Shown: positions 1 through 64,000 of the stretch, piece after piece | Position numbering within the stretch: position 1 is the first letter of the stretch | Layout of the letters: every line of letters starts with the position of its first letter | DNA from: an uncultured virus (IMG/VR IMGVR_UViG_3300050821_007680) | Taxonomy: Duplodnaviria; Heunggongvirae; Uroviricota; Caudoviricetes | DNA: 64,000 nucleotides | Reading direction: 5' to 3' (one strand) | IMG/VR virus record: IMGVR_UViG_3300050821_007680 | Program-made: the position numbers and the translations under genes | Notes under the pieces: generated by a model | Database searches by the model: none | What the model was told of the DNA's origin: nothing | Seen by the model: the letters and a program-made list of their open reading frames with translations, nothing else

Positions 1-320
1 ATATTTTGTTTAGAGCTGCAAGAGCTGCAAGAGCGGCAATCGATGCAATCGCGGCAACCGATGCAATCGCGGCAAGAGCTGCAATAGCTGCAAGAGCTGC
101 AATCGCTGCAATCGCTGCAAGAGCGGCAAGAGCGGCAATCGCTGCAATCGATGCAATCGCGGCAACCGATGCAATCGCGGCAATTCCAACAACCTTTATT
201 GGTTGAATTATCACTTTTAAATTTTTTGTTTTCTTTGGCGAAATCGGGGGATACACCATTTTCGTCTTTATCCTCACGGGATAAGAACTCCAAATAGGAG
301 TTGTAGATTTTTGTTTTCAT
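1..320 (-). CDS. Cys-rich (Cxx)20 repeat protein, partial (runs off the left edge; absent from the ORF track)
   Basis: Manual translation from ATG at 320: MKTKIYNSYLEFLSREDKDENGVSPDFAKENKKFKSDNSTNKG-CWN-CRD-CIG-CRD-CID-CSD-CRS...CSS-KQN with no stop. Confidence 0.85.
   Translation of the reverse strand, partial: MKTKIYNSYLEFLSREDKDENGVSPDFAKENKKFKSDNSTNKGCWNCRDCIGCRDCIDCSDCRSCRSCSDCSDCSSCSYCSSCRDCIGCRDCIDCRSCSSCSSKQN
12..191 (-). repeat. Degenerate 9-bp tandem repeat, 20 copies (TGC NNN NNN on the minus strand)
   Basis: gcaatcgcg / gcaagagct / gcaatcgct units; every third minus-strand codon is Cys. Confidence 0.95.
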
Positions 321-408
321 GTTGGGAATTTTACGCGTTGAACTATTACAACGATGCAAGATAATCAATAATTTTAAATTATCAAACATTTTTTCCTATC
401 TTTATCCT

Positions 409-501
409 ATGCAACTAAAAGACCCGACATGGTGGCTGATAGGCTTATTCCTGTTTGGAGCGGCGGTGATGTTGGGGGTGGCTATAATTATGAGTAAATG
501 A
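409..501 (+). CDS. 30-aa single-TM peptide
   Basis: MQLKDPTWWLIGLFLFGAAVMLGVAIIMSK; preceded by TATCTTTA; ATGA-type overlap with the next ORF. Confidence 0.55.
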   Translation: MQLKDPTWWLIGLFLFGAAVMLGVAIIMSK

Positions 502-692
502 TACAAGTATTTTACTACATCAGAAACCAACTGAATGATGTTATCGACATCTTTTTTGGCGACGATATGCCCGTAATGAGCAAATCGGCACAAAGTATTT
601 TTGCCGTTAAGGAGGATAGGGAAAAATATGTCCAAGCGGTTGAAAATATTAAATTTGGCGGCGAAGAAACCATAACCCTGGCGAACAAATAA
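498..692 (+). CDS. hypothetical protein
   Basis: ORF coupled to the upstream peptide. Confidence 0.55.
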   Translation: MIQVFYYIRNQLNDVIDIFFGDDMPVMSKSAQSIFAVKEDREKYVQAVENIKFGGEETITLANK

Positions 693-702
693 CTCTAATG
701 CG

Positions 703-789
703 ATGAAGTTAATTCAAAAACATTTCTGGTGGGCGATATGGGTGATAATGGGAACAGTAGCAATGATTATGAATTATGGCAAATTTTAA
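703..789 (+). CDS. 28-aa single-TM peptide overlapping the endolysin start
   Basis: Manual translation MKLIQKHFWWAIWVIMGTVAMIMNYGKF. Confidence 0.45.
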   Translation: MKLIQKHFWWAIWVIMGTVAMIMNYGKF

Positions 790-1429
790 CGAAGCACTAC
801 ATTTAACGGCAATCAATGAAGGGGGTTATTCAAACTCCAAAGATGACCACGGCGGGGAAACCTACGCAGGAATTGCCCGGAAGTTTTGGCCCAACTGGCA
901 AGGATGGTCACATATTGACCTTATAAAAAAAGACTATGGCACGTCAAATATAAACATGCATGCTAAAAAGGATGTTGTTTTACAATCCCTTGTTCAGCAA
1001 TTTTACAAACAAAACTTTTGGGATGTAAACAAGCTCGATCAAGTTAATAACCAGCAATTGGCCGATAGTATTTATGACTTTGGTGTTAATAGTGGCGTTG
1101 AGAGGGCAGCCGATTTCTTGCAACAAGCTGCTGGTGTAAAACAGGATGGTAATATTGGTGCCAAAACATTAGAGGCTGTAAATTCAGCAAACCCAGAAAC
1201 GCTATATAATGCCTATAATGAATTGCGCAAATTGTTCTACAATAGAATTGCAATTGGCAATCAACATCAATTTTTAGATAGCTGGCTTAGCCGGTTAAAA
1301 CCGTATGTTGCTATGCTTTTGATTGCGCTATCGTTGTGTGCCTGTCATGCAAGGGGGAAGATCGCCAATAGAGATACCGTGAGGGATACATTATCGTTTG
1401 ATACGCTTCATTCTAAGATACCTGGATAA
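776..1429 (+). CDS. Endolysin, glycoside hydrolase family 108 plus peptidoglycan-binding domain, with a C-terminal lipoprotein-like tail
   Basis: EGGYSN..DHGGETYAGI, YDFGVNSG, DGNIGAKTL and WLSR motifs. Confidence 0.93.
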   Translation: MANFNEALHLTAINEGGYSNSKDDHGGETYAGIARKFWPNWQGWSHIDLIKKDYGTSNINMHAKKDVVLQSLVQQFYKQNFWDVNKLDQVNNQQLADSIYDFGVNSGVERAADFLQQAAGVKQDGNIGAKTLEAVNSANPETLYNAYNELRKLFYNRIAIGNQHQFLDSWLSRLKPYVAMLLIALSLCACHARGKIANRDTVRDTLSFDTLHSKIPG

Positions 1430-1432
1430 GAT

Positions 1433-1693
1433 ATGAAAAATTGGGAACTATGCCCTAAATGCAATGGTGAAGGAACAATAACCTTTTTGGGAATTGGCTA
1501 TTTAAATTGCAAATGCGATGTTTGTAATGGTCAAAAGATTATCAATTCGCTTACTGGCAAACCGCCGAAAGCAACAATACCTTCCAATGCCAAACAATGT
1601 TGCGGACGTTGTATTGACGGGCTTGATGAATGTATACATGACCGAAAACAAGCAGAACGAGCGATAGACAATGCAATAAAAAGCCCCGCGTGA
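1433..1693 (+). CDS. Small DnaJ-like zinc-finger protein
   Basis: CPKCNGEG and CDVCNG plus further Cys residues. Confidence 0.65.
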   Translation: MKNWELCPKCNGEGTITFLGIGYLNCKCDVCNGQKIINSLTGKPPKATIPSNAKQCCGRCIDGLDECIHDRKQAERAIDNAIKSPA

Positions 1694-1703
1694 TGCAGGG
1701 CTT
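1678..1703. terminator. Hairpin terminator between convergent genes
   Basis: AAGCCC...GGGCTT with a preceding A-run. Confidence 0.55.
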
Positions 1704-1748
1704 AGTAAAATAACCGTCAAAATTAACTACCACGTTGAAGTTGAGCGG

Positions 1749-2351
1749 TTAGATATCATTTAATATGCTTTGACCCAATAGTGGATGCACACAGTTTCTT
1801 AAAATTTGAACCGGGCAATGATTTTTTCCATAGTATATATTTTCGTCATAATGAATATCCAACCAATTCATCATCTTTTGTTTTCCCCTTAAATTAGCAA
1901 GATTTATAAAGTCGGTTGGCTGCTTAATTTCAAGCGGCGTTATTTCAAAATTACTCCAAAATAAATGTCTGCCTATTTTAATCGGGTTAAATGGTGCATC
2001 ATAATAAGGGATTACATTTTCCACGACGAATTTGCCCTTAAACCAATGCTTTAAAAATAAAATCTCTTCAAATAGCCTACCGTCTACAAATCGTATTGTA
2101 TTATGCCTGGTAAACTTATTCATTTTAGAATGTGTTTGACATGGTGGAGATGACCAAATAAAATCAAATTCACTATAATGGTCTAAAAGATATTGGTGCG
2201 CATCTGCTATTAAAGTGATTTGATTTGGCTTTCGTTTTTTTAATACTCCGGCTATTTTTTCGTCTAATTCAATATTGGTAATTTGATGAGCATTGTCATC
2301 CCATAGATTAGAATTACCGCCAAGCCCCGCGTATAGATTTAGAATATTCAT
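1749..2351 (-). CDS. DNA cytosine-5 methyltransferase (short phage type)
   Basis: LYAGLGG (motif I), SPPCQ (motif IV), ENV (motif VI). Confidence 0.88.
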   Translation of the reverse strand: MNILNLYAGLGGNSNLWDDNAHQITNIELDEKIAGVLKKRKPNQITLIADAHQYLLDHYSEFDFIWSSPPCQTHSKMNKFTRHNTIRFVDGRLFEEILFLKHWFKGKFVVENVIPYYDAPFNPIKIGRHLFWSNFEITPLEIKQPTDFINLANLRGKQKMMNWLDIHYDENIYYGKNHCPVQILRNCVHPLLGQSILNDI

Positions 2352-2418
2352 TTTTTGTGGTAGTTAATTCATTGCAATATACAAATAAAAAATTATATAT
2401 TTGATAGAAAAAGAAGAA

Positions 2419-2706
2419 ATGGCAGAAACAGTAGACCAGCCGATTGTCACCCAGCAAAATGTAATTGCCAAAGAAAGCAACACAAAAACTGTTGTTGGCT
2501 TCAATTCATTAACACTTCCCACACCCGATTCAGTAAAAGCTGTTTTCAAAATGATAGCTTTTTTTGTCGGGCTCGTGGCATTGGGCGCAACCAGTTTCCG
2601 GGAAATTCCAGAATCGGTACAAAAACAAATTCTTGAATATACCGTGTTTATCGGGCTATGCTTGCAAAAGGCAGAGGATTTTTGGGGGATTAAGATAACT
2701 TCGTAA
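2419..2706 (+). CDS. Membrane protein, holin candidate
   Basis: Hydrophobic segments IAFFVGLVALGA and YTVFIGLCL; near the endolysin; TATATTTG promoter upstream. Confidence 0.5.
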   Translation: MAETVDQPIVTQQNVIAKESNTKTVVGFNSLTLPTPDSVKAVFKMIAFFVGLVALGATSFREIPESVQKQILEYTVFIGLCLQKAEDFWGIKITS

Positions 2707-2707
2707 C

Positions 2708-3352
2708 ATGAAAACAATAAAACTAACACCTATCACAAAACCAGAAATACAGGCACGGCGATGCCCGGCATATAGGTATTTATTTCCGTTGTTGCTGCTG
2801 GCATGGGGGTATAGCCCATCATTTGGGCAGACAATTAAGCATCACGATTATACAACATATTATGATGTTAAAATCAAACAGCCCGATAGCGTCAAATGGT
2901 TATTAACACCAGCCATGCTAAATTGTACAACCCATTTAGCACGGACAAATAAGTTTACAGCCGATCCGTTAATTGCAAATACAAATTTCAATTCTGATTA
3001 TGCAAAATCAGGATACGACCAGGGCCACCAGTTCCCGGCACAAGATGCAAGTTGCAACACCACTGATGAAACGGAATGTTTCTATTTTTCAAATATGGTT
3101 CCACAACGGCCAAACCTAAACCGTATAACTTGGAAGGCATTAGAGATATATACCCGTAAAATAGCGTCCAAGCAACCCGTAGCCGTCACGTGCGGCGTCA
3201 TTGGATCATTGGGTACAATTGGTAAGGATAAAATAAACATCCCTGCTAAGTGCTTTAAAAGGCTTGTGTACGGTAAAACGGTCGAGTATTATGTTATGCC
3301 TAATCAGGATAGCGTGAAATTGCATCCCTTTACTTATTATAAGAGGAAATAA
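2708..3352 (+). CDS. DNA/RNA non-specific endonuclease (NucA/EndA His-Me finger) with a signal peptide
   Basis: SGYDQGH, FSNMVPQ..NLNR..W..LE, IPAKCFK; LLLLAWGYSPSFG|QT signal. Confidence 0.9.
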   Translation: MKTIKLTPITKPEIQARRCPAYRYLFPLLLLAWGYSPSFGQTIKHHDYTTYYDVKIKQPDSVKWLLTPAMLNCTTHLARTNKFTADPLIANTNFNSDYAKSGYDQGHQFPAQDASCNTTDETECFYFSNMVPQRPNLNRITWKALEIYTRKIASKQPVAVTCGVIGSLGTIGKDKINIPAKCFKRLVYGKTVEYYVMPNQDSVKLHPFTYYKRK

Positions 3353-3384
3353 AAAATGGGCTCTCCATCGCGGATTGCCCATTT
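3351..3384. terminator. Hairpin terminator with the U-tail on the minus strand
   Basis: AAATGGGC...GCCCATTT inverted repeat preceded by an A-run. Confidence 0.7.
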
Positions 3385-3422
3385 AACCTAATAAACCTTA
3401 ATTATGAGAGGCGAGAACCTCG

Positions 3423-3513
3423 TGAATGATGAACGATTCGAACATTCATTATAGCTCACCGCTTATGAATTACAGGAGCACATGCACAGCGTCTACCATT
3501 CCGCCAATCATTC
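3423..3513 (-). ncRNA. tRNA-like RNA with intact acceptor, D and T arms and a non-canonical anticodon region
   Basis: GAATGAT TG GCG-GAATGGTAGA-CGC [41 nt] GAATG-TTCGAAT-CGTTC ATCATTC A. Confidence 0.7.
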
Positions 3514-3555
3514 AATTTTTGTTGTCAATCCTTTACAGCGATTGGCGTTTCTGTC

Positions 3556-3849
3556 TTATAATTGTAAGCGGTCGATTTCAGCGGCAATTAAAGCACCGGC
3601 TATAATAAGGCGTTCTTTATATGGCTTGCGAAATATTTTATCAATATCTTCCGTTGGCCAACTTTCGGGATAAACATTTGGGTCTATCCCTTCTTCGTGT
3701 TCGATAGCTAATGCCATTTCAGCAACAAATGAAAGTTCTTTTGCTTCGTAATATTCAGGATTATTCTTATACCATTGAGCATCATAACCATGTTTTTCAA
3801 TTTGTTCTCTTCGCTCATCGGCGATTAATTCAATTCCTGTTTTTTTCAT
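3556..3849 (-). CDS. Conserved small phage hypothetical protein
   Basis: IELIADERREQ...LIIAGALIAAEIDRL pattern common in phages. Confidence 0.8.
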   Translation of the reverse strand: MKKTGIELIADERREQIEKHGYDAQWYKNNPEYYEAKELSFVAEMALAIEHEEGIDPNVYPESWPTEDIDKIFRKPYKERLIIAGALIAAEIDRLQL

Positions 3850-3960
3850 TTTTTTTCAATTAACCCCCGGCAGCTTATCAGGCTGGCCGGGGATGTGTTG
3901 CCTTATTATCCAGTTGGCTTCTGATTATGGCTGATTGCAAGCATCGTTTGCCATGTATTT

Positions 3961-4446
3961 TTACTTCTTTATAAAATGCTGATAAGCAAACTCAATCACT
4001 CCCAGCGATAACGACACCCAATTTAAACTACCGCCCGATAAATAAGATGCGGCAAATTGCGCCCCGGTTTGCCATAAGGAGTTCCATTCATTATCTGTTA
4101 CCCCATCCTGTACTTTGTTGGCGATACTATCCAAGTAGTCCTGTATTTTACCCGTTTTAATCCCGCTTGCTTCTGCAATGGCCAATATGGCAGCCGATGC
4201 AATGTCGGGTGAAACGCCTACTTTTGAGGCAACCAGGTTTACGACCGCCGTTTCACCCTGTGCATAACTGCTTTTAAGAATTTGAGAAATGTTTACGCCT
4301 TTTACAATTGCGTCCTGTTGATCGGCGGGTAGTGATTGATACCCTTTTTTGGCCCCGTTTAATAGGTTGGTAATAATTGAGCCGATGCTTGCTAACAAAC
4401 GCCCTAAGACTGTTTTGTGTACTGCTGGTGATACTGCTGTTGTCAT
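3961..4446 (-). CDS. hypothetical protein
   Basis: 161-aa ORF with an A-rich initiation region. Confidence 0.75.
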   Translation of the reverse strand: MTTAVSPAVHKTVLGRLLASIGSIITNLLNGAKKGYQSLPADQQDAIVKGVNISQILKSSYAQGETAVVNLVASKVGVSPDIASAAILAIAEASGIKTGKIQDYLDSIANKVQDGVTDNEWNSLWQTGAQFAASYLSGGSLNWVSLSLGVIEFAYQHFIKK

Positions 4447-4813
4447 TTTTTTTTGTTTTTAAGTGTATGTAAAGTTATGAATATTGTTGCAATACTTTGA
4501 ATGGACGAGCCTGCATACCAAATTGATTTATTTTTATCGGCCCAAAAAACTCATTGCCTTTTAGATATGCCCTTAGCATCTTTTGATTATAGCTACATTA
4601 CGCCTTAGATGCTTGCGTAGGATTGCCTTTTTTGTCATAAACAATAGGCACATCAAGTTTGCCTAAAAATCTGCGCCCCGGTGGTTGATAAGTTGCTTTG
4701 CTCATTTTGTTTTTATGGTTAAAAGTAGTTATTTATTAGTTATTATTGGTTTAGTTATTTGTGTTCTTTTCGTGAAGCCATTTATTAACTAATACCCAAA
4801 TTGTTAAATAATA

Positions 4814-5011
4814 TCACGACTTTGTATCTTCTCCAAAACAAGCATCCGTCACGCTTGCGATAGCGATGCAGGACACTTGCAAATCATGTGTTAAATTATA
4901 TGCCCGGATATAATCTTCCCGGTGCAGGGCTTCGATTATGGCTTCGGCGTTTGTGAATGCCACGTCCTTGGCGGTCTTTAATCCAGCCCTTATGTTTTCT
5001 TCGCTTCTCAC
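4814..5011 (-). CDS. hypothetical protein
   Basis: Overlap-coupled to the upstream ORF. Confidence 0.6.
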   Translation of the reverse strand: MRSEENIRAGLKTAKDVAFTNAEAIIEALHREDYIRAYNLTHDLQVSCIAIASVTDACFGEDTKS

Positions 5012-5301
5012 GGCTTCCCACCTTTCTTTTTATTCACCGTATCAATAACCATCTGCAAGGCAACTTTGTGGTCTATCGCAGACCAGGTATCATTAAACCG
5101 TTGCAAAAACGGATGAACAAAGGCGGACGGCGCATTTGAAGTATTTGCGGTTAACATAATTAAGCTGTCAACCTTTCGTGCAAAATCGATGTACTCTTTA
5201 TCAGATAGTTCGATACTGATCTTTGCGGGTAGTCGTCTTGTTTGCGCCGACACACCCATTGCGCCAATTAATAATAGAGTGGTTATAATTTGTTTTTTCA
5301 T
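5008..5301 (-). CDS. Exported protein (Sec signal, cleavage before Gln)
   Basis: MKKQIITTLLLIGAMGVSA|QT. Confidence 0.75.
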   Translation of the reverse strand: MKKQIITTLLLIGAMGVSAQTRRLPAKISIELSDKEYIDFARKVDSLIMLTANTSNAPSAFVHPFLQRFNDTWSAIDHKVALQMVIDTVNKKKGGKP

Positions 5302-5307
5302 TTTGAG

Positions 5308-5649
5308 TTATTTTTTAATCCAGTAATAGTTCTTGTTACCCCACGTGTTAGCATAGATAAATTTACCGTTCTTATACAGCTTAGAAATATGTCGATTGTA
5401 AGAAAAAACAACAATATAAGGGTAGTTTGAATACCATTTACCATGATAATTATTTACCCAGACGCGATATTTAATACCGTCAATAGTCGGTTCAATAAGG
5501 TAATCATATCTGCATACTCTCCATCCAGAATCATTTAGTGCTGTAATTTTAGTTTGGAGCGCCGTATTCTTAATGGATATTGTGGTTTGCGCCTTCGCGC
5601 TACACGCCAAAGCTACTAAGGCGAGGGAGAGGAGGAGAGTTATTTTCAT
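5308..5649 (-). CDS. Exported protein (Sec signal, cleavage before Gln)
   Basis: MKITLLLSLALVALACSAKA|QT. Confidence 0.7.
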   Translation of the reverse strand: MKITLLLSLALVALACSAKAQTTISIKNTALQTKITALNDSGWRVCRYDYLIEPTIDGIKYRVWVNNYHGKWYSNYPYIVVFSYNRHISKLYKNGKFIYANTWGNKNYYWIKK

Positions 5650-5894
5650 TTTAAAATTGCGTGTTTTCCTAAATCAGATAATATAAATGTGGTTTTTGTT
5701 TCATCATTCAGGGATTGTTCAATCAACCCTTTATTAAGCAATGCTAAATGAGTTGTATAAGCCATTTTCATATCGTCACGAAAATAAAACGTATATGACT
5801 GCCTGTCTAATGTGATTAGCCACCGTGAATTTAACCGCATAGCCATTATTATTGATTTTTGAGCCGATGTGACTTTTATTATCGATTCTTTCAT
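5646..5894 (-). CDS. hypothetical protein, possible winged helix
   Basis: LLNKGLIE...FILSDLGK; coupled overlap. Confidence 0.6.
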   Translation of the reverse strand: MKESIIKVTSAQKSIIMAMRLNSRWLITLDRQSYTFYFRDDMKMAYTTHLALLNKGLIEQSLNDETKTTFILSDLGKHAILK

Positions 5895-5900
5895 TTTTCC

Positions 5901-6239
5901 TTATAGGTTAATTTGTAACTCGGTGTTGGTGAGGGCGAAATATAAGTTTTGTAGCTGATGAACGTATTTGTAATTATTTAACATAATTAAAGGCAATTCA
6001 CCTCCAGTTATATAAATTGTCGAATTATTATCGACCAACCTTATTTTTACTCGAATATCCCACCAAAAGTTATCTTCCTTTTCAAATCCCGCCTTCAACA
6101 AAATCTCTTCCGAAAGGGGAATAGGTGAATAACCGCTATCTCCCTTATCTATTCGATGTAATATATCAATATTTACCCGGACAAAATAGCCTATACGGCC
6201 ATATACCCGATTCCCGAGCCTGATTTCATTGCTTGTCAT
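5901..6239 (-). CDS. Conserved Bacteroidota-phage hypothetical protein
   Basis: EIRLGN...PIPLSEEILLKAGF...VHQLQNLYFALT; start moved to MTSNE. Confidence 0.8.
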   Translation of the reverse strand: MTSNEIRLGNRVYGRIGYFVRVNIDILHRIDKGDSGYSPIPLSEEILLKAGFEKEDNFWWDIRVKIRLVDNNSTIYITGGELPLIMLNNYKYVHQLQNLYFALTNTELQINL

Positions 6240-6252
6240 GGTTGGTTGGTGG

Positions 6253-6450
6253 TTAGGCGGTGCGTTTAACAATGATAGTACCATCCTCAAACTCGGTAAT
6301 GGTACATTCAATTTCATTTTTCTTTTTGTACATATAATAGGCTGCGGTAACATTCTTCTTTACCTTGCCAGATAATGAAAATGATGCACCAACCCTGTCA
6401 AGGTGTTTAAAGGGGTATTCGGTATTTTTACGAAGTTTTAGTTTTGCCAT
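6253..6450 (-). CDS. Small basic protein, probably DNA-binding
   Basis: YPFKHL..VGASF...IIVKRTA. Confidence 0.65.
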   Translation of the reverse strand: MAKLKLRKNTEYPFKHLDRVGASFSLSGKVKKNVTAAYYMYKKKNEIECTITEFEDGTIIVKRTA

Positions 6451-6452
6451 AA

Positions 6453-6983
6453 TTAGTAAATTACTAAGCCAGAAGCTATGTCATATAATGCACGGTCACC
6501 AAGTGTCATTCCAAATAATACCCGTTGTTTTTCAGCGAGATAAACTTTGGCAAATCCAGGATCATACTGAACAATACTTTTTGTGTTATCAATAAAATCG
6601 CAATATTTTATAGTTTGCGAGTTTTTGGATATAGTCCATAACCGTTCTGCCTCTAATTCCTTACGCATTGCCCGGTTTAAATGTGGGTATGCTTCATGAG
6701 TATAAACATCGGTTAATTCAATTACGCCATTTACTATTGACCTATTTGCATCGGCAGAATATCCAAATATTGCTAAAGCGTCCATAAGTTCAAAATCTGT
6801 ACAATCGGTATCTTCAAGCAAATCATGACATAGTCCGATTTCATACCCATGTATAGCCGCATTTTCCGTCATTTTAGCAACGGCAAGCAAGTGTTGAAAA
6901 TATGGCTCACCTGTATATTTACGCTTTTGTTCAAAATGCTTTAACGTTATAAAGCAATAAAGGTGTTGTTGTGGTGTTGGCAT
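6453..6983 (-). CDS. HD-domain hydrolase of the RelA/SpoT (small alarmone hydrolase/Mesh1-like) type
   Basis: H..QKRKYTGEPYFQH, HDLLEDT, IK.CD..DN. Confidence 0.85.
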   Translation of the reverse strand: MPTPQQHLYCFITLKHFEQKRKYTGEPYFQHLLAVAKMTENAAIHGYEIGLCHDLLEDTDCTDFELMDALAIFGYSADANRSIVNGVIELTDVYTHEAYPHLNRAMRKELEAERLWTISKNSQTIKYCDFIDNTKSIVQYDPGFAKVYLAEKQRVLFGMTLGDRALYDIASGLVIY

Positions 6984-7206
6984 AATTTAATTTTTAATCC
7001 CCTGATACCTCTTGCTAAATTGCATTGTGGGCGTGGTCTTTTTGGACGCCCCGTCTATTGTATCATGCCTGCGAGTGGCGCAACCTTGGGGTAATTAGCC
7101 CCGTGCGCCGTCTTTTGCCGTACTAATCACATCCTATTATATTACACGTCTATAATTTTTATTGATGCGTCTTCAAACAAACGAATTGCTATTCTCACTC
7201 GCCTTG

Positions 7207-7238
7207 CAAATTTACAAACTATATATTTATAAAACAAG
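7207..7238 (-). promoter_or_regulatory. Bacteroidota primary-sigma promoter, leftward
   Basis: CTTG-N20-TAAATTTG on the minus strand. Confidence 0.65.
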
Positions 7239-7305
7239 TACTAAATTAAAATAAACCGTTCGGGTAACCTATTATCATAAATTTACTAAATTGTTATTAA
7301 ATAAA

Positions 7306-7337
7306 TTTGCAATTACCAAAACAATGAATTACTTTTG
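7306..7337 (+). promoter_or_regulatory. Bacteroidota primary-sigma promoter, rightward
   Basis: TTTG-N20-TACTTTTG, an exact -33/-7 consensus. Confidence 0.8.
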
Positions 7338-7362
7338 AGATGTCAAAACAAAATTGCAAATT

Positions 7363-7593
7363 ATGAAAACTTTAAACATTACAGAAAAACAATTAAAGGC
7401 TGGTGAAATCTTTGAGATTGAAACCATTGATAAGGACGATATTCGCATAGCCGAATTGTCTTTTTCAGAAAAAACTAACAATTTTATAATTTGGTTTAAC
7501 GGCCAGCTTATACATTGTAGCAAGGGTTTTAAGCGCATGATAAACCGATTGGAATTGTTGGATAAAAAATTCCCATTAGATACCACCGCATAG
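7363..7593 (+). CDS. hypothetical protein
   Basis: First ORF after the rightward promoter. Confidence 0.7.
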   Translation: MKTLNITEKQLKAGEIFEIETIDKDDIRIAELSFSEKTNNFIIWFNGQLIHCSKGFKRMINRLELLDKKFPLDTTA

Positions 7594-7595
7594 GT

Positions 7596-7654
7596 TTACT
7601 GCAATTATCCTATTGCGGTAACAGCCCGACACCATAACACGGTTCGGGCTTTGT
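7596..7654 (+). terminator. Tandem hairpins, the second terminator-like
   Basis: TTACTGCAAT/ATTGCGGTAA and AGCCCGA...TCGGGCT-TTGT. Confidence 0.55.
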
Positions 7655-7827
7655 GGGTGCTAAACAATTGCAAAAATCATGAACGAACTAACAAAACCCA
7701 AAAAGCAACGGTCGGTAACAGTTATCGCGCCGAAACAAATCACACCAAGCCGCGGCGTACTTGCTGGCTGGAATGGAACCGTTGCCGGGCTGAATGCGCT
7801 GGCGGCTTCGCTGGAAAGGTCAAAGCA

Positions 7828-7998
7828 ATGACTATCACCGACAAAGACAAGCTTGCCTCTTACCTAATCATGAGAGCCGGGCTAATGCAGGACTTTGCAA
7901 TCGAGGCTATGGACTTGAAAATGTTTTTTAAGTACCACAGAATTGCATTATATCTGATAGGGCGTAGAATTAATTTTACAAAGACATGGACAAACTAA
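7828..7998 (+). CDS. hypothetical protein
   Basis: Start moved to MTITDK. Confidence 0.5.
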   Translation: MTITDKDKLASYLIMRAGLMQDFAIEAMDLKMFFKYHRIALYLIGRRINFTKTWTN

Positions 7999-8237
7999 AC
8001 CTAACTAAAGACACAATCAACCAACTGGCAGAGCTTTGCGGCGAAACTTCCGGCGCATCATTTACAATTACCAGGCTCAAAGATAAAACATGGCAAGTTG
8101 CCTTTGTTAACTCCGGGCTGCTTAGAAATATCAAAGGAAAGGATATTGATGCCGTTCTTATTGAAGCTTGCCGGGAAATTAAGGATAAACGGATACCAAT
8201 TGAAACCGAATTAAGATACACTGTTTACGGGAATTAA
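7986..8237 (+). CDS. hypothetical protein
   Basis: Tightly packed ORF. Confidence 0.65.
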   Translation: MDKLNLTKDTINQLAELCGETSGASFTITRLKDKTWQVAFVNSGLLRNIKGKDIDAVLIEACREIKDKRIPIETELRYTVYGN

Positions 8238-8239
8238 TC

Positions 8240-8422
8240 ATGGATAAATTAACCTACATCACCCACGCCCAACGCCACCCACGCAAAAAACCAATAGGCT
8301 TCGTCGTGAAAGTCGGCGGGGTAACCTATTATGGGCCGGTATCGGCGGCATTGGCGAGGCATTATATTAATATTCATGGATTGGGAAATGCAACTTTAAA
8401 AGGAGTATATGGCAAAGTTTAA
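8240..8422 (+). CDS. hypothetical protein
   Basis: Tightly packed ORF. Confidence 0.55.
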   Translation: MDKLTYITHAQRHPRKKPIGFVVKVGGVTYYGPVSAALARHYINIHGLGNATLKGVYGKV

Positions 8423-8633
8423 ACTTAAAAAGGGCGACAAGATAATAGCTCGTCGTGCTGCACTAAGAGAGGAGGGAACTGGCAAAATATTATTTATCCC
8501 GGATGCCAACGAAAAGCCTCTTATTATTACAAAGGTGTGGTATCACGGCGTTAGGTGTCAAGGATTCGGATATGTTCACAACAATTGTATCTTATCAAAA
8601 ATAGAGGATACCCCTTACCAAGAGCCGTTTTGA
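8409..8633 (+). CDS. hypothetical protein
   Basis: Tightly packed ORF. Confidence 0.55.
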   Translation: MAKFKLKKGDKIIARRAALREEGTGKILFIPDANEKPLIITKVWYHGVRCQGFGYVHNNCILSKIEDTPYQEPF

Positions 8634-8698
8634 GGGCGGTTTACAAATGAAATGATCGGCATTGAGAATTTAATTAAATAATTAAGATAACTATAATA

Positions 8699-9484
8699 AT
8701 GGAAAAACAAACAGGACGGATCAGTAAGCGCAAGGACGTAAATACTGCTTCGAGCTTGCCGGAAATCGGTAAGATTAAAATTGGCGAAAAGAAAACAAAT
8801 TCAGCGGGGAAAGAATACCCGTCTGCGTTAGATTACTTTCGCCCTACAGGCACATTTGCCAATGAGTTCACAAAATTGTTCGGGCAAAAGCCAAAGGAAC
8901 TAAAGGTTGCCTTTATCAGCAATGAATTATCAGAGGTTTGTAACCAGCGTTTTGAATGTTGGGAAAACGGCAAGCGTTGGGGATATTCTGACGGTGAAAA
9001 TTACACCGTTTGGGATAAAACCGCAAACGGCAACAAAGGGGCATATCGTGAAATATTGGCCGACACCCCGGAGAACCAGGCACTAATCAAATCGGTAGGC
9101 AAGTGGGATGAAATGCTAACTTTGCGATTTGTATTACTTGAAATGAAGGGCATAATGGGGTATTGGCGATTTGAAACCAAGGCAAAGGCAGTAACCATCC
9201 CGTCAATTATAAAGTCTTTCGACCTTGTAAAAGAACGTGCAGGCTCAATTATAGGTTTCCCGTTCAGCCTGATGATCGAAAAGAAAATAGGTTACAACCC
9301 CGGCGAAGCAAAAAGCTACCCCGTTGTTTCTCTTGTTCCTAATTTTACAGAGGATACGCTTGAAATGGTAAGGCAGTACATTGATATGGGTGGTAATATG
9401 AACCGCATAACAACAAAGATGATCGAGCAGGAACAATTATTGTCTGCTAAGACTTTAGAGATTGGGGGGGGAGATAAGAAATGA
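8699..9484 (+). CDS. Gp3-like / recombination directionality factor-like protein
   Basis: LPEIGKIKIGEK...YPSALDYF N-terminus; L.F.L....G.W.F.TK and GFPF.L patterns. Confidence 0.6.
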   Translation: MEKQTGRISKRKDVNTASSLPEIGKIKIGEKKTNSAGKEYPSALDYFRPTGTFANEFTKLFGQKPKELKVAFISNELSEVCNQRFECWENGKRWGYSDGENYTVWDKTANGNKGAYREILADTPENQALIKSVGKWDEMLTLRFVLLEMKGIMGYWRFETKAKAVTIPSIIKSFDLVKERAGSIIGFPFSLMIEKKIGYNPGEAKSYPVVSLVPNFTEDTLEMVRQYIDMGGNMNRITTKMIEQEQLLSAKTLEIGGGDKK

Positions 9485-10455
9485 ACCACGAACTTGTAAA
9501 CACCGAATGGTTTAACCAAGATGCCCTGCGACTACCCAATTACAAAGTAGGTCGGGTATCGTACGGCGATTATGGCCGTTCGTACATCCGCATAAACGAG
9601 GATGGCACAATAGAGCAACCCTTCCGCCTGTACACATCGCTCACTACGGCGATAAACACATGCTCGCCGATGGAGCAAGGATTGCTTGAATGGTATACCA
9701 AAAACGGAATGGTCGAGGCTAAACGTCTTTTGAAAGACAGCCAAATGTACGGCACTTTGATGCACCAAATGTTCGGCGAATACCTTATATCAAACCGGAT
9801 TGACTTCGCAACCATACAGGACACCATTGATGCTTATTGCGGCGAACACCATTATTATTCACCCGAAGTGCCGGGTTGGAATAGGAAACTAAAATCCGAT
9901 ATTGCCGCCTTTTGTTATTTTTGCAAAGAGCGGAATGTTACGCCGCTGGGCATTGAGTATGTGCTGTTATCCGATAAGGGCTTCGGCACATTGATAGATT
10001 TGGTTTGTGAAATGGATATATCCGAAACCTATGCAAGCGGCGCAAATAAAGGGCAACCAAAAGAAAGCAAGCGGCGCAAACGCATCCGGGCAATTATTAA
10101 TTTCAAATCAGGGCGGCATGCTTTTTATCGTTCAAATGGTATTCAGATCGAATGCGAAAAACAACTTTGGGAAGAAAACTTTCCCGACTTGCCATTAGAT
10201 GCTGCCTTTAACTGGTCGCCGAAAGAATGGGGTATTAATCCAGGATACAACCTGAAAGACTGGGTTGGCGAAATTACACAACAGGAAATTGATGCTGTGT
10301 TATCGCTGGCTGAAATTCGTTTTGGCATGAAAGCAATTAATAAACAATATGTCGATATTTACGGTACGCAATGGCGTGACCGGGATTTAACATGTGTGCA
10401 TATACAGGGGGTTGAGGAATATTGTTTGAAGAACTTCAGTAACGTTCCAGTTTGA
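9481..10455 (+). CDS. PD-(D/E)xK-like (Cas4/exonuclease-like) protein
   Basis: YGTLMH, GIEYVL, GFGTLIDLV, IINFKSG, IQ. Confidence 0.7.
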   Translation: MNHELVNTEWFNQDALRLPNYKVGRVSYGDYGRSYIRINEDGTIEQPFRLYTSLTTAINTCSPMEQGLLEWYTKNGMVEAKRLLKDSQMYGTLMHQMFGEYLISNRIDFATIQDTIDAYCGEHHYYSPEVPGWNRKLKSDIAAFCYFCKERNVTPLGIEYVLLSDKGFGTLIDLVCEMDISETYASGANKGQPKESKRRKRIRAIINFKSGRHAFYRSNGIQIECEKQLWEENFPDLPLDAAFNWSPKEWGINPGYNLKDWVGEITQQEIDAVLSLAEIRFGMKAINKQYVDIYGTQWRDRDLTCVHIQGVEEYCLKNFSNVPV

Positions 10456-10493
10456 TTTAACCCCCTTTGCTAAATTTTAAAAAAGGAAATAAA

Positions 10494-11087
10494 ATGAACC
10501 TATTACAAGCATCCGAAATAGCACAAGGCATTGTCAGCAAACTTTCGCCATTTTGCGAAAAGATAAACATAGCCGGATCAATTCGTCGCAAAAAGCCGGA
10601 TGTAAGGGACATTGAAATAGTTTGCTTGCCGAAAACTCAAATTGTTAATAGTTCTGACTTATTTGGAACGGCCCTGCAAAACAGTCAAATTGATGTTGAC
10701 TTTATATTAAACGTTGGTATGCTTGGCAAAATTGAAAAGGGTTCGGCAAGTGGACGTTATTGCAAAATTACTTTACCCCATGAAATCGCACTCGACTTAT
10801 TCATTCCAGATGCGCCGGATTATTACAGGCAATTTGCCATACGAACCGGCTCGGCTGATTATTCGTTTAAAGTAATTGCTCGGGGATGGCGTAAAATAGG
10901 TTGGGTTGGTTCTGATTTAGGGTTAAGACTTGAAAAGGATTGCGTTGAAACGAAAACTCCTGACGGCAAATCGAAATGGACTTGTGTTCGTGATAAGAAC
11001 AATAGGCCCCCTATTTGGCAAAGCGAACAGGAATTTTTTGAATGGATTAAAGTTCCTTTTATTTCACCTGAATTGAGAAATTTATGA
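10494..11087 (+). CDS. Minimal family X DNA polymerase / Pol-beta nucleotidyltransferase
   Basis: IAGSIRR...DIEIV, LDLF, RTGSA, EQEFFEWI.VPFISPELR. Confidence 0.88.
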   Translation: MNLLQASEIAQGIVSKLSPFCEKINIAGSIRRKKPDVRDIEIVCLPKTQIVNSSDLFGTALQNSQIDVDFILNVGMLGKIEKGSASGRYCKITLPHEIALDLFIPDAPDYYRQFAIRTGSADYSFKVIARGWRKIGWVGSDLGLRLEKDCVETKTPDGKSKWTCVRDKNNRPPIWQSEQEFFEWIKVPFISPELRNL

Positions 11088-11359
11088 AATTTATAACTGA
11101 GCAGCCCGAACGACAATCCCTTACCGATACCGAAAAGCTAATGTCAAACCGCCTGTCAACACAAGTAACATTTTTGCCGGGCAGCTATGATAAGCGTTTT
11201 TGTTCAGGATTGCCTTTAAATGGCAAATATACTGAACGGCAAATTGCCTATATTCATAAATGTTTTCATAAATACCGTAGACAGATTAAGGATTACGAAA
11301 CCATAAAACAACGACTTGCTATGAATGAAAAGCTTATGCCTAATTTTAGAGGGGAATGA
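11084..11359 (+). CDS. hypothetical protein
   Basis: TFLPGSYDKRF...KYRRQI; coupled overlaps. Confidence 0.7.
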   Translation: MKFITEQPERQSLTDTEKLMSNRLSTQVTFLPGSYDKRFCSGLPLNGKYTERQIAYIHKCFHKYRRQIKDYETIKQRLAMNEKLMPNFRGE

Positions 11360-11925
11360 GCTATAGTATTATTTACGCCGATCCGCCGTGGGCGTATAAA
11401 GTTTGGAGTAAAAAGGGAAACGGAAGATCCGCCGAGTCTCATTATTTAACGATGAAAGATGTGTCTATTATTGATATTTCCAAAATAGCAAATAAGAATT
11501 GCGTATTATTTATGTGGGCAACATTCCCATGTTTACAGGAGGCTATTGAATTAGGTAAGAAGTGGGGTTTTACCTATAAAACAGTTGCCTTTACCTGGGT
11601 GAAGAAAAATAAAAAAAATAAGGCTAATTTCTTTGGAATGGGGTATTACACTCGTGCAAATGCAGAAATATGCCTGTTATTTACAAAAGGCAAGCCATTA
11701 AAAAGAATGTCAAAATCGGTTGCTCAAATTATCGAACACCCCGTTTGTGCGCATTCAGCAAAGCCAGGTATCGCACGTAAAAGAATTGTTGAATTATTTG
11801 GAGATATACCACGCATAGAACTATTTGCACGTACTCGTAATGACTTATTTGGAAATTACGAATATGACGGTTGGGATATTTTTGGCAATGAAGCCGCGGG
11901 TAATAATGTAATTATTTTGCAATGA
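11356..11925 (+). CDS. MT-A70-family DNA N6-adenine methyltransferase
   Basis: IYADPPW, LFMWAT, FTWVK, GYYTRANAE, HSAKP, IELFAR. Confidence 0.93.
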   Translation: MSYSIIYADPPWAYKVWSKKGNGRSAESHYLTMKDVSIIDISKIANKNCVLFMWATFPCLQEAIELGKKWGFTYKTVAFTWVKKNKKNKANFFGMGYYTRANAEICLLFTKGKPLKRMSKSVAQIIEHPVCAHSAKPGIARKRIVELFGDIPRIELFARTRNDLFGNYEYDGWDIFGNEAAGNNVIILQ

Positions 11926-12131
11926 CAGATAATTACCCCTACACCACATCCGGCCTCGAACTGCTGAAATACGCCGAATCGCTAAGCGAAGAATACAAAG
12001 AGGTTGCTTGCAAGGAGAGCGGCATTCATTACCAGCCAAAGATTTATACCTGTACGAAAAAGGACTGTTATTTTTGCGGGTATAGAAAGCCGGTGGAAAG
12101 GGAAACGCCATTGACGCTCACTGGATATTAA
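11922..12131 (+). CDS. Small Cys-containing hypothetical protein
   Basis: ATGA overlap; CTKKDCYFC. Confidence 0.55.
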   Translation: MTDNYPYTTSGLELLKYAESLSEEYKEVACKESGIHYQPKIYTCTKKDCYFCGYRKPVERETPLTLTGY

Positions 12132-13174
12132 AAGATAGTATATTCACTAAAGATAAAGGTACTATTTTTAGCTGCTTTGCTTGTGGAGGTGGCTCTACGA
12201 TGGGTTATAAGCTTGCTGGATTTGACGTTATTGGATGCAATGAGATCGACCCCAAAATGATGAAATGTTATATCGAAAATCACCATCCGAAATACTCGTT
12301 TTTAGAAGATATAAGAACTTTTAAGGCACGTAAAGATTTGCCGGAAGAATTATACCACCTGGATATATTGGATGGATCTCCGCCATGCAGTTCGTTTTCA
12401 ATAGCCGGTAATCGTGAAAAAGACTGGGGGAAAGAAAAGGTTTTTTCAGAAGGGCAAAAACTACAGGTTTTAGATACTTTGTTTTTTGACTTTATAGATT
12501 TGGCGAAAGAACTACAGCCCAAAATTGTAATTGCCGAAAACGTACAAGGGTTATTGCAAGGAAATGCCTTTGCCTATGTTCATAAAATTTACAGGCAATT
12601 TGAAGATGCAGGATATATTGTACAACACTTTTTATTGGATGCTTCAAAAATGGGTGTACCACAAAGGCGTAAACGCGTGTTCTTTATTTGCTTGCGGAAG
12701 GATTTATTGCCTAAATTGGCAACCTTTGATTTGTTTGGAAAAATACCTAAGTTGGATTTGATGTTTAGGGAAAAAATGATCCCAACATCTGAATTTAACG
12801 ATTATTTAGGTATGCCAATTACAGAACATGCTTTAAAAGCATGGAATAGCAGAAAGCCGCATCATACAAAAATTAGTCAATCCAAAAAAGATGCAGGAAT
12901 GAAACAAAACGATTTTAACTGTAAATTCATTAAGTCAAAACAACCACATTCAACATTACTAGCAAATAGGTATCATTCTCATATTCATTATGATAAACCT
13001 ATTTATATCAGTAGAAATGAATTTCTACTTGGTTCATCATTTCCCTTAGATTATAAAATGGTGAATTTGCCATTTTATTATGTTCCCGGCATGTCAGTAC
13101 CCCCTGTCATGATTGCCCAAATAGCAACACGTATTTACGATCAATGGTTATGCTTGTTAAAAGATGAAAAATAG
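12110..13174 (+). CDS. DNA cytosine-5 methyltransferase (start uncertain; motif I lies upstream of the first ATG at 12200)
   Basis: In-frame FSCFACGGGSTMG, GSPPC, AENV, GVPQRRKRVF, GMSVPP. Confidence 0.88.
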   Translation: MDAHWILKDSIFTKDKGTIFSCFACGGGSTMGYKLAGFDVIGCNEIDPKMMKCYIENHHPKYSFLEDIRTFKARKDLPEELYHLDILDGSPPCSSFSIAGNREKDWGKEKVFSEGQKLQVLDTLFFDFIDLAKELQPKIVIAENVQGLLQGNAFAYVHKIYRQFEDAGYIVQHFLLDASKMGVPQRRKRVFFICLRKDLLPKLATFDLFGKIPKLDLMFREKMIPTSEFNDYLGMPITEHALKAWNSRKPHHTKISQSKKDAGMKQNDFNCKFIKSKQPHSTLLANRYHSHIHYDKPIYISRNEFLLGSSFPLDYKMVNLPFYYVPGMSVPPVMIAQIATRIYDQWLCLLKDEK

Positions 13175-13253
13175 TTATGAACAGATGAGGGAAATTCGGT
13201 AAGTTTTATTATATTTAAAACCCGGTTCAGCGCACGCTTGCCAGCTCATTTTG

Positions 13254-13367
13254 AAGTGACTTTTTGTATTGGATAAAAAAAGTTACTTTTGTGTTAGTTA
13301 AAAAGATTTTAACAAATCCCGGCAGGTTTAAGGTTGCTCCAATCAACCACCTGTACCGGGCTTTTTT
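13254..13367 (+). promoter_or_regulatory. Two-hairpin leader RNA with complementary loops, ending in a terminator-like hairpin
   Basis: Loop ATTGGA (13268-73) is the reverse complement of loop TCCAAT (13338-43); T6 tail. Confidence 0.7.
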
Positions 13368-13426
13368 ATGCGAACTCGGCGGAATCAAACCGCTGTCGGC
13401 GGCAATTAAAACCCTACTATTCATAT

Positions 13427-14398
13427 ATGTCCCTATCCGATCTTAAATTCGTAAAACAGCAAGCCAATATAGTTGAGGTTATCGGCCATTTTGTTCCAAT
13501 AAAAAAGAAGGGAGTTGAATATGTCGGCATGTCGCCATTTTCAAATGAACGCACACCTTCTTTTTATGTCAATCCAGTTAAGAACATATTTAAATGCTTT
13601 TCAAGCGGAGAAAGTGGGGATGTTATAGATTTTGTTGTGAAACATAAGAGTATATCACAGCGAGAGGCTATACAATGGATACGGGATTTTTACAACATGC
13701 CGCCGAAAGATAATGAATGGCGATTTATCCCGCCGCCGCCGCGTCCTATCTCGTATATTCCCTATAGCACCTTTTCAAAAACAATAGATACCGGGCATAA
13801 AAATTATTTCCGCGATTGGTTGGGTCGCGTCCTTGACCCGGTTGCGGCCTGGGGTTTATTGCAAGCATACAAGGTTGGAACATCTAAGCATTGGCCCGGT
13901 GCCTGTATATTTTGGCAGGTTGATTTACAAGGCCGGATAAGATCGGGTAAGATTATGGTTTATAATCCCGAAACGGGCAAGCGCATCCGCTCTCCCGAAC
14001 CGTTAATTACATGGGTGCATAAGGCAGCTAAATTGCAAAATTTTAATCTTTCAATTTGCCTTTTTGGTGAACACCTGCTAAATACGTCCCCGCCAGCTAA
14101 AACGGTTTGTATTGTAGAGTCTGAAAAATCAGCAATCCTTGCAGCTGCTATTTATCCAAAATTTATTTGGCTTGCTTCGGGATCATTAACTAATTTATCT
14201 TTTGAGCGGTGTAAATGTCTTTCCGGACGAAATATTAGGCTTTATCCTGACGTTGGCGGTGAAATTCAATGGGAAGAAAAAAGAAAGCAGTTAGCCGAAC
14301 TCATACCTAATGCTTCTTGGGAGTTGCACCCATTAACCGGCAACACATTCCCAAAGGGATATGATTTATGTGATTACATTTTAGATAATTGTTTATGA
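13427..14398 (+). CDS. DNA primase (CHC2-type Zn-finger domain plus DUF6371/TOPRIM-like domain)
   Basis: SPFSNERTPSF..FKCFSSGESGD, FWQVD..G.IRSGKIM.Y, LFGEHL, VESEKSA, YPD, DLCD. Confidence 0.88.
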   Translation: MSLSDLKFVKQQANIVEVIGHFVPIKKKGVEYVGMSPFSNERTPSFYVNPVKNIFKCFSSGESGDVIDFVVKHKSISQREAIQWIRDFYNMPPKDNEWRFIPPPPRPISYIPYSTFSKTIDTGHKNYFRDWLGRVLDPVAAWGLLQAYKVGTSKHWPGACIFWQVDLQGRIRSGKIMVYNPETGKRIRSPEPLITWVHKAAKLQNFNLSICLFGEHLLNTSPPAKTVCIVESEKSAILAAAIYPKFIWLASGSLTNLSFERCKCLSGRNIRLYPDVGGEIQWEEKRKQLAELIPNASWELHPLTGNTFPKGYDLCDYILDNCL

Positions 14399-15837
14399 CG
14401 GCACAAACACTGGGAATAACACCATATCCCGATCAAATTGAATTTACGAATAAGATAATATCTAAATTAGCGGACGGTTATATGAGGGTTTGCGCACAGT
14501 TGGCCACTGGAGGCGGCAAGACGGTAGTTTTTTCTTATCTAATTTCCCGTTACATCGCAAAGTCACCCTCCGCAAAAATATGCATACTTGTTCATCGCAC
14601 CGAATTGGAGGCACAAACAAAGCGTATATTGCGTGAATTTGGGTTAAATGGCGTTCGCGTTGAAATGGTCGAAACTTTTAATAATCAATTAAAAAAACAT
14701 GCCGAATCAATGAGGTATGATATGTTGATAGTAGACGAATGCCATATAGCTAATCACTTTAAAGTTATAACTCATTTTAAGGAATTACAACCCGAATGCC
14801 TGGTGCTGGGGTTTTCGGCCACGCCAATTGCCGCATCAAAGAAAACGCCGCTTAAATCGTTTTTTCAAACCATTGTAGTTGGAACTGAAATTAACAAGTT
14901 AATTTCTATGAAGCGGCTTTGCCCCGCTATACACTATTCGCCAACTACCGAACCTATCGGTAAAATCGGCATGTCTGGCGGCGATTATAATCTCGCTGCT
15001 ATGGGGATTGAGTTTTCAAAGCCAAGATTGGTTGAGGCTATTGTCGATGCCTATAGCAAATATGCGGCTGGTAAAAAATGCCTGATATTTAATACAACTA
15101 TTGAGCATTCAAATTTGGTTAATGAGGCATTTAGAAACGCCGGGTATACGAATACACGCAGCATTGACAGTAAATCGGTTACCGATGAAATACGCTCAGA
15201 AACATTTCGCTGGCTCCGTACTACGCCTGGTGCTATTCTATCTAACGTTGGAATAGCCACAACAGGCTTTGACGACCCGTCAATTGAAGCGATTATTTTT
15301 AATCGTAAAACGAAGTCATTGCCGCTTTGGCTACAATGTTGTGGCCGGGGTGCGCGGGTAAGTCCTGATCCTAATATTGATAAGCCTTACTTTCTCATTA
15401 TTGATTTAGGTGATAATATTGCCGGTGAGGGTTTTGGCCATTGGAATGAGCGTCACGATTGGGAACAATATTTCTTTCATCCAGATACAGCCCGCGAAGG
15501 GGTTGCGCCAATGAAAAAATGTCCTGAATGTGATGCGCGGATATATATGAGCTCAACTGAATGCCGTTGGTGCGGCCATTTAATGCCGCGAAAGACTGTT
15601 TATACTGATATGGTATTATCACTCTCTATTTTGCCCGAAAAAGGTATTAAGCGCAATAGCCACGATGCGCTAATGAAGGCTATTGAATTTGCCGCTGAAC
15701 AGGTTCGAAAACAACGGGTGACGTATAATGAAAAGCGGGAATTAATGTTTTATGCTTTTCAGGAACTTTATAAGCGTAGTAGTTTTGAGCCACGCGATCA
15801 TATTATTTCTCACTTGGTGTCTGTTTATGGAAAATAA
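14395..15837 (+). CDS. Superfamily 2 DExH helicase (RadD/YejH-like) with a C-terminal Zn ribbon
   Basis: TGGGKT, DECH, SATP, TTGFD, QCCGRGAR, CPEC..CRWC. Confidence 0.92.
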   Translation: MTAQTLGITPYPDQIEFTNKIISKLADGYMRVCAQLATGGGKTVVFSYLISRYIAKSPSAKICILVHRTELEAQTKRILREFGLNGVRVEMVETFNNQLKKHAESMRYDMLIVDECHIANHFKVITHFKELQPECLVLGFSATPIAASKKTPLKSFFQTIVVGTEINKLISMKRLCPAIHYSPTTEPIGKIGMSGGDYNLAAMGIEFSKPRLVEAIVDAYSKYAAGKKCLIFNTTIEHSNLVNEAFRNAGYTNTRSIDSKSVTDEIRSETFRWLRTTPGAILSNVGIATTGFDDPSIEAIIFNRKTKSLPLWLQCCGRGARVSPDPNIDKPYFLIIDLGDNIAGEGFGHWNERHDWEQYFFHPDTAREGVAPMKKCPECDARIYMSSTECRWCGHLMPRKTVYTDMVLSLSILPEKGIKRNSHDALMKAIEFAAEQVRKQRVTYNEKRELMFYAFQELYKRSSFEPRDHIISHLVSVYGK

Positions 15838-15858
15838 TTTTGTATATTTAAATGCAAA

Positions 15859-15959
15859 AAACATATCAAATCTATGCCGTAGGACGCGTATATTTGATGT
15901 GTTTAGGTTTATAATTAAATTGCCCGGTCGCCCGTCCTACTTTAGCGCCGGGCTTTTTT
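15859..15959 (+). promoter_or_regulatory. Two-hairpin leader RNA with complementary loops, ending in a terminator-like hairpin
   Basis: Loop GTAGGAC (15879-85) is the reverse complement of loop GTCCTAC (15934-40); T6 tail. Confidence 0.75.
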
Positions 15960-15998
15960 ACCTCTAATAATTATGTGTGAACCTAATGTTATTGTTTT

Positions 15999-17459
15999 AT
16001 GAGTCAAAAGTTAACAATTGCTCATATTGCGGCCGAGCGTCAGTTTAAACATACAACTTTATACAAGTCAAAAGCTAATGGCGGATTTGAATGGGATTTA
16101 CCCAATCTTCATTTCTTTTATACAGAACGGGGATATTTTATTTATCGAACATCTATTGACCGATTCGTTCCGATAAGAGTAATTGATAATATAGTTAAGA
16201 TAGCGGGTAAAAAGGAGTTGGTCGATGAAATTCTTAATTTCCTTTTAAATATTGATGAATGCCCCCCACATATACACCAATTTGCATTAAAAGAAATATC
16301 AAAAGCTACTTCCGATGATTTTCTTATCACATTGCCTGAAAAACAGGTAGAATTTAGAAAGGATCGGAAAGACGCTATACAACTTTATTTTCAAAATTGT
16401 ATAGTAAAAATAACAGCAGACAAAGTCACCGAGCACCCATATACCGATCTCAATGGCTTTATTTGGGAAAGTCAGATATTGCCAAGAGAGTATAAAGCCC
16501 AGCAAATAAATCCATCCGCTAATTTTTCAACATTTATTTCCAATATAGCAAATAATGATCAATCCAGGGTTAATGCGCTTTGTGCTGCTTTTGGTTTTTA
16601 TCTTCATAATTATAAAGATGCTGATTATTGCCCGGCCGTCATTTTAAACGATGAAATTATATCGGATAACCCGGAGGGGGGCACCGGTAAGAGTTTGTTT
16701 TTTGAAGCCATATCATATTTTATAAAAACTGAAATTTTTGACGGTGAACTTTTTTCTTTTGAGAAGGGATTTTTATATCAACGAATTAAGCCCGATACCA
16801 GATTGGTTTTTTTCGATGATACTAAAAAAGGATTTAAATTTGAAAAACTTAAGAGCTTTCTAACTGGAGGAGTAACAACTGAAAAAAAGGGAAAAGATGA
16901 AATTTACATTCCATTTATAGATTCCCCAAAAGTTGGAATAGCGACGAATTACGCCATTAATAATTCTGGTAACTCATTAGAACGTCGAAGCCTCGAGCTT
17001 GAAATAAGTCAATATTATAATAAAAAACGTAAACCTAAACACGAATTCGGGCATATGATGTTTACTGGCTGGGACCAGGCAGGGAAAGAGTGGATACAAT
17101 TTGATAATTATGCTATTCGCTGTTGTCAGTTATTTCTTTCGCATGGTCTTATTGAGCAGGTTTTAATAAACTTACCAGAAAAAAAATTACACTCACAAAC
17201 AAACTCTCAATTTCTTGAATTCATGGAGGATTTTAAATTTGAATATGAAATTTCAAAAAAAGGGATGCTGGATCAGTTTTTAGCTTATTGCCCAAAATAT
17301 AAAAACGCAGATTGGTTGACAGTTAATTTTTTCACTAAGTGGGTAACGATTTATTGTGACTTTCATAAAATATCACTTGACACTACCGGCCGTGACAAAT
17401 CAGGAAGCATCAGGGTATATAAGTTTGATAACTTCCCCATTACTGTCCCGGTTTTCTGA
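15999..17459 (+). CDS. Replicative P-loop helicase (SF3/D5-like)
   Basis: GGTGKS Walker A, VFFDD Walker B, IATN, SLERR. Confidence 0.85.
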   Translation: MSQKLTIAHIAAERQFKHTTLYKSKANGGFEWDLPNLHFFYTERGYFIYRTSIDRFVPIRVIDNIVKIAGKKELVDEILNFLLNIDECPPHIHQFALKEISKATSDDFLITLPEKQVEFRKDRKDAIQLYFQNCIVKITADKVTEHPYTDLNGFIWESQILPREYKAQQINPSANFSTFISNIANNDQSRVNALCAAFGFYLHNYKDADYCPAVILNDEIISDNPEGGTGKSLFFEAISYFIKTEIFDGELFSFEKGFLYQRIKPDTRLVFFDDTKKGFKFEKLKSFLTGGVTTEKKGKDEIYIPFIDSPKVGIATNYAINNSGNSLERRSLELEISQYYNKKRKPKHEFGHMMFTGWDQAGKEWIQFDNYAIRCCQLFLSHGLIEQVLINLPEKKLHSQTNSQFLEFMEDFKFEYEISKKGMLDQFLAYCPKYKNADWLTVNFFTKWVTIYCDFHKISLDTTGRDKSGSIRVYKFDNFPITVPVF

Positions 17460-17745
17460 CAAACTTATATCGATAAAATATTTGTCAGAAGGTTTGTCAG
17501 AAACTTTGTCAGAAGATTTTATGCATCAGAATGATTGAAACGCAATAAATTAACCTATCTGACAAAATTGACAAAAATAAAGCACTATTATTTATATAAT
17601 ATACTTTTTTTGCGCGAATGATATAGAATATTTGTCAGAAATGTCAGAAACGCTATAACTAACTGGATATTAACAACTTACTTCTGACAAACTTCTCTGA
17701 CAAATTTGGAGTTACCTATAAAGTTTGTCAGAAAAAATGTCAGAA
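17454..17745. repeat. Iteron array, probable replication origin
   Basis: 11 copies of the TGTCAGA core (mostly TTTGTCAGAA) in both orientations around an AT-rich tract, directly after the helicase gene. Confidence 0.85.
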
Positions 17746-17784
17746 AGAATGTTTAAACATATATTAATTTAAGACATAAAAATT

Positions 17785-18213
17785 ATGCAACTCACTGATA
17801 ATCAGCAAAAACAATACAATTACCTACTTAATCTACTACGCCGCATCCCTAAATCTGAAATTCAACTTCAATCCAAATGCGCCGAACTGCTCTATTTCTT
17901 TTATCCGAACGATTGGAAACGCCTGGTCACAGTTCATAACAACTCTTTACGCGCGAATACGCAGGGTTTCGGGATAGTTCCGGGCGCATCTGATATGTAT
18001 TGGTTGGCAGCGGAGGGGAAGACGATTTATATTGAGTTTAAAGAACCAGGAGGTAATGGGGGGCAATCAGAAAAGCAAATCAAATGGGAGGCACTTTGTA
18101 AGCGATTGGGGCATACATACCATATTTGCTGGAATGAAGTTTCCTTTTGGAAAATAATTGGGTTTAAACAGCCGGATGAGGCGGATATATTGAATTTAAA
18201 GTTGTTTGCGTGA
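17785..18213 (+). CDS. VRR-NUC domain nuclease (Holliday junction resolvase-like)
   Basis: EIQLQ, GIVPGASD, IEFK..G.QSEKQ..W. Confidence 0.88.
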   Translation: MQLTDNQQKQYNYLLNLLRRIPKSEIQLQSKCAELLYFFYPNDWKRLVTVHNNSLRANTQGFGIVPGASDMYWLAAEGKTIYIEFKEPGGNGGQSEKQIKWEALCKRLGHTYHICWNEVSFWKIIGFKQPDEADILNLKLFA

Positions 18214-18454
18214 TTGGTAGAGTTGGACACTTCTATTTTTAAGAAGTAAAATGTTTAAACAAGTATTTTAACTAATGCGTGTTGAATATATTTTATGCTA
18301 TTTTGGACGGCAATAATCCCCTTTTTATTCCCATATGCAACATGTTTCAAAAAACATCTACTCACTGGGGAATATTAGTATATTAGCGATTTTTAAGCCA
18401 TTACAGACCAGTTTTTTCAAGCGACAAAGTAGTAGGTCTCAAAATTCAACGCAT

Positions 18455-18480
18455 AAAAAAACCCGGTTGTTGGCCGGGTT
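18455..18480 (-). terminator. Intrinsic terminator for the leftward genes
   Basis: AACCCGG...CCGGGTT with an A-run on the + strand. Confidence 0.7.
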
Positions 18481-18626
18481 AAGGGGTGTTAGGGGGTGGA
18501 TGTGGTTACGACCTATGAACTCCTTTTGCCAAATATCCGTAAGCGGGGCAAAGTTTATTTGAGCAGGAAGTAATGACGGCAACCGCCAGTAGTAGAGCGA
18601 GGATAATGATTAGATTTTTCATGATT

Positions 18627-18809
18627 TTAATATTGGTTTTTAAACTGTGTGTCTGAAATATGAGTAATCGGCCGTTTTGACTGCTCGGTTAATATAAACT
18701 CTGCGTAAGGCTTGAAGGATTTAAAACCCATTTCTAAGCCTTGTTTGATAAGTGCCAGGACAACTTCATCCGGAAGCTGTATTAGACGGTTGTTTGGGCG
18801 TTTGGCCAT
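18627..18809 (-). CDS. Small putative DNA-binding protein (ribbon-helix-helix-like)
   Basis: RLIQLPDEVVLAL...FKPYAEFIL. Confidence 0.55.
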   Translation of the reverse strand: MAKRPNNRLIQLPDEVVLALIKQGLEMGFKSFKPYAEFILTEQSKRPITHISDTQFKNQY

Positions 18810-18813
18810 TGGT

Positions 18814-19398
18814 TTATAAATAAAAGTCCGATGTTTTTGGCTCATCCCATCCGTAGTATTTTTTACCTGCCATTGTGGTAGCTTTAAAGTATTGATGATC
18901 TTCCAACCTTGTAAAGTTACGGGGCGTATTTAATTCACAACCTTCATAAACCCGCAATACCTTAAAGTTTACTTTTCTACCATAATTTCCGCTGTAATCG
19001 TGATCCCACTCGTAATAAAAACCCTTAACAATTGTTTCTTTTTTTACAGCGAGTTCTGTCTGTATTTGTTCGGTGGTCGCACATTCATTAACGAACATAA
19101 TGTCCATCCACTCTTTAGTTAGATAATCTACATCATCTTGGCAAAAAAAGAATGTTCTGCCCATTATGCTTCCTGATTTACCCTTGTAAAATCCGGAGTG
19201 GTGCCATTCAGGCTCACGACCGCGCAATAGTTTAAATGCGCTTATTACTTCTTTGGCAGATGCTTTTAAGTTGCCTTTAAGTTTTAATGTTTTAGAAATT
19301 AATTTAGCCACTTCGCCAGCTGTGTACTTTGTTTGTGATGCGATGAAGTGCCTTTCAGAAACTACTTTAGTTGAGAGGCCGATTTGATTTGCTAACAT
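18814..19398 (-). CDS. hypothetical protein
   Basis: 194-aa ORF with an EWHH motif; TACATTTG promoter at 19441-19448 (-). Confidence 0.8.
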   Translation of the reverse strand: MLANQIGLSTKVVSERHFIASQTKYTAGEVAKLISKTLKLKGNLKASAKEVISAFKLLRGREPEWHHSGFYKGKSGSIMGRTFFFCQDDVDYLTKEWMDIMFVNECATTEQIQTELAVKKETIVKGFYYEWDHDYSGNYGRKVNFKVLRVYEGCELNTPRNFTRLEDHQYFKATTMAGKKYYGWDEPKTSDFYL

Positions 19399-19616
19399 GT
19401 CTTTAATTTTAAATATTTAATAATCTATTGTTTAACAGCACAAATGTATATAAAGTATATACACAATTTATCATTATAACTATTTATCATAGATTAAGCA
19501 TAGTAATTTGGGTTAGGTTATAACTATATGTTATACATTAGCGCCGGGCGTAAATAGGGTAGGGGAGGAGTTGTTACAACCAAGTTGCATCTGATTTTCA
19601 AGCACTTAAATCTCTT

Positions 19617-19644
19617 AGTTAACATAAGGTTTCTTATGGGACTG
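19617..19644 (-). other. dif-like XerC/XerD recombination site
   Basis: CAGTCCCATAA-GAAACC-TTATGTTAACT (11-6-11) compared with E. coli dif GGTGCGCATAA-TGTATA-TTATGTTAAAT. Confidence 0.75.
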
Positions 19645-19967
19645 TATAGTAGGTTAAAACAGGTCGTCAGGGTGTTGTATTGATTTTAGTTTTATACGGG
19701 TGAAATTGCGTAGACCATTTGCCTATCATCTCATTTATAACACTGGCTTAATCGCGCTACCTGTTCACTTTTAGTTCATTTTCCGCGTGTTACCTTTCGC
19801 CTGGTTTATTCCAAAAAGATTTTAGAGGGTACCCCGGTCGAATAGGTATTAACCCATTGCAGGGGGTGCCGGTTCCTGCGCGATAGGGGGTAATCCCATA
19901 AACTTACACCCATAAAAAATCCCGCTACTTGTGATAGCAGGTTGGGTAATATACGGTAAAGCCAATA

Positions 19968-20312
19968 TTACAACGCTCCGATTACGGTTGCGTAGCTCTC
20001 AATCAAATAAATAGTTGATTGCTGAACCTGTGCGCCCGTCCAATATTGAACATCCACGGCACAACCAGCGGCGGTGTAACGACCTGGAGTGTACGGGTAT
20101 GGCCCACCGATAATGTTTTGCGTCAATAGTGTATACACGGGTGATGGTGACTGCGGATATGGGTCTGCTTTTGTAATTGCCCCGCAAGGAGGGAATGGTG
20201 ACTGGCTGCCCGGACGTAATCCGTCTACGGTTGCTGCCAGGTGTACTTGCTGTGCGCCTGCTAATGCCATTTTAAGTGAGCCGGGGGTTTGATCGGCTAA
20301 GTAAAGGTACAT
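19968..20312 (-). CDS. hypothetical protein, Pro/Gly/Thr-rich
   Basis: ORF from MYLYLADQTPG fills an otherwise empty region; composition resembles the virion proteins. Confidence 0.5.
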   Translation of the reverse strand: MYLYLADQTPGSLKMALAGAQQVHLAATVDGLRPGSQSPFPPCGAITKADPYPQSPSPVYTLLTQNIIGGPYPYTPGRYTAAGCAVDVQYWTGAQVQQSTIYLIESYATVIGAL

Positions 20313-20395
20313 GACAGGGGAAGAAAAGTTCAGATATATTTTTCTATACGGATTATTATAGTTATGTTTGGATGCCGGTGCGTAATCGGCTATAT

Positions 20396-20593
20396 ATGAA
20401 AGAAAAGTTATCATTGGGTGACCAGTTAAAAAGGGCGCGTGAGGCGGCGGGAATGACACAAATAGAGTTGTTTGAGAAGTCACGGGTGTCGCTGTTCACT
20501 ATTTCGCAGTTAGAGAATAACCACACAAAGAATGTAAGCACACACACCTTGCGCGGGTTGCAGTATGCTTTGGGTATAGTATTTGAGATATGA
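20396..20593 (+). CDS. XRE-family HTH regulator
   Basis: LKRAREAAGMTQIEL..SRVS..TISQLEN; TATGTTTG promoter at 20363-70. Confidence 0.88.
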   Translation: MKEKLSLGDQLKRAREAAGMTQIELFEKSRVSLFTISQLENNHTKNVSTHTLRGLQYALGIVFEI

Positions 20594-20778
20594 CCACAAA
20601 AGAAATAGCTGAACTACGACAATTGTGCAAGGACGAGGTTGACCACGACTTTGTGACGGCGTTAAAGAAAATATCAGCGACTGGCGGGCGGGAAATCGAC
20701 CCGTATATGTATATGGCGGTAGCGCCGGAGTTTGAATTAGCGTGGCGTGAGTACATAAAGGAAGGGGTGGCACAATGA
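20590..20778 (+). CDS. hypothetical protein
   Basis: Coupled overlap. Confidence 0.6.
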   Translation: MTTKEIAELRQLCKDEVDHDFVTALKKISATGGREIDPYMYMAVAPEFELAWREYIKEGVAQ

Positions 20779-20902
20779 AAAACCGCCGCCAATTTTGGCT
20801 ATCCATACGACCGGTAGGGAAGTGTACATTGAACCGCAAATATAATTCGACACTTATATTTGGCTGGTCTGTTTGTTTGAGGGTGTTTGGGAGGGATGTG
20901 TT

Positions 20903-21640
20903 ATGAGCCTTATCATCCAGTGTATCTACGCCACAAAGGACAATAAAAAGCTTCCTATCGTAAAACAGTGTATTAAGTCGCTCATGGCGACGGTGGATTT
21001 GAATAAACACCGCTGGGTAATTGTGAATAACTCGTGTGACATGGAGACGCAGGGGTATTTAGATGCGCTTTCACATCACATGAATATCACTATTCACCAC
21101 TTGCCGGAAAACGTCGGTACGGCGCGGGGGATAAATATCGGGTTGCGGACAAGGCAGCCGGGCGAAATGTGCATCAAATGCGACGATGACCTGACATGGT
21201 CGGTATCCGGGTGGGTTGAACAACTCGAAAAGTATTGCAAGGGTAATATTGGTATTTTAGGATTGAAGCGTGACGATATTTGGCAACGGACCGACCATGA
21301 GAATTTGAATTACCGGACTAAAATGGAAGGGAAGTTGGAGATATGTCCCGATATTATGGGAACGTGCACGGCTTATAACCCGGCGATGCTGGATAAAGTA
21401 GGACTGCTTACGCAGCCGGGTTTGTACGGATTTGACGATACAATATTCTCTGTTCGTTCAATAGCGGCGGGTTTTCGGAATGCCTTTTTGCCGCACATAA
21501 AAATTACTAATCTTGATAAGGGTGGCACAGAATACACCGAGTGGAAGAAGTGGGAGGCCGGGCGACGATTGGTTGAGGCAGGGGAATATATGGAAATGAT
21601 TAAAAACGGGATAATAAGTTATTTTTATGATGGAGATTAG
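20903..21640 (+). CDS. Glycosyltransferase family 2-like (GT-A)
   Basis: VNNS.D, ENVGTARGINIG, KCDDD, YGFDD..FS.R..AAG. Confidence 0.88.
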   Translation: MSLIIQCIYATKDNKKLPIVKQCIKSLMATVDLNKHRWVIVNNSCDMETQGYLDALSHHMNITIHHLPENVGTARGINIGLRTRQPGEMCIKCDDDLTWSVSGWVEQLEKYCKGNIGILGLKRDDIWQRTDHENLNYRTKMEGKLEICPDIMGTCTAYNPAMLDKVGLLTQPGLYGFDDTIFSVRSIAAGFRNAFLPHIKITNLDKGGTEYTEWKKWEAGRRLVEAGEYMEMIKNGIISYFYDGD

Positions 21641-22289
21641 TAAAACGACAACTATATTAGCTTATACAGCAGAACCCAAAAGGTATCTTATCGAAGGAGA
21701 TTCGGGCGAATACGAATTTTTAACCGAAGCGGTCGAACTGAGTAAAGATGTGCCCGGTATGTGCATAGAAATTGGCTTGCGTCGTGGATTGGGAACTAAA
21801 ACCATTATTGATGCAGTGCGCCAATATTGCCCTGCTAAAATAATTGTTGCAGTCGACCCATACGGATCAATATTGTATAAACCCCGTGACCACATGCCTG
21901 AATGCCGATTAGATTATACCAACCAGATGAAAGCTGAAACACTGTCGGCGATATGGGCGTATGTGGCAGAAAACCCGGTCAGGTTTGATTATTATCCCAT
22001 GACTGACGCGGAGTATTTTGAAAGGTTTTGGGATTGCGTGCCACTATACGATGTTTTTACAAGTGAAGGTAATAAATATTCAGTAGTTCACCTTGACGGC
22101 CCGCATGGTTTAACCGAAGTAAACCATGAAATTGATTGGTTTGCAGAAAGAATGTTGCCGGGCTCTATCCTGGTAATTGATGATATTACGCCGGATTTTA
22201 TACCAATCGAAAAGGTAGAAGAACACATGGGCGATAGGTTTGAGTTAGTTAAGAAGGGGATTAAAAAGGGAATATGGAGAAGAAAGTAG
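21627..22289 (+). CDS. Class I SAM-dependent methyltransferase (Methyltransf_24/TylF-like)
   Basis: IEIGLRRG.GT, VDPY, VHLDGPH, PGSILVIDD. Confidence 0.85.
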   Translation: MMEISKTTTILAYTAEPKRYLIEGDSGEYEFLTEAVELSKDVPGMCIEIGLRRGLGTKTIIDAVRQYCPAKIIVAVDPYGSILYKPRDHMPECRLDYTNQMKAETLSAIWAYVAENPVRFDYYPMTDAEYFERFWDCVPLYDVFTSEGNKYSVVHLDGPHGLTEVNHEIDWFAERMLPGSILVIDDITPDFIPIEKVEEHMGDRFELVKKGIKKGIWRRK

Positions 22290-22392
22290 AAAATAAGTCC
22301 GCATGGCATAAGTTTAATAGGTATCTTAATGACCATATTGGCGTTATAATGGTTTGGTATTTTTTGGTTCAGTTAATACACTTCATTTTAAA

Positions 22393-23043
22393 ATGCTTAA
22401 AGTAATCACCGTAATTTCAAATACCGAAGAACCCGGATTTAAACTATTAGGCGAATCGTTAGTAAAACATGGTTGGGATACTACCGCATTAGCTGTTCAA
22501 TGGCGTGGATTTGGAACAAAACTTATTGCAATTTACCGATACTTACAAGACAATTTAGAAATAGACCGTTTCATTTTTTGCGACGGACACGATGTTGTGG
22601 CGCTCGGCCCTCCAGTTGAATTTGAAAGAAATTTGGAACACCCTGATAAAATGTTAGTATCAGCAGAGCGCGGATGCTGGCCACCGACAATGCAACAATA
22701 TGCAAGTTATTACGAACCATTAGAAGCACACGGATGGAACTATGTCAACAGTGGGCTGTATTATACCCCTACAAGTATTTTTATGGCTATGATGGAGCGT
22801 AACATGCCAAAATATGAATCTGACGATCAGGAATGGCTGGCAATGAACTTTTTATTTAATGACGAGGCTGAAATACGAATGGACAGGAACTGTAACGTTT
22901 TTCAATCATATAGTTTCGTTCAGGATGATGATTATATTTACCGGGAAGGAGTTTTGGTAAATGCAAAAACCTGTACAACACCATGCTTTGTGCATGGGAA
23001 TGGTCGCACAAACATGGAAAAAGTTTATAATTTAATAAAATGA
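22393..23043 (+). CDS. Glycosyltransferase of the PLOD/lysyl-hydroxylase GT-domain type
   Basis: FCDGHDV, SAERGCWP, YVNSGLY, DDQ, D.NC.VFQ, HGNG. Confidence 0.82.
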   Translation: MLKVITVISNTEEPGFKLLGESLVKHGWDTTALAVQWRGFGTKLIAIYRYLQDNLEIDRFIFCDGHDVVALGPPVEFERNLEHPDKMLVSAERGCWPPTMQQYASYYEPLEAHGWNYVNSGLYYTPTSIFMAMMERNMPKYESDDQEWLAMNFLFNDEAEIRMDRNCNVFQSYSFVQDDDYIYREGVLVNAKTCTTPCFVHGNGRTNMEKVYNLIK

Positions 23044-23744
23044 CCTTAGAAACTTTAAAATCAGAGTGGCATGATACCGAGGAATATCATAAGCACATAA
23101 ATGAGCTATTCGCTCAGTTGGTTGACGCCGACCCGGAATTAAAAGCACATCGGGATTTTGTGCAAAACAATGTATTCGGCTTTGGGGAGCGATCATTTTG
23201 GTGGTTGTGGAAGCTTATTTTTGAGGGACTGCCCGACAACGCCAGGATGCTTGAAATAGGGCTATTTAAGGGTGCGACGGTATCTCTATGGAGATTGTTA
23301 AGCCCGACCGCAGATATCGCCGCCATAAGCCCCATGGATGGCGCCGGGCTTGAATGGAAAGACGATGACTATCGGCAGCATGTAAAAACCATACACGAGC
23401 GCTTTAATCAATCTTATCCCAAAATTTTCGAGGGATTGTCTACCGACAGAGGTATAAAGGCGATGTTTGGTATGGAATATCGCTACGGTTTGGATTTGCT
23501 ATACATTGACGGCTCACATGAGTATGCTGATGTAAAGTTAGATTTTGGATGGTATGCACCGTATGTAAAATCGGGTGGCTTTTTGGTTGTTGACGACTGC
23601 TGCTGTGACTTACATGAACCATTTGGTTACTTTCAAGGGATATCTGATGTTCAAAAAGCATTCGACGAATATATGTTAGAGCATAGTGACAAGTGGGAAT
23701 TTGTATTTAATGTAGTTCACCTCCGGGTAATGAGAAAACTATGA
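23040..23744 (+). CDS. Class I SAM-dependent methyltransferase (Methyltransf_24)
   Basis: LEIGLFKG, LYIDGSHEY..V..D, GGFLVVDD. Confidence 0.87.
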   Translation: MTLETLKSEWHDTEEYHKHINELFAQLVDADPELKAHRDFVQNNVFGFGERSFWWLWKLIFEGLPDNARMLEIGLFKGATVSLWRLLSPTADIAAISPMDGAGLEWKDDDYRQHVKTIHERFNQSYPKIFEGLSTDRGIKAMFGMEYRYGLDLLYIDGSHEYADVKLDFGWYAPYVKSGGFLVVDDCCCDLHEPFGYFQGISDVQKAFDEYMLEHSDKWEFVFNVVHLRVMRKL

Positions 23745-24712
23745 GCATAAAACGCATAATATATTTCGATCATTGGCAAAGCGCAACAGAATACTACCGA
23801 TTAATGCCACTGGACTATATCACAAACGAGTCGTTTACCATTACAAGGTCAACGGAACGGGAGATACAGAGCCACCTGCTAAACCGATACGACGTAGTTA
23901 TTATTTCCAGGCCCTCATCGGAAGCCCATTTGAACCTTATAAGGCTGGCTAAAGACTTGCATATGAAGGTAATTGGCGATTATGATGATGATACCCTGCA
24001 TGTGCCCGAAACCAACCCAATGTATGGCACTTATGAGAACGATAAGCGACACACATTGAAATGTTTAGCGTTATTGGATGAGATTTGGGTAGCTACAGAG
24101 GGTATAAAGCAGTCATTCCGATTATTCAATAAGAATATTCATGTGATACCAAATTCGCATAATGACACGGTGTTCCCGGTGGAGCGCAAGATGCCATTCG
24201 GGGCAAAGAAGCGCATCATGTGGCGTGGCGGCGGAAGTCATATTGGAGATATTTATCAGCCCGGCACGGCAGAATGGATCGTGAAAACAATAAATAGCAA
24301 TAAGAAGTGGGATTTTTACTGGCTTGGTCAGAAGTTTGAATGGATAGAGTACAGGGTTAAGCAGGGCAACTTCTTCCATAACCCAGGTGGCAGCACGGTA
24401 CAGTTTTACAAAATGATACACGAAATGAACCCGCAGGTATTTTGGTATCCATTGACGGATAATTTGTTCAACCGCAGCAAGAGTGCGTGTTCGTGGCTGG
24501 AGGCAACCTACTCGGGTGCGGCGTATTTCGGAAAGGTGGCGTTCCCGGAATTTCAAAAGCCGGGCATAAAACAATTGGCCGAACTGCCGTATATGCTTAA
24601 ACACCCCTACGAATTGGAAAAAATGAACACTGAAAGTTGGGAATTTATTTCCGATGAATTACTTTTGAGTAAGATAAATTTATTAAGAGAACAAAGATTA
24701 TTGGCTATATGA
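23741..24712 (+). CDS. Glycosyltransferase, GT-B/GT4-like
   Basis: YYRL.P, DYDDD, VIPN, WRGGGSH..D, FNRSKS..WLEA. Confidence 0.8.
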   Translation: MSIKRIIYFDHWQSATEYYRLMPLDYITNESFTITRSTEREIQSHLLNRYDVVIISRPSSEAHLNLIRLAKDLHMKVIGDYDDDTLHVPETNPMYGTYENDKRHTLKCLALLDEIWVATEGIKQSFRLFNKNIHVIPNSHNDTVFPVERKMPFGAKKRIMWRGGGSHIGDIYQPGTAEWIVKTINSNKKWDFYWLGQKFEWIEYRVKQGNFFHNPGGSTVQFYKMIHEMNPQVFWYPLTDNLFNRSKSACSWLEATYSGAAYFGKVAFPEFQKPGIKQLAELPYMLKHPYELEKMNTESWEFISDELLLSKINLLREQRLLAI

Positions 24713-25647
24713 CACCATCCACCGGAAATATCCTTGTAAAATTCGACCATGACAGGTCATCAACCCTTGTAAAACAAGACAACGGGCTATTTGTTCCCGA
24801 GCGTTACGTAATAGAGGAGGGCGACGAAGACGCAGATACCGCATGGGGTGTAACCACAGACCGTAAGATGATAAACCCACAGGTGATTGATATTCTTTCG
24901 GGAGAACATAAGAGCAAACGGGCATTTGTACATTATGGTGCTTTTGAGGTGTGTAAATGGGTTGATGAAGAATCGGCGGTAATACCCGAAAAAATGATAC
25001 TATTCTTTGTTGACCCGATACAATGCGTTTCGGGGACATATTTAGGGGAAGAAGTATTTGGGGAACTGCCAAAAACGGCCAGCGGTATATATCTTACCCC
25101 GCAACTGGAAACAAAAGAGGGGGTGAAGGTGTGCATCACGCACGTGCCAGATAACGCACACCCAGTGGTACAGGTCGGTACGGTGGTTATAACGGTTGAC
25201 GCGTTTCAATATGACCTGATATACGAAGGGAAGAAATATATTAAAGTAGACCAGCGCGAAATTGTGGGAGTTGAAACAAGCGATGGATATGTACCCGTTG
25301 GCAAAACTATTCTGGTCGAATACCTGCCGGATGCCGCATTGGCAGAACGGGTCGCCGAAAATGATAAACGCCGGGCACAGCGCGATTATATTGATAAGCA
25401 CTTTATTCATATATCGGAAGCCTACACCAAGGGGCTTGACCCGGCGTACCTTGATGTACCGGAGCCAAAAACAACGTATGCCAGGGTGCTGTCGGTTGGT
25501 GAGGATGTGCAGCAGGTGGAAACAGGAGATAAGGTGCTTGTTCAGCGTAATTACGGGTGTTTATTGCCAAATAAGCAATGGATCATCAATGCAGATATAG
25601 CGTTGGCTGTAATTAAAGAGAATATTCTGATACCCGTTGGGGAGTAA
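24709..25647 (+). CDS. Co-chaperonin-like protein with three tandem GroES-like domains
   Basis: P..GNILVK..GLFVP; KTASGIYL..VQVG.VV..EGKKY..EIVGV; PVGKTILVE..VLSVGEDV.QVETGDKVL. Confidence 0.7.
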   Translation: MTPSTGNILVKFDHDRSSTLVKQDNGLFVPERYVIEEGDEDADTAWGVTTDRKMINPQVIDILSGEHKSKRAFVHYGAFEVCKWVDEESAVIPEKMILFFVDPIQCVSGTYLGEEVFGELPKTASGIYLTPQLETKEGVKVCITHVPDNAHPVVQVGTVVITVDAFQYDLIYEGKKYIKVDQREIVGVETSDGYVPVGKTILVEYLPDAALAERVAENDKRRAQRDYIDKHFIHISEAYTKGLDPAYLDVPEPKTTYARVLSVGEDVQQVETGDKVLVQRNYGCLLPNKQWIINADIALAVIKENILIPVGE

Positions 25648-25649
25648 CT

Positions 25650-26339
25650 ATGCGCCGCAAATTTGAAACATACCCAGAATTAATGGCAGAGTACAGGAGG
25701 CTCAAATGTGAACTCGGCGCGATAAAAAATAAAAACGAAAGGTTAAAAAAGAAATACGAAATAATAGAACAAAAGGCGGAGTCATTTGACAACATTCATA
25801 ACGAGTATGTTTTTATAGACAAAAAACCGGATTATTTTTTTTCTTTTTCCGGGCACGCGCTGTTCAGGCAGTTTTATCTTCGCAATGGACTGACTGCCGC
25901 CCAAGCTGAATTATTAATAATTATCAGCTATAAGGGGGTGTTTTTGAGAGGTGATTTTAGGTTTTATAATAGGGATTACTTTAAGCTATCTGTTATAAAA
26001 TTAATAGAAACCCTAATTGAGCAGCGTTACGTTATGAATATCATGGTTCCGGGCAAAGCGCACAAAAAAAGGAATGGGTATGTGCTGACGCAAAAAGGAA
26101 AAGACCTTGAGGCTGATTACGAACAGTACTATGATAAAAAAATGGATGAGTTAAGAAGTGGGCGCATCACACCCGCTAATTTTCAGGATGGGGCGTATTT
26201 CAGGAAGGTTTTTGTTAGCAGGTACGAAAGGCGCATAGAGCAGGGCGGCGGTATGCTTATAAGGGGCGGTATCATGACAGGATGGAAGGAGTCGCCACCG
26301 ATTTGGAAGCATGCGGATGAAATGGATAAAGGAGAATAA
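25650..26339 (+). CDS. Winged-helix (MarR-like) domain protein
   Basis: GLTAAQAELL...LIEQRYV...YVLTQKGK. Confidence 0.55.
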   Translation: MRRKFETYPELMAEYRRLKCELGAIKNKNERLKKKYEIIEQKAESFDNIHNEYVFIDKKPDYFFSFSGHALFRQFYLRNGLTAAQAELLIIISYKGVFLRGDFRFYNRDYFKLSVIKLIETLIEQRYVMNIMVPGKAHKKRNGYVLTQKGKDLEADYEQYYDKKMDELRSGRITPANFQDGAYFRKVFVSRYERRIEQGGGMLIRGGIMTGWKESPPIWKHADEMDKGE

Positions 26340-26342
26340 ATC

Positions 26343-26675
26343 ATGGAAAGACCAAATATTGACGGCATAGACCCGGACATCCAATGCTATATTTACTACC
26401 TTGAATGTATTGTAAATGCACACCCAAAACTACAGCGGGAAATATCTAAAACATTAGATGTTATTGCCGACGATTTGGCATTGCTGAACAGGGGAGAAAA
26501 GGACGGTTTTAAGATACTTACCGGGTTTAAGGACGATAAGTTGTTTGACCGTATTATGGTTGTGCTGAAAATGAAGAATGACTTAAAGGGCGCTGCATTA
26601 TCACAAATCGAAACCGACACGCCAGTCAAAAGGAAAATAACCAAGATGCAGGACATTACGCTTAATGGCAAATAG
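26343..26675 (+). CDS. hypothetical protein, possible terminase small subunit
   Basis: Helical small ORF directly before the large terminase. Confidence 0.45.
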   Translation: MERPNIDGIDPDIQCYIYYLECIVNAHPKLQREISKTLDVIADDLALLNRGEKDGFKILTGFKDDKLFDRIMVVLKMKNDLKGAALSQIETDTPVKRKITKMQDITLNGK

Positions 26676-26737
26676 GAACCCGTAAACGCCTAAATCCCGT
26701 GCCTGATATATTATAAAAATAATATTACATTTGTTAT

Positions 26738-28771
26738 ATGACCCGTGAGCTATGTAAACTTGCCATTGAACAATTTGAAAGGGTAAGAACCATTGGCGAG
26801 ATACAGGTTTACCTTCCCGAACCACACAGGTGGAACACCATAGCCAACCACAACCTACCCGCTGAAAAGCAATTTTTTCCATATCCCGAAGTCCCAAAAG
26901 TAATTACCGAAGAATTTTTGCACCGTGAAGCCGAAAGGCTGAATGGGGGGTTTTGGTTTTTCAATGGCGGCAGGCTGGAATACATTTCGGATACACATTA
27001 TCTGCTACTTGCCTATTGGAAAGACAAGGGGAAGTCGATGTTGTTTATTGATGCACAGCGGGATGTATTGCTACATTGGCAACAGGTAGAGAAGATGCCG
27101 AACATGGCAGGGGTAAACCTTGCTACTAACCGCCGGTTTGGTAAGACGACAGTTGGTAATTGTATTCTTTATAAACGAACCACATCAGGACCGTTTAGAC
27201 GCGGGGGTATGCAATCTAAAACAAACGAGGATGTAAAAACCATATTTAAAAAATTAATATCTTCATGGACGCAATTGCCCGACTTTTTAAAACCGGTAGA
27301 TAGTGGTGAAAGCAGGCCGGCAACAATACTTGAATTTTCAGAACCAAGGAAGCGCGCATCAAAAGACACCGAAAAAATTTATGGCGAGGCACTTAACTCA
27401 TCTATTGACCACCGATCGTCTGTTGAAGAAGCGTATGATGGTGAGGAGTTATACACAATGTACGACGACGAAAACGGTAAAACCAAAGAGGTTAATACAG
27501 ACACGAGATATTATATTTATCGCTTTTGCCTGCAAAAAGGCGCAAGTATAACAGGAAAAACTTTCCGCACCACCACCGTTGAAGACATGGAGAAAAAAGG
27601 CGGTGCTAACTTCAAGAAAACATGGGATGCCAGTAGAATATCAACTACCAATCCAAAAACCGGGCGGACCGAAAGTTATCTCACCAATCTTTTTATACCT
27701 GCTGATTATGGCTATTTAGGCGCTCATCCCGTAACGGGGGTAGAGTTTGTTGACAAACATGGTTATTCAAACCGGGAAGCCGCACGGGAATTCATATTGT
27801 CGCTATGGGAAAATTTAGAGGGTGACGACTTAAGCAAGGCGCAACAAAAGGATCCATTGTCCGAAAAGCACATGTGGCAGGCAAAAAACTTCGGCGGATG
27901 CTTCCGGAACGACCTGTTGCAAATACAGCTTGACTATCTTGAACGCACCAATAGCCGTGAAGATGATAATGCCCCGCCAAACCTTGTGACCCGTGTGACA
28001 TTTTACCGGGACGAATCCGGTGTGAAATTCCGGCATGATAAAGACGGTGATTGTCAAATGGTGTGGGATTTCAATAACCCGCCAGCGGAAAGCAATAAAA
28101 ACGGCATAGGGCGGGGGGGGTTAAGGGCTCCAGGGAATACAGATGGGTTTGCTATTGGCGTTGACCCTATTGGCGCTACCACAACAACGGGTAGTGAAAA
28201 CTCACAGGCTGTTGCCTATGTGTATCGAAAGGGCGACTTGAATGACCCTGAAAATAGCGGGTTGGTTGTGTTAAGATATGCACCGGTGCGTAAATCAATA
28301 AAGCGCAAAAGAGATTTTCACATGTACATCATGATGCTTTGTGAGTATTATGGGTGTAAGGCAAACTACGAAAGCGATATTGACGATTACTACGAAACTT
28401 TTGAGCAGGAGGGATTTGTCAACTACGTGATGATGCGACCAAAAAACACGATCGACCCCAACCGGAAGCGAGCGGTTTATAAATACGGAACACCGTCAAA
28501 AGACCCGTATGCGCTTCACCGGCAACATGATATTGCCTATGATTATATCGTTATCCTGTATCACAAAATATATTTTGTGGAGTTGGTTAGAAAGTTGATA
28601 AACTTCGACCCAGATAACCGGACGGAATTTGACGATTGTATAGCGTTCTTTATGGCGCTAATCGGGGGGACAGACAGAAAACAGGAAATAAAGCCAAAAA
28701 CATCCGCTTTAGCCATCCTGCCCGTATTCAATAAAACCGGCGTGAGTTTGGCATTTAAAAATACAGGGTAA
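26738..28771 (+). CDS. terL: Terminase large subunit
   Basis: RRFGKT Walker A, YDDENGK Walker B, GVDP RNase H motif, late DD; precedes the portal gene. Confidence 0.9.
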   Translation: MTRELCKLAIEQFERVRTIGEIQVYLPEPHRWNTIANHNLPAEKQFFPYPEVPKVITEEFLHREAERLNGGFWFFNGGRLEYISDTHYLLLAYWKDKGKSMLFIDAQRDVLLHWQQVEKMPNMAGVNLATNRRFGKTTVGNCILYKRTTSGPFRRGGMQSKTNEDVKTIFKKLISSWTQLPDFLKPVDSGESRPATILEFSEPRKRASKDTEKIYGEALNSSIDHRSSVEEAYDGEELYTMYDDENGKTKEVNTDTRYYIYRFCLQKGASITGKTFRTTTVEDMEKKGGANFKKTWDASRISTTNPKTGRTESYLTNLFIPADYGYLGAHPVTGVEFVDKHGYSNREAAREFILSLWENLEGDDLSKAQQKDPLSEKHMWQAKNFGGCFRNDLLQIQLDYLERTNSREDDNAPPNLVTRVTFYRDESGVKFRHDKDGDCQMVWDFNNPPAESNKNGIGRGGLRAPGNTDGFAIGVDPIGATTTTGSENSQAVAYVYRKGDLNDPENSGLVVLRYAPVRKSIKRKRDFHMYIMMLCEYYGCKANYESDIDDYYETFEQEGFVNYVMMRPKNTIDPNRKRAVYKYGTPSKDPYALHRQHDIAYDYIVILYHKIYFVELVRKLINFDPDNRTEFDDCIAFFMALIGGTDRKQEIKPKTSALAILPVFNKTGVSLAFKNTG

Positions 28772-28812
28772 AAAACAAATAAATAATTTATATTTGGAAA
28801 ACAATTTCATAT

Positions 28813-31263
28813 ATGTATCCCGACACCCCGCTTACCGAAAACCCATTATCACCCGATATTGACAAAAATAGCTATGGTTTTGGACTAAAGGTATTGCGCC
28901 AGTGTTACGCACGGTGGAAAAGCGGGTATGGTGCTGAAACATACAGCGCCAGGTTGTTGCGGTATGAAAAAAGCAGGCTGTACGCTATGGGTCAGCAACC
29001 CGAAGAACAATATAAGGATTTGATAAAGATTGACGGCGCTCCGGTTGTATTGAATATAGACTATTCTCCGCTTGCTATTGCCACGCCGCTGCTGAATGCA
29101 AAAATGGACAGGTATTTGGAGCGCATTGAAAAAATAAAATGCCGTGCGTCGGGTCAACTGGCATCCGATAAAAAGAAAAAAGAAAAGGACGAGGCGAAGT
29201 TTAAAATGAATTACCGACCGGCACTACAAAAACTACAAGAAGAATCCGGGCTTCACCTTGAAGAATTTTCAGACCACGACCCAAAGTCGCAACGCGAACT
29301 CGACGTAAAATTCAAGACAAAGACACTTCGGGAAGAGGCAATTATGCAGCGCATTCAAAATGCCATTTTTGAACAGAACGATTGGGATGATGTGATAAAA
29401 AAACGCCTGATATGGGATACTTTTTGTTGTGGGTATCCCGTTTGCCTGACAGAATTAAATGGTAATGGATGGATAAAAACACCCGTAGTTAAGCCGGAGG
29501 CGTTTATCACCTCTTATAGCGAACTGGACAATTTTGAAGATTGGCAATGGCAGGGGCAATCGCGAAATATCGCCATTTCAGAGGTACGATTACGTACGAG
29601 TGGGCGCAAAAAGCCCGATGGCTCGCCGGTTGTAACAGAAGAACAGTTATGGAACATATCTCAAAACTTCATAGGCAGCTACGGAAACCCGACCGATTTG
29701 ACCTGTGACTGGAATTTTGATTTCAATACCTCACTTGCCCGGCCATACGATGCGGTAAGTGTACCCATAGTCGACCTGTACTACAAAACGCTTTATAACC
29801 TAACATATAGGAAAGAAAAGGTTGGCTTTGGACGCGATAAGCTATACGAGGACAGGCTCGAAGCGCTTCCGCCGGAAAGACGGGAAGAATCGAAGCCATA
29901 TTATGTTGCCTATCATGGTGTAGGTATTGTCGAGGGCGATGTTAATATTCTTTTGGAGTGGGGATTGGCAAAAAACATGCTGAAAGAAAACAGTAATTTG
30001 GTTGAAGTTCGCAGCCCATACAGCATACACATGCACAATAACCACCATTGCAAGAATAAATCATTAGTAGAAACCATGATACCAATGATTGATATGTTGC
30101 AAAACATTTGGTGCAAGTCGCAGGCCATACTTGCCATGATGGCGCCGGACGGGTTTTCTATTGACACGTTGGGTATAGCTAACATTGACATGGGTCAAGG
30201 ACTGGGGGTGTTGTCGCCTATGCAGTTATTGGGTATCTACTTGCAAACAGGTAACCAATATTATCAGGGCAGGGATATAGAGGGCGACGACAGGCCGCAA
30301 GAGCCGCCTATAAAACCAAATACACACCCAGCCAGCCAAAAGTTAAAAGAACTGGAAGAACAATTTTGGAGTACTTATAAAAAACTGCAAATCATTACCG
30401 GGGATAATAACCTTGCAAGCGGGAACATCACCAATCAGGCAACCGCCAATTCAACCCTTAACGACGCAAGGGAGATAGCCGCAGAGCCGTCAAACTATGT
30501 TTACAAGTCTGTTTTGAATGTTAAAAAAAGCGTTGCCAAGAATGTTGAATTATTGATATTGGATAAGATTTTTCTAAATGGCGACAAGGAAGATGATTAC
30601 ATCATAGAGTTTGGTAAGGACGATATTGAGTATATGCGCGGTATGGGTGAAGATATAACCAGTCTTGTTTTTGATACCAAGATCGAGGTAGTGATGGATA
30701 AAACCGATAAGGAGAAGTGGGACAGGCGTATCGAGATAGCTTTGGAACAGGGACAAATCGGATTAGAAGCGGTAGCCGAATTAGAATTGATAGACGAACC
30801 CACCTACCGCTCGTTCATGCTGGCGCAATATGCCAAACAAAAAGCAGCGGACGACCAGGCAAGGGCAGAGAAAAATACGCAAATGAACACCGAGCAGGCG
30901 AAGGCCGCCGCCGAAAGCAAGGCGAAAGGAGATATAGCATTGGAGCAGCAGTCGCATGCTAATAAGCTCGACCAGATGTCGCAGGAGCAGCAAAATACGG
31001 TTGTAAAGCAGAATATGGAGTGGGCTGGTGTACTTAAGGAAAAAATGGTAACTGCTATTTTGGATAAACCCGGCGCATCTATTGCTGATGTGCCACAATT
31101 TATTTGGGAAGGACTGGGCATTACCGACGAAGCGCAGAAGCAATATATATTACAGGCAATGCAACAGCAGGCGCAAAGGATACAAGCGGCGCAGCAAGCA
31201 CAACAAGGAGCGCCGCCTGACGGGCAACCGCCACAAGGGCAACAACAATCACAGGCGGCTTAG
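28813..31263 (+). CDS. Portal protein
   Basis: 816 aa after terL; R.YA.G.Q...YK, coiled-coil and Q-rich C-terminus typical of podovirus/crAss-like portals; TATATTTG promoter. Confidence 0.85.
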   Translation: MYPDTPLTENPLSPDIDKNSYGFGLKVLRQCYARWKSGYGAETYSARLLRYEKSRLYAMGQQPEEQYKDLIKIDGAPVVLNIDYSPLAIATPLLNAKMDRYLERIEKIKCRASGQLASDKKKKEKDEAKFKMNYRPALQKLQEESGLHLEEFSDHDPKSQRELDVKFKTKTLREEAIMQRIQNAIFEQNDWDDVIKKRLIWDTFCCGYPVCLTELNGNGWIKTPVVKPEAFITSYSELDNFEDWQWQGQSRNIAISEVRLRTSGRKKPDGSPVVTEEQLWNISQNFIGSYGNPTDLTCDWNFDFNTSLARPYDAVSVPIVDLYYKTLYNLTYRKEKVGFGRDKLYEDRLEALPPERREESKPYYVAYHGVGIVEGDVNILLEWGLAKNMLKENSNLVEVRSPYSIHMHNNHHCKNKSLVETMIPMIDMLQNIWCKSQAILAMMAPDGFSIDTLGIANIDMGQGLGVLSPMQLLGIYLQTGNQYYQGRDIEGDDRPQEPPIKPNTHPASQKLKELEEQFWSTYKKLQIITGDNNLASGNITNQATANSTLNDAREIAAEPSNYVYKSVLNVKKSVAKNVELLILDKIFLNGDKEDDYIIEFGKDDIEYMRGMGEDITSLVFDTKIEVVMDKTDKEKWDRRIEIALEQGQIGLEAVAELELIDEPTYRSFMLAQYAKQKAADDQARAEKNTQMNTEQAKAAAESKAKGDIALEQQSHANKLDQMSQEQQNTVVKQNMEWAGVLKEKMVTAILDKPGASIADVPQFIWEGLGITDEAQKQYILQAMQQQAQRIQAAQQAQQGAPPDGQPPQGQQQSQAA

Positions 31264-31427
31264 CGGTGCATAACTTGCGTGAAGATAAAAAACCAACCGA
31301 ATATTGCTAAAATTATAGCAAAGCCACGGAAGCCCCAATAGTAAGGAGCGGTGTTTGGATAACTAAAGGCAGCAAGGGTGAATACAATTGTCGAAACAAC
31401 TATCCAAATATCTACTAAATTGTTCAT
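31260..31427 (-). CDS. 55-aa two-TM membrane peptide (moron)
   Basis: Manual translation MNNLVDIWIVVSTIVFTLAAFSYPNTAPYYWGFRGFAIILAIFGWFFIFTQVMHR fills the portal-scaffold gap. Confidence 0.55.
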   Translation of the reverse strand: MNNLVDIWIVVSTIVFTLAAFSYPNTAPYYWGFRGFAIILAIFGWFFIFTQVMHR

Positions 31428-31532
31428 AAATGATATAACTAAAAGTGATGTTTTTTTGTTTTACTCATAATGAATAGTAATAATAAATTTGCAAATTCAA
31501 AACTTATAATATAATTTTATAAAAAATACTTA

Positions 31533-32774
31533 ATGGAATCGGAAGAAATAGATTTTGACAGCCCCGAATTTGCACAAGCAGTAGCAACCGCAAAGCCGGT
31601 TGAGCCAATGGCAGAAATTAAGTTTGACGAGATTGTTAATGTGGAAACACAGGATGACGAAGCGGAAACTACCACAACCGAAGCCACTGAGACCGCCGCG
31701 GTAACCGAATCAACAGCGACAACTGAAACTACTAAACACGCCGTTACCGCCGAACCCAACTACGCCGAATACCTATCCACCAAATCGGGCGGACTGTTCA
31801 AAAGTGAAGAAGATTTTATCGCTGCGCTTGAAAAGGTCAAAAACTACGATAGTGTTGAACTAAGGGCAAAGGAACTCGAAACAAAGATACCGAAGTTCAA
31901 AGATGACGAGGCGAAGGCATGGTTTGACCTTGTGCAATCCGAAGATGGCACAAAAGCGTTAAAGGAATATATATCCGAAAAGGAAAAGGATTACAAAACG
32001 ATGTCCGACGTGGATATTATGAAAAATGCTCTAAAGGCGGAAAACCCCGCCTGGGATAATAAGCGTATCGAACTCGAATTGCGTCATAAATACGGCACGA
32101 ACCTTACAAAGATTGATACAGCCAACCTTGACCCGGAAGACGACAAGGAAGAACTAAAAGAGGCTAACGCCCATAATAACGAGGTTGAAAAAAACCTTGA
32201 GCTATTGCAGATGCACGCTTTCGATAAGCGCGTATCGTTACTCAACAAACAAAGCAAACTAACATTACCAGAAATACAAAAAGCAGAAACGGACACAAAA
32301 GAAACACAGGAAACCCCTGAACAAGCCGCAGAACGCATTGCCAAATGGCAGGAAAAGGTTGAGGACACCGTACCGAAGCTTTCAAATTTCAAGATAGACA
32401 TAGACGACAAAGGAGTGGAGTATGTCTGGACTGACGACGAGAAAGCCGCATTGGTATCGGAAATGAAAAACTTCAACATTTTCAAATGGATGCAATCAGA
32501 AGGCTGGACAAATGCCGATAATAGTTGGAACCCGGATAAAATCGCCGAAGGTGTGCGGTTTCTTCGTGATAAGAACAAAGTTATCGCATCAGTAGCCTCA
32601 CAGGTTAAAACCGAAGCCATAAGAGCGACAATGGCAAAAATTAAGGGAATTGACCCGAACTACCGTGAACCTGGCCCGGCAAAGGTGTATAACAGCCTTG
32701 AAGAAGCGGCGCAGGCGAAACTAAAAGAGTTAAGGGCTAAGGAGAACAATGTGGAACGTGAGGAAGCAGATTAA
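31533..32774 (+). CDS. Capsid scaffolding protein
   Basis: Highly acidic helical protein between the portal and capsid genes; TAAATTTG promoter. Confidence 0.75.
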   Translation: MESEEIDFDSPEFAQAVATAKPVEPMAEIKFDEIVNVETQDDEAETTTTEATETAAVTESTATTETTKHAVTAEPNYAEYLSTKSGGLFKSEEDFIAALEKVKNYDSVELRAKELETKIPKFKDDEAKAWFDLVQSEDGTKALKEYISEKEKDYKTMSDVDIMKNALKAENPAWDNKRIELELRHKYGTNLTKIDTANLDPEDDKEELKEANAHNNEVEKNLELLQMHAFDKRVSLLNKQSKLTLPEIQKAETDTKETQETPEQAAERIAKWQEKVEDTVPKLSNFKIDIDDKGVEYVWTDDEKAALVSEMKNFNIFKWMQSEGWTNADNSWNPDKIAEGVRFLRDKNKVIASVASQVKTEAIRATMAKIKGIDPNYREPGPAKVYNSLEEAAQAKLKELRAKENNVEREEAD

Positions 32775-32799
32775 ACCACTTATTTAAAAAATTAAAGTC

Positions 32800-34146
32800 A
32801 TGGCATCAACACTAGTTACCACTCCGAATGGATACTCAACCACGAACATAACACGTGGCAGTACCCTTATCAGCGAGTTAAATATTATCAACGTGACCAA
32901 CCACATGGAGTTCTTCCAGAATTTTGGTTGGAACCCTTACATGCTGCTTGTCCAATTGGGCGGCGGTAAACTAAGGATAAAGTCGAAAGAGTCGACCAAT
33001 AAACAATTTTACCATTACGAGGACTTTGGCCGGGCAATGGGTTATGTAACCGCGTCGGCAAACGCCGCATCGGGTGGCGTAAACCTACCGGTAACCGTGT
33101 CTATCACCACCGGTTCGTATTCGGCAAACGGAACGCGCATGTTGCCTGCCGTAGGCCTGATTATGTATAACGCCCAAACAGGCGTTGAGAGTGTTGTAAC
33201 AGCGGTAAGTACCGCGACACCATTTGCATTCACATTCACCATGGCGCCAACCGTTGCCGGAACAGATGCGGTAGTGACAGCCGGACAGGAGTTGCAATCG
33301 CGCGGGTATAAGTACTTGGGCGAGGCATCAACTCCAACAACCCCGCAGGTGCGCAATATCGCCAAATATGTGAACTATTGCTCACAACACAGGATTGATG
33401 ACATCATCACCGACCTTGCACTGATGGAGCAAACAGACCTTATCTTCAATGGCCAGAAGTATTACCTTGCCATGATGAAAAGGAACGACCGCGACAGGTG
33501 GATACAAGAAGCGGAGATGTACCTGTTAGATTCAAACCTTGCCACCAATATCACAGCGGATAGCGGTACACTGGGATTGAAGCAATGGATACAGAATAAC
33601 GGTATCAATATTCTTTACCCGTCGTTCAACGTGCAAAGCACCTTCGCCGACATTGAAAGGAAGCTATCTGCACAGGGTGCGCCGATGTCATGTGACTGGT
33701 TGCAGGACACCTACCAAAACATCGACTTCAACCTGTCATTGGGTAACGAGTTTATCAATGGGGCTATTAAATACGACATGTCCGACCTGCGCCGGGGCTT
33801 TAAGAAGTATACCCCGATGTTCCGCGAGTTCAGTATCACAAAGTACGTACCAATTTCTGACGAAACAATGTACGGGTCGGTGGCTGCCGGTAACCTGAAC
33901 CAAAATTCAGGATATATCATCCCGACAGGAAAGCGCGATCTAAGCGGGGATATGTCGAAGAACGACATGCCGCAGATGATCAAGCGTTACCAGTTGATCG
34001 AGGGACAAATGGTGTACGCGTGGGAGTTTGGTGCTTTATCTGCCAACGGAAAAACAGGCACAATGCAGAAAAATACCGCTCAAATTGAATATCCGGGTTT
34101 AACCGTACAAGGTGCGAACCAATTTATTTATATCAAAAAGGGTTAA
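32800..34146 (+). CDS. Major capsid protein
   Basis: 448 aa; position; N..SQ, E.E..LL and GTLGL..I patterns of HK97-fold capsids; followed by a strong hairpin. Confidence 0.82.
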   Translation: MASTLVTTPNGYSTTNITRGSTLISELNIINVTNHMEFFQNFGWNPYMLLVQLGGGKLRIKSKESTNKQFYHYEDFGRAMGYVTASANAASGGVNLPVTVSITTGSYSANGTRMLPAVGLIMYNAQTGVESVVTAVSTATPFAFTFTMAPTVAGTDAVVTAGQELQSRGYKYLGEASTPTTPQVRNIAKYVNYCSQHRIDDIITDLALMEQTDLIFNGQKYYLAMMKRNDRDRWIQEAEMYLLDSNLATNITADSGTLGLKQWIQNNGINILYPSFNVQSTFADIERKLSAQGAPMSCDWLQDTYQNIDFNLSLGNEFINGAIKYDMSDLRRGFKKYTPMFREFSITKYVPISDETMYGSVAAGNLNQNSGYIIPTGKRDLSGDMSKNDMPQMIKRYQLIEGQMVYAWEFGALSANGKTGTMQKNTAQIEYPGLTVQGANQFIYIKKG

Positions 34147-34155
34147 TAACCAAAT

Positions 34156-34181
34156 AGTCCCCGGCATTAATGCCGGGGACT
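34156..34181 (+). terminator. Perfect 26-bp palindrome after the capsid gene (terminator or mRNA stabiliser)
   Basis: AGTCCCCGGCATTAATGCCGGGGACT. Confidence 0.8.
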
Positions 34182-34191
34182 TAATAGATTT

Positions 34192-35301
34192 ATGCCAGCA
34201 ACAAGGAACCAACCAACAGAAAAACAATTAGCCGCAAGAGCGGCTTTTGCCGCTGCCCGGAGAGGGGAAGCAGCCCCAATGCAGGCGACACATACCACCG
34301 CGCCCAATCAGGCAACAATCCAGACGCAAACACAGGTACAACCAACAATAAAAAACATGGCACGAACAGAAGAAACAGTTGCAGAAATTAAACCATACCG
34401 CCCAAAGAAAGGCGAGTTAACCCTCGATGAAGATAAGTTGTACGAGTTTGAACTCTGCACTAAGCGGGAAGCTTCCCGGCCGCTGGATAAGGAAACGCTA
34501 TTACCAATAGGTACTGGCTTCCAACCGTCGTTCAGTATTCCAAACCGCGGATCGGCGTTCAATAAAAAAACGAACAAATTCGAGAATTGGAGGTATATTG
34601 AGGGGCAGCCATCGTGCTGGGTGAGTGAACAACCCGAACTGGATGAGTACGATCCAAAAGATATTGAAAGGCTTTTAGGAGAACCCGAAAACGACCTGGA
34701 GTTTCGCGATGGGCGTATGCTTGTCAGCGCTGGCGAAGCGGGTAAATTGCGCATGCAGGCCATGCAGTTGTCCGACTACTTTATAGACAACGAAAAGCCG
34801 CGTGTAAAAAGACCGTACATGTGGCAATTTAAGCTAAACAACCCCGATATGTTAATTGATGAGCAAAACAATATTGACGACCTGGCGTTCCGTACAATGA
34901 CACAGGCGCGGAATTGTACCATTACCGAAATGCTGGCCGTATCAATGTTATTGGGTATCAATATCGAAGATACCAGCCCGGCAGGTATAAACAGGATAAA
35001 AAACCAGTTCCTATACAAAGCCAAATATAACGGCACACCAAAAGGGAAAGAATCGCTGGAGCAGTTTATGGAAATCATCAACAACCCCGCCACAAAAATA
35101 AAATATGTATTTGCGCAGGCACTATTACAGGGGATACTTTCCATGGCGATACACCCCGGAAAATTAAGTTGGGCGAAAATGGATACGCCGATATTTGATA
35201 TGGCGGGAAGAATAGCGACAGCCGACGAACTAACCGCACGCGTTATTGATAAGGAGCAGGTGGTAATGGATTTATTGGCAGAATTGGAAACACAGATTTA
35301 A
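34192..35301 (+). CDS. Conserved capsid-adjacent protein, function unknown
   Basis: 369-aa ORF in the structural operon. Confidence 0.75.
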   Translation: MPATRNQPTEKQLAARAAFAAARRGEAAPMQATHTTAPNQATIQTQTQVQPTIKNMARTEETVAEIKPYRPKKGELTLDEDKLYEFELCTKREASRPLDKETLLPIGTGFQPSFSIPNRGSAFNKKTNKFENWRYIEGQPSCWVSEQPELDEYDPKDIERLLGEPENDLEFRDGRMLVSAGEAGKLRMQAMQLSDYFIDNEKPRVKRPYMWQFKLNNPDMLIDEQNNIDDLAFRTMTQARNCTITEMLAVSMLLGINIEDTSPAGINRIKNQFLYKAKYNGTPKGKESLEQFMEIINNPATKIKYVFAQALLQGILSMAIHPGKLSWAKMDTPIFDMAGRIATADELTARVIDKEQVVMDLLAELETQI

Positions 35302-35521
35302 CCCATTTGTTGATATATAAAGAAAGTTCATGTTTATTTAGGTTTAGGAGGGAAGGGCGGCTGATTACCTCATACCATGTTGGTTCACCCTCAACGGTAC
35401 CATATCCCCATCCGGGATAGTTCAAATCTTCTCCAAATAGGGCAATATATTTCCCATCGTATTCAATACGGAACTTACCAAGCCAGTTTTGTTCGCGTTT
35501 AATTCTTAATATCCTGCTCAT
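35243..35521 (-). CDS. hypothetical moron protein
   Basis: Start moved to MSRILRIK; antisense to the structural operon. Confidence 0.5.
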   Translation of the reverse strand: MSRILRIKREQNWLGKFRIEYDGKYIALFGEDLNYPGWGYGTVEGEPTWYEVISRPSLLNLNKHELSLYINKWVKSVFPILPINPLPPAPYQ

Positions 35522-35555
35522 TTTTAAAAAAATTGGAATAAATAATTCATAGTTT

Positions 35556-35804
35556 TTATGATGCAAAATATAGTTCAACCTCGCCTTCCTTTTTAATGGC
35601 GTTAATTAATTTGTCGCAATTTTTTTGAATATTATTATCGGAAGTGGCAACTTTTACACCCTCTAAAAATGGGATTAACCTATGGTCAACCTTTTTTGAT
35701 CCATACTTTTGACCATCAAAAAGACGCTCTGCAATGATGTAATCAAGCCACTCAATAGAGGCATCTTGCGGATGAACAATGCGATAATATAGACTTGCGC
35801 TCAT
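35556..35804 (-). CDS. hypothetical moron protein
   Basis: Start MSASLYY; own promoter TACCTTTG at 35911-18 (-). Confidence 0.6.
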   Translation of the reverse strand: MSASLYYRIVHPQDASIEWLDYIIAERLFDGQKYGSKKVDHRLIPFLEGVKVATSDNNIQKNCDKLINAIKKEGEVELYFAS

Positions 35805-35811
35805 AATAACA

Positions 35812-35918
35812 AACCCCGGCAACCCAAATAGAGTGAGTTGCAACACAGACAGTATTATATGAAGGATTGCCGGGAATTTCTTTTGATGTCATATAATTTG
35901 TGTTGCAAACCAAAGGTA
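35812..35918 (-). promoter_or_regulatory. Promoter plus structured leader with a 5' segment complementary to the loop of a GC hairpin
   Basis: CCCGGCAATCC/GGGTTGCCGGG stem; 10-bp and 9-bp complementarity between the leader 5' end and the loop. Confidence 0.7.
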
Positions 35919-35963
35919 GTAATTATTTGGTAATTCCAACGATTATTTTAATATATTTGTTTC

Positions 35964-37382
35964 ATGGCAACCCAATACACCATTGACGACGCAAAAAAGC
36001 TTTTTAACGACCGTGCCGGCACGAGGGGTATAAGCAGCAACGTTACGCCAGATAAATTTAACAGATGGTTCAATAGCGCCGAATTGAAGTTTTTCAACGA
36101 GCGATATTCTGAATATGCCAAAACCCAAATTATATCGGACAGCATCAGTAAATGGATGACAGACCCATTATACCTGCCTGTCTCATCAACCGGGGTATTC
36201 CCGTTCTTTCCCGGCATGTCACTTCTTCATGTTGACAGCATGAGCGCCTATATGGTAACACCAGGCACAATGATAGCCACGTTAGTAACCACACCGGGAA
36301 TTATATCATCATTGGGGTCAACGGGAGCAGGTTCGGGGTATACACCAGGTGTATACGTCAGGGCGCTTTCGGGCGGTAATGGCACGGGTGCATCCGCTAC
36401 GATAACGGTCGGTGCGGGTGGTACGGTGACTGGTGCTGTTATTTTAGCGCCCGGAAGCGGATATACTATTGGGGATACACTGACCGCCGGATTGCCGGGT
36501 GGCGGTTCGGGGTTCAATACACATGTAGTTACGGTAACATTTAATCCCGGCGTAAGTTATACACCGGGCAGTTATTATTTGCCGCTAACCGGTGGCACGG
36601 GCACAGGCGCAACAGCTTTTATCGTTGTTAACGCAGCCGGCAATGTACAAACAGTATTGCCGTCACAACAGGGGAATGGGTATACCGTTGGAGACACATT
36701 ATCCGCCACCATACCAAGCGGGTCGGGATTTGTCATAAATGTGGTTAGCCTGACCGGAGCTACGGCAGATTGCCCAGTAACACGCGTGGAGAAGCGGTTA
36801 ATATCGGCGAACCTGTCAAGCACCTACGACGCGCCAAGCCAGCAGTTCCCTATTTATACGCAGTTTTCAAATTCATTCCAATTTTATCCTAAGAGTATAG
36901 GATTTGCCAAGACGGTAATATTGCAACAGCCTAACTGGAGTTTTTGGGGGTACACCCTGAACGGTTATATTGGTACATTGACGGGGTTGGTCGGCGGTTC
37001 TGCATATACTAACGGCACATATACTAACGTGCCTTTAACAGGCGGCGTCGGAAACTCTGCATTAGCAACGATTGTGGTAGCAGGGGCGGTGGTAACAAGC
37101 GTAACTATAACCAACCCCGGCAAGGTATATTTAACAGGTGATGTGCTTTCGGCAGCAGCAGCTAATATAGGCGGTACAGGGTCTGGGTTTCAGATAACGG
37201 TATCCAGCTTGGTTGCCGGGTCGATAAGGCCGGTATATAGTTCGGCCTTAAGTGTGCAGCCATTGTGGAACAATGACGACATATCGACTATTATTGACCT
37301 TGCGTTGCAGGATGCCTCTATCGCAAGCAGGGATAAAGAACTTGCTTCTTTTGCTAACCAAACATCTAAAGAATTGCAATAA
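35964..37382 (+). CDS. Head-tail adaptor / tail ring protein with three inserted Gly-rich domains
   Basis: TPDKFNRWFNSAEL..F N-terminus and P.W..G...W.N C-terminal pattern; three GSGY..GG.GTGA.A.I.V..G.V repeats. Confidence 0.65.
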   Translation: MATQYTIDDAKKLFNDRAGTRGISSNVTPDKFNRWFNSAELKFFNERYSEYAKTQIISDSISKWMTDPLYLPVSSTGVFPFFPGMSLLHVDSMSAYMVTPGTMIATLVTTPGIISSLGSTGAGSGYTPGVYVRALSGGNGTGASATITVGAGGTVTGAVILAPGSGYTIGDTLTAGLPGGGSGFNTHVVTVTFNPGVSYTPGSYYLPLTGGTGTGATAFIVVNAAGNVQTVLPSQQGNGYTVGDTLSATIPSGSGFVINVVSLTGATADCPVTRVEKRLISANLSSTYDAPSQQFPIYTQFSNSFQFYPKSIGFAKTVILQQPNWSFWGYTLNGYIGTLTGLVGGSAYTNGTYTNVPLTGGVGNSALATIVVAGAVVTSVTITNPGKVYLTGDVLSAAAANIGGTGSGFQITVSSLVAGSIRPVYSSALSVQPLWNNDDISTIIDLALQDASIASRDKELASFANQTSKELQ

Positions 37383-38023
37383 TGTCGCAAATGACCTACC
37401 AAGAGTTTTCAGAGCGTATCATCAACGCGCACTATAATAACTTCCCAAGCCCGGAAGCGACGATAACGCCACGCTTTATTGCAGACAGGGCAGCCGCAAA
37501 AGTTGCAAAGGCGGCGGTTAAAAACGCCTATGGAAATTCAAACCTATCCGAAGCAACTTATTCAAACGACCAGTTTATAGCGGTTTTTAATGGTGTCGCG
37601 TTATTGACAGACCCGTCTACACAGAACAAATATGCCGTTATGCCAGCCACGCCGGCAGGATTGCCGCTTGGCAGGGAAATAGCACAAATATCATTTACAG
37701 GTTATCCTAACGTTTGGTGCGTGCCTATGAGCAATCGGTATCAGTTCATACAAACAGGGCTGCCGCCGATACCCGCATCTGATGGGGTACAGACATTTGT
37801 GGTTGAGAATGGCAATATTGTATTTCAAAACCTGCCGGGAATTGTTACCGGGCCGGTGAACATGAAGCTTGTAGGCGCTGTAATGGCTGGCGATGCGATA
37901 TTAACACAGTTCCTTAATGTACCAAAAGATGTGCAGGATGATATTTTTTTATCTATCTTAGGTGAACTGGCGAGTGAGTATAAAGTGCAACCGCAAGTAA
38001 TTGAAACAGGAGAGCCGTCATGA
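37382..38023 (+). CDS. Tail ring/tubular protein (putative)
   Basis: Size and position. Confidence 0.6.
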   Translation: MSQMTYQEFSERIINAHYNNFPSPEATITPRFIADRAAAKVAKAAVKNAYGNSNLSEATYSNDQFIAVFNGVALLTDPSTQNKYAVMPATPAGLPLGREIAQISFTGYPNVWCVPMSNRYQFIQTGLPPIPASDGVQTFVVENGNIVFQNLPGIVTGPVNMKLVGAVMAGDAILTQFLNVPKDVQDDIFLSILGELASEYKVQPQVIETGEPS

Positions 38024-38787
38024 GTAAAATATCCGTCAAACAATTATGTTTGGAATACCTCGGCTCAAAAGACGAGGGTAGCGACCGCTTTGTTCGCCTA
38101 TACAACATCGCGCGCTTACAGGGTATGCGCAAATTTCAGATGGATGTTACAGGACAATTTCGCACCCAATTACTTCCTATCGGCGTAAACCATACCGTAC
38201 CGTTCCCCGACGACTACCTCGATTATTCAATGGTTGGCATAGTAAACGAGCATGGAGAGGGGGTGCCGCTAAAACACAACGAGGATATTATACCAATTAA
38301 ACAGGCTTTTTTATCAACTCAAAACGCTTTGGTAGGCACACCAACACTTACGGGGTGTGCAACCAATTCCCCCGGCACACCATTATTTTGGCTGAATTAT
38401 CAATGGAATGGTGAATTTGTTCATCTTTATGGATTGGGCGGCGGTTCACCAAGAGTGGGAGAATTTAGCGTGGATGATAATCAGAGGTGCTTTTTGATAA
38501 ATCCCGATTTTCAATGGGGGTCTGTACTGGTGGAGTACTTAACCAATGGTTTCGACTGCGATTGCAACCAATATATGATACACACATTTGCTGCCGATGC
38601 TTTTATGGCGTGGCTGCGATGGAAAGATAACATTGATAAAAAAGGCGTTAGCCAGGTCACCATACGCGCGTTGAAATTGGAGTGGGCAAATGAGAAAAAA
38701 ATGGCACGTGTCAGGTTGAATCCTGTGCGTATTCAAGAAATGGAGCGCGTTTTTAGGCACCATACTAAATTAGTGGCGAGGGCGTAA
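38020..38787 (+). CDS. Tail ring/tubular protein (putative)
   Basis: FPDDYLDY, VLVEY..NG motifs; position. Confidence 0.65.
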   Translation: MSKISVKQLCLEYLGSKDEGSDRFVRLYNIARLQGMRKFQMDVTGQFRTQLLPIGVNHTVPFPDDYLDYSMVGIVNEHGEGVPLKHNEDIIPIKQAFLSTQNALVGTPTLTGCATNSPGTPLFWLNYQWNGEFVHLYGLGGGSPRVGEFSVDDNQRCFLINPDFQWGSVLVEYLTNGFDCDCNQYMIHTFAADAFMAWLRWKDNIDKKGVSQVTIRALKLEWANEKKMARVRLNPVRIQEMERVFRHHTKLVARA

Positions 38788-38789
38788 AA

Positions 38790-41700
38790 ATGGCACAGGC
38801 GGACACCTACATGCGAACCGGGAATGCTGGCGGTATGGATACCGATAGTTCGATCGAGGATATTGCCATTGAGGATGCGATCAATAGGGTCAATCTTCGG
38901 AATACGGGCTCACAAGGACAACAACTTGGCTATGATACCAATATCGAAAGCACCATCGCTTTATCCGGTTCATTGCTACCCGGCATAAATGGCGTTATTG
39001 GGGGAGGTAAATTTGATGATACAGGGCAGATTGTAGCCTTCCGATACAATAGTGCCGGGAATTGCCAGATGATCCTTTACAGCTACGCTACGAATACATA
39101 CAGCGTAATTTATACGGACGTGACAGATAGCGGCGGCGCAACGTTGCTTCCACTTAACCCACAAAACCAGGTAACAGCACTCCTTTTCAATAAAATATAT
39201 CTTTTTTGGTGGGCGAAAGACCTCGAAGTAGGATATTGCAACCTGCAAACATTAGCGTCTGGCGGGTATGGAACGGTGCTGTCCGAAGATTTATCGTTAT
39301 TGAAGACACAATGCCCGACACCTATCGCTGCCGTGCCGAATGCCACAACACCTGATGCTATTACAAGCGGGTATGGAAGCGATGCGGGAAAGCCCGCTAA
39401 TTTTCTTTATGGCAAGTTGCCGCAATTCATTGTTCAGGGTATAAACGCCGATTTTAACTACACGGCATGGAACACCCGTAGCAAGCGGTTTACGCCATAC
39501 CAACAGAACACGCCGATACTTGGTGCCGCCGTTGCGCAGAACAACTACATCGTCGTGGCGATACCGCTTTGGTCAACAAGACTGGTGTCCATAAATGTAG
39601 GTGTACAGTTTGACGATAGCGGGGTGTTTTATAACTTCAAATCGGTTGATGTATCCTATATAAAGTCGCTTACACATACTGCCGTTGATGTATCTACAGA
39701 GGTGTACGAAGCCTACAATCCCGGAAACAATACTTACTATTTTACTTTTTACAACAACAGCGTAACCATACCCATAAACCCGAACGAAACAGACCTGCTA
39801 TATGACAATATTTGGCCATCAAACTCAGGGGCGCAGTTCAACGGAAATTTACCCGCGCTTGGCGACTGGAAAACACTATACCCCCGGCCAAAAACAAGTG
39901 TAACATTAACGGCGGTAGGGTACAATCCGAATATCGCCATTCCGGCAGGTACATACACCAATCCGCTCATATCATTAGGGTATTTTGCAGGGGCGTCTGG
40001 AAGCGGCGCAGGTAACCACAGGCGGAATATGTTTATCTCATTAAGCGGCAGTCCGAACACGGGGGATGTGGTGAATGTGATACAGGCCGACATTAGAAAC
40101 GCTACGAATACATTGGTAACACCATATCCCGTTCCGTCGTCACAGAATGGTAACTTGCTTGCGGTTGTGCAAAGTGTGGCTCAGATTCTCGGCGGCAGTT
40201 ATGTGGCATATGGAACGGGATATAAAATAAGCTTTACCGGCATTCCTTATTTTGGTATAATAAACTATAGCATACAGTTATTTTTTAACGGCGCGACCGT
40301 GGCAAATTCAATAGCTACCGTACTGGATAATACAGGTCAGCAGTTGGCGTTGTTTTATTATGACGCCAAGCTTCGCCCTATGCCCGTATGCACCGACAAT
40401 ACTTATATTATAACCAAACCGTCATACGCACAACAAAACGGAAGCGCCACAGAGATCGCGTGGACTATAAACACGGGGGCGGCACCTGCCGGGGCTGCAT
40501 ACTACCAGTGGGGAATAACCAAACCAACGGTAACAAAAGTACTGGACACGATTGCTACCGTTATTAATTACAAGGGTAGCTGGAATGCAAGGACGAACAG
40601 CCCGACATTAGCTATCAACTCCGGCAATATTGGTGATACCTACCAAATAACAACGCCATTTTCCATAGCCGCGCAAACCAGTTCGACGCTGTATACGAAT
40701 TTGGGGCATGGTGAAAATTACAATACGGGCGATTATATTACCAATGTAGGCGGCATATCGGGCGGTTCACAGGCCGGGCAGTATTACGCCGTGTTACCAG
40801 CTTCATTTGGCAACCTTGCCGCTACTGGAGGTGCCGGGCTGTTGGTCTTTAGTTTAAATTCATTAGCACTGCTAAATTCGCAATTCTCAAACGAGAATGT
40901 AACGACAAATTTAGTATACGATTTCGCACAGGGCGACAGGTGCACGCTGCACTACTGGATTGACAGTGGCGGTAATATCAACTATTTTAGCAATCCATGT
41001 ATCGACCTTCCCATCATTGGGTATGATCCCGGAACTTATTTAGTCAAAGTTGAAAATTCAGCGGCGCTAACCTATTCGGGGGGGCACATCTTGTATAATG
41101 GACAGCAGATAGATGTACGGAACATATTTATCAGGCTTTACAGCCCCGCTCCCGCATCGGCAACGGCAAGCGCGGCACTAAATGAAACAGAGTGGCTCGA
41201 GATAGGCGAGTGCTTCCCGGTAACAAACGGAAACCATAGCGTATTAAGCGGTGTAATTACAGACGGAGGCGCGTATTACAAAACAAGACAATTCCCCGAT
41301 GCGATACAGCCGTATACCAATCCGCCTGTAAATGTATTGGCGACCGATCTCAATTATTCCGACTTTTACCCGTCGGCCTTTTACTCGTTTGGTCGTGTCC
41401 GCACCTATTACGATGTAAAAGAGCAGTCAGAGCAGCAGGCGTTAATCATCACCGGGCAGCCCTATGTATTGGGCAGCAGGATAAACGGGTTGAACAGGTT
41501 TTACCCTGCGCATATCTACGGCAACAACAACGGGCAAACATCGTCGAGCAAGGGTAGTATACAAATAATGGAGCAGGTAGGTCAGGAACTCTATGTGTTA
41601 CAGGAATTGGGCGTGTTCAGGATACCCGTAAACGAGGCGTACACCGTATTGAACGCAGAGTTAACAGGTCAGTCTATCAGTTCCATTTTACTAAATAACG

Positions 41701-42830
41701 GGCGATATGATAATGAAAATGTAGGCATAGGCACGACAAAGGCGTTTTGCAGAAGATACAGTACGATGTATTTTGTCGACCCGAATAAGTCATTGCCATA
41801 CCGTATAGTAGCAGGACGAATTGAACCGATCAGCGGGAAGATGACGAAGTTTTTCCAAAACCTGATACAATTGGCTTATTCACAGGGCAAGCGATTAAAT
41901 TTCTTCTACAATGATTATTACGAAGAGGCGGTATTTACTGTAGAAGCGGATGGCGGACAGCTATTCTTTTTCCCTTTCTCACCGACTAATTGGAACCCAC
42001 TGAATAGCTATGTGATAACAGGAACGCAGGTAACAGCGACACCAAACGGAGCGCATTGTACAGCGAGTTATAACAGCGCTACGGGGGTGGTTACCTACAC
42101 CCCGGCAAGTAATTATGTAGGGGGGGATACCCCTACCTTTACCTTCAATCCGGGTGGTGGTGGTATAACCTTAAATAACTGCCTGACATGGCTGGCAGGA
42201 ACAACTACAGTAAATGCGTTTGGGTTTACACCGTTAACCAACCAACCATTGAGCACGTTAGTAACAAGTAATGCTATTACTGTAACAGGGCCAAATATAC
42301 CTGTATCGATCAGCATCACGGGAGGGCAGTATTCTATCAATGGCGGCGCATATACCAGCGCAGCCGGAACCACCAACGCCAACGATGTGATTATCGTTCA
42401 ACAGACCACAAGCGGGTCAAACAGCACAACGACCAATGCTGTGTTGACAGTAGGTTCGACAAGCGGAACATTTACCGCAACTACGCTGGCGGCAGCGGCT
42501 GGTAATTACAGTGTTTACAGCCAATACGGTGTAAATATTTCAGCGGTCGCCAACGGGACGTGCTCAGGCACACCAACATTTAGCGGCTTCCCATTAAGTA
42601 ACGGGCAGATAGTTTACGCGGCCTATACGACCACCGGCGGCGCGGGACTTACGGTTTTGGTAACAGGAACAGGAACGCCAGCTATACCGGGGCATACTTT
42701 CCTGGGCTTGGTAGTGGGGGGTGTGCAGATAAGCAGTGTAGCCTATACCGGGCCGGGGACATACACGTTAACATTTACGGCAACGGCAAACAACCCAACA
42801 ACAATTCAAATTATTAGCTTTACAGCATAG
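38790..42830 (+). CDS. Tail muzzle/stabilisation (nozzle) protein, N-terminal part with accessory beta domains
   Basis: GGMDTD....A.N.RN N-terminus, INGLNRF, KGSIQ, YFVD.NK; C-terminal Ig-like TYTPASNYVG.D.PTF. Confidence 0.75.
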   Translation: MAQADTYMRTGNAGGMDTDSSIEDIAIEDAINRVNLRNTGSQGQQLGYDTNIESTIALSGSLLPGINGVIGGGKFDDTGQIVAFRYNSAGNCQMILYSYATNTYSVIYTDVTDSGGATLLPLNPQNQVTALLFNKIYLFWWAKDLEVGYCNLQTLASGGYGTVLSEDLSLLKTQCPTPIAAVPNATTPDAITSGYGSDAGKPANFLYGKLPQFIVQGINADFNYTAWNTRSKRFTPYQQNTPILGAAVAQNNYIVVAIPLWSTRLVSINVGVQFDDSGVFYNFKSVDVSYIKSLTHTAVDVSTEVYEAYNPGNNTYYFTFYNNSVTIPINPNETDLLYDNIWPSNSGAQFNGNLPALGDWKTLYPRPKTSVTLTAVGYNPNIAIPAGTYTNPLISLGYFAGASGSGAGNHRRNMFISLSGSPNTGDVVNVIQADIRNATNTLVTPYPVPSSQNGNLLAVVQSVAQILGGSYVAYGTGYKISFTGIPYFGIINYSIQLFFNGATVANSIATVLDNTGQQLALFYYDAKLRPMPVCTDNTYIITKPSYAQQNGSATEIAWTINTGAAPAGAAYYQWGITKPTVTKVLDTIATVINYKGSWNARTNSPTLAINSGNIGDTYQITTPFSIAAQTSSTLYTNLGHGENYNTGDYITNVGGISGGSQAGQYYAVLPASFGNLAATGGAGLLVFSLNSLALLNSQFSNENVTTNLVYDFAQGDRCTLHYWIDSGGNINYFSNPCIDLPIIGYDPGTYLVKVENSAALTYSGGHILYNGQQIDVRNIFIRLYSPAPASATASAALNETEWLEIGECFPVTNGNHSVLSGVITDGGAYYKTRQFPDAIQPYTNPPVNVLATDLNYSDFYPSAFYSFGRVRTYYDVKEQSEQQALIITGQPYVLGSRINGLNRFYPAHIYGNNNGQTSSSKGSIQIMEQVGQELYVLQELGVFRIPVNEAYTVLNAELTGQSISSILLNNGRYDNENVGIGTTKAFCRRYSTMYFVDPNKSLPYRIVAGRIEPISGKMTKFFQNLIQLAYSQGKRLNFFYNDYYEEAVFTVEADGGQLFFFPFSPTNWNPLNSYVITGTQVTATPNGAHCTASYNSATGVVTYTPASNYVGGDTPTFTFNPGGGGITLNNCLTWLAGTTTVNAFGFTPLTNQPLSTLVTSNAITVTGPNIPVSISITGGQYSINGGAYTSAAGTTNANDVIIVQQTTSGSNSTTTNAVLTVGSTSGTFTATTLAAAAGNYSVYSQYGVNISAVANGTCSGTPTFSGFPLSNGQIVYAAYTTTGGAGLTVLVTGTGTPAIPGHTFLGLVVGGVQISSVAYTGPGTYTLTFTATANNPTTIQIISFTA

Positions 42831-42832
42831 CC

Positions 42833-43780
42833 ATGTCATTCAGCGCATTACAAAACGTACCCATTAGCATAAACCTGTTACAGCAATGCAACACGACGGG
42901 GTGGTCGTTTGATACTGACGGCATATCAGCCGATCACGAGAGCTGCAACGCTGGTAATATACCATTAACTAACTACCCGGTAACCGCTAACCAACCCTAC
43001 CAAATCAGCTATATTGTAGTGTCCATATCAGGGGGCAATGTGCAACCGCAAACACCGGGTGGCAATGGTATTGCAAGGACTACACCGGGATTGTACGTTG
43101 AAACTATTACACCAACTTCAAATGGCTTTTTATCTTTTTACTCAAATGCAACCTGTAAGATTCAGGGTTTTAACATAAAACCTATATCATCAAATCCGGG
43201 AACAACAATCGTTTATTCCGCAACCAACAGCCACAAACGAGAGATGGCTATTTGGAGCGACATGCGAACTTTTTATCCTGACTTTGGATGGTCATTGTAT
43301 ACCCGAACGATATTAGCTAATAATGGAGCTATGTGGGTTGCTGACAATGGACAATCGAACGGGACGGCGAATAACTTCTTTGGCACACAATTCCAAAGTT
43401 CAATAAAACTTGTAGAAGCTAAAAACCCGACCATAGTAAAAGACTTCGAGGCATTAGCCTACCAGGCAAATCAATTGTTGGTAACCACTATCGACGGTAT
43501 ACAGACCAGTTTGGGTCAAATCAGTACATTGATAGATACTGATTTTATAAAAACCAACTTATCTTCGGGGGGCTTGTCGGTAACTGGTTACCAGAATGAC
43601 GGTGTATACTCCGCTTCATTTTTAGGCGATGAGAATGACCAAAATATAGTTAACGGGTCTGGAATGCGGGGCAGCTATATTATTATCGAATTAATTACCA
43701 ATGATGGAAGTGCCCCTCTTACACTTTTTAGTGTATCGGTTAGATCAAAAGTTGTATCTTTAGGAAGCAGGCCATTATAA
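42833..43780 (+). CDS. Virion protein resembling the C-terminal part of a muzzle protein
   Basis: NNFFGTQFQSSI, P.IVKDF.AL, GMRGSY...EL, LFSV. Confidence 0.65.
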   Translation: MSFSALQNVPISINLLQQCNTTGWSFDTDGISADHESCNAGNIPLTNYPVTANQPYQISYIVVSISGGNVQPQTPGGNGIARTTPGLYVETITPTSNGFLSFYSNATCKIQGFNIKPISSNPGTTIVYSATNSHKREMAIWSDMRTFYPDFGWSLYTRTILANNGAMWVADNGQSNGTANNFFGTQFQSSIKLVEAKNPTIVKDFEALAYQANQLLVTTIDGIQTSLGQISTLIDTDFIKTNLSSGGLSVTGYQNDGVYSASFLGDENDQNIVNGSGMRGSYIIIELITNDGSAPLTLFSVSVRSKVVSLGSRPL

Positions 43781-43791
43781 AAAATACAATC

Positions 43792-44262
43792 ATGCCAGAC
43801 CCAACAACACCACAGCCATTAACCCCCGGACAAAAAGAGCATTGGAACCGGTTTGTAGATTATTTAGAACGCAATGGATACAAGGGTAACCCTAAGTTAG
43901 ATAACAGAAACATGGCCTTTGGGCAAAACTTACTGGAGCGGTTTAATCAATCCGACCCGAAAAATGCCATAAGCTATCAGGATATAGCGCGGGTACAGCA
44001 CGAGTTCCAGCAAACAAGGGCGCAAACGATTGATGCTTACAGAAAGAACCCAAAGGCATTTGAGGGGGTGAAGAACGAGGATGAAATCATGGCTAACATA
44101 TCCCCAGTTGACGGGTGGTTGGGCAGCAAGACGAGTTCTCACAAGTTTCCGGTGGCTATACTCGCAACGGATATACAGGGGAAAAGGGATACGACCAATT
44201 TCGGAACGGATATAAATGCCATGGAAAAGACAGCACAAAACTTTAAACCACAAGGGAAATGA
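43792..44262 (+). CDS. hypothetical protein
   Basis: ORF in the structural operon. Confidence 0.7.
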   Translation: MPDPTTPQPLTPGQKEHWNRFVDYLERNGYKGNPKLDNRNMAFGQNLLERFNQSDPKNAISYQDIARVQHEFQQTRAQTIDAYRKNPKAFEGVKNEDEIMANISPVDGWLGSKTSSHKFPVAILATDIQGKRDTTNFGTDINAMEKTAQNFKPQGK

Positions 44263-44651
44263 TGCTAATACCGGTAACCCTTGACGAACTATATGCGTAT
44301 ATCAAAATAGCCTTTGATGGCGATAACGAACTGCCAACCTACCACATTTCAGAAAATAAATTTGCGTGGCATACCTATGATGAAATATGTAAAACGGCCA
44401 AGATTTTACCATTAACATACTATAAGGTTGGGGATTTTGGGTTTACCGTAACTTCGCCGGGGCTTCTTTACAGTTTCGGCATAAATATCAATCACAGGGA
44501 TAAAGAAACATTGCAATTATGGTTTGCGGAATTGAAGGATATTTTAATTAACTTTGATTGCCCACTACACGGTAAAAACAGCAGGGCAATCCTGCACCTT
44601 GTAAGGCAGGGTATGCGTATTAAGGAACACGTAACAGTATTAACGATTTAA
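44259..44651 (+). CDS. GNAT-fold-like protein preceding the ejection genes (T7 gp13-like position)
   Basis: LYSFGIN..HR, KNSRAI.HL..QG; position. Confidence 0.5.
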   Translation: MMLIPVTLDELYAYIKIAFDGDNELPTYHISENKFAWHTYDEICKTAKILPLTYYKVGDFGFTVTSPGLLYSFGININHRDKETLQLWFAELKDILINFDCPLHGKNSRAILHLVRQGMRIKEHVTVLTI

Positions 44652-44662
44652 ACTAAAGTCAA

Positions 44663-45355
44663 ATGCCATTAGGGGGCGCGGTTATAGCAGGAGCCGGATT
44701 GTTATATTCGGTTTATCAGGGTGAGCGTAATAATGCCAAGGCAAACGCTATTCAAAAAAACTTAAAAGACCCTGCATTTCAAATTCCGCCCGAATTTTAC
44801 CAAAACCGTGAGATAGCCCGGCAAATGGCGCAACAGGGCATTCCGCAACAACAATACAATAACGCCACGAATAATATCAACCAAAACCAGGCGGCGGCCA
44901 TATCAGCAGCGCAAAACAGCAATAACCCGGGTGGTAACATAGCGGCTATCGCAAGGCAGGGCAATCAGGCAAAGGCCACGCTTGATGCAGAAGATGCGCA
45001 GGCGAGGCAAGCCAACCAACGATACTTCATACAGCAAAATGCGCAAATTGGCAACCAGCAGTTGCAGAAACAGCAGAACGACGTTTACGACAAATTTACC
45101 AGGGACTTTAATCAGATGCAGGCGTATAAAGGGGCGGCACAGGATAACTTCAATGGCGCAGCGCAGGGAGCGCTTCAATTGGGGCAAACGTATATGACGG
45201 ATAGAATGAACAACCCCGTCACCCCAAATGGTAGTTGGACACCCGGAACAATGGGTGCAAAAAAGAACGCTTATAATGTAGACGCTACGGGCATGGGGTT
45301 GCCGCCCGACGCACTAAATTATCCTATCGGACAATATCAAATACCCGCTGCGTAA
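44663..45355 (+). CDS. Internal virion / ejection protein
   Basis: Gly/Ala hydrophobic N-terminus, Q/N/A-rich coiled coil. Confidence 0.7.
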   Translation: MPLGGAVIAGAGLLYSVYQGERNNAKANAIQKNLKDPAFQIPPEFYQNREIARQMAQQGIPQQQYNNATNNINQNQAAAISAAQNSNNPGGNIAAIARQGNQAKATLDAEDAQARQANQRYFIQQNAQIGNQQLQKQQNDVYDKFTRDFNQMQAYKGAAQDNFNGAAQGALQLGQTYMTDRMNNPVTPNGSWTPGTMGAKKNAYNVDATGMGLPPDALNYPIGQYQIPAA

Positions 45356-46758
45356 TGGGAGTAGGTCATCTCAATATTGGTGAAGGAATTGGCGATGCCA
45401 AAGTGTTCAACCCCATGCCGGCCATACAGCAGTATGGGCAGATACTCGCTCAAAAACAAGCCAAGCACGAAGCGGAAGTAAGGGCGTTGGGCGATGAATT
45501 AGCAAAGGGATATGACCCGAACGGGTTGCGGAACGATGCTGACAAATTAGAGTATGCCAAGAGGTATAAGGGGATTAAGGAAGATGCTATTGCCGCAGAA
45601 AATGAAAAAGATGCAACCAAAAAGGCAATGGCGCTATCAGGTATCCGGCAACGGTTAACAGATTTGTCAGCTTTTTCTACCGGCAGTAAAACACTTGACA
45701 AATTTGAGCGGGAGGCCGCTAAAGAACACGCCCTGCATCCTTATGTTTACGATGACAGCACTTCAAAGAAATTGTTAGACCAGCGCAACAGAACGTGGGA
45801 TCATCCCGACAATGTAAAAGATTGGAGTGGTATAGAAAGAGGGGTAGACCCGGCCAAAGAGGAGGTGAAGTATGACAAGTGGCGGGACGAGGTTTTAAAG
45901 CATCACCCGGCCACCTATGGAACGGAAAAAATTTCATACGGCCAAAATGTATTTGGCAGGAAAACAGCGACGGGAACACAGGAAAGGGTAATACCCTATC
46001 AGGACGCGCTTGAAATGCACCTGCATGCCGCAACCGCTGATATGGACTATCAAAAGCACCTGCAAAATAAATACCCCGAACTGCAAGACCCCAACCCGCA
46101 AAAACAACTGGCTATGCGGGTAGCACAGGATATGAAAGACCACGGCGATGGTGACGGCATACACGACAGGCCAAAGGTTAAGAATTACGAAGATGTAGCA
46201 CCGGATAAGTTCTATGAACATTATAATTATGAACTTAACCACCCGAAAGTATCGCCGACAACGGCGCAGAGTAATACGCCAACATATAGGCAGGATCTGG
46301 TCGGACGCATACTAAGTGGCTCGGCAGGCAGTGGCGAAGAACTAAAGGCTAAAATAGCTGCTGACCCGGCCTATGATGGTGAATTGAAAATAGGTGGGGG
46401 AACCGGAAAGGCGGTAAAAGGGCATTTGTTATTCACCATACCGCCAAAGAGGGTTTGGAAGCAAAAAACAGCGACAGATGATGCGGGTTGGTATCAGACA
46501 GCACCACAAAGAGAAATTTGGATAGACCCGAGCGCACCCAATGCGAAAATAAAGCTGAATGAAATGATAAATGAGTTAACAGGCGAGAAAGTAGATATTT
46601 CAGCGCTGCAAACACCTGGCGGTAAAAAACATATTGGCGTGGGGCAGCACATGCAAGGGGCAAAAACAACACCGGATGATTTTAATAAACAATGGTCAAA
46701 ACTACCAAAGGGCGCTACTTTAGTTGGCCCGGATGGTGTGACATATACTAAGAAGTAA
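45355..46758 (+). CDS. Internal virion / ejection protein
   Basis: Helical hydrophilic protein; position; GPDG.TY.K C-terminus. Confidence 0.65.
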   Translation: MGVGHLNIGEGIGDAKVFNPMPAIQQYGQILAQKQAKHEAEVRALGDELAKGYDPNGLRNDADKLEYAKRYKGIKEDAIAAENEKDATKKAMALSGIRQRLTDLSAFSTGSKTLDKFEREAAKEHALHPYVYDDSTSKKLLDQRNRTWDHPDNVKDWSGIERGVDPAKEEVKYDKWRDEVLKHHPATYGTEKISYGQNVFGRKTATGTQERVIPYQDALEMHLHAATADMDYQKHLQNKYPELQDPNPQKQLAMRVAQDMKDHGDGDGIHDRPKVKNYEDVAPDKFYEHYNYELNHPKVSPTTAQSNTPTYRQDLVGRILSGSAGSGEELKAKIAADPAYDGELKIGGGTGKAVKGHLLFTIPPKRVWKQKTATDDAGWYQTAPQREIWIDPSAPNAKIKLNEMINELTGEKVDISALQTPGGKKHIGVGQHMQGAKTTPDDFNKQWSKLPKGATLVGPDGVTYTKK

Positions 46759-49700
46759 TGGGATACCCTGACGTAAAATGGACACCACCACAAGATGCGG
46801 TTCCTGTTGAATCAAAAACAATATGGAAGCCGCCCACTGATGCTGTACCCGTAAAAAAAGACAGCGGGGCAGGCTCCCCGCACGATTTTACGCATGGTTA
46901 CAAACCTACTGCCGAAGATTTAAAAGTAAAACAGGGCTGGACAGACTTGCAGGGTGGTTTGGAGAAGTCTGGCGGTGGCTTAGAGAGTTCCCTCGGTTTC
47001 CGAAAACCTGATATTAAGCCAATGAAGCAGGTTGATTATTCATCCTATATCCCGTCCAAACATACACAACAACAAGAGCAAGCCGTTACACAATACGACA
47101 GGAGCAAGCATAAACCAACTACGCTTTTAAACAAACAACAGGATGCTAATTTCAGGCAAAATCAAATTCCAGTAAAGGGGCACGGGCTGGAAAATGTGAT
47201 TGGTGTTGAGCGACATAAAAACTCATGGGATAATGTTGACTTATTGCCAAATGTTGTTTTGGGGGGACTTGAAAAAGACGCAGCCCACGCAGCTAAGTTT
47301 TTAGGTGATAAGGTGTTTGGCGACCCACAGGGTCACTTAGCTAAAGATGCCATAAGCAATGCCGCCTTAAAACTTGAAGGGTGGGGACAGGACAAAGAAA
47401 ATAAAGCGGATCAATTTTCACTACCCGACACGGGAGCTGGCGGTGTGGTAAAAACAGCCACTTCGTTTGTGCCCACTGTTATTGAACTGGCATTAACACC
47501 CGAACTGAATATTGCTAAGATTGGTAAATTAGGCGAAGTACTGACTAAGTACGGTGGCAAATACGCCCCAAAGGTGGTAAATATGGCGGTTGGTAAATTT
47601 CCGGTGCTTATGGGGGTAAACGGACTTACAGGCGGCTATACCGCAGCCAAAGAAGCGGGAGCGACCGACTATGATGCTACAAAAGCAGGCCTTGTAAATT
47701 CAGCCAAAGAATATGGTAAGGGATTACTGTTTGAGGGCGCTGGTGCGGCAGCGGGGAAGGTGTCAAAAATTGGCGCTAAATTTTTAGAGGATGCCGGGTG
47801 GATGAAGGGCGGAGAGATAGTAAAGGGCGCACAAAAAGCAATTTTACATGCCGCAGCACAAGCTACCGCATTTTCCGCTATTCCAATAATAACCAACGCG
47901 ATGCAAGGCAAATCAACGTCGCTGGATGAAATACGAAACAACGCAATTCTTGGCGGCATAACCGGGCTGTTTCATGGCGATGGCAAAGATGACACCCCGT
48001 CTGATGGTGCAGCGAAGGAGATAATGCAGAGAAGTCCGCTCATTGACTTGCATAACTTCATGGCGGCGGATATGGATGGAATAAAGATGGCTCATGCGCT
48101 TAATGCCACACCAACCGACCTACACATGATAGCCGCCACACATGCTGAACGGGCATTTCAAGAAAGCAATCCCGAAGCAAAGGCAGAAGCAATTTCGCAA
48201 TCATCAATAAACGGAAAATTAGCCTCGGTCAAGTCTGTGACACAGGCTATTTTAAAGGACAAGGATGCCGTTATTGCTTCACTACCAGACGATATTGACA
48301 AGCAACCCATTATCGACAAAATAAACGAAGTCCATAAAGCATTCGACCCTATTGAGCAGCAAAAAACAGTCTTAGCCGATAAGATACAAAAGCTACAGTC
48401 TGAACCAACTACAGGCGACATCGTTAAGGACAAGGAAAACAAGGTAGAGTTACAGGATTTAAACAAGCAATTGGACGATATTGTAAAAAAGCAGTACGAG
48501 GATAAAAAGAATGAACAAATTCAGCCAAATAAGGAAGTACATGCTGAACAATCGGGAGATGGGATAACCAGCCCGGAATCGACCATTAACCCAACTAATG
48601 AATCAACTGAAAATTCACAAATAAAAACCACAGAAAATGAAACCACCAAAAAAGGCGCCGAAGATGAAGAAACCGGCGCCGCCGAAAAAGATGGCGAACA
48701 AGGGCTGGCCGCCAAAGAAGAAGTAGGTAAAGCGGGGGATGCGAAAGCGGAACCCGAAACTACTATTGCCGACCAAATTAAAAAACATTTTGGTAATGTG
48801 AATGAATCTACAAAGCCGGAAGGGTCTAAGTTTGCCGGTAAAAAGGAATGGGATGCTACCGATAAAAATGGGTATAAAATATCTGTTAAACCCAATCAAG
48901 ACGGGTATGAGGTATTTTTAGGTAAGCCGGGAAAGGATGTGGGGAATGTGAATAGCTTTAATCAGATTGAGAGCTGGTTCCCCGAAAGCGAAAAAGAGTT
49001 AAGCAAAAGCATAGATGACGCGAAGTCACTGATTGATAAAATTGAACAAAAAGGCAGTTTGGGGCCAGGATTAGCCAAGCTACCCGTTGCCGAACACGCC
49101 GAATTAAACGGACTATTAAAGGAGGATGGTATTAACATAAGCCATTTAAAAGATGTCAACGACACACAACGAAACGAAAGCGGCGACCAAGATACGCAAG
49201 CTGCAACTAATGCGGAAACTGTACAACAACCCGAAAATGACGGCACTGGAAATGCTGGAAAAGATAGACCGGGCGAAAGCCCTAAAGGAGGCGAAAGCAC
49301 AAAAAGCAAAACAGGCTTTAAGAAACCGGATAGCGAGTCAACAGGGGGCAAAGAAGTAAAGAAAACTATCCTTACCAAACGCGCATACGAGGGTGAGGTG
49401 CAGCCCGAAGTAAAAAAATATCTGGAAGACAAGGGACTTAAACGAGCGTCCTTTAGTCAGGAGGAACGGTCAAAACAAGCTACCGACTTTATCAATAAAT
49501 TCGGCGATGAACCCGCATACCATGCGGTAGATTCGGGCGATATTGATGGTGGCTTGGCTGCATCCGTGTTGGCGCAATTGCAAATACGCAACAGTGAGGC
49601 TATAGAAGATTTACCGGAAGATAGCGAAAGGCGCGACGAACTTGCAAAAAAACACGCAGACCTGATCGCCCTAATGGAAAAGAGAGGGTATTTTAGCGGT

Positions 49701-51806
49701 GAGTTTATCGGACAACTTGCCCATGAATATCAAAATAAAGATTTGAACTTTGCTTCAATCAAAAGACAGGTCGAAAAACTAACAAAAAAAACACTAACCA
49801 AAGAACAGGAATCTAAAATAAAAGAAACAGTAGCCGAAAATGAAAGGTTAAAAACCGCCCTAAAAGATGCCGAAGCTAAATTGATAGAAGAAACCGACAA
49901 GGCATTCAGGGCAGGTGAAGAATCTGTTAAAAACGAGACAAAAGCACAAAAAGCTAAACGGATAGCCGATAAAATACGCGCCGGCAAGATACATAGGCCA
50001 GGAATATTCAGCAATGCAACACCCGCATCGTTAGCATGGGATACGGCAGTAGAGGTTGTGGCAAAATCAGTAGAGGCTGGTGGTAAAATAGCGGATGCGA
50101 TAGAATTGGGACTTGAACATATTCGCAGCACGAGTTGGTATAAAGGGCTGTCTGACAAAAAGAAAACAGAAGCCGAAACAACATTTAAGCGGTATCATAA
50201 TGACAATTCAGGAAGCGCTGATTTATCAGACCTTCAATCCCGGTTTGCAGACAAAACAGATAATAAATTCAACCCATCAGAAGCCCGTGATATTTGGGGT
50301 TACATGAAAGAAAATTACCTGAATAACGGCACCTCATATGCCGATGCACTCTCAAAAACATCACAGGACTTAGGACTCTCGTGGAGGCAGGTCAGCGAGG
50401 CCGTTGTGACACCTAAACTAAAACGAATTTCGGATGAGATGTGGAAGCGAAACTCTGAACTTGCACGGAACAGGTCAGCGATAAAGAATTGGATTGGTCA
50501 GCAGGAGTCATCTGCACCTGTACGCGCGTGGAGAAAGATATCGGGCCTATTGCGGGGCATAGCTACATTCGGTCATGGTCACATATTTTTGGGAACACAC
50601 GCTGGTATGACATTCTTTAATCCGTCTACATGGAGCAAGACTATACCGGCGTTCTTCCGTGGTTTTAAGTTAGCCTATGGCACAGAGGCTGCATACGAAC
50701 GCAACATGCAGGAACTAAAGAATGAACCCAACTATCTTATCGCTCAACGTGCCGGGCTAAAGAATGACCCCGACCGTATAAATGTAGAGGAGTTTCAAAA
50801 AAGTCAGCAGTATTTAGGCCGATTAGGACATGTAGGGGAGCGGGGTTTTAACACGATAAAGGTGCTTCGCCAGCATCTGTTTGACTATCACTTTAACAAC
50901 CTGTCGGCAGCCGAGCGAGACGACCCGGAAGTGGCTAAAAGTATAGCTGATTTGGTAAATCTTGCAACGGGGGCGACAACTCTTAAGCTTCCGGCATGGG
51001 TTAATGAGGTGTCTTTTGCAGGTGGCATGGAAGCGGCAAGGTGGGAAAAGCTACTAAAAAGCCCTGCAAAATCAGCAGAAACCTTAGCTAAGGTGATACG
51101 CGGCAATCCGACTCCGGCAGAAAAAGTATTTGCCAAAGTATGGGCGCGTCGGGTAGGCGAACAAGTAGCTACCTATACTTCACTATTGGCAATAAACGCA
51201 GCTATTAATAATTATTTTTATCCTAATGATAAAAAAAGATTATTTGATCCATCTGACCCTAATTGGTGGAAATTTAAGTTTGGTAAAACAACCATTGATC
51301 CTACGTCGGGAATGCGAAGTACGGCGTCTTTCCTGTATGAACTATCTACAATCCCATTTAAGAGTAAAGCTGAAAACTACGGAAAAAGCGGATTGGAGGC
51401 AGAAGCAAGCGCGGCAGAGGGGTATGGTCGGGGGAAACTTGCGCCTTTGTATGCCACTATATCCGACTTTGTGGACAACAAAGATTTTAACCGTAATGTT
51501 ATGCCTAAATTCCCGGTAAAAGCACTTAACTTTAGGAATGATAGCCCAACTAAGGGGCATCATAAATTAACGTGGATTGAATATGGTACACAAAAACTAC
51601 CTTTGCCCGTAGCAGAAGGGTTGGGTGTGTTTTATCAATCAGCATTAGACCACGGAGCAAATAAGAAACACCTTAACTCAGTTATGGATGGTATTTTATC
51701 GGGTGTTATTTCAGGAACAACTGGCTTTAGAGTTGGCGAGTACAAAGAAACAAAAGGCAGAATGAAAAAGACTACCTTAGACCCATCCATGCAGAAAAAC
51801 AAATGA
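46758..51806 (+). CDS. Large internal virion / ejection protein (1682 aa)
   Basis: W.PP.DAVPV N-terminal duplication, Gly/Ala-rich membrane-like segment, low-complexity linker, helical C-terminus. Confidence 0.75.
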   Translation: MGYPDVKWTPPQDAVPVESKTIWKPPTDAVPVKKDSGAGSPHDFTHGYKPTAEDLKVKQGWTDLQGGLEKSGGGLESSLGFRKPDIKPMKQVDYSSYIPSKHTQQQEQAVTQYDRSKHKPTTLLNKQQDANFRQNQIPVKGHGLENVIGVERHKNSWDNVDLLPNVVLGGLEKDAAHAAKFLGDKVFGDPQGHLAKDAISNAALKLEGWGQDKENKADQFSLPDTGAGGVVKTATSFVPTVIELALTPELNIAKIGKLGEVLTKYGGKYAPKVVNMAVGKFPVLMGVNGLTGGYTAAKEAGATDYDATKAGLVNSAKEYGKGLLFEGAGAAAGKVSKIGAKFLEDAGWMKGGEIVKGAQKAILHAAAQATAFSAIPIITNAMQGKSTSLDEIRNNAILGGITGLFHGDGKDDTPSDGAAKEIMQRSPLIDLHNFMAADMDGIKMAHALNATPTDLHMIAATHAERAFQESNPEAKAEAISQSSINGKLASVKSVTQAILKDKDAVIASLPDDIDKQPIIDKINEVHKAFDPIEQQKTVLADKIQKLQSEPTTGDIVKDKENKVELQDLNKQLDDIVKKQYEDKKNEQIQPNKEVHAEQSGDGITSPESTINPTNESTENSQIKTTENETTKKGAEDEETGAAEKDGEQGLAAKEEVGKAGDAKAEPETTIADQIKKHFGNVNESTKPEGSKFAGKKEWDATDKNGYKISVKPNQDGYEVFLGKPGKDVGNVNSFNQIESWFPESEKELSKSIDDAKSLIDKIEQKGSLGPGLAKLPVAEHAELNGLLKEDGINISHLKDVNDTQRNESGDQDTQAATNAETVQQPENDGTGNAGKDRPGESPKGGESTKSKTGFKKPDSESTGGKEVKKTILTKRAYEGEVQPEVKKYLEDKGLKRASFSQEERSKQATDFINKFGDEPAYHAVDSGDIDGGLAASVLAQLQIRNSEAIEDLPEDSERRDELAKKHADLIALMEKRGYFSGEFIGQLAHEYQNKDLNFASIKRQVEKLTKKTLTKEQESKIKETVAENERLKTALKDAEAKLIEETDKAFRAGEESVKNETKAQKAKRIADKIRAGKIHRPGIFSNATPASLAWDTAVEVVAKSVEAGGKIADAIELGLEHIRSTSWYKGLSDKKKTEAETTFKRYHNDNSGSADLSDLQSRFADKTDNKFNPSEARDIWGYMKENYLNNGTSYADALSKTSQDLGLSWRQVSEAVVTPKLKRISDEMWKRNSELARNRSAIKNWIGQQESSAPVRAWRKISGLLRGIATFGHGHIFLGTHAGMTFFNPSTWSKTIPAFFRGFKLAYGTEAAYERNMQELKNEPNYLIAQRAGLKNDPDRINVEEFQKSQQYLGRLGHVGERGFNTIKVLRQHLFDYHFNNLSAAERDDPEVAKSIADLVNLATGATTLKLPAWVNEVSFAGGMEAARWEKLLKSPAKSAETLAKVIRGNPTPAEKVFAKVWARRVGEQVATYTSLLAINAAINNYFYPNDKKRLFDPSDPNWWKFKFGKTTIDPTSGMRSTASFLYELSTIPFKSKAENYGKSGLEAEASAAEGYGRGKLAPLYATISDFVDNKDFNRNVMPKFPVKALNFRNDSPTKGHHKLTWIEYGTQKLPLPVAEGLGVFYQSALDHGANKKHLNSVMDGILSGVISGTTGFRVGEYKETKGRMKKTTLDPSMQKNK

Positions 51807-51964
51807 AACTAACCATTGAAACCGCCGCCGAAGAATCGGTGAAACAATATCCCAGCGGCGAGGTGGTTGTTAAGGTTGTAAAAGAAGATTTTGAACAGTT
51901 GAAAAATATTATATTGGAGGCGATTGAAAATGGAAATAAAATTTGTACACAACCTACCGCTTGA
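51803..51964 (+). CDS. 53-aa peptide (absent from the ORF track)
   Basis: ATGA overlap; MKLTIETAAEESVKQYPSGEVVVKVVKEDFEQLKNIILEAIENGNKICTQPTA. Confidence 0.6.
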   Translation: MKLTIETAAEESVKQYPSGEVVVKVVKEDFEQLKNIILEAIENGNKICTQPTA

Positions 51965-52427
51965 ACAATCATTGATTTTTGAAGAAATTTATGATGAAAA
52001 CCTGCAAATGGACTTGGAAGAAAAACTGGAGCTTAAAGATGATGGGGCTGAATTTATTTTTATGATAAACGGGGAAAGTGGCGAACTTATAGGCGAAACT
52101 TATTTTATCCCGTTGGATGTTTTTGAGGGTGAAGAACCTGATCCGCTACAACCCGATGAGGGTTTAACGTCTTATTTTGGTAAGGGGTTGATTTATTGTT
52201 ATTCAACAACAATATTACCAAAACACCAACAGAAAGGTTTTGGTAAGTTATTAAAAGCATATTTATACGGGTATGTTTACGCCAAGGGGTATAAAGGCAG
52301 TATAGCACACGCTAAAGCGGGGGCGTCTATTAAATTAAATACGTATTTTGGGGCTGAAATAGTTGGTGAATTTGAGAACTGGTATCAAACCGGAATTACC
52401 CATTATCTTTATTTGAAGTGGTTTTAG
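51930..52427 (+). CDS. GNAT-family N-acyltransferase
   Basis: TILPKHQQKGFGKLL (Q/RxxGxG acyl-CoA motif), ASIKLN..FG....ENWY. Confidence 0.88.
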   Translation: MEIKFVHNLPLEQSLIFEEIYDENLQMDLEEKLELKDDGAEFIFMINGESGELIGETYFIPLDVFEGEEPDPLQPDEGLTSYFGKGLIYCYSTTILPKHQQKGFGKLLKAYLYGYVYAKGYKGSIAHAKAGASIKLNTYFGAEIVGEFENWYQTGITHYLYLKWF

Positions 52428-52819
52428 AAAGGCAGAAAAAAGATTACGACTGTGGTGTATATGCTGTTAATTTTTTAATGGAATTGCATGGTATATATAA
52501 TTTTGGGATTGATTTTTTAGAGCAAGAACTTAAAACTACCGCTGACAACGGAACAACACATGAGGATATTTCAAACTGGTTTAATAATGATGTTTTAAGC
52601 GGGTATGATAGTGATATTAATAAAATAAAGGTACCGGCATTGGTCAATTACCAATATGATGGTGAGGGTCATTATGGGGTTGTTTTATGTATAACAAAAA
52701 AGATGGTAACGATATATAATCCCGCTATTGGAGATATCGAAATAGTAGATAAGGGACAATTTATTTTAAGTTGGTATAGTGAACGTTACGGGAATAAATG
52801 GTATTTGTCACTGAAATGA
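52418..52819 (+). CDS. Stand-alone C39-like cysteine peptidase
   Basis: Q..DYDCG, T..GT, GHYGV, IYNPA.G, F..W. Confidence 0.85.
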   Translation: MVLERQKKDYDCGVYAVNFLMELHGIYNFGIDFLEQELKTTADNGTTHEDISNWFNNDVLSGYDSDINKIKVPALVNYQYDGEGHYGVVLCITKKMVTIYNPAIGDIEIVDKGQFILSWYSERYGNKWYLSLK

Positions 52820-54081
52820 TGGAAGAAGTAAACCTTAAAGAGAAAACAATATGCGTGTATGATGAGCGGCTTTGTGTTTCATTGGCACAGCGGCTTGCCC
52901 GTGATTACGGTCGTGTTTTATACTTTAGTGAGTGGGCTTGTGCGTTCCCGTATAAAAAAGACAGCCTTGTTGGCTACGGTATAGAGGGTATTGAACGTAT
53001 AAAATACTTTTGGCCGTATCTCGATGAAATTGATGTTTTTTGTTTTCCATTTATTTACAGACCGGATTTACAGGAATATTTAAGAAGCATAGGCAAACAG
53101 GTGTGGGGGTCAGGATGGGGGCAAGAAATAGAACTTGACAGGGCTGATACGAATGGAGATTTACCTAAATTTGGGCTTCCTCAACCATTCATAACTGTCG
53201 TAAATGGAGTTGACAATCTGCGTGAGCATCTTTCATCAGTAAAGAATAAATATATTAAGGTTAGCCAATGGCGCGGTGACAATGAAACATGGAAGCATGA
53301 AGATATAAAAACATCTACATCTAAATTAGACGAACTGTCAGTTGAACTTGGCCCAGAAAAGGATGATTTTGAATTTATAATTGAGGATAAAATAGACGGG
53401 GAAGAGTGGGGCTATGACGGATTTTCCGTGAATGGTGAGTTTCCCAAAACTACACTTTTTGGTATTGAAATTAAGGATTTAGGCTACTGTGCCCATGTTA
53501 AAAAACATAAGGATATATCTCCATTGATAACCGACTACCTTGATGCTATTGCTCCAACACTTAAAGCTAACGACTACGCTAATTTTTTTCATTCTGAAAA
53601 CAGAATTACACCTAAAAAGGTATCTTTCCCTATTGATATAACATGCCGGATTGGTTTACCACCGGGGGAACTATATATGGAAATGTGTTCAAACCTACCA
53701 GAAATCATTTGGTATGGTAGTATCGGCAAGCTTAAAGAGCCTGAATTTGAAGCTAAATATGGGATTCAAGTAAATATATATTCGAGCAGAAGTGATGATA
53801 AATGGAATGAGATACGCTTCCCAAAGGAGATTGACAGGTGGGTGAAATTGCGCTCGTGTATGAAAAAAAATGACACTTGGTATATTGTGCCTGGAATCGA
53901 GCAACTTTTTGAGATAGGTGCAGTTGTGGCTATCGGAAATACAATGGATGAATGTATTGAAAAAGTAAAAGAGTATGCCAAACAAATTAAAGGGCATTTG
54001 ATTGATAAAAAAATAGGCTCAATTGAGGATATGAAGGGGTGTATAGAGAATGGTAAGAAAATTGGTATTAATTTCGATTAA
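52816..54081 (+). CDS. ATP-grasp ligase, PurD/GARS-like
   Basis: G.QVWGSG....ELDR, GLPQP, YIK, IIEDKIDGEE.G.DG, IDITCRIG.P, VVAIG.T..E. Confidence 0.8.
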   Translation: MMEEVNLKEKTICVYDERLCVSLAQRLARDYGRVLYFSEWACAFPYKKDSLVGYGIEGIERIKYFWPYLDEIDVFCFPFIYRPDLQEYLRSIGKQVWGSGWGQEIELDRADTNGDLPKFGLPQPFITVVNGVDNLREHLSSVKNKYIKVSQWRGDNETWKHEDIKTSTSKLDELSVELGPEKDDFEFIIEDKIDGEEWGYDGFSVNGEFPKTTLFGIEIKDLGYCAHVKKHKDISPLITDYLDAIAPTLKANDYANFFHSENRITPKKVSFPIDITCRIGLPPGELYMEMCSNLPEIIWYGSIGKLKEPEFEAKYGIQVNIYSSRSDDKWNEIRFPKEIDRWVKLRSCMKKNDTWYIVPGIEQLFEIGAVVAIGNTMDECIEKVKEYAKQIKGHLIDKKIGSIEDMKGCIENGKKIGINFD

Positions 54082-54112
54082 TTATTTTATATATTTATAA
54101 AAAATTACAGCA

Positions 54113-54682
54113 ATGGAAATCCTGCTCAATAGCGCCAATGATATTTACACCGTAACACTTGATGTTACAGGTAAAACCCTGACCATATCCGGGTGTAATA
54201 ATTTCCCGCTTGACGTAAGTTCATTAAAGGAGATTTATAATACCACACATGCCGGAAATATCGGGCTGCCTGCCGCTAATCAGTTCGCATGGTTCAGGTC
54301 AAATGGACTGCCTATTTTTGTTTGGGGATTATCCTCTTTTCCGGCAGGTTCAGATAATGGTGACACCCTGAATGTGATGCTTGATATACCCCGGACACAA
54401 TCAATACTATCCCTACAGCAAAAACAGGCATCGGCATCGGCTGGAACTCCCGGAACGCTCATGACCGCCGAAGTACCATCGGGTACTATAAATGGAACAA
54501 ATCAAACATTTACGCTGGCGAACACGCCCATAAAGGGCGCAATTATGTTGATCTATACACCATCCGGGCAACCGACACAATTTTTACAGTACGGGGTTTA
54601 TTTTACCGTTTCCGGCAATACCGTTGAGATAGTTGTTCCACCATTAACAGGCAGTACACTTTATGCTAACTATTATCACTAA
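54113..54682 (+). CDS. Virion/tail accessory protein
   Basis: EVPSGTINGTNQTFTLANTP...FTVSGN...PP.TGS.L.ANY domain. Confidence 0.65.
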   Translation: MEILLNSANDIYTVTLDVTGKTLTISGCNNFPLDVSSLKEIYNTTHAGNIGLPAANQFAWFRSNGLPIFVWGLSSFPAGSDNGDTLNVMLDIPRTQSILSLQQKQASASAGTPGTLMTAEVPSGTINGTNQTFTLANTPIKGAIMLIYTPSGQPTQFLQYGVYFTVSGNTVEIVVPPLTGSTLYANYYH

Positions 54683-55155
54683 TGCCATCAACACCGAGCG
54701 GAACAGCAGTAGAGAATAGCCTGACAGGGGGCAGCATCTTATATACCGATACAGGTACATACGGCCCGGTTAGTTCCCGTGTGTTGACTATTTTCGATTA
54801 TCAGGGCAATTTATTGAGTACGATAAACATGGGTACTGGGCTTACGGCCACCTATACATTTCCTTCGGATGCCTGGTTTAAGTTTGTCTGTACGGTGATT
54901 GATAACACGGGTACATGGGTAACGACGGTATATATCGTTACTGACGGATACTATTGGGCTACCTATACCAGCATTTTCACCTCGGCCAATTGTGGATGTG
55001 TGGGCAATAACTGCAACCTTGAAGTAAGCTGGCAATGTTTACAGGCGGCGTTACGCTTTAACCTCGCGGGGCTGTCCGGCGCGGCTTCTGCACAGAATTG
55101 CATAGTTGCGGCTAATTATTTTGTAAACCAAAATGCTGTAATCCAATACGCGTGA
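54682..55155 (+). CDS. Putative structural protein with a Cys-rich C-terminus
   Basis: DTGTY, CGC..NC; coupled overlap. Confidence 0.6.
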   Translation: MPSTPSGTAVENSLTGGSILYTDTGTYGPVSSRVLTIFDYQGNLLSTINMGTGLTATYTFPSDAWFKFVCTVIDNTGTWVTTVYIVTDGYYWATYTSIFTSANCGCVGNNCNLEVSWQCLQAALRFNLAGLSGAASAQNCIVAANYFVNQNAVIQYA

Positions 55156-55156
55156 T

Positions 55157-55975
55157 ATGCCTACGTCAGCACAAGTCCAAACCAGCCTATTAACCGCACA
55201 ACTCAAAGCGGCCAACCTTACGCTGACAAACATTCTTGCTTTACAGGCGGGCGCACTGAGTGCGAACTGGAAGTATATATTTAAGGCGCAAAGGGGCATA
55301 AATATTATTCAGAACAAATATAATCAGGGCGACCTATCATCTGTTACCTTTAAAACCGCCTATTCGTGTTTAACATCGTTTATAGGTAATTATACAGGCG
55401 GCACCATTGACCCTAACGCGCAAAATCCGGGTACTGTTATCAATATTACAAATCCCGGTGCTACGCCGGTACTGGTAGAATTAAATTTCCCAAAAGGTTC
55501 ACCAAACCCAATTGTTATATCAAGCTGGCAGGCGATATACTCCCCAATTTTAGGCAACTTCCCATCAATCCAAGTGTCTACACTCATACCGGACGCTATA
55601 AGCACGTTTAAGACACTTGTTCCCGGAAGTGGTGGTATTAACGGAACATATTACGTTAACCTTGCTGGCGGCAGCGGAAGTGGCGCCAGCGCCTTAATAA
55701 CCATTGCTGGTAATGTTGTGACATCCGTAACCCTTGATAAAACCGGTTCAGCCTACGCCGTAAACGATGTCCTCACCGGCACATTCGGCAGCATATCAGG
55801 TTTCAGCATCACTGTAGCGTCGATAGGGGCGACATACACGCCGTTTACAGCGGGTGCGGTGAAGGTGTATGACCAGGCGACTTCCTCGTTGCTCCAGTAT
55901 CTGTATATTGATGATCCTGATATAGCTAACCCCCTCCTTACCGGCGATGCTATTCGGGTGTTGATGAAGCCGTAG
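55157..55975 (+). CDS. Putative structural protein with one Gly-rich inserted domain
   Basis: GGSGSGASALITIAGNVVTSVT..GSAY..NDVL, same pattern as in 35964-37382. Confidence 0.65.
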   Translation: MPTSAQVQTSLLTAQLKAANLTLTNILALQAGALSANWKYIFKAQRGINIIQNKYNQGDLSSVTFKTAYSCLTSFIGNYTGGTIDPNAQNPGTVINITNPGATPVLVELNFPKGSPNPIVISSWQAIYSPILGNFPSIQVSTLIPDAISTFKTLVPGSGGINGTYYVNLAGGSGSGASALITIAGNVVTSVTLDKTGSAYAVNDVLTGTFGSISGFSITVASIGATYTPFTAGAVKVYDQATSSLLQYLYIDDPDIANPLLTGDAIRVLMKP

Positions 55976-56612
55976 AAAAGAGAGTTGGAATTTCTGTAAT
56001 ATTACCCCATTGTTCCGCCATGGCATTTGCGATACCTTGAAATGTTTTACTTCTTTCTTTAGCGCTATCCCATGCCTTAAATATCGGCAATTCTGATTTT
56101 TTACGTGTCCCGTTTTTTAATAACCCCCCTTGTGTTGAATTACTTGTATAATGATATGTTGGCTCGACAATATTGGTAGGCATTAATAGAGGTAGCCCTT
56201 TTAACCACAAGCAAGTTCTCTTTTTAAACGGGTCGCCAAATTGGTATGGGTTTATTATCTGATCCGGTTTTCTATAAACCCTTGACATTATACCCGTCGG
56301 ATTTTCAATTGCTATTTTACTGCATGTATTATTTACGAATAACATAAAGAAATCAATCGCTGATTGCTGTCTGCCGTCTAATTGTTTTTGTTTCCAACCG
56401 GGCGCGCCGGCTGCTGATAAATGCGTACATGGCGGGAAAGCTATAATCATACCCCATTGCTGTTTCAACAACTCGGTTACATCTTTTTGTAGGTGCCATT
56501 CGGGGTGACCGCCACTACACGGCAATATATCACATGAATATGCTTCATGGCCCCGCTTCCTAAACTCAATAGTCACGACCTGACTTTCTTCACAAGCTAT
56601 TAATATTTTCAT
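55950..56612 (-). CDS. Phage DNA cytosine methyltransferase-like protein
   Basis: ILIACEESQ, FPPCTHL, IENP, KRTCLWLKGLP, RSKTF.GIA.AMAEQW. Confidence 0.85.
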   Translation of the reverse strand: MKILIACEESQVVTIEFRKRGHEAYSCDILPCSGGHPEWHLQKDVTELLKQQWGMIIAFPPCTHLSAAGAPGWKQKQLDGRQQSAIDFFMLFVNNTCSKIAIENPTGIMSRVYRKPDQIINPYQFGDPFKKRTCLWLKGLPLLMPTNIVEPTYHYTSNSTQGGLLKNGTRKKSELPIFKAWDSAKERSKTFQGIANAMAEQWGNITEIPTLFSTASSTPE

Positions 56613-56788
56613 CTTATCTCCGAATGTAAAGTATCCACATTAATATCAAGGGTGGTGTCGAAATCGACCTTGTATGGCACCGTTTTAGGATGCGGTGTAT
56701 CTTTTATCCACCAAAAGGCAATTATGGCTATCAGCAGTACTAACAAGAATAATCGGTGCAGGGTGTTTTGGGTTGGACGGTTCATGGT

Positions 56789-57127
56789 TTATTTAAGACT
56801 TGCAATTAAATCACGTTCATAATTACTTATATCTTGTTTTCCAGGCTTGCCACCCGATTCATTCAAAATCTTTTTAGCCCTTAAAATAGTCAGACGAGAT
56901 GGCCGGTATCGCTGAATACCCTTTCTCAACCAAAAGCAACAATAGGGATAATTTTCAATCCAAATTCTTGCATTTCCTAAATCGGCGTTATGATGATCTA
57001 TATTGGTAAATTTGTGATTATTCAATAACTCGTTTAATTTATCGTCCCATTGTTTATTAAAGGGTATCAACATCAACCAAAAACTTGGCCTGAATATGAA
57101 TTGTAAATTTTTTATGAAGTCTTTCAT
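56789..57127 (-). CDS. hypothetical protein
   Basis: IWIENYPY..RPSRLT pattern. Confidence 0.7.
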   Translation of the reverse strand: MKDFIKNLQFIFRPSFWLMLIPFNKQWDDKLNELLNNHKFTNIDHHNADLGNARIWIENYPYCCFWLRKGIQRYRPSRLTILRAKKILNESGGKPGKQDISNYERDLIASLK

Positions 57128-57164
57128 TTTATCGTTGTTTTATCAATGGCTAAACCTTTGGGGA

Positions 57165-57419
57165 TTAAATTACAGTAGTACCAAGTGACATAATGCAGTA
57201 CCCTTCAGATAATCCAGGCACTTCTAAGTTGCGTATAACATCATTGACCATTACGACCAATTCTTCACCTGTATATCTATCATCTTTGGGTACGTATTCT
57301 CTTAGATGTAAATAATCCCCGGGCTGATACTTGCGGTCGTCTTTACGCAATTCAAATCGCTTTGAACCGTTTAATACCATTTGGAAGTATCTTGGCCATG
57401 TTTTTAGTTCGTGTATCAT
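57165..57419 (-). CDS. ASCH/PUA-like DUF3850 protein
   Basis: HELKTWP.YF..V..G.K.FELRKDDR.YQ.GD.L.LREY. Confidence 0.88.
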   Translation of the reverse strand: MIHELKTWPRYFQMVLNGSKRFELRKDDRKYQPGDYLHLREYVPKDDRYTGEELVVMVNDVIRNLEVPGLSEGYCIMSLGTTVI

Positions 57420-57516
57420 TTTTCTTTCACTAAGTTAACAAGTTTCACAGCAAGCCAAAAGGCAGCCCCTACCATTACCAAGCCGGTTAGGGCGGAATAG
57501 AGTGTCCAGAGAAAGA

Positions 57517-59920
57517 TCATGGGCGTAGTAGTTTACGTAACCGCATCACAAATGATAACTTATCCGGCTGTTTCTTCTTCCGCTTATTGATTTCAGCAAC
57601 ACGCTTTTTCAAGTTGCCAGGCATCTCGGTTTTTACAGTAGCATCTTTAAACTTTGGCATTATCGGTTTTTTTAACGGGCGTGCCTTATCACATAATCGT
57701 TCTTTATCATCTGCCGCCCATCCGGTATGCCCTTTAGGATTTTCCGGTTCGGGGGTAATTACTTTTAGGGTTGATTTGTTCATGGTTTTTAATTAATAAA
57801 TATTAAGATGCCTTTATATACTTTTTTAAAACCTTATAAAGCCAAAATGGCAAGTTGGTTTGCTTTTCTAAACCAAATCCATCATGATTTAAGCATTGGT
57901 ATCTGAATCCATTTTGATTTATTGAATAATATCCAGGGCCACAATAAACATGTAATTTATGTCTTGATTTAACAAAATCAAATTGATTTTTTGATAAAAT
58001 CTTAACTGCTATTTTCATATTTTTTTATTTAAAGTTCTTTTATTTTTCATCTTTCACATTTTTTAATTAAGCAAAAACAACATACTGGGATGCTGAATAT
58101 TGCATAGATTATTAGGATTATCATAGTTCTTTGATTTTTGAAATGAGCTTTTTAATTGCCTTATTTATACCTTCATCGTATAACATAGAGTACTTTTGAG
58201 TAATTTCAGATTTCAGTATTTCCACCACCCGATCTTTTAACCATGCTTGCTCTTGTTGTTTTTGCCAGTTTGCGCCAAATTCAGCCCCGCCAACAAACGC
58301 ATCGTCTGTATCATCATAACTGCCATCCAGTTTAAATAGAAAGTCTTTGGCTGCAATCTTAATGTCTTTGACGTTTAAAGTAATACCGTCCAGCTCCACG
58401 CTTTCTTTTACCTGGACTTCAAAATTATCTTTAATAACTTTAAATGTTTGAGGACTTGTCATTTTTTGTAAAAGAGGTAATGAGAGGCGGTATTTATCGA
58501 GCATGTCATCGCCGAATTGGTCTCGTGCATAAATTGCTACATATCTCCCTTTCTCATCAGGGCTTAATGCTTCGTATTCTGTTGGGGTGAGGGTTGGTTT
58601 CATTTGATTTTATACATAGAAGTATGGTAAATAATCTTGTTGTATGAATTTCGGATTACCGTTATTATCCATTAAACAATTATCATCTGGTGCATCGTAC
58701 ATTTCGTTTGCTGTGAAAATAACACCTTCTTTACCCCCTAAATTTATCGTGACCTTGCACTTAATTCTGGAGTCTTTTTCTATCATTATTTTTCTTGATG
58801 GCCTTTTCATTGCGTTATTATTTTAAAATGCCTCGGAGCGTCTATTTGATTGTCCTTAAAAATTTGATTAACTAATGTCAATTCCGAAACATCACCCTTC
58901 AAAACAAACCAATTATTACCACCTTTATCTACGAATAGACGCGGGTTAATCATATTTAGGCCACTTCCCCAAGCATCCCAAATTAAAATCCAAATACCGT
59001 TCCCCATGCTATTTATAATTATCGTTTTTTATTTGAATTCCTTCCATTTCTTTAGCTATTGCCTGTATTAAATCCTTTGTTGCGAATAGAGATAGCTCGG
59101 TATCATCGGTTATCGCCATAAGAAGCGTCAAGTATGACTTGAATAAGTCTTCGCCATGAAAAGCTGCTTTATGAATTTCTATTTTATCGTAGTAATCCAT
59201 TTCTCTGTTTGCTGAAATTGTGTTTAATTCGCTCATATTTTCATTTCGTTAAATATTTTTCTACATTAATATTGGTTATGCTGGATTTGTCGACTATAGT
59301 TTTATATCTTGGGTTGACTGGAGCGATATCCTGAATATACTCGGTCTTTATGGTCGCCCTTTCCGCCGCATCTTCCAGCACTTGTTTTATTATGGTGGTG
59401 ACTTCGGCTTTTGAATACATTTCGGCGGTTTTAAATGCTGCATAATCTTTCATGCAATCAATTTGTTGCTGTGTTTGCTTATTTTCCATCATCAACTAAT
59501 TTAATATTATCCTTAAAATAACTATAATCCGGTTCATCTTTTATATCCAACCTGAACCAAAGCCCATCAGCTATTACTCTTTTTATTATTCCTTTTTTGC
59601 CAATTAAGTTTCTATTCGTACATCCATCAGGGAGGCTTATCATCTCAACCAGGTTGCCTATTTCTTTACTTTCCATTATTTGATGTAGTTAAATTATCAC
59701 GCATGTCACTGCTAAATTTCATGCCTTTTACAAATCCCTGCTTAAAGAATATATCGGTTAACTCTGTAAACAATTGGGCCTCGATCAATCCAATAATTAA
59801 TTTTTGTTCATCTGTCCTAAATTTTAGGATTTCTTCGGTGCATCTTGTGATAGCTTCATCAACAAGGTTATTTATTTTGTTACTTTCCATTGTCTTTCTT
59901 TTTCTTCGGTTTCCCCACAT
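57517..59920 (-). CDS. Run of small hypothetical genes (57517-57783, 57803-58018, 58121-58603, 58610-58810, 58807-59007, 59009-59236, 59241-59495, 59479-59676, 59666-59890)
   Basis: Co-oriented, abutting or overlapping short ORFs; no function recognised. Confidence 0.65.
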
Positions 59921-60013
59921 CTATCAACTCATTACAAACCGTGCAATAGGTGCGGATTTCGGTTTCTGTGCCGGATTGAACGGTTGTGGGGTGAGGGCAA
60001 ATTTTGTTTTTAC

Positions 60014-60451
60014 TCATATTAATAGCAATTGCTTAAACCCGCCATCTTTTATCTTTTCATAATACGTCTTTTTGCCATCTGTTAAATACGGGAAAAACAA
60101 CTCCAGTGTATCAGCTTGTTCTAACCGTATCATTGTTAACTGAATTTCAACCCAATCCGATATTATCTTCCATGCGGTTCTTTCCGCTTGTTCAAAACAA
60201 ATTTCCAGACTTCTATTTGTAGGTTTTACATATTCGGCTAAAAACAATTTTTCAATGGCTTCTTTTTTACATGGCAATTGAAACGTTAATTGCATGCCAT
60301 TGCATGGCAAGATAAAGGCAATCCCTGAACATGTACCATTTTCATCGTACCGCTTCATTATATCTCTTGCCCCGGCCAAAACCAAATTCTTTTCAATTTT
60401 TGCCATTGATACCGATGCGCTTACTGTTGATGAATAATTTTTAATGTTCAT
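60014..60451 (-). CDS. Conserved phage hypothetical protein
   Basis: IKNYSS.V...[12 protein letters not shown]...F.PY. Confidence 0.75.
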
Positions 60452-60585
60452 TTTTACTTAGTTATTTTTATGCGGTTTTCATCATTAAAAATTAATTTTG
60501 ACAAGTGCCGCTCAAATCAATCAAATGTGCCGTTCCTTATCCTACTACCAAAAATAAAATTATCGTTTGAAATAGGCTATTTAAA

Positions 60586-60804
60586 TTACTTCCTGTAAAG
60601 GTAAACTTTGCCACATTGTTTGACATAAAAATTGTCCTTTTCAAGACCCGAATTAAAGAACCTTTCAACCTCTTTTTGCATCCGATCGATTGGTATATAA
60701 TCAACCAGCCGGTTAATTGAAATCACTTTATATCTGAATGGCCTAACATCGCCTTTCTTTACATACGGGTGAAATACAACGATCAATTCTTTTTTGAGGT
60801 TCAT
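60586..60804 (-). CDS. hypothetical protein
   Basis: Coupled overlap. Confidence 0.6.
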   Translation of the reverse strand: MNLKKELIVVFHPYVKKGDVRPFRYKVISINRLVDYIPIDRMQKEVERFFNSGLEKDNFYVKQCGKVYLYRK

Positions 60805-61139
60805 AACGGCAATGTATCTTCAAAGTGCAAATGTTGCTTCCCCTTAACCTTAATATCGCGCCCATTTTCACAAGACATGAATTTAATTCTTAGTCCAATG
60901 TTGTTACCTGGCCCCAGTTGATTATTCAACCAACCGATACAATACATTTCATCGTTACCATTCGAGTGGTGACACGCCATTGCATTGCCAATAGTAATAT
61001 TTAAATCCTTTGCTATTGTGCATTCTAATGCCCTATGACGTTCAACTGAATATCCGTCCGGTATTGTATGCGGGTTAGTCGAAACTTTCCAGGGGCATTT
61101 TGCACATTGTACTATTCTATTTAATTGAAACTTTTTCAT
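60801..61139 (-). CDS. Cys/His-rich protein (DUF6283-like)
   Basis: CAKCPW, MACH, CIGWL, N..LR. Confidence 0.65.
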   Translation of the reverse strand: MKKFQLNRIVQCAKCPWKVSTNPHTIPDGYSVERHRALECTIAKDLNITIGNAMACHHSNGNDEMYCIGWLNNQLGPGNNIGLRIKFMSCENGRDIKVKGKQHLHFEDTLPL

Positions 61140-63218
61140 ATCTTCTCATCGCTAAACAACTCCGCATACTCCTTAACCATTGTAAAAAACATCGCATTTT
61201 CACCGATCGAATAATCATTAACATTATCGGCTAAGTACTGGCTGACAACCCGGACATCCTCTTTGCAGTTGATTGCGTCGAAGTAGTCGAATATTTCGTG
61301 CGGGGTGTAGGGTTTAAAGGTCATACTGGTATGTCAATAACGGGTAAAACGGCTAACCAGCCTTTTATTACAAGCAACCCGATTGCGCTAACAAACCATG
61401 ATTTAATCAGGTCGCGAATTTTCTTGTTCCATATAAAGGATTGCTTTTCAAATTCAACCAAAATATCATAATCTTTATGCGGCCCGGTTATACACATCGT
61501 GCTATGATACAACTCGTAATTAGCCCAATGAATACTTTTCTTTACGCCTAAATAATAGCAGAGAACAATATCCTCAAATAAAAGAGGTGTTTTATCTTTA
61601 ACGCATTTACACATTGTCTGCAATAGCAATTCCTGACCCTTGGACATTTCGCGCCTGCGTTGGTTGCTTATTATTAGCCCCGTTTCTTTCATAACCAAAT
61701 TACAATTAACCCCACAACCGCCGCACCGACTAATATACCGGCGAAGAATGAGAGGGTGAGGTCGTGCGTGTAAGTGGATGTGTGTTTCATAATCCGTAAC
61801 TTTCTCTTATTTCCACCATTTTTGCATTGTGAACATCCATTGCTTCCTTTCCGACCACCTTGCATAATTCAGAGCACGCATACCGCTGCTGTTCATTTAC
61901 CACAAAATTCATTTGCTTCTGAAATAAAACATTTTGCTGGTGTAAATCTCGTGGTATTAACTTAGGGAGTGACTGCTGTTTTACAAATACCTTTAAATAA
62001 ATATTAATCTTTGGTATTAAATCCTGCTTACTAATGTAGTTTTGACTTATAATTAATTCAGCTATTTTTTCAGCAACGCTTAAAGTTGTTATTTCTGAAC
62101 CTTTCATGTTAAACCTTATCAAAATGAATAACACCATTCATCGCCATTACCATTAAAATAGCCGCCATTATAATTGACAGGACTAAAAAGCCAAGCAGTT
62201 GTTTTTGATTTGTTGTGAGGTTTTTGTAGTAAGTTTTCATATCTCTTTGTTTTTGTTAAGTCAAATATAATAATTAATTGCGTATTGTCAATAGTAATAT
62301 TTCTATTTATTTATAACTTGTTGATTATCAGACAATTTATTTTCAATTACAAACTTTTGATAGCCTATATGAATGTATTCTCCACCATACATAGCATATA
62401 TCGGGCAGTCGATCATTGGTATTTTTTTAGACTGCCTTACATTTTGTTGGCTTGTACGATGTTCGTTTGCGTATTGTTGGATTGTTTTTATCATGATTTT
62501 TTAATAAAGGAATTTCTAAATTGTTCCATTTTCTCAAATTCAATAGGATAGGTTATTTTTTGCCAATTTCGTCTTTCGCTTTCATGGCGTTCAAAGGCAT
62601 CTAAGTCAAATGACTTAAAGGCAAAATATCTCGCACCGCTTTCTTCAAATGTGCCATTTAATGAAAAATGGGTGTGATTTGGCCAACCGCCTTTTAATAA
62701 TTTTGAAACTCCAATTCCGTAATGATTGGCAATTAAGAATTTATTGCCCTGTTTGGTGGTAACCTCTATGGCTGGAATCAGTGAAAAATGATTACCATTC
62801 GATTTTACAAAATGGTCGTCTTTAAATGAGCCGTCTATTTCTTCTTTGGTATAGCATTCAAAATTATACCAGTATAACGGTTTTTCTGAATTTTCCTGTT
62901 GATTTACGTATCCAAACCTTACAGATACGGGGTCACCTTGCCATTGATATTTTTTCATGCTAAATCAATTGTATTAACGGGTTGAAATGGGCACCATGAA
63001 CCAGGTTCTACCCCATCGCCCCAATTGTTAAGATTGCCGCTAAAGGATAATTTCATTGGTGGTTGCGGCGCGGATTCATGAATACAATCATCCCGATAAA
63101 TTGGGTCATGTCCTGATTTTACCAAGCTATGTTTGTGGTATTTACAACCCTGGCATGTTGTGTATATTTTTGCCGGACGCATTTCATTTTTCGGCCCCTC
63201 TTGATTTGGATAACTCAT
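61136..63218 (-). CDS. Run of small hypothetical genes (61136-61324, 61321-, 61787-, 62303-62494 HTH-like, 62491-62958, 62955-63218 Cys-rich)
   Basis: Co-oriented coupled ORFs downstream of a TACCTTTG promoter at 63244-63251 (-). Confidence 0.65.
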
Positions 63219-63297
63219 TTTATGATTGTTTTATGTCAATTGACAAAGGTAGTAATTTTGTTTATAATATCAAACAACTATTTATTTATATTTGAAC

Positions 63298-64000
63298 ATG
63301 AGAAAATTCCTACTCCCTATCCTCTTATTACTAAGCCTTTCCGGGCTGGCGCAAACACTACAGGTCAATCCGATATTTAAAACCTTTTCACCACAACCAA
63401 CCATAACGGATAGTCTGTTTGTTACGTGGACGGGCAAGCCGGATGGATATTCGAAGTTTTATACGCAACATTGGATAAATGGATTAGGTGCTGGATATTT
63501 TAAAATCAGCAACAACTTATTCGAATCAACAAACTTCCCGCAACTACGCACAAACATAGGTTTAGGCACGGGTAGCGACGTCACATTTAAGACACTTTCA
63601 TTCACCGCCTTATTTCATAATTCAAGCCCGGCGACTGAATTTTTAACACTTGACGGATCGGGGAGGATAACGAGCAGGTTAATTTCGGAGGTATTAAGCG
63701 ACATAGGGGCTGAAGCTGTTACTAACAAAACAGCAACAGCTTCAAGTAATACAACAACCTACCCTAATTGGAGTGGTCTAAGTATATTAAATGCTCTAAA
63801 TGTTAAATATACTGATACAGCAGTCGCGCTTGGTAATTATATTCCGAAATATGTAAATAGTATTATACCATCCCAAAAGTCATTCCAGGCCACACAAACT
63901 TTTTTCGGAAATATTACAACTGAACCAGCAAACGGTTTTAATGGCAAGGCCGTTGTTTATAACGATCAAAATGGGTGGACAAACTTAGAAATTGATAACC
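63298..64000 (+). CDS. Tail-fibre-like protein with an N-terminal Sec signal peptide, partial (absent from the ORF track)
   Basis: Manual translation open to the window end: MRKFLLPILLLLSLSGLA|QT...LRTNIGLGTGSDVTF...EVLSDIGAEAVTNK...TTYP. Confidence 0.8.
   Translation, partial: MRKFLLPILLLLSLSGLAQTLQVNPIFKTFSPQPTITDSLFVTWTGKPDGYSKFYTQHWINGLGAGYFKISNNLFESTNFPQLRTNIGLGTGSDVTFKTLSFTALFHNSSPATEFLTLDGSGRITSRLISEVLSDIGAEAVTNKTATASSNTTTYPNWSGLSILNALNVKYTDTAVALGNYIPKYVNSIIPSQKSFQATQTFFGNITTEPANGFNGKAVVYNDQNGWTNLEIDN

Follow-up and report, generated by a model that had tools for sequence, protein, structure and literature searches.

An attenuator-like RNA element with complementary hairpin loops recurs upstream of replication genes in a tailed phage and its relatives

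The leader that precedes the primase gene of an uncultured tailed phage can fold into two hairpins with complementary loops, the second of which is followed by a run of T. The question arises as to whether these loops pair (or 'kiss') in a transcript and, if they do, what the pairing would mean for the genes downstream. The window that we analysed consists of the first 64,000 bases of a virus record of 69,243 bases, whose first 50 bases are repeated at 69,045. According to ORF family matches, it encodes a terminase and a portal protein; its replication block is made of a methylase, a CHC2/DUF6371 primase, a ResIII helicase and a DUF5906 helicase-like gene. The ORFs that were scanned with family profiles include no integrase. 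The source names of the primase relatives and the TAnnTTTG-type promoter boxes point to a host among the Bacteroidota. The genes next to the leaders discussed here are the following.

13427..14398, + strand: primase with CHC2 zinc finger and DUF6371 (Pfam PF01807 and PF19898; DNA primase in PHROG)
14395..15837, + strand: ResIII/DEAD superfamily-2 helicase (family matches), overlapping the primase stop
15999..17459, + strand: DUF5906 helicase-like gene (family match), downstream of the second leader, E2

The zinc finger of the primase matches PDB entries 1d0q and 2au3. As the start of the ResIII gene overlaps the primase stop, these two genes likely share one operon. Directly after the DUF5906 gene, at 17452-17747 of the window, a TGTCAGAA core is repeated about ten times, in direct and inverted orientation, and forms a candidate iteron-like origin; the origin of the phage-plasmid P4 has repeats as well.

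The leader before the primase (13210-13367), hereafter E1, and the short ORF behind it are organised as follows.

13210..13217, + strand: upstream promoter box P1, TATATTTA, which departs from the -7 consensus TAnnTTTG at one base
13218..13252, + strand: 5' extension, a candidate second antiterminator, capable of pairing with both arms of B
13253..13289, + strand: hairpin A, 13 bp (arms 13254-65/13277-88 plus 13253/13289)
13266-76, + strand: loop of hairpin A, GTATTGGATAA, with the kissing segment ATTGGA at 13268-73
13284..13291, + strand: box of the predicted nested promoter P2, TACTTTTG, which fits TAnnTTTG without mismatch, in the 3' arm of hairpin A
13297..13313, + strand: small AU-rich spacer hairpin (fold)
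13318..13360, + strand: terminator-like hairpin B, three 5-bp tiers, -18.1 kcal/mol
13337-43, + strand: loop of hairpin B, CTCCAAT, with the kissing segment TCCAAT at 13338-43
13362-67, + strand: U tract, hairpin B being followed by a C and then T6
13368..13409, + strand: mini ORF of 13 codons right behind the U tract, where homologous leaders begin their gene

A preliminary description had listed most of these parts, and all those it named are present where it placed them, base for base; its observation that ATTGGA and TCCAAT are exact reverse complements, able to form 6 bp, is confirmed. The arms and loop that it gave for hairpin B are real too, but the dashes by which it divided the arms skip a TTAA bulge (13328-31) and a TA bulge (13354-55). 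It had missed the AU hairpin at 13297-313, the TACTTTTG box at 13284-91 and the 5' stretch at 13218-52. Hairpin A includes a single G-U pair, at 13258/13284, and the first T of the nested box belongs to this wobble. From consensus matches, transcripts are predicted to start at about 13220-13222 from P1 and at A13296 from P2. The 5' extension matters for the predicted fold, the pair probability of the terminator being 0.04-0.05 for an RNA starting at 13218-20 and 0.88 for one starting at 13222, an effect that is matched by 2.4% of 500 shuffles.

Taken alone, the loop match of E1 is not significant, because a match of at least 6 bases is found in about 1.5% of permuted terminator/upstream pairs and the genome contains 29 terminator-like hairpins. 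Among these 29, only E1 and E2 reach a loop match of at least 6. A stock terminator scan, whose rule admits no bulge and loops of at most 8, lists neither of them. E2 is the copy that the preliminary description had reported, with other loop sequences, before the helicase gene; it is real (15843-959 for the whole element) and its loops do differ, but it precedes the DUF5906 gene (15999) and not the ResIII gene (14395).

15835..15850, + strand: upstream promoter boxes of E2, TAATTTTG at 15835-42 and TATATTTA at 15843-50
15859..15904, + strand: hairpin A of E2, with the kissing segment GTAGGACG at 15879-86
15889-96, + strand: box of the predicted nested promoter P2 of E2, TATATTTG, which fits TAnnTTTG without mismatch, in the 3' arm of hairpin A; start predicted at G15901
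15922..15959, + strand: hairpin B of E2, -15.3 kcal/mol, 13-nt loop, CGTCCTAC at 15933-40, U tract at 15954-59
15973-16002, + strand: mini ORF of 9 codons after the U tract of E2, overlapping the start of the DUF5906 gene

The match between GTAGGACG and CGTCCTAC amounts to 8 bp, a length attained by 0.04% of permuted pairs, and the loops of E1 and E2 do not pair with each other. In a related locus (L013), a gene of 85 amino acids occupies the place of the mini ORF of E2. Beyond the window, the record holds a third module of similar build.

68088-68190 of the record (G000:C1; L409): TATCTTTA box, then a long hairpin whose 3' arm holds TAGTTTTG, a small spacer hairpin and a terminator

This module precedes a gene of 117 amino acids that has no Pfam match. 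It has no loop-loop match, its loop resembling the 5' arm of the terminator; a nested box is thus found without a loop match, so P2 need not serve the kiss. A little further on, the tip of a terminator-like hairpin (G000:C1 68601-68640, also outside the window) carries ATTGGA, the segment of E1 loop A. This may be chance: the hexamer occurs 31 times on the same strand.

To judge the loop match at the level of a class, we gathered loci around relatives of the primase and of both helicases, and scanned 407 loci and the genome, on both strands, for hairpin-plus-U-tract sites, blind to loop sequence. Among the 1,640 unique sites obtained (unique sequences, not independent lineages, with one site called twice), promoter-anchored hairpins with a loop match of at least 7 numbered 32, against 1.5 expected from permutation, and those with a match of at least 8 numbered 20, against 0.13. 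All 32 lie on the strand of the replication genes. For the class, the loop match is far beyond chance.

Curation of 50 detector hits, from which we removed 6 that were poor or duplicated, 8 that were near-identical and 1 that failed refolding, left 35 elements. These contain 34 distinct pairing sequences, 6-10 bases long, and the distance from loop to loop is confined to 38-64 nt, though the script looked 115 nt upstream. Where elements reside together (3 genomes), their loops cross-match over at most 5 bases. Two shapes recur, one with a long AU-rich A and a short B, the other with a short A and a long B that contains a GGAU/UGAA internal loop. This symmetric internal loop is conserved in the terminator stem of a short-A subgroup (L002 1288, L003 3335, L006 3784, L043 4773, L266 903 and L270 1208), and it is possible that it forms a contact site for a protein or for tertiary structure.

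The class has no conserved primary sequence. RNAalifold, applied to a MAFFT alignment of 11 leaders whose sequences do not align by letters, gave no consensus pairs. A sequence-only model recovered only its training members in 100 sources, E1 not among them; a gapped-pattern scan of viral contigs returned only the leader's own copy, so that neither search yielded a non-identical homologue of the exact E1 leader. The same kind of scan over 120 loci returned three known members and two terminators without loop match, and a further pattern scan two known members and one unrelated match. A second detector, working with forced-open loops, gave 30 unique hits where two controls gave 14 and 20, failed to find either E1 or E2, and was dropped.

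How regularly does the element accompany these genes? We defined as close relatives the 23 contigs with a primase at least 45% identical over its full length or a helicase at least 46% identical, the genome's own copy being excluded. The element is present in 19 of them, 17 found by the script and 2 by eye (L022, L024); in the available DNA of the other 4, one of which is an incomplete contig, it was not found. It stands directly before the primase in five of nine full-length primase relatives (L019-L027). In another set of 23 loci, drawn from five annotated records of cultured phages, from prophages in bacterial genomes and from the far end of this genome, it was found in none.

Comparison of close pairs reveals paired changes in the loops: three pairs between E2 and L013 (GTAGGACG/CGTCCTAC versus GTGGAAAG/CTTTCCAC, with terminator arms 96% identical), one pair between L267 and L268, and one between L287 and L289. 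In E2/L013, in L375/L380 and in weaker pairs the loops have changed more quickly than the stems, whereas most close pairs show no such difference. Moreover, G-U pairs number 77 in sense folds and 34 in antisense folds (p = 5e-5), which suggests that the element acts as a sense-strand RNA. The proposal of a cis-regulatory RNA at replication genes therefore holds insofar as the class enrichment and the G-U bias argue for a cis-acting element with conserved loop-loop pairing on a terminator-like hairpin. That it gates replication genes is borne out as to position, since it does lie upstream of such genes, but it also occurs before nucleases and a methylase and is not specific to primases: the 32 downstream proteins scanned comprise 7 of primase type, 7 helicases, 5 nucleases, 1 methylase and 12 without assignment, a bias towards replication that is partly built in, the loci having been chosen around replication genes.

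Excerpts of PMC9723704 place the Bacteroidota -7 box, TAnnTTTG, at -12 to -5 from the start, and report that TAnnTTGY, too, defines genuine promoters. Several members have an upstream box that fits this second type, and a sense TAnnTTT[GA] is found upstream of hairpin A in 25 of the 35 elements, against 7.0 in shuffles. Consensus matches and folds together give the layout of an intrinsic attenuator, namely a promoter, a GC-rich hairpin with its U tract, and a gene. A perfect TAnnTTTG also lies in the 3' arm of hairpin A in 8 of the 19 long-A elements, E1 and E2 included, and L267 offers a ninth case. In shuffles of the same windows such a nested box appears 0.34 times on average and at most 4 times (n = 20,000). 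In seven of the eight, exactly two bases separate it from the kissing segment, and its nn pair varies among five forms. Opposite the box, the stem has imperfections in five of the eight, and a purine occupies the predicted +1 in eight of nine. We predict from this that the box inside hairpin A is a second promoter. The RNA running from it to the U tract would measure 57-72 nt, and in folding of the RNA from the P2 start, B forms with a probability of 1.0.

In Bacteroidota sigma-A promoters, the -33 TTG element sits about 19 bases upstream of the -7 box. Upstream of the nested box, a TTG is found at 17 nt in E1 and at 20 or 23 nt in L007, and in none of the other six. The nested box is restricted to 8 of the 35 elements overall, its carriers other than E1 belonging mostly to one related group, and it is missing from the homologous leaders L026, L021 and L014. 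A tie between nested P2 and a weak P1 was rejected (1/8 versus 12/27, p = 0.21). On the opposite strand, TAnnTTTG is not enriched (2 of 35, for 2.8 expected), nor is a relaxed box (7 of 35, for 11.0).

In which direction would the kiss, which likely forms while the RNA is being made, act on termination? Excerpts of PMC11611296 describe how, in the guanidine-IV riboswitch (GGAM-1 or mepA motif), the single tested example with this arrangement, a kissing loop hinders completion of the terminator during a short window of transcription. In the 35 elements, hairpin B alone is stable (-10.6 to -26.5 kcal/mol) and is followed by 5-8 T (at least 5 T in the 8 bases after every B, mean 6.4), and so would need no help to stop the polymerase. 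For these two reasons we take the kiss to oppose termination; it would be a built-in partial antiterminator that rations transcription into the primase and helicase genes, a reading to which we give about as much credence as doubt. Several features lean the same way: the stem of B is interrupted in 28 of the 35, such that an apical unit could fold separately from the base; the match extends into the paired tip of B in 12 of the 35; and longer matches go with shorter loop-to-U distances (rho = -0.43, p = 0.01, a correlation that is partly definitional and ignores kinship). Kiss strength does not track terminator strength over the 35 elements (rho = -0.24, p = 0.17), and linker length falls, not rises, with stem length (rho = -0.43), a trend that folding artefacts can produce. 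The kiss of E1, at -4.7 kcal/mol, is the weakest of the 35, which counts against an antiterminator role; in the folding model, the 13218-52 extension could back it up.

Under this antiterminator scheme, the polymerase would start at P1 or read in from upstream, and hairpin A would fold. Loop B would leave the polymerase about 47 bases later (64 in E1) and pair with loop A while the base of B is still open, as in guanidine-IV but with no ligand, so that a fraction of the polymerases would read through while the rest would stop at the U tract. Transcripts from P2, which lack loop A, would stop at B and yield the 57-72 nt RNA with a free loop B. This short RNA, or terminated full leaders, would then catch loop A of new transcripts in trans before these have made their own loop B, and read-through would drop as genome copies and short RNAs accumulate, the different loop letters keeping E1 and E2 independent. 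We put forward such a decoying of loop A by terminated RNA as tentative and somewhat unlikely. Since loop A is exposed about 47 bases before loop B exists, the element's own terminated product would be the simplest regulator, and would exert a negative feedback on replication. Indirect pointers to an action in trans are the distinct loops of co-resident elements and the fast loop change in two close pairs, though not in most. The scheme as a whole, that is, a replication feedback free of protein and ligand in which a kissing antiterminator is jammed in trans by a nested-promoter RNA, and in which loop letters serve as address codes for independent gates and maybe for incompatibility or superinfection groups in Bacteroidota phages, we consider doubtful.

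The sign of the effect could also be the opposite, a serious rival reading, if a rather unlikely one. The kiss would then help a slow, large-looped terminator to close, or stabilise the stopped RNA, with A-bearing transcripts shut off and expression coming from leaky nested-promoter transcripts or by way of a phage antiterminator. The loops of B are indeed large (7-16 nt in unconstrained folds of most elements), the match costs B little or nothing in 23 of the 35, where both hairpins and the kiss can coexist, and the unpaired purines seen 5' of the kissing helix in several loops would suit a finished kissing complex. The leaders of T4 homing endonucleases reportedly contain nested late promoters, with a resembling logic. 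Against this stand the stability of B by itself, with its run of T and its certain formation in folds from the P2 start, and the 27 of 35 elements that lack a nested box and for which some other release would be required. The ORFs that were scanned include no antiterminator family. A control of translation, modelled on the rep pseudoknots of IncI-type plasmids, appears improbable: the base of B would block ribosome loading and the kiss would loosen B. A start codon lies within about 60 bases of the element in curated members and, in most, 6-25 bases from the base of B, and mini ORFs directly follow both U tracts, as such a control would have it; however, a U tract follows every B, the primase of E1 starts about 60 bases past it, and the antisense promoter is not enriched.

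Two further readings set the downstream gene or the RNA aside. In one, which we also hold to be improbable, the terminated RNA would itself matter, as a compact stable molecule with a job elsewhere, and the downstream gene would be served by leak. The size of the promoter-to-terminator unit, about 100-150 nt, agrees with this, and the GGAU/UGAA internal loop of the short-A subgroup could be a protein site, but a product with a job of its own is hard to reconcile with the lack of conserved primary sequence, with start codons so near, and with the presence of a third matching site within 150 nt in only 1 of the 35. In the other, a structure at the DNA level (a single-stranded origin or operator palindromes), or simply chance, would account for the pattern; we find this very improbable. 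The neighbourhood of primase and helicase genes, the overlap of hairpin A with a promoter box, as in an operator, and a 6-bp match that for E1 alone falls within chance all speak for it, and they are outweighed in our view by the sense-strand G-U bias, the promoter before and the U tract after, the class-level enrichment, and the candidate iteron-like origin situated elsewhere, at 17452-17747.

Among known systems, the guanidine-IV riboswitch shares with our element a 5' hairpin whose loop is complementary to that of the terminator. Its highly conserved loop nucleotides form the ligand pocket for guanidine (excerpts of PMC7736828), whereas 34 pairing sequences are found in our 35 elements; it stands before guanidine-export genes, and ours before replication and nuclease genes; and some of our members have a nested promoter box. 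We reject membership of this class on the ligand pocket, the Rfam match and the downstream genes. By analogy, the proposed mechanism resembles the guanidine-IV expression platform.

In P4 immunity, according to excerpts of PMC4825925, premature termination in the leader controls the primase-helicase operon and is caused by a short RNA that derives from this leader and pairs with it. Premature leader termination before a replication operon and a short RNA, both of them predicted in our case, are common to the two systems. The CI RNA of P4 is released by cleavage of the transcript and has two flanking targets (seqA and seqC), whereas here loops match one to one. A third copy turns up within 150 nt in just one of the 35 elements and the c4/CI-type Rfam models gave no match, which speaks against the P4 CI or P1 c4 type. 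In three prophage leaders (L029 ~560-750, L030 ~1030-1220 and L059 ~830-1025), a promoter box is accompanied by a short 5' hairpin and by a long hairpin, lacking a good U tract, that encloses a 10-base complement; these are possibly a related or c4-like element.

In Gifsy-1, again according to PMC4825925, the terminated short form of IsrK targets in trans the longer read-through transcript from the same locus; it activates translation by strand invasion, and a loop-loop helix on a terminator is not part of that account. Promoter-stem-loop (PeSL) cassettes are small promoter and terminator units repeated in T4-type phage genomes, for which the abstract of PMC2839356 describes no loop-loop pairing; here copies differ, and the terminator comes after the promoter and directly before a gene. 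Loop recognition controls a replication gene in pT181 and in IncI RepZ, and loop letters set specificity there, but both require an antisense RNA from the opposite strand. We rejected a cis-antisense attenuator of this type, opposite-strand promoters not being enriched across the 35 leaders.

The preliminary description did not recognise a named RNA family, and we concur: Rfam gives no match at gathering score in the window, only sub-threshold unrelated matches for E1 and E2, and 15 related loci yield only 2 tRNAs. No description of the element was found in the full-text literature, outside which most subscription papers lie, and the parts of the motif survey PMC10690425 that were covered contain no matching entry. 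Judged from sequence and its comparison, the element is a real and uncatalogued attenuator-like RNA element, whose function we infer.

The control element covaries strongly and is found repeatedly in front of primases, helicases and homing nucleases in phages of the Bacteroidota, whose gene regulation is little known. It sets the mechanism of a kissing loop acting against a terminator apart from ligand binding, and provides dozens of natural variants, orthogonal and of about 100 bases each. If the trans step were true, it would represent a new form of replication or immunity control, and would supply orthogonal attenuators ready for use in the engineering of Bacteroidota.

Other parts of the genome deserve mention. 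Four DNA methyltransferase-like genes are spread over its 69 kb (1749-2351, 11356-11925, 12200-13174 and 55950-56612). At 6-206 of the window, inside the terminal repeat region, a low-complexity tandem repeat reads as runs of alanine, arginine and isoleucine. Finally, a run of glycosyltransferase and methyltransferase genes at 20873-26339, upstream of the terminase, is likely a cassette for glycosylation of the virion or of DNA.

Follow-up and report, generated by a model that had tools for sequence, protein, structure and literature searches.

A covarying family of kissing-loop leader RNAs in Bacteroidota phages and a probable transcription valve upstream of a replicative helicase gene

Why would a phage carry two hairpins with complementary loops in the ~105 bases 5' of a predicted DNA-unwinding gene, and is this complementarity more than coincidence? 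The locus that raises this question lies in a window of 64,000 bases (bases 1-64000 of a virus record that measures 69,243 bases in full). A cluster on the + strand of this window encodes methyltransferases, a CHC2/DUF6371 primase, an SF2 helicase, a DUF5906 helicase and a nuclease-like protein, and is followed by the terminase and portal genes. The immediate surroundings of the leader are as follows:

14389..15837, + strand: upstream co-directional gene for an SF2 (ResIII/DEAD) helicase, from domain matches
15999..17459, + strand: downstream gene for a DUF5906 / D5-like (P4-family) helicase of 486 aa (Pfam DUF5906, E 1e-6)
17455..17744, no strand assigned: iteron-like array, whose 11 TGTCAGA copies occur in both orientations and surround an AT-rich core, adjoining the 3' end of the DUF5906 gene

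The DUF5906 helicase also gave a weak TIGR01613 match (E 0.002), and motifs that we take to be Walker A/B-like are visible in its translation; a PDB sequence search returned zero matches, and its predicted structure was poor (mean pLDDT 44). The array contains 11 of the 12 TGTCAGA copies of the whole window (3.25 expected), and in 12 of 14 relatives the helicase gene is likewise followed by an array of at least 6 copies of a 7-mer, each with its own, different 7-mer. We consider the array at 17455-17744 a likely replication origin, a reading that supports the label "replicative helicase" for the DUF5906 gene. No integrase was recognised in the subset of the window's ORFs that was scanned.

The initial annotation had described the leader itself as a short sequence at 15843-50, two hairpins (A and B, here P1 and P3) and a T6 run about 40 nt before the ATG, and all of its coordinates and pairings turned out to be exact. 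The parts are:

15843..15850, + strand: predicted Bacteroidota -7 promoter box, variant TATATTTA, from sequence, with a predicted +1 near 15855
15859..15904, + strand: hairpin P1, 18 bp plus one C-U mismatch, two G-U pairs, 8-nt loop
15879..15885, + strand: kiss strand A, GTAGGAC, following the family pattern GU-N-R-N-R-N
15889..15896, + strand: internal consensus -7 box TATATTTG in the 3' arm of P1, from sequence
15905..15921, + strand: linker of 17 nt with AGGTT; the small hairpin P2, present in most family members, is weak here
15922..15953, + strand: terminator-like hairpin P3, with a 6-bp GC base, a bulge, a 3-bp upper stem and a 13-nt loop (15932-44)
15934..15940, + strand: kiss strand B, GTCCTAC, the exact complement of GTAGGAC
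15954..15959, + strand: U-tract T6, predicted termination site, from sequence

The variant box was also observed at the equivalent place in the loci L004, L009 and L011, and a second box with the consensus TAnnTTTG is found at 15835-42, where it overlaps the stop codon of the upstream gene. The loop of P1 reads CGTAGGAC (15878-85), and the perfect 7-bp pairing of GTAGGAC with GTCCTAC is indeed present in the sequence, with a kiss duplex energy of -13.9. The helicase ATG at 15999 lies 39 nt past T6 and 45 nt past P3. Folding favoured the + strand, as had been proposed from its two G-U pairs: it reached -36.5 kcal/mol (z -3.95), which was equalled by 0 of 200 shuffles, versus -31.3 kcal/mol (z -2.63) for the - strand, and folding from the predicted +1 onward gave a z of -4.59. 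In its layout the leader comprises two hairpins that a loop-loop pseudoknot connects, and the second of them, on the 3' side, has the pattern of an intrinsic terminator, a GC-rich hairpin followed by a U-tract. A combined sigma-70 and strict terminator scan left the helicase leader unflagged; such a scan misses P3 because its loop exceeds 8 nt. The linker segment AGGTTTATAAT (15905-15914) can in addition pair with 15973-15987, 3' of the U-tract, and could enclose P3 in a read-through RNA just before the ATG.

One account of these observations would be an ordinary terminator with a chance hairpin upstream, for which it speaks that the GCC...GGC-T6 arrangement is common to many terminators. The chance level was determined in several ways. 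When loop B was shuffled, 774 of 200000 shuffles (0.4%) gave a match of at least 7 nt with loop A, and this length was reached by 1 of 841 loops of non-member terminators. A loop-blind pattern, which specified only the -7 box and the terminator ends, gave back 120 of about 1100 viral stretches, with 106 distinct matches, 83 of which had just one hairpin B at -8 kcal/mol or below. A loop-to-loop match of at least 7 nt was present in 30 of these 83 leaders, with 0.7 expected from non-cognate pairings, although these are not 30 independent events because the members are related. A generic detector was run over 906 terminator-like hairpins. In the second viral scan, for which no box was specified, 26 of 183 hairpins had such a match (0.5 expected); the first, looser scan gave only 3 of 154 (0.8 expected), a result that would suit the chance explanation. 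Among cellular loci from a genome collection, a small sample, the count was 1 of 294 (1.1 expected), and the family model R2 found 0 of 5 in the cellular records searched, also a small sample, with divergent members able to escape R2. We conclude that the loop complementarity in the helicase leader is not chance; the shuffles, the loop-blind scans and the covariation described below refute that explanation, to which we give practically no weight.

Covariation had been claimed initially from a comparison within the window, where the loop pair of a matching leader before the primase gene was taken to differ naturally from that of the helicase leader. This sister leader is:

13253..13368, + strand: atypical leader of the CHC2/DUF6371 primase gene, whose start is likely 13427; fold z -3.15

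The fold of this copy is real, yet the copy is a weak and atypical sister of the helicase leader. Its loop match spans only 6 bp (ATTGGA, 13268-73, with TCCAAT, 13338-43), its kiss duplex energy is -6.0 versus -13.9, and the family model scores it at 27.8 bits, versus 43.0 bits for the helicase leader, while placing it out of register. Since the primase leader is atypical, the two copies in the window do not by themselves amount to covariation, and we rejected this part of the argument. The terminator hairpin of the primase leader is branched, and the 3' arm of its first hairpin is overlaid by a consensus -7 box (13284-91), as in the helicase leader.

Compensatory change was instead supplied by relatives from other genomes. 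In the closest one, L011, the P3 stem is identical and the kiss reads GTGGAAA/TTTCCAC, with three of the pairs changed in a compensatory way. The kiss was 100% paired in the 18 rows of the seed alignment (A3), and 3 of its 7 pairs carried two-sided changes. With an E limit of 1, a model that was built without kiss information (R1) matched nothing in the window except the helicase and primase leaders, and this kiss-free model recovered the new members L264 and L269, both with perfect loop matches. In the 47-row alignment made with the kiss-free model (A5), pairing of the kiss reached 98.6% and 5 of its 7 pairs showed two-sided changes, values far above those of shuffled and slid controls; the rows of A5 include one antisense false hit and a few misaligned ones and were mostly picked for having a kiss, so that A5 demonstrates compensation and not its frequency. 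In the same alignment P1 was 92% paired and showed two-sided changes in each of its pairs (12 of 12), and the P3 base helix was 99% paired. The first two kiss pairs are nearly invariant (G-C in 38 of 39 and U-A in 39 of 40), purines are fixed at two further positions, and positions 3-7 vary with compensation. R2, which was trained without the window and with L011, found the helicase leader at 43 bits (E 6e-7). Judged by these sequence comparisons, the helicase leader is one member of a widespread, covarying family of phage leader RNAs.

The claim that such a leader precedes the replicative helicase of a Bacteroidota-type phage was supported by the covariation, the upstream box and cultured phages, while its exact position is less general. 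Relatives of the helicase or the primase were present at 24 loci, 16 of which had a kissing leader in the replication cluster (13 by script after reading of its matches, two of which were only 6 nt, and 3 by model), and none was seen in the other 8, several of which are short. A leader between the two helicase genes was found in the window and in its positional orthologue L004, but this position is not conserved in relatives: elsewhere the leader precedes small ORFs or primase-like genes, and in several relatives the two helicase genes are directly coupled, with the leader further upstream or not found.

To describe the family we collected 87 candidates with matches of at least 6 nt and removed 22 by eye as chance-like or irregular, which left 65 members. 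Their layout from 5' to 3' is a Bacteroidota -7 box, P1, a short linker, the terminator-like P3, a U-tract and the ATG, with median values of 12 bp for P1, 8 nt for both loops, 20 nt for the linker, 10 bp for P3 and 6 U. The distance from P1 start to P3 end is 81-91 nt in the middle half of members, and a U-tract of 5-9 U is present in 65 of 65, in part a selection effect. The loops, mostly of 8 nt, are purine/pyrimidine-patterned, and GU is located in the first loop in 57 of 65 members; these 57 GU-starting kisses comprise 24 different cores, the commonest of which occurs in 18. In a raw count, 58 of the 65 members have a relaxed -7 box no more than 30 nt upstream of P1, and among the 26 members from the box-free scan 23 have one at this distance, 17 of them at 5-7 nt. 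As the Flavobacterium -7 box spans -12 to -5 and has a TAnnTTGY variant (PMC9723704), P1 would begin at or near the RNA 5' end. Reversed loop polarity, with the pyrimidine strand in the first loop and the purine strand in the terminator loop, was seen in L522:2870-2975 (phage phi13:2) and in L263 near 2235.

An ORF in the same direction starts within 45 nt in 64 of the 65 members, and a co-directional upstream ORF was found in 32 of 39 testable ones. The downstream ORF is replication-linked in 33 of 64: 26 are initiator-like (16 Lin1244_N, some below the curated cut-off, 6 DUF6291, 3 HTH_36 and 1 DUF1376) and 7 encode a primase, primase-polymerase or helicase. Relatives of the Lin1244_N and DUF6291 proteins are annotated as replication proteins in phage records. 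The remaining ORFs comprise 8 of other kinds and 23 without Pfam match, and these 31 of 64 genes that are not recognisably replication genes count against the proposed valve. Extra kissing leaders in the same genomes before small, nuclease-like or membrane-protein-like genes (L014:2190-2290, L555, L556 and L564) indicate that use of the element extends beyond replication genes. For cultured phages, 7 of 8 fetched regions were inspected by eye, of which 5 show the element and 2 do not. The carriers, tooticki6-1, 11b, Harreka_1, elemoA_7-9A and phi13:2, are phages of Flavobacterium, Olleya and Cellulophaga, by which the family is assigned to Bacteroidota phages; the present record presumably has a host among the Bacteroidota as well, as judged from the family hosts and the promoter boxes. 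With R2, scores of the cultured members were weak (21 bits at best) and genome-wide searches missed them; they were identified by eye. A blastn search of one member against cultured phages gave no relevant match.

From these features of sequence, fold, covariation, family and gene context, we infer how transcription, termination, the direction of the switch and its trigger might work. The leader likely acts as an RNA valve that sets transcription into DNA-replication genes. In the reading that we prefer, with a probability of roughly 55%, the kiss would form on the growing RNA, keep the terminator open and let the polymerase enter the helicase gene, by analogy with the guanidine-IV riboswitch. 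The RNA would begin near 15855, or read-through would arrive from the upstream SF2 helicase gene; P1 would fold first and present GUAGGAC, and GUCCUAC would emerge from the polymerase a few bases ahead of the pause at the U-tract. If loop A captured GUCCUAC, the 17-nt linker would leave too little slack for easy zipping of the GC base of P3, and transcription would go on, while if P3 zipped first, an RNA of ~105 nt would be released. The timing of the emergence of loop B depends on the length of the exit channel of RNA polymerase; loop B ends 13 nt before the U-tract, and should therefore clear the polymerase shortly before the termination decision. Across the family the distance from kiss end to first U is 7-16 nt, mostly 9-11 (13 in the helicase leader). 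Since the kiss is a perfect helix of 7-8 bp, a small ligand should be unnecessary, and the read-through fraction would most likely depend on kinetics or on something that competes for the loops.

A rough geometric estimate was made for the assumed conflict between kiss and terminator. In the helicase leader a straight P1-kiss-P3 stack would have to be spanned over ~98 Å, while the linker can reach ~100 Å at most, a ratio of about 1.0. The median ratio for 59 of the 65 members (six with mis-extended or atypical P1 were left out) was 0.69 with P3 closed versus 0.30 with P3 open, in the same crude straight-stack estimate. Kissing complexes bend and an AU-rich P1 base can fray, and because the family median is below 1, a full kiss and a full P3 may still coexist. 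Longer stems did not go together with longer linkers (rho -0.43, in part an artefact of P1 extension), which counts against the steric conflict.

The model for this mechanism, guanidine-IV (GGAM-1), and its variant Gd4v share with the helicase leader the two hairpins, the loop-loop pseudoknot, the role of the second hairpin as intrinsic terminator and a size of about 95 nt (PMC7736828, PMC11611296, PMC9788692). The kiss into the terminator loop competes in guanidine-IV with closure of the terminator stem, the linker being shortened, and termination is prevented (PMC11611296, PMC7736828); an identical opposition of kiss to termination is what we propose for the helicase leader. In contrast, guanidine-IV as there described has many near-invariant bases and a short match (in the L. 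lactis construct, ACCG in the first loop versus GGU in the terminator hairpin), depends on guanidine, and stands before sugE/MATE/GNAT genes, mainly in Firmicutes. The present family has a perfect, variable match of 7-9 bp with GU usually in the first loop, a long P1, and phage replication genes downstream. The many strongly conserved bases within and around a short pseudoknot with GU in the second loop, as in guanidine-IV/Gd4v, are absent from it, and a sugE, MATE, GNAT or transaminase gene follows in 0 of the 41 cases where the ORF had a Pfam match (23 of 64 had none). By this comparison the helicase leader does not appear to be a guanidine-IV member, and likely works like its antiterminator.

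The shared topology also leaves room for a riboswitch or a protein-responsive switch, in which the kiss beats the terminator only with the help of a small molecule or of a protein from host or phage. Rom/Rop-like proteins bind kissing complexes, and a shape-reading protein would be suited by fixed geometry with variable letters, as would a ligand or protein by the near-invariance of the first two kiss pairs and the two other fixed purines. Few unpaired bases are conserved, however, and the kiss is a perfect helix of 7-9 bp. In a cobalamin kiss it is a bulge that confers ligand dependence (PMC10907184), and the contrast with a perfect helix speaks against the need for a ligand. There are also members whose loop polarity is reversed or whose kiss lacks the GU start, and no phage protein was common to all 22 element-bearing genomes in an all-against-all blastp comparison (3292 ORFs, 26 genomes, some partial), in which small divergent proteins could escape and G013, counted as element-free, later showed a probable element. 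We consider such a switch quite unlikely.

A different, protein-free trigger would be a copy-number sensor: the released leader RNA, or in this clade a ~60-nt RNA with loop B alone that starts from the internal box in P1, would accumulate with genome copies, occupy loop A of freshly transcribed leaders with the same barcode, block the kiss and shut off a helicase acting at the origin, so that the barcode would decide which leaders or co-infecting phages hear each other. We regard this as a tentative extension, with the odds clearly against it. One of five two-copy genomes has identical barcodes, and a single barcode accounts for 18 of 57, which points faintly in its direction. As for triggers in general, the search found no second target site for the present barcode. 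It also found no conserved antisense box, a consensus antisense box being present in 7 of 65 members at scattered places, and this result, together with that on shared phage proteins, counts against the preferred reading. Barcodes differ in 4 of 5 two-copy genomes (the window, G011, G041 and G045) and are identical in G031; selection for distinct barcodes within one genome, which was considered separately, is unsupported.

Two further readings do without a valve. Firstly, the terminator could be constitutive, with the kiss compacting the released ~105-nt RNA (or an oligomer formed by intermolecular kissing) into a functional non-coding RNA, and the gene read by leak or general antitermination. 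A promoter-like box of its own and a U-tract make the element a self-contained unit of near-constant size that moves among unrelated genes, and its patterned 8-nt loops resemble stable kissing complexes. Nevertheless, a co-oriented ATG almost always follows the unit closely, and the unit occurs preferentially ahead of replication genes; both facts are in keeping with action in cis, and we think this reading unlikely. Secondly, the kissed fold might act post-transcriptionally as a 5'-end stabiliser or translation element, with the U-tract belonging to an A/U-rich Bacteroidota initiation region. P1 begins at the predicted 5' end, the ATG mostly lies 11-19 nt past P3, and the U-rich tract, 9-45 nt ahead of the ATG, could serve translation initiation instead. 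This is improbable in our view, as a GC-rich P3 base followed by 5-9 U is the pattern of an intrinsic terminator and the ATG is here 45 nt from P3.

The internal box offers yet another possibility. If only the box at 15889 were used in this copy, the two loops would never be on one RNA, and their match would be either a relic or a device that works in trans. Unlike the variant box upstream, the internal one fits the consensus perfectly, and it occurs in the same register in 6 of 65 members, compared with 4, 3 and 0 of 65 in control windows. A scan of the whole collection gave 93 test matches, of which 3 were internal-box elements, all already in the member set, so it added no cases; 0 of 104 control matches proved to be an element on inspection. 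A start only from TATATTTG is very unlikely because 59 of 65 members, the positional orthologue L004 included, keep the loop match without an internal box; the co-directional upstream gene also speaks against it. The box recurs only in a small clade, where it may possibly serve as a second promoter for a ~60-nt RNA carrying only loop B. In phage P4 (CI), phage P1 (c4) and plasmid pT181, antisense attenuation by a separate or processed RNA acts on replication or immunity genes, and the likeness to our family is a loop-mediated RNA-RNA pairing that controls transcription into such genes. The helicase leader appears to differ from them, as no conserved antisense promoter, second target site or Rfam match was found for it, although a processed or non-consensus RNA may be involved; c4 is listed as RF01695 (PMC2864571). 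A general model after P1 c4 or P4 CI, with hairpin A as promoter spacer plus an internal promoter, was dropped because most members have the box upstream of P1, and survives as a clade-limited option only.

Rfam 15 gave no match on the element in the window at E up to 1, and none at gathering score on 20 + 9 member loci (best 30.9 bits versus 59). Two members scored weakly, at 30.9 and 29.4 bits versus a gathering score of 59, with the trpB motif RF04312, which like our family combines a long hairpin with a terminator; no member matches it at gathering level. A terminator loop proposed to pair in a pseudoknot with the hairpin before it, blocking termination, also features in the weak riboswitch candidate fhsA (PMC11109978). 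As described there, fhsA and trpB differ from our family by their association with metabolic genes of Leptotrichia or Firmicutes/Fusobacteria and, for trpB, by a proposed antiterminator in the P1 shoulder (PMC11109978). The zipper-type attenuator of pLS20 is likewise a mobile-element leader with an upstream stem-loop complementary to the terminator, but its pairing lengthens a long stem by strand exchange, whereas the helicase leader matches at loop tips only (PMC13401043). Closest by gene context are four candidate structured RNAs of Fremin et al. 2023, DNAVirus_4859, _187, _704 and _4940, from aquatic, mostly freshwater, phages and 49-106 nt long, which lie within 25 bp of HTH_36, Phage_rep_O, DUF4373, DUF1376 or VirE_N-PriCT genes (PMC10690425). 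These gene kinds are the same as in our family, notably for DNAVirus_4859 (106 nt); compared by their table entries, the four are anonymous and automated, with no kiss or mechanism described and all marked "no" for terminator. The family may already sit unnamed in that catalogue (PMC10690425). The literature searched, in which few subscription papers were covered, held no description of this element.

The timing of replication in Bacteroidota phages is little known, and the recurrence of one RNA element ahead of initiators, primases and helicases that are unrelated suggests a common control at the RNA level. If the proposed mechanism is true, the leader would be a second natural case of a kiss into a terminator loop as antiterminator, apparently without a ligand pocket, and its ~100 nt with swappable 7-letter loops might provide a kit of orthogonal transcription valves for Bacteroidota engineering.

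Some further observations concern the rest of the window. Four DNA methyltransferase genes are present (1749-2351, 11356-11925, 12200-13174 and 55950-56612), two of the C5 type, one MT-A70 and one other. A small HTH transcription regulator is encoded at 20372-20593, and has relatives in five other element-bearing genomes. Directly 5' of the terminase, a cluster of glycosyltransferase and methyltransferase genes (20873-26339) suggests DNA or virion modification. It is preceded at 20837-20862 by TATATTTG boxes placed back-to-back on opposite strands as a near-palindrome, probably a divergent promoter pair.
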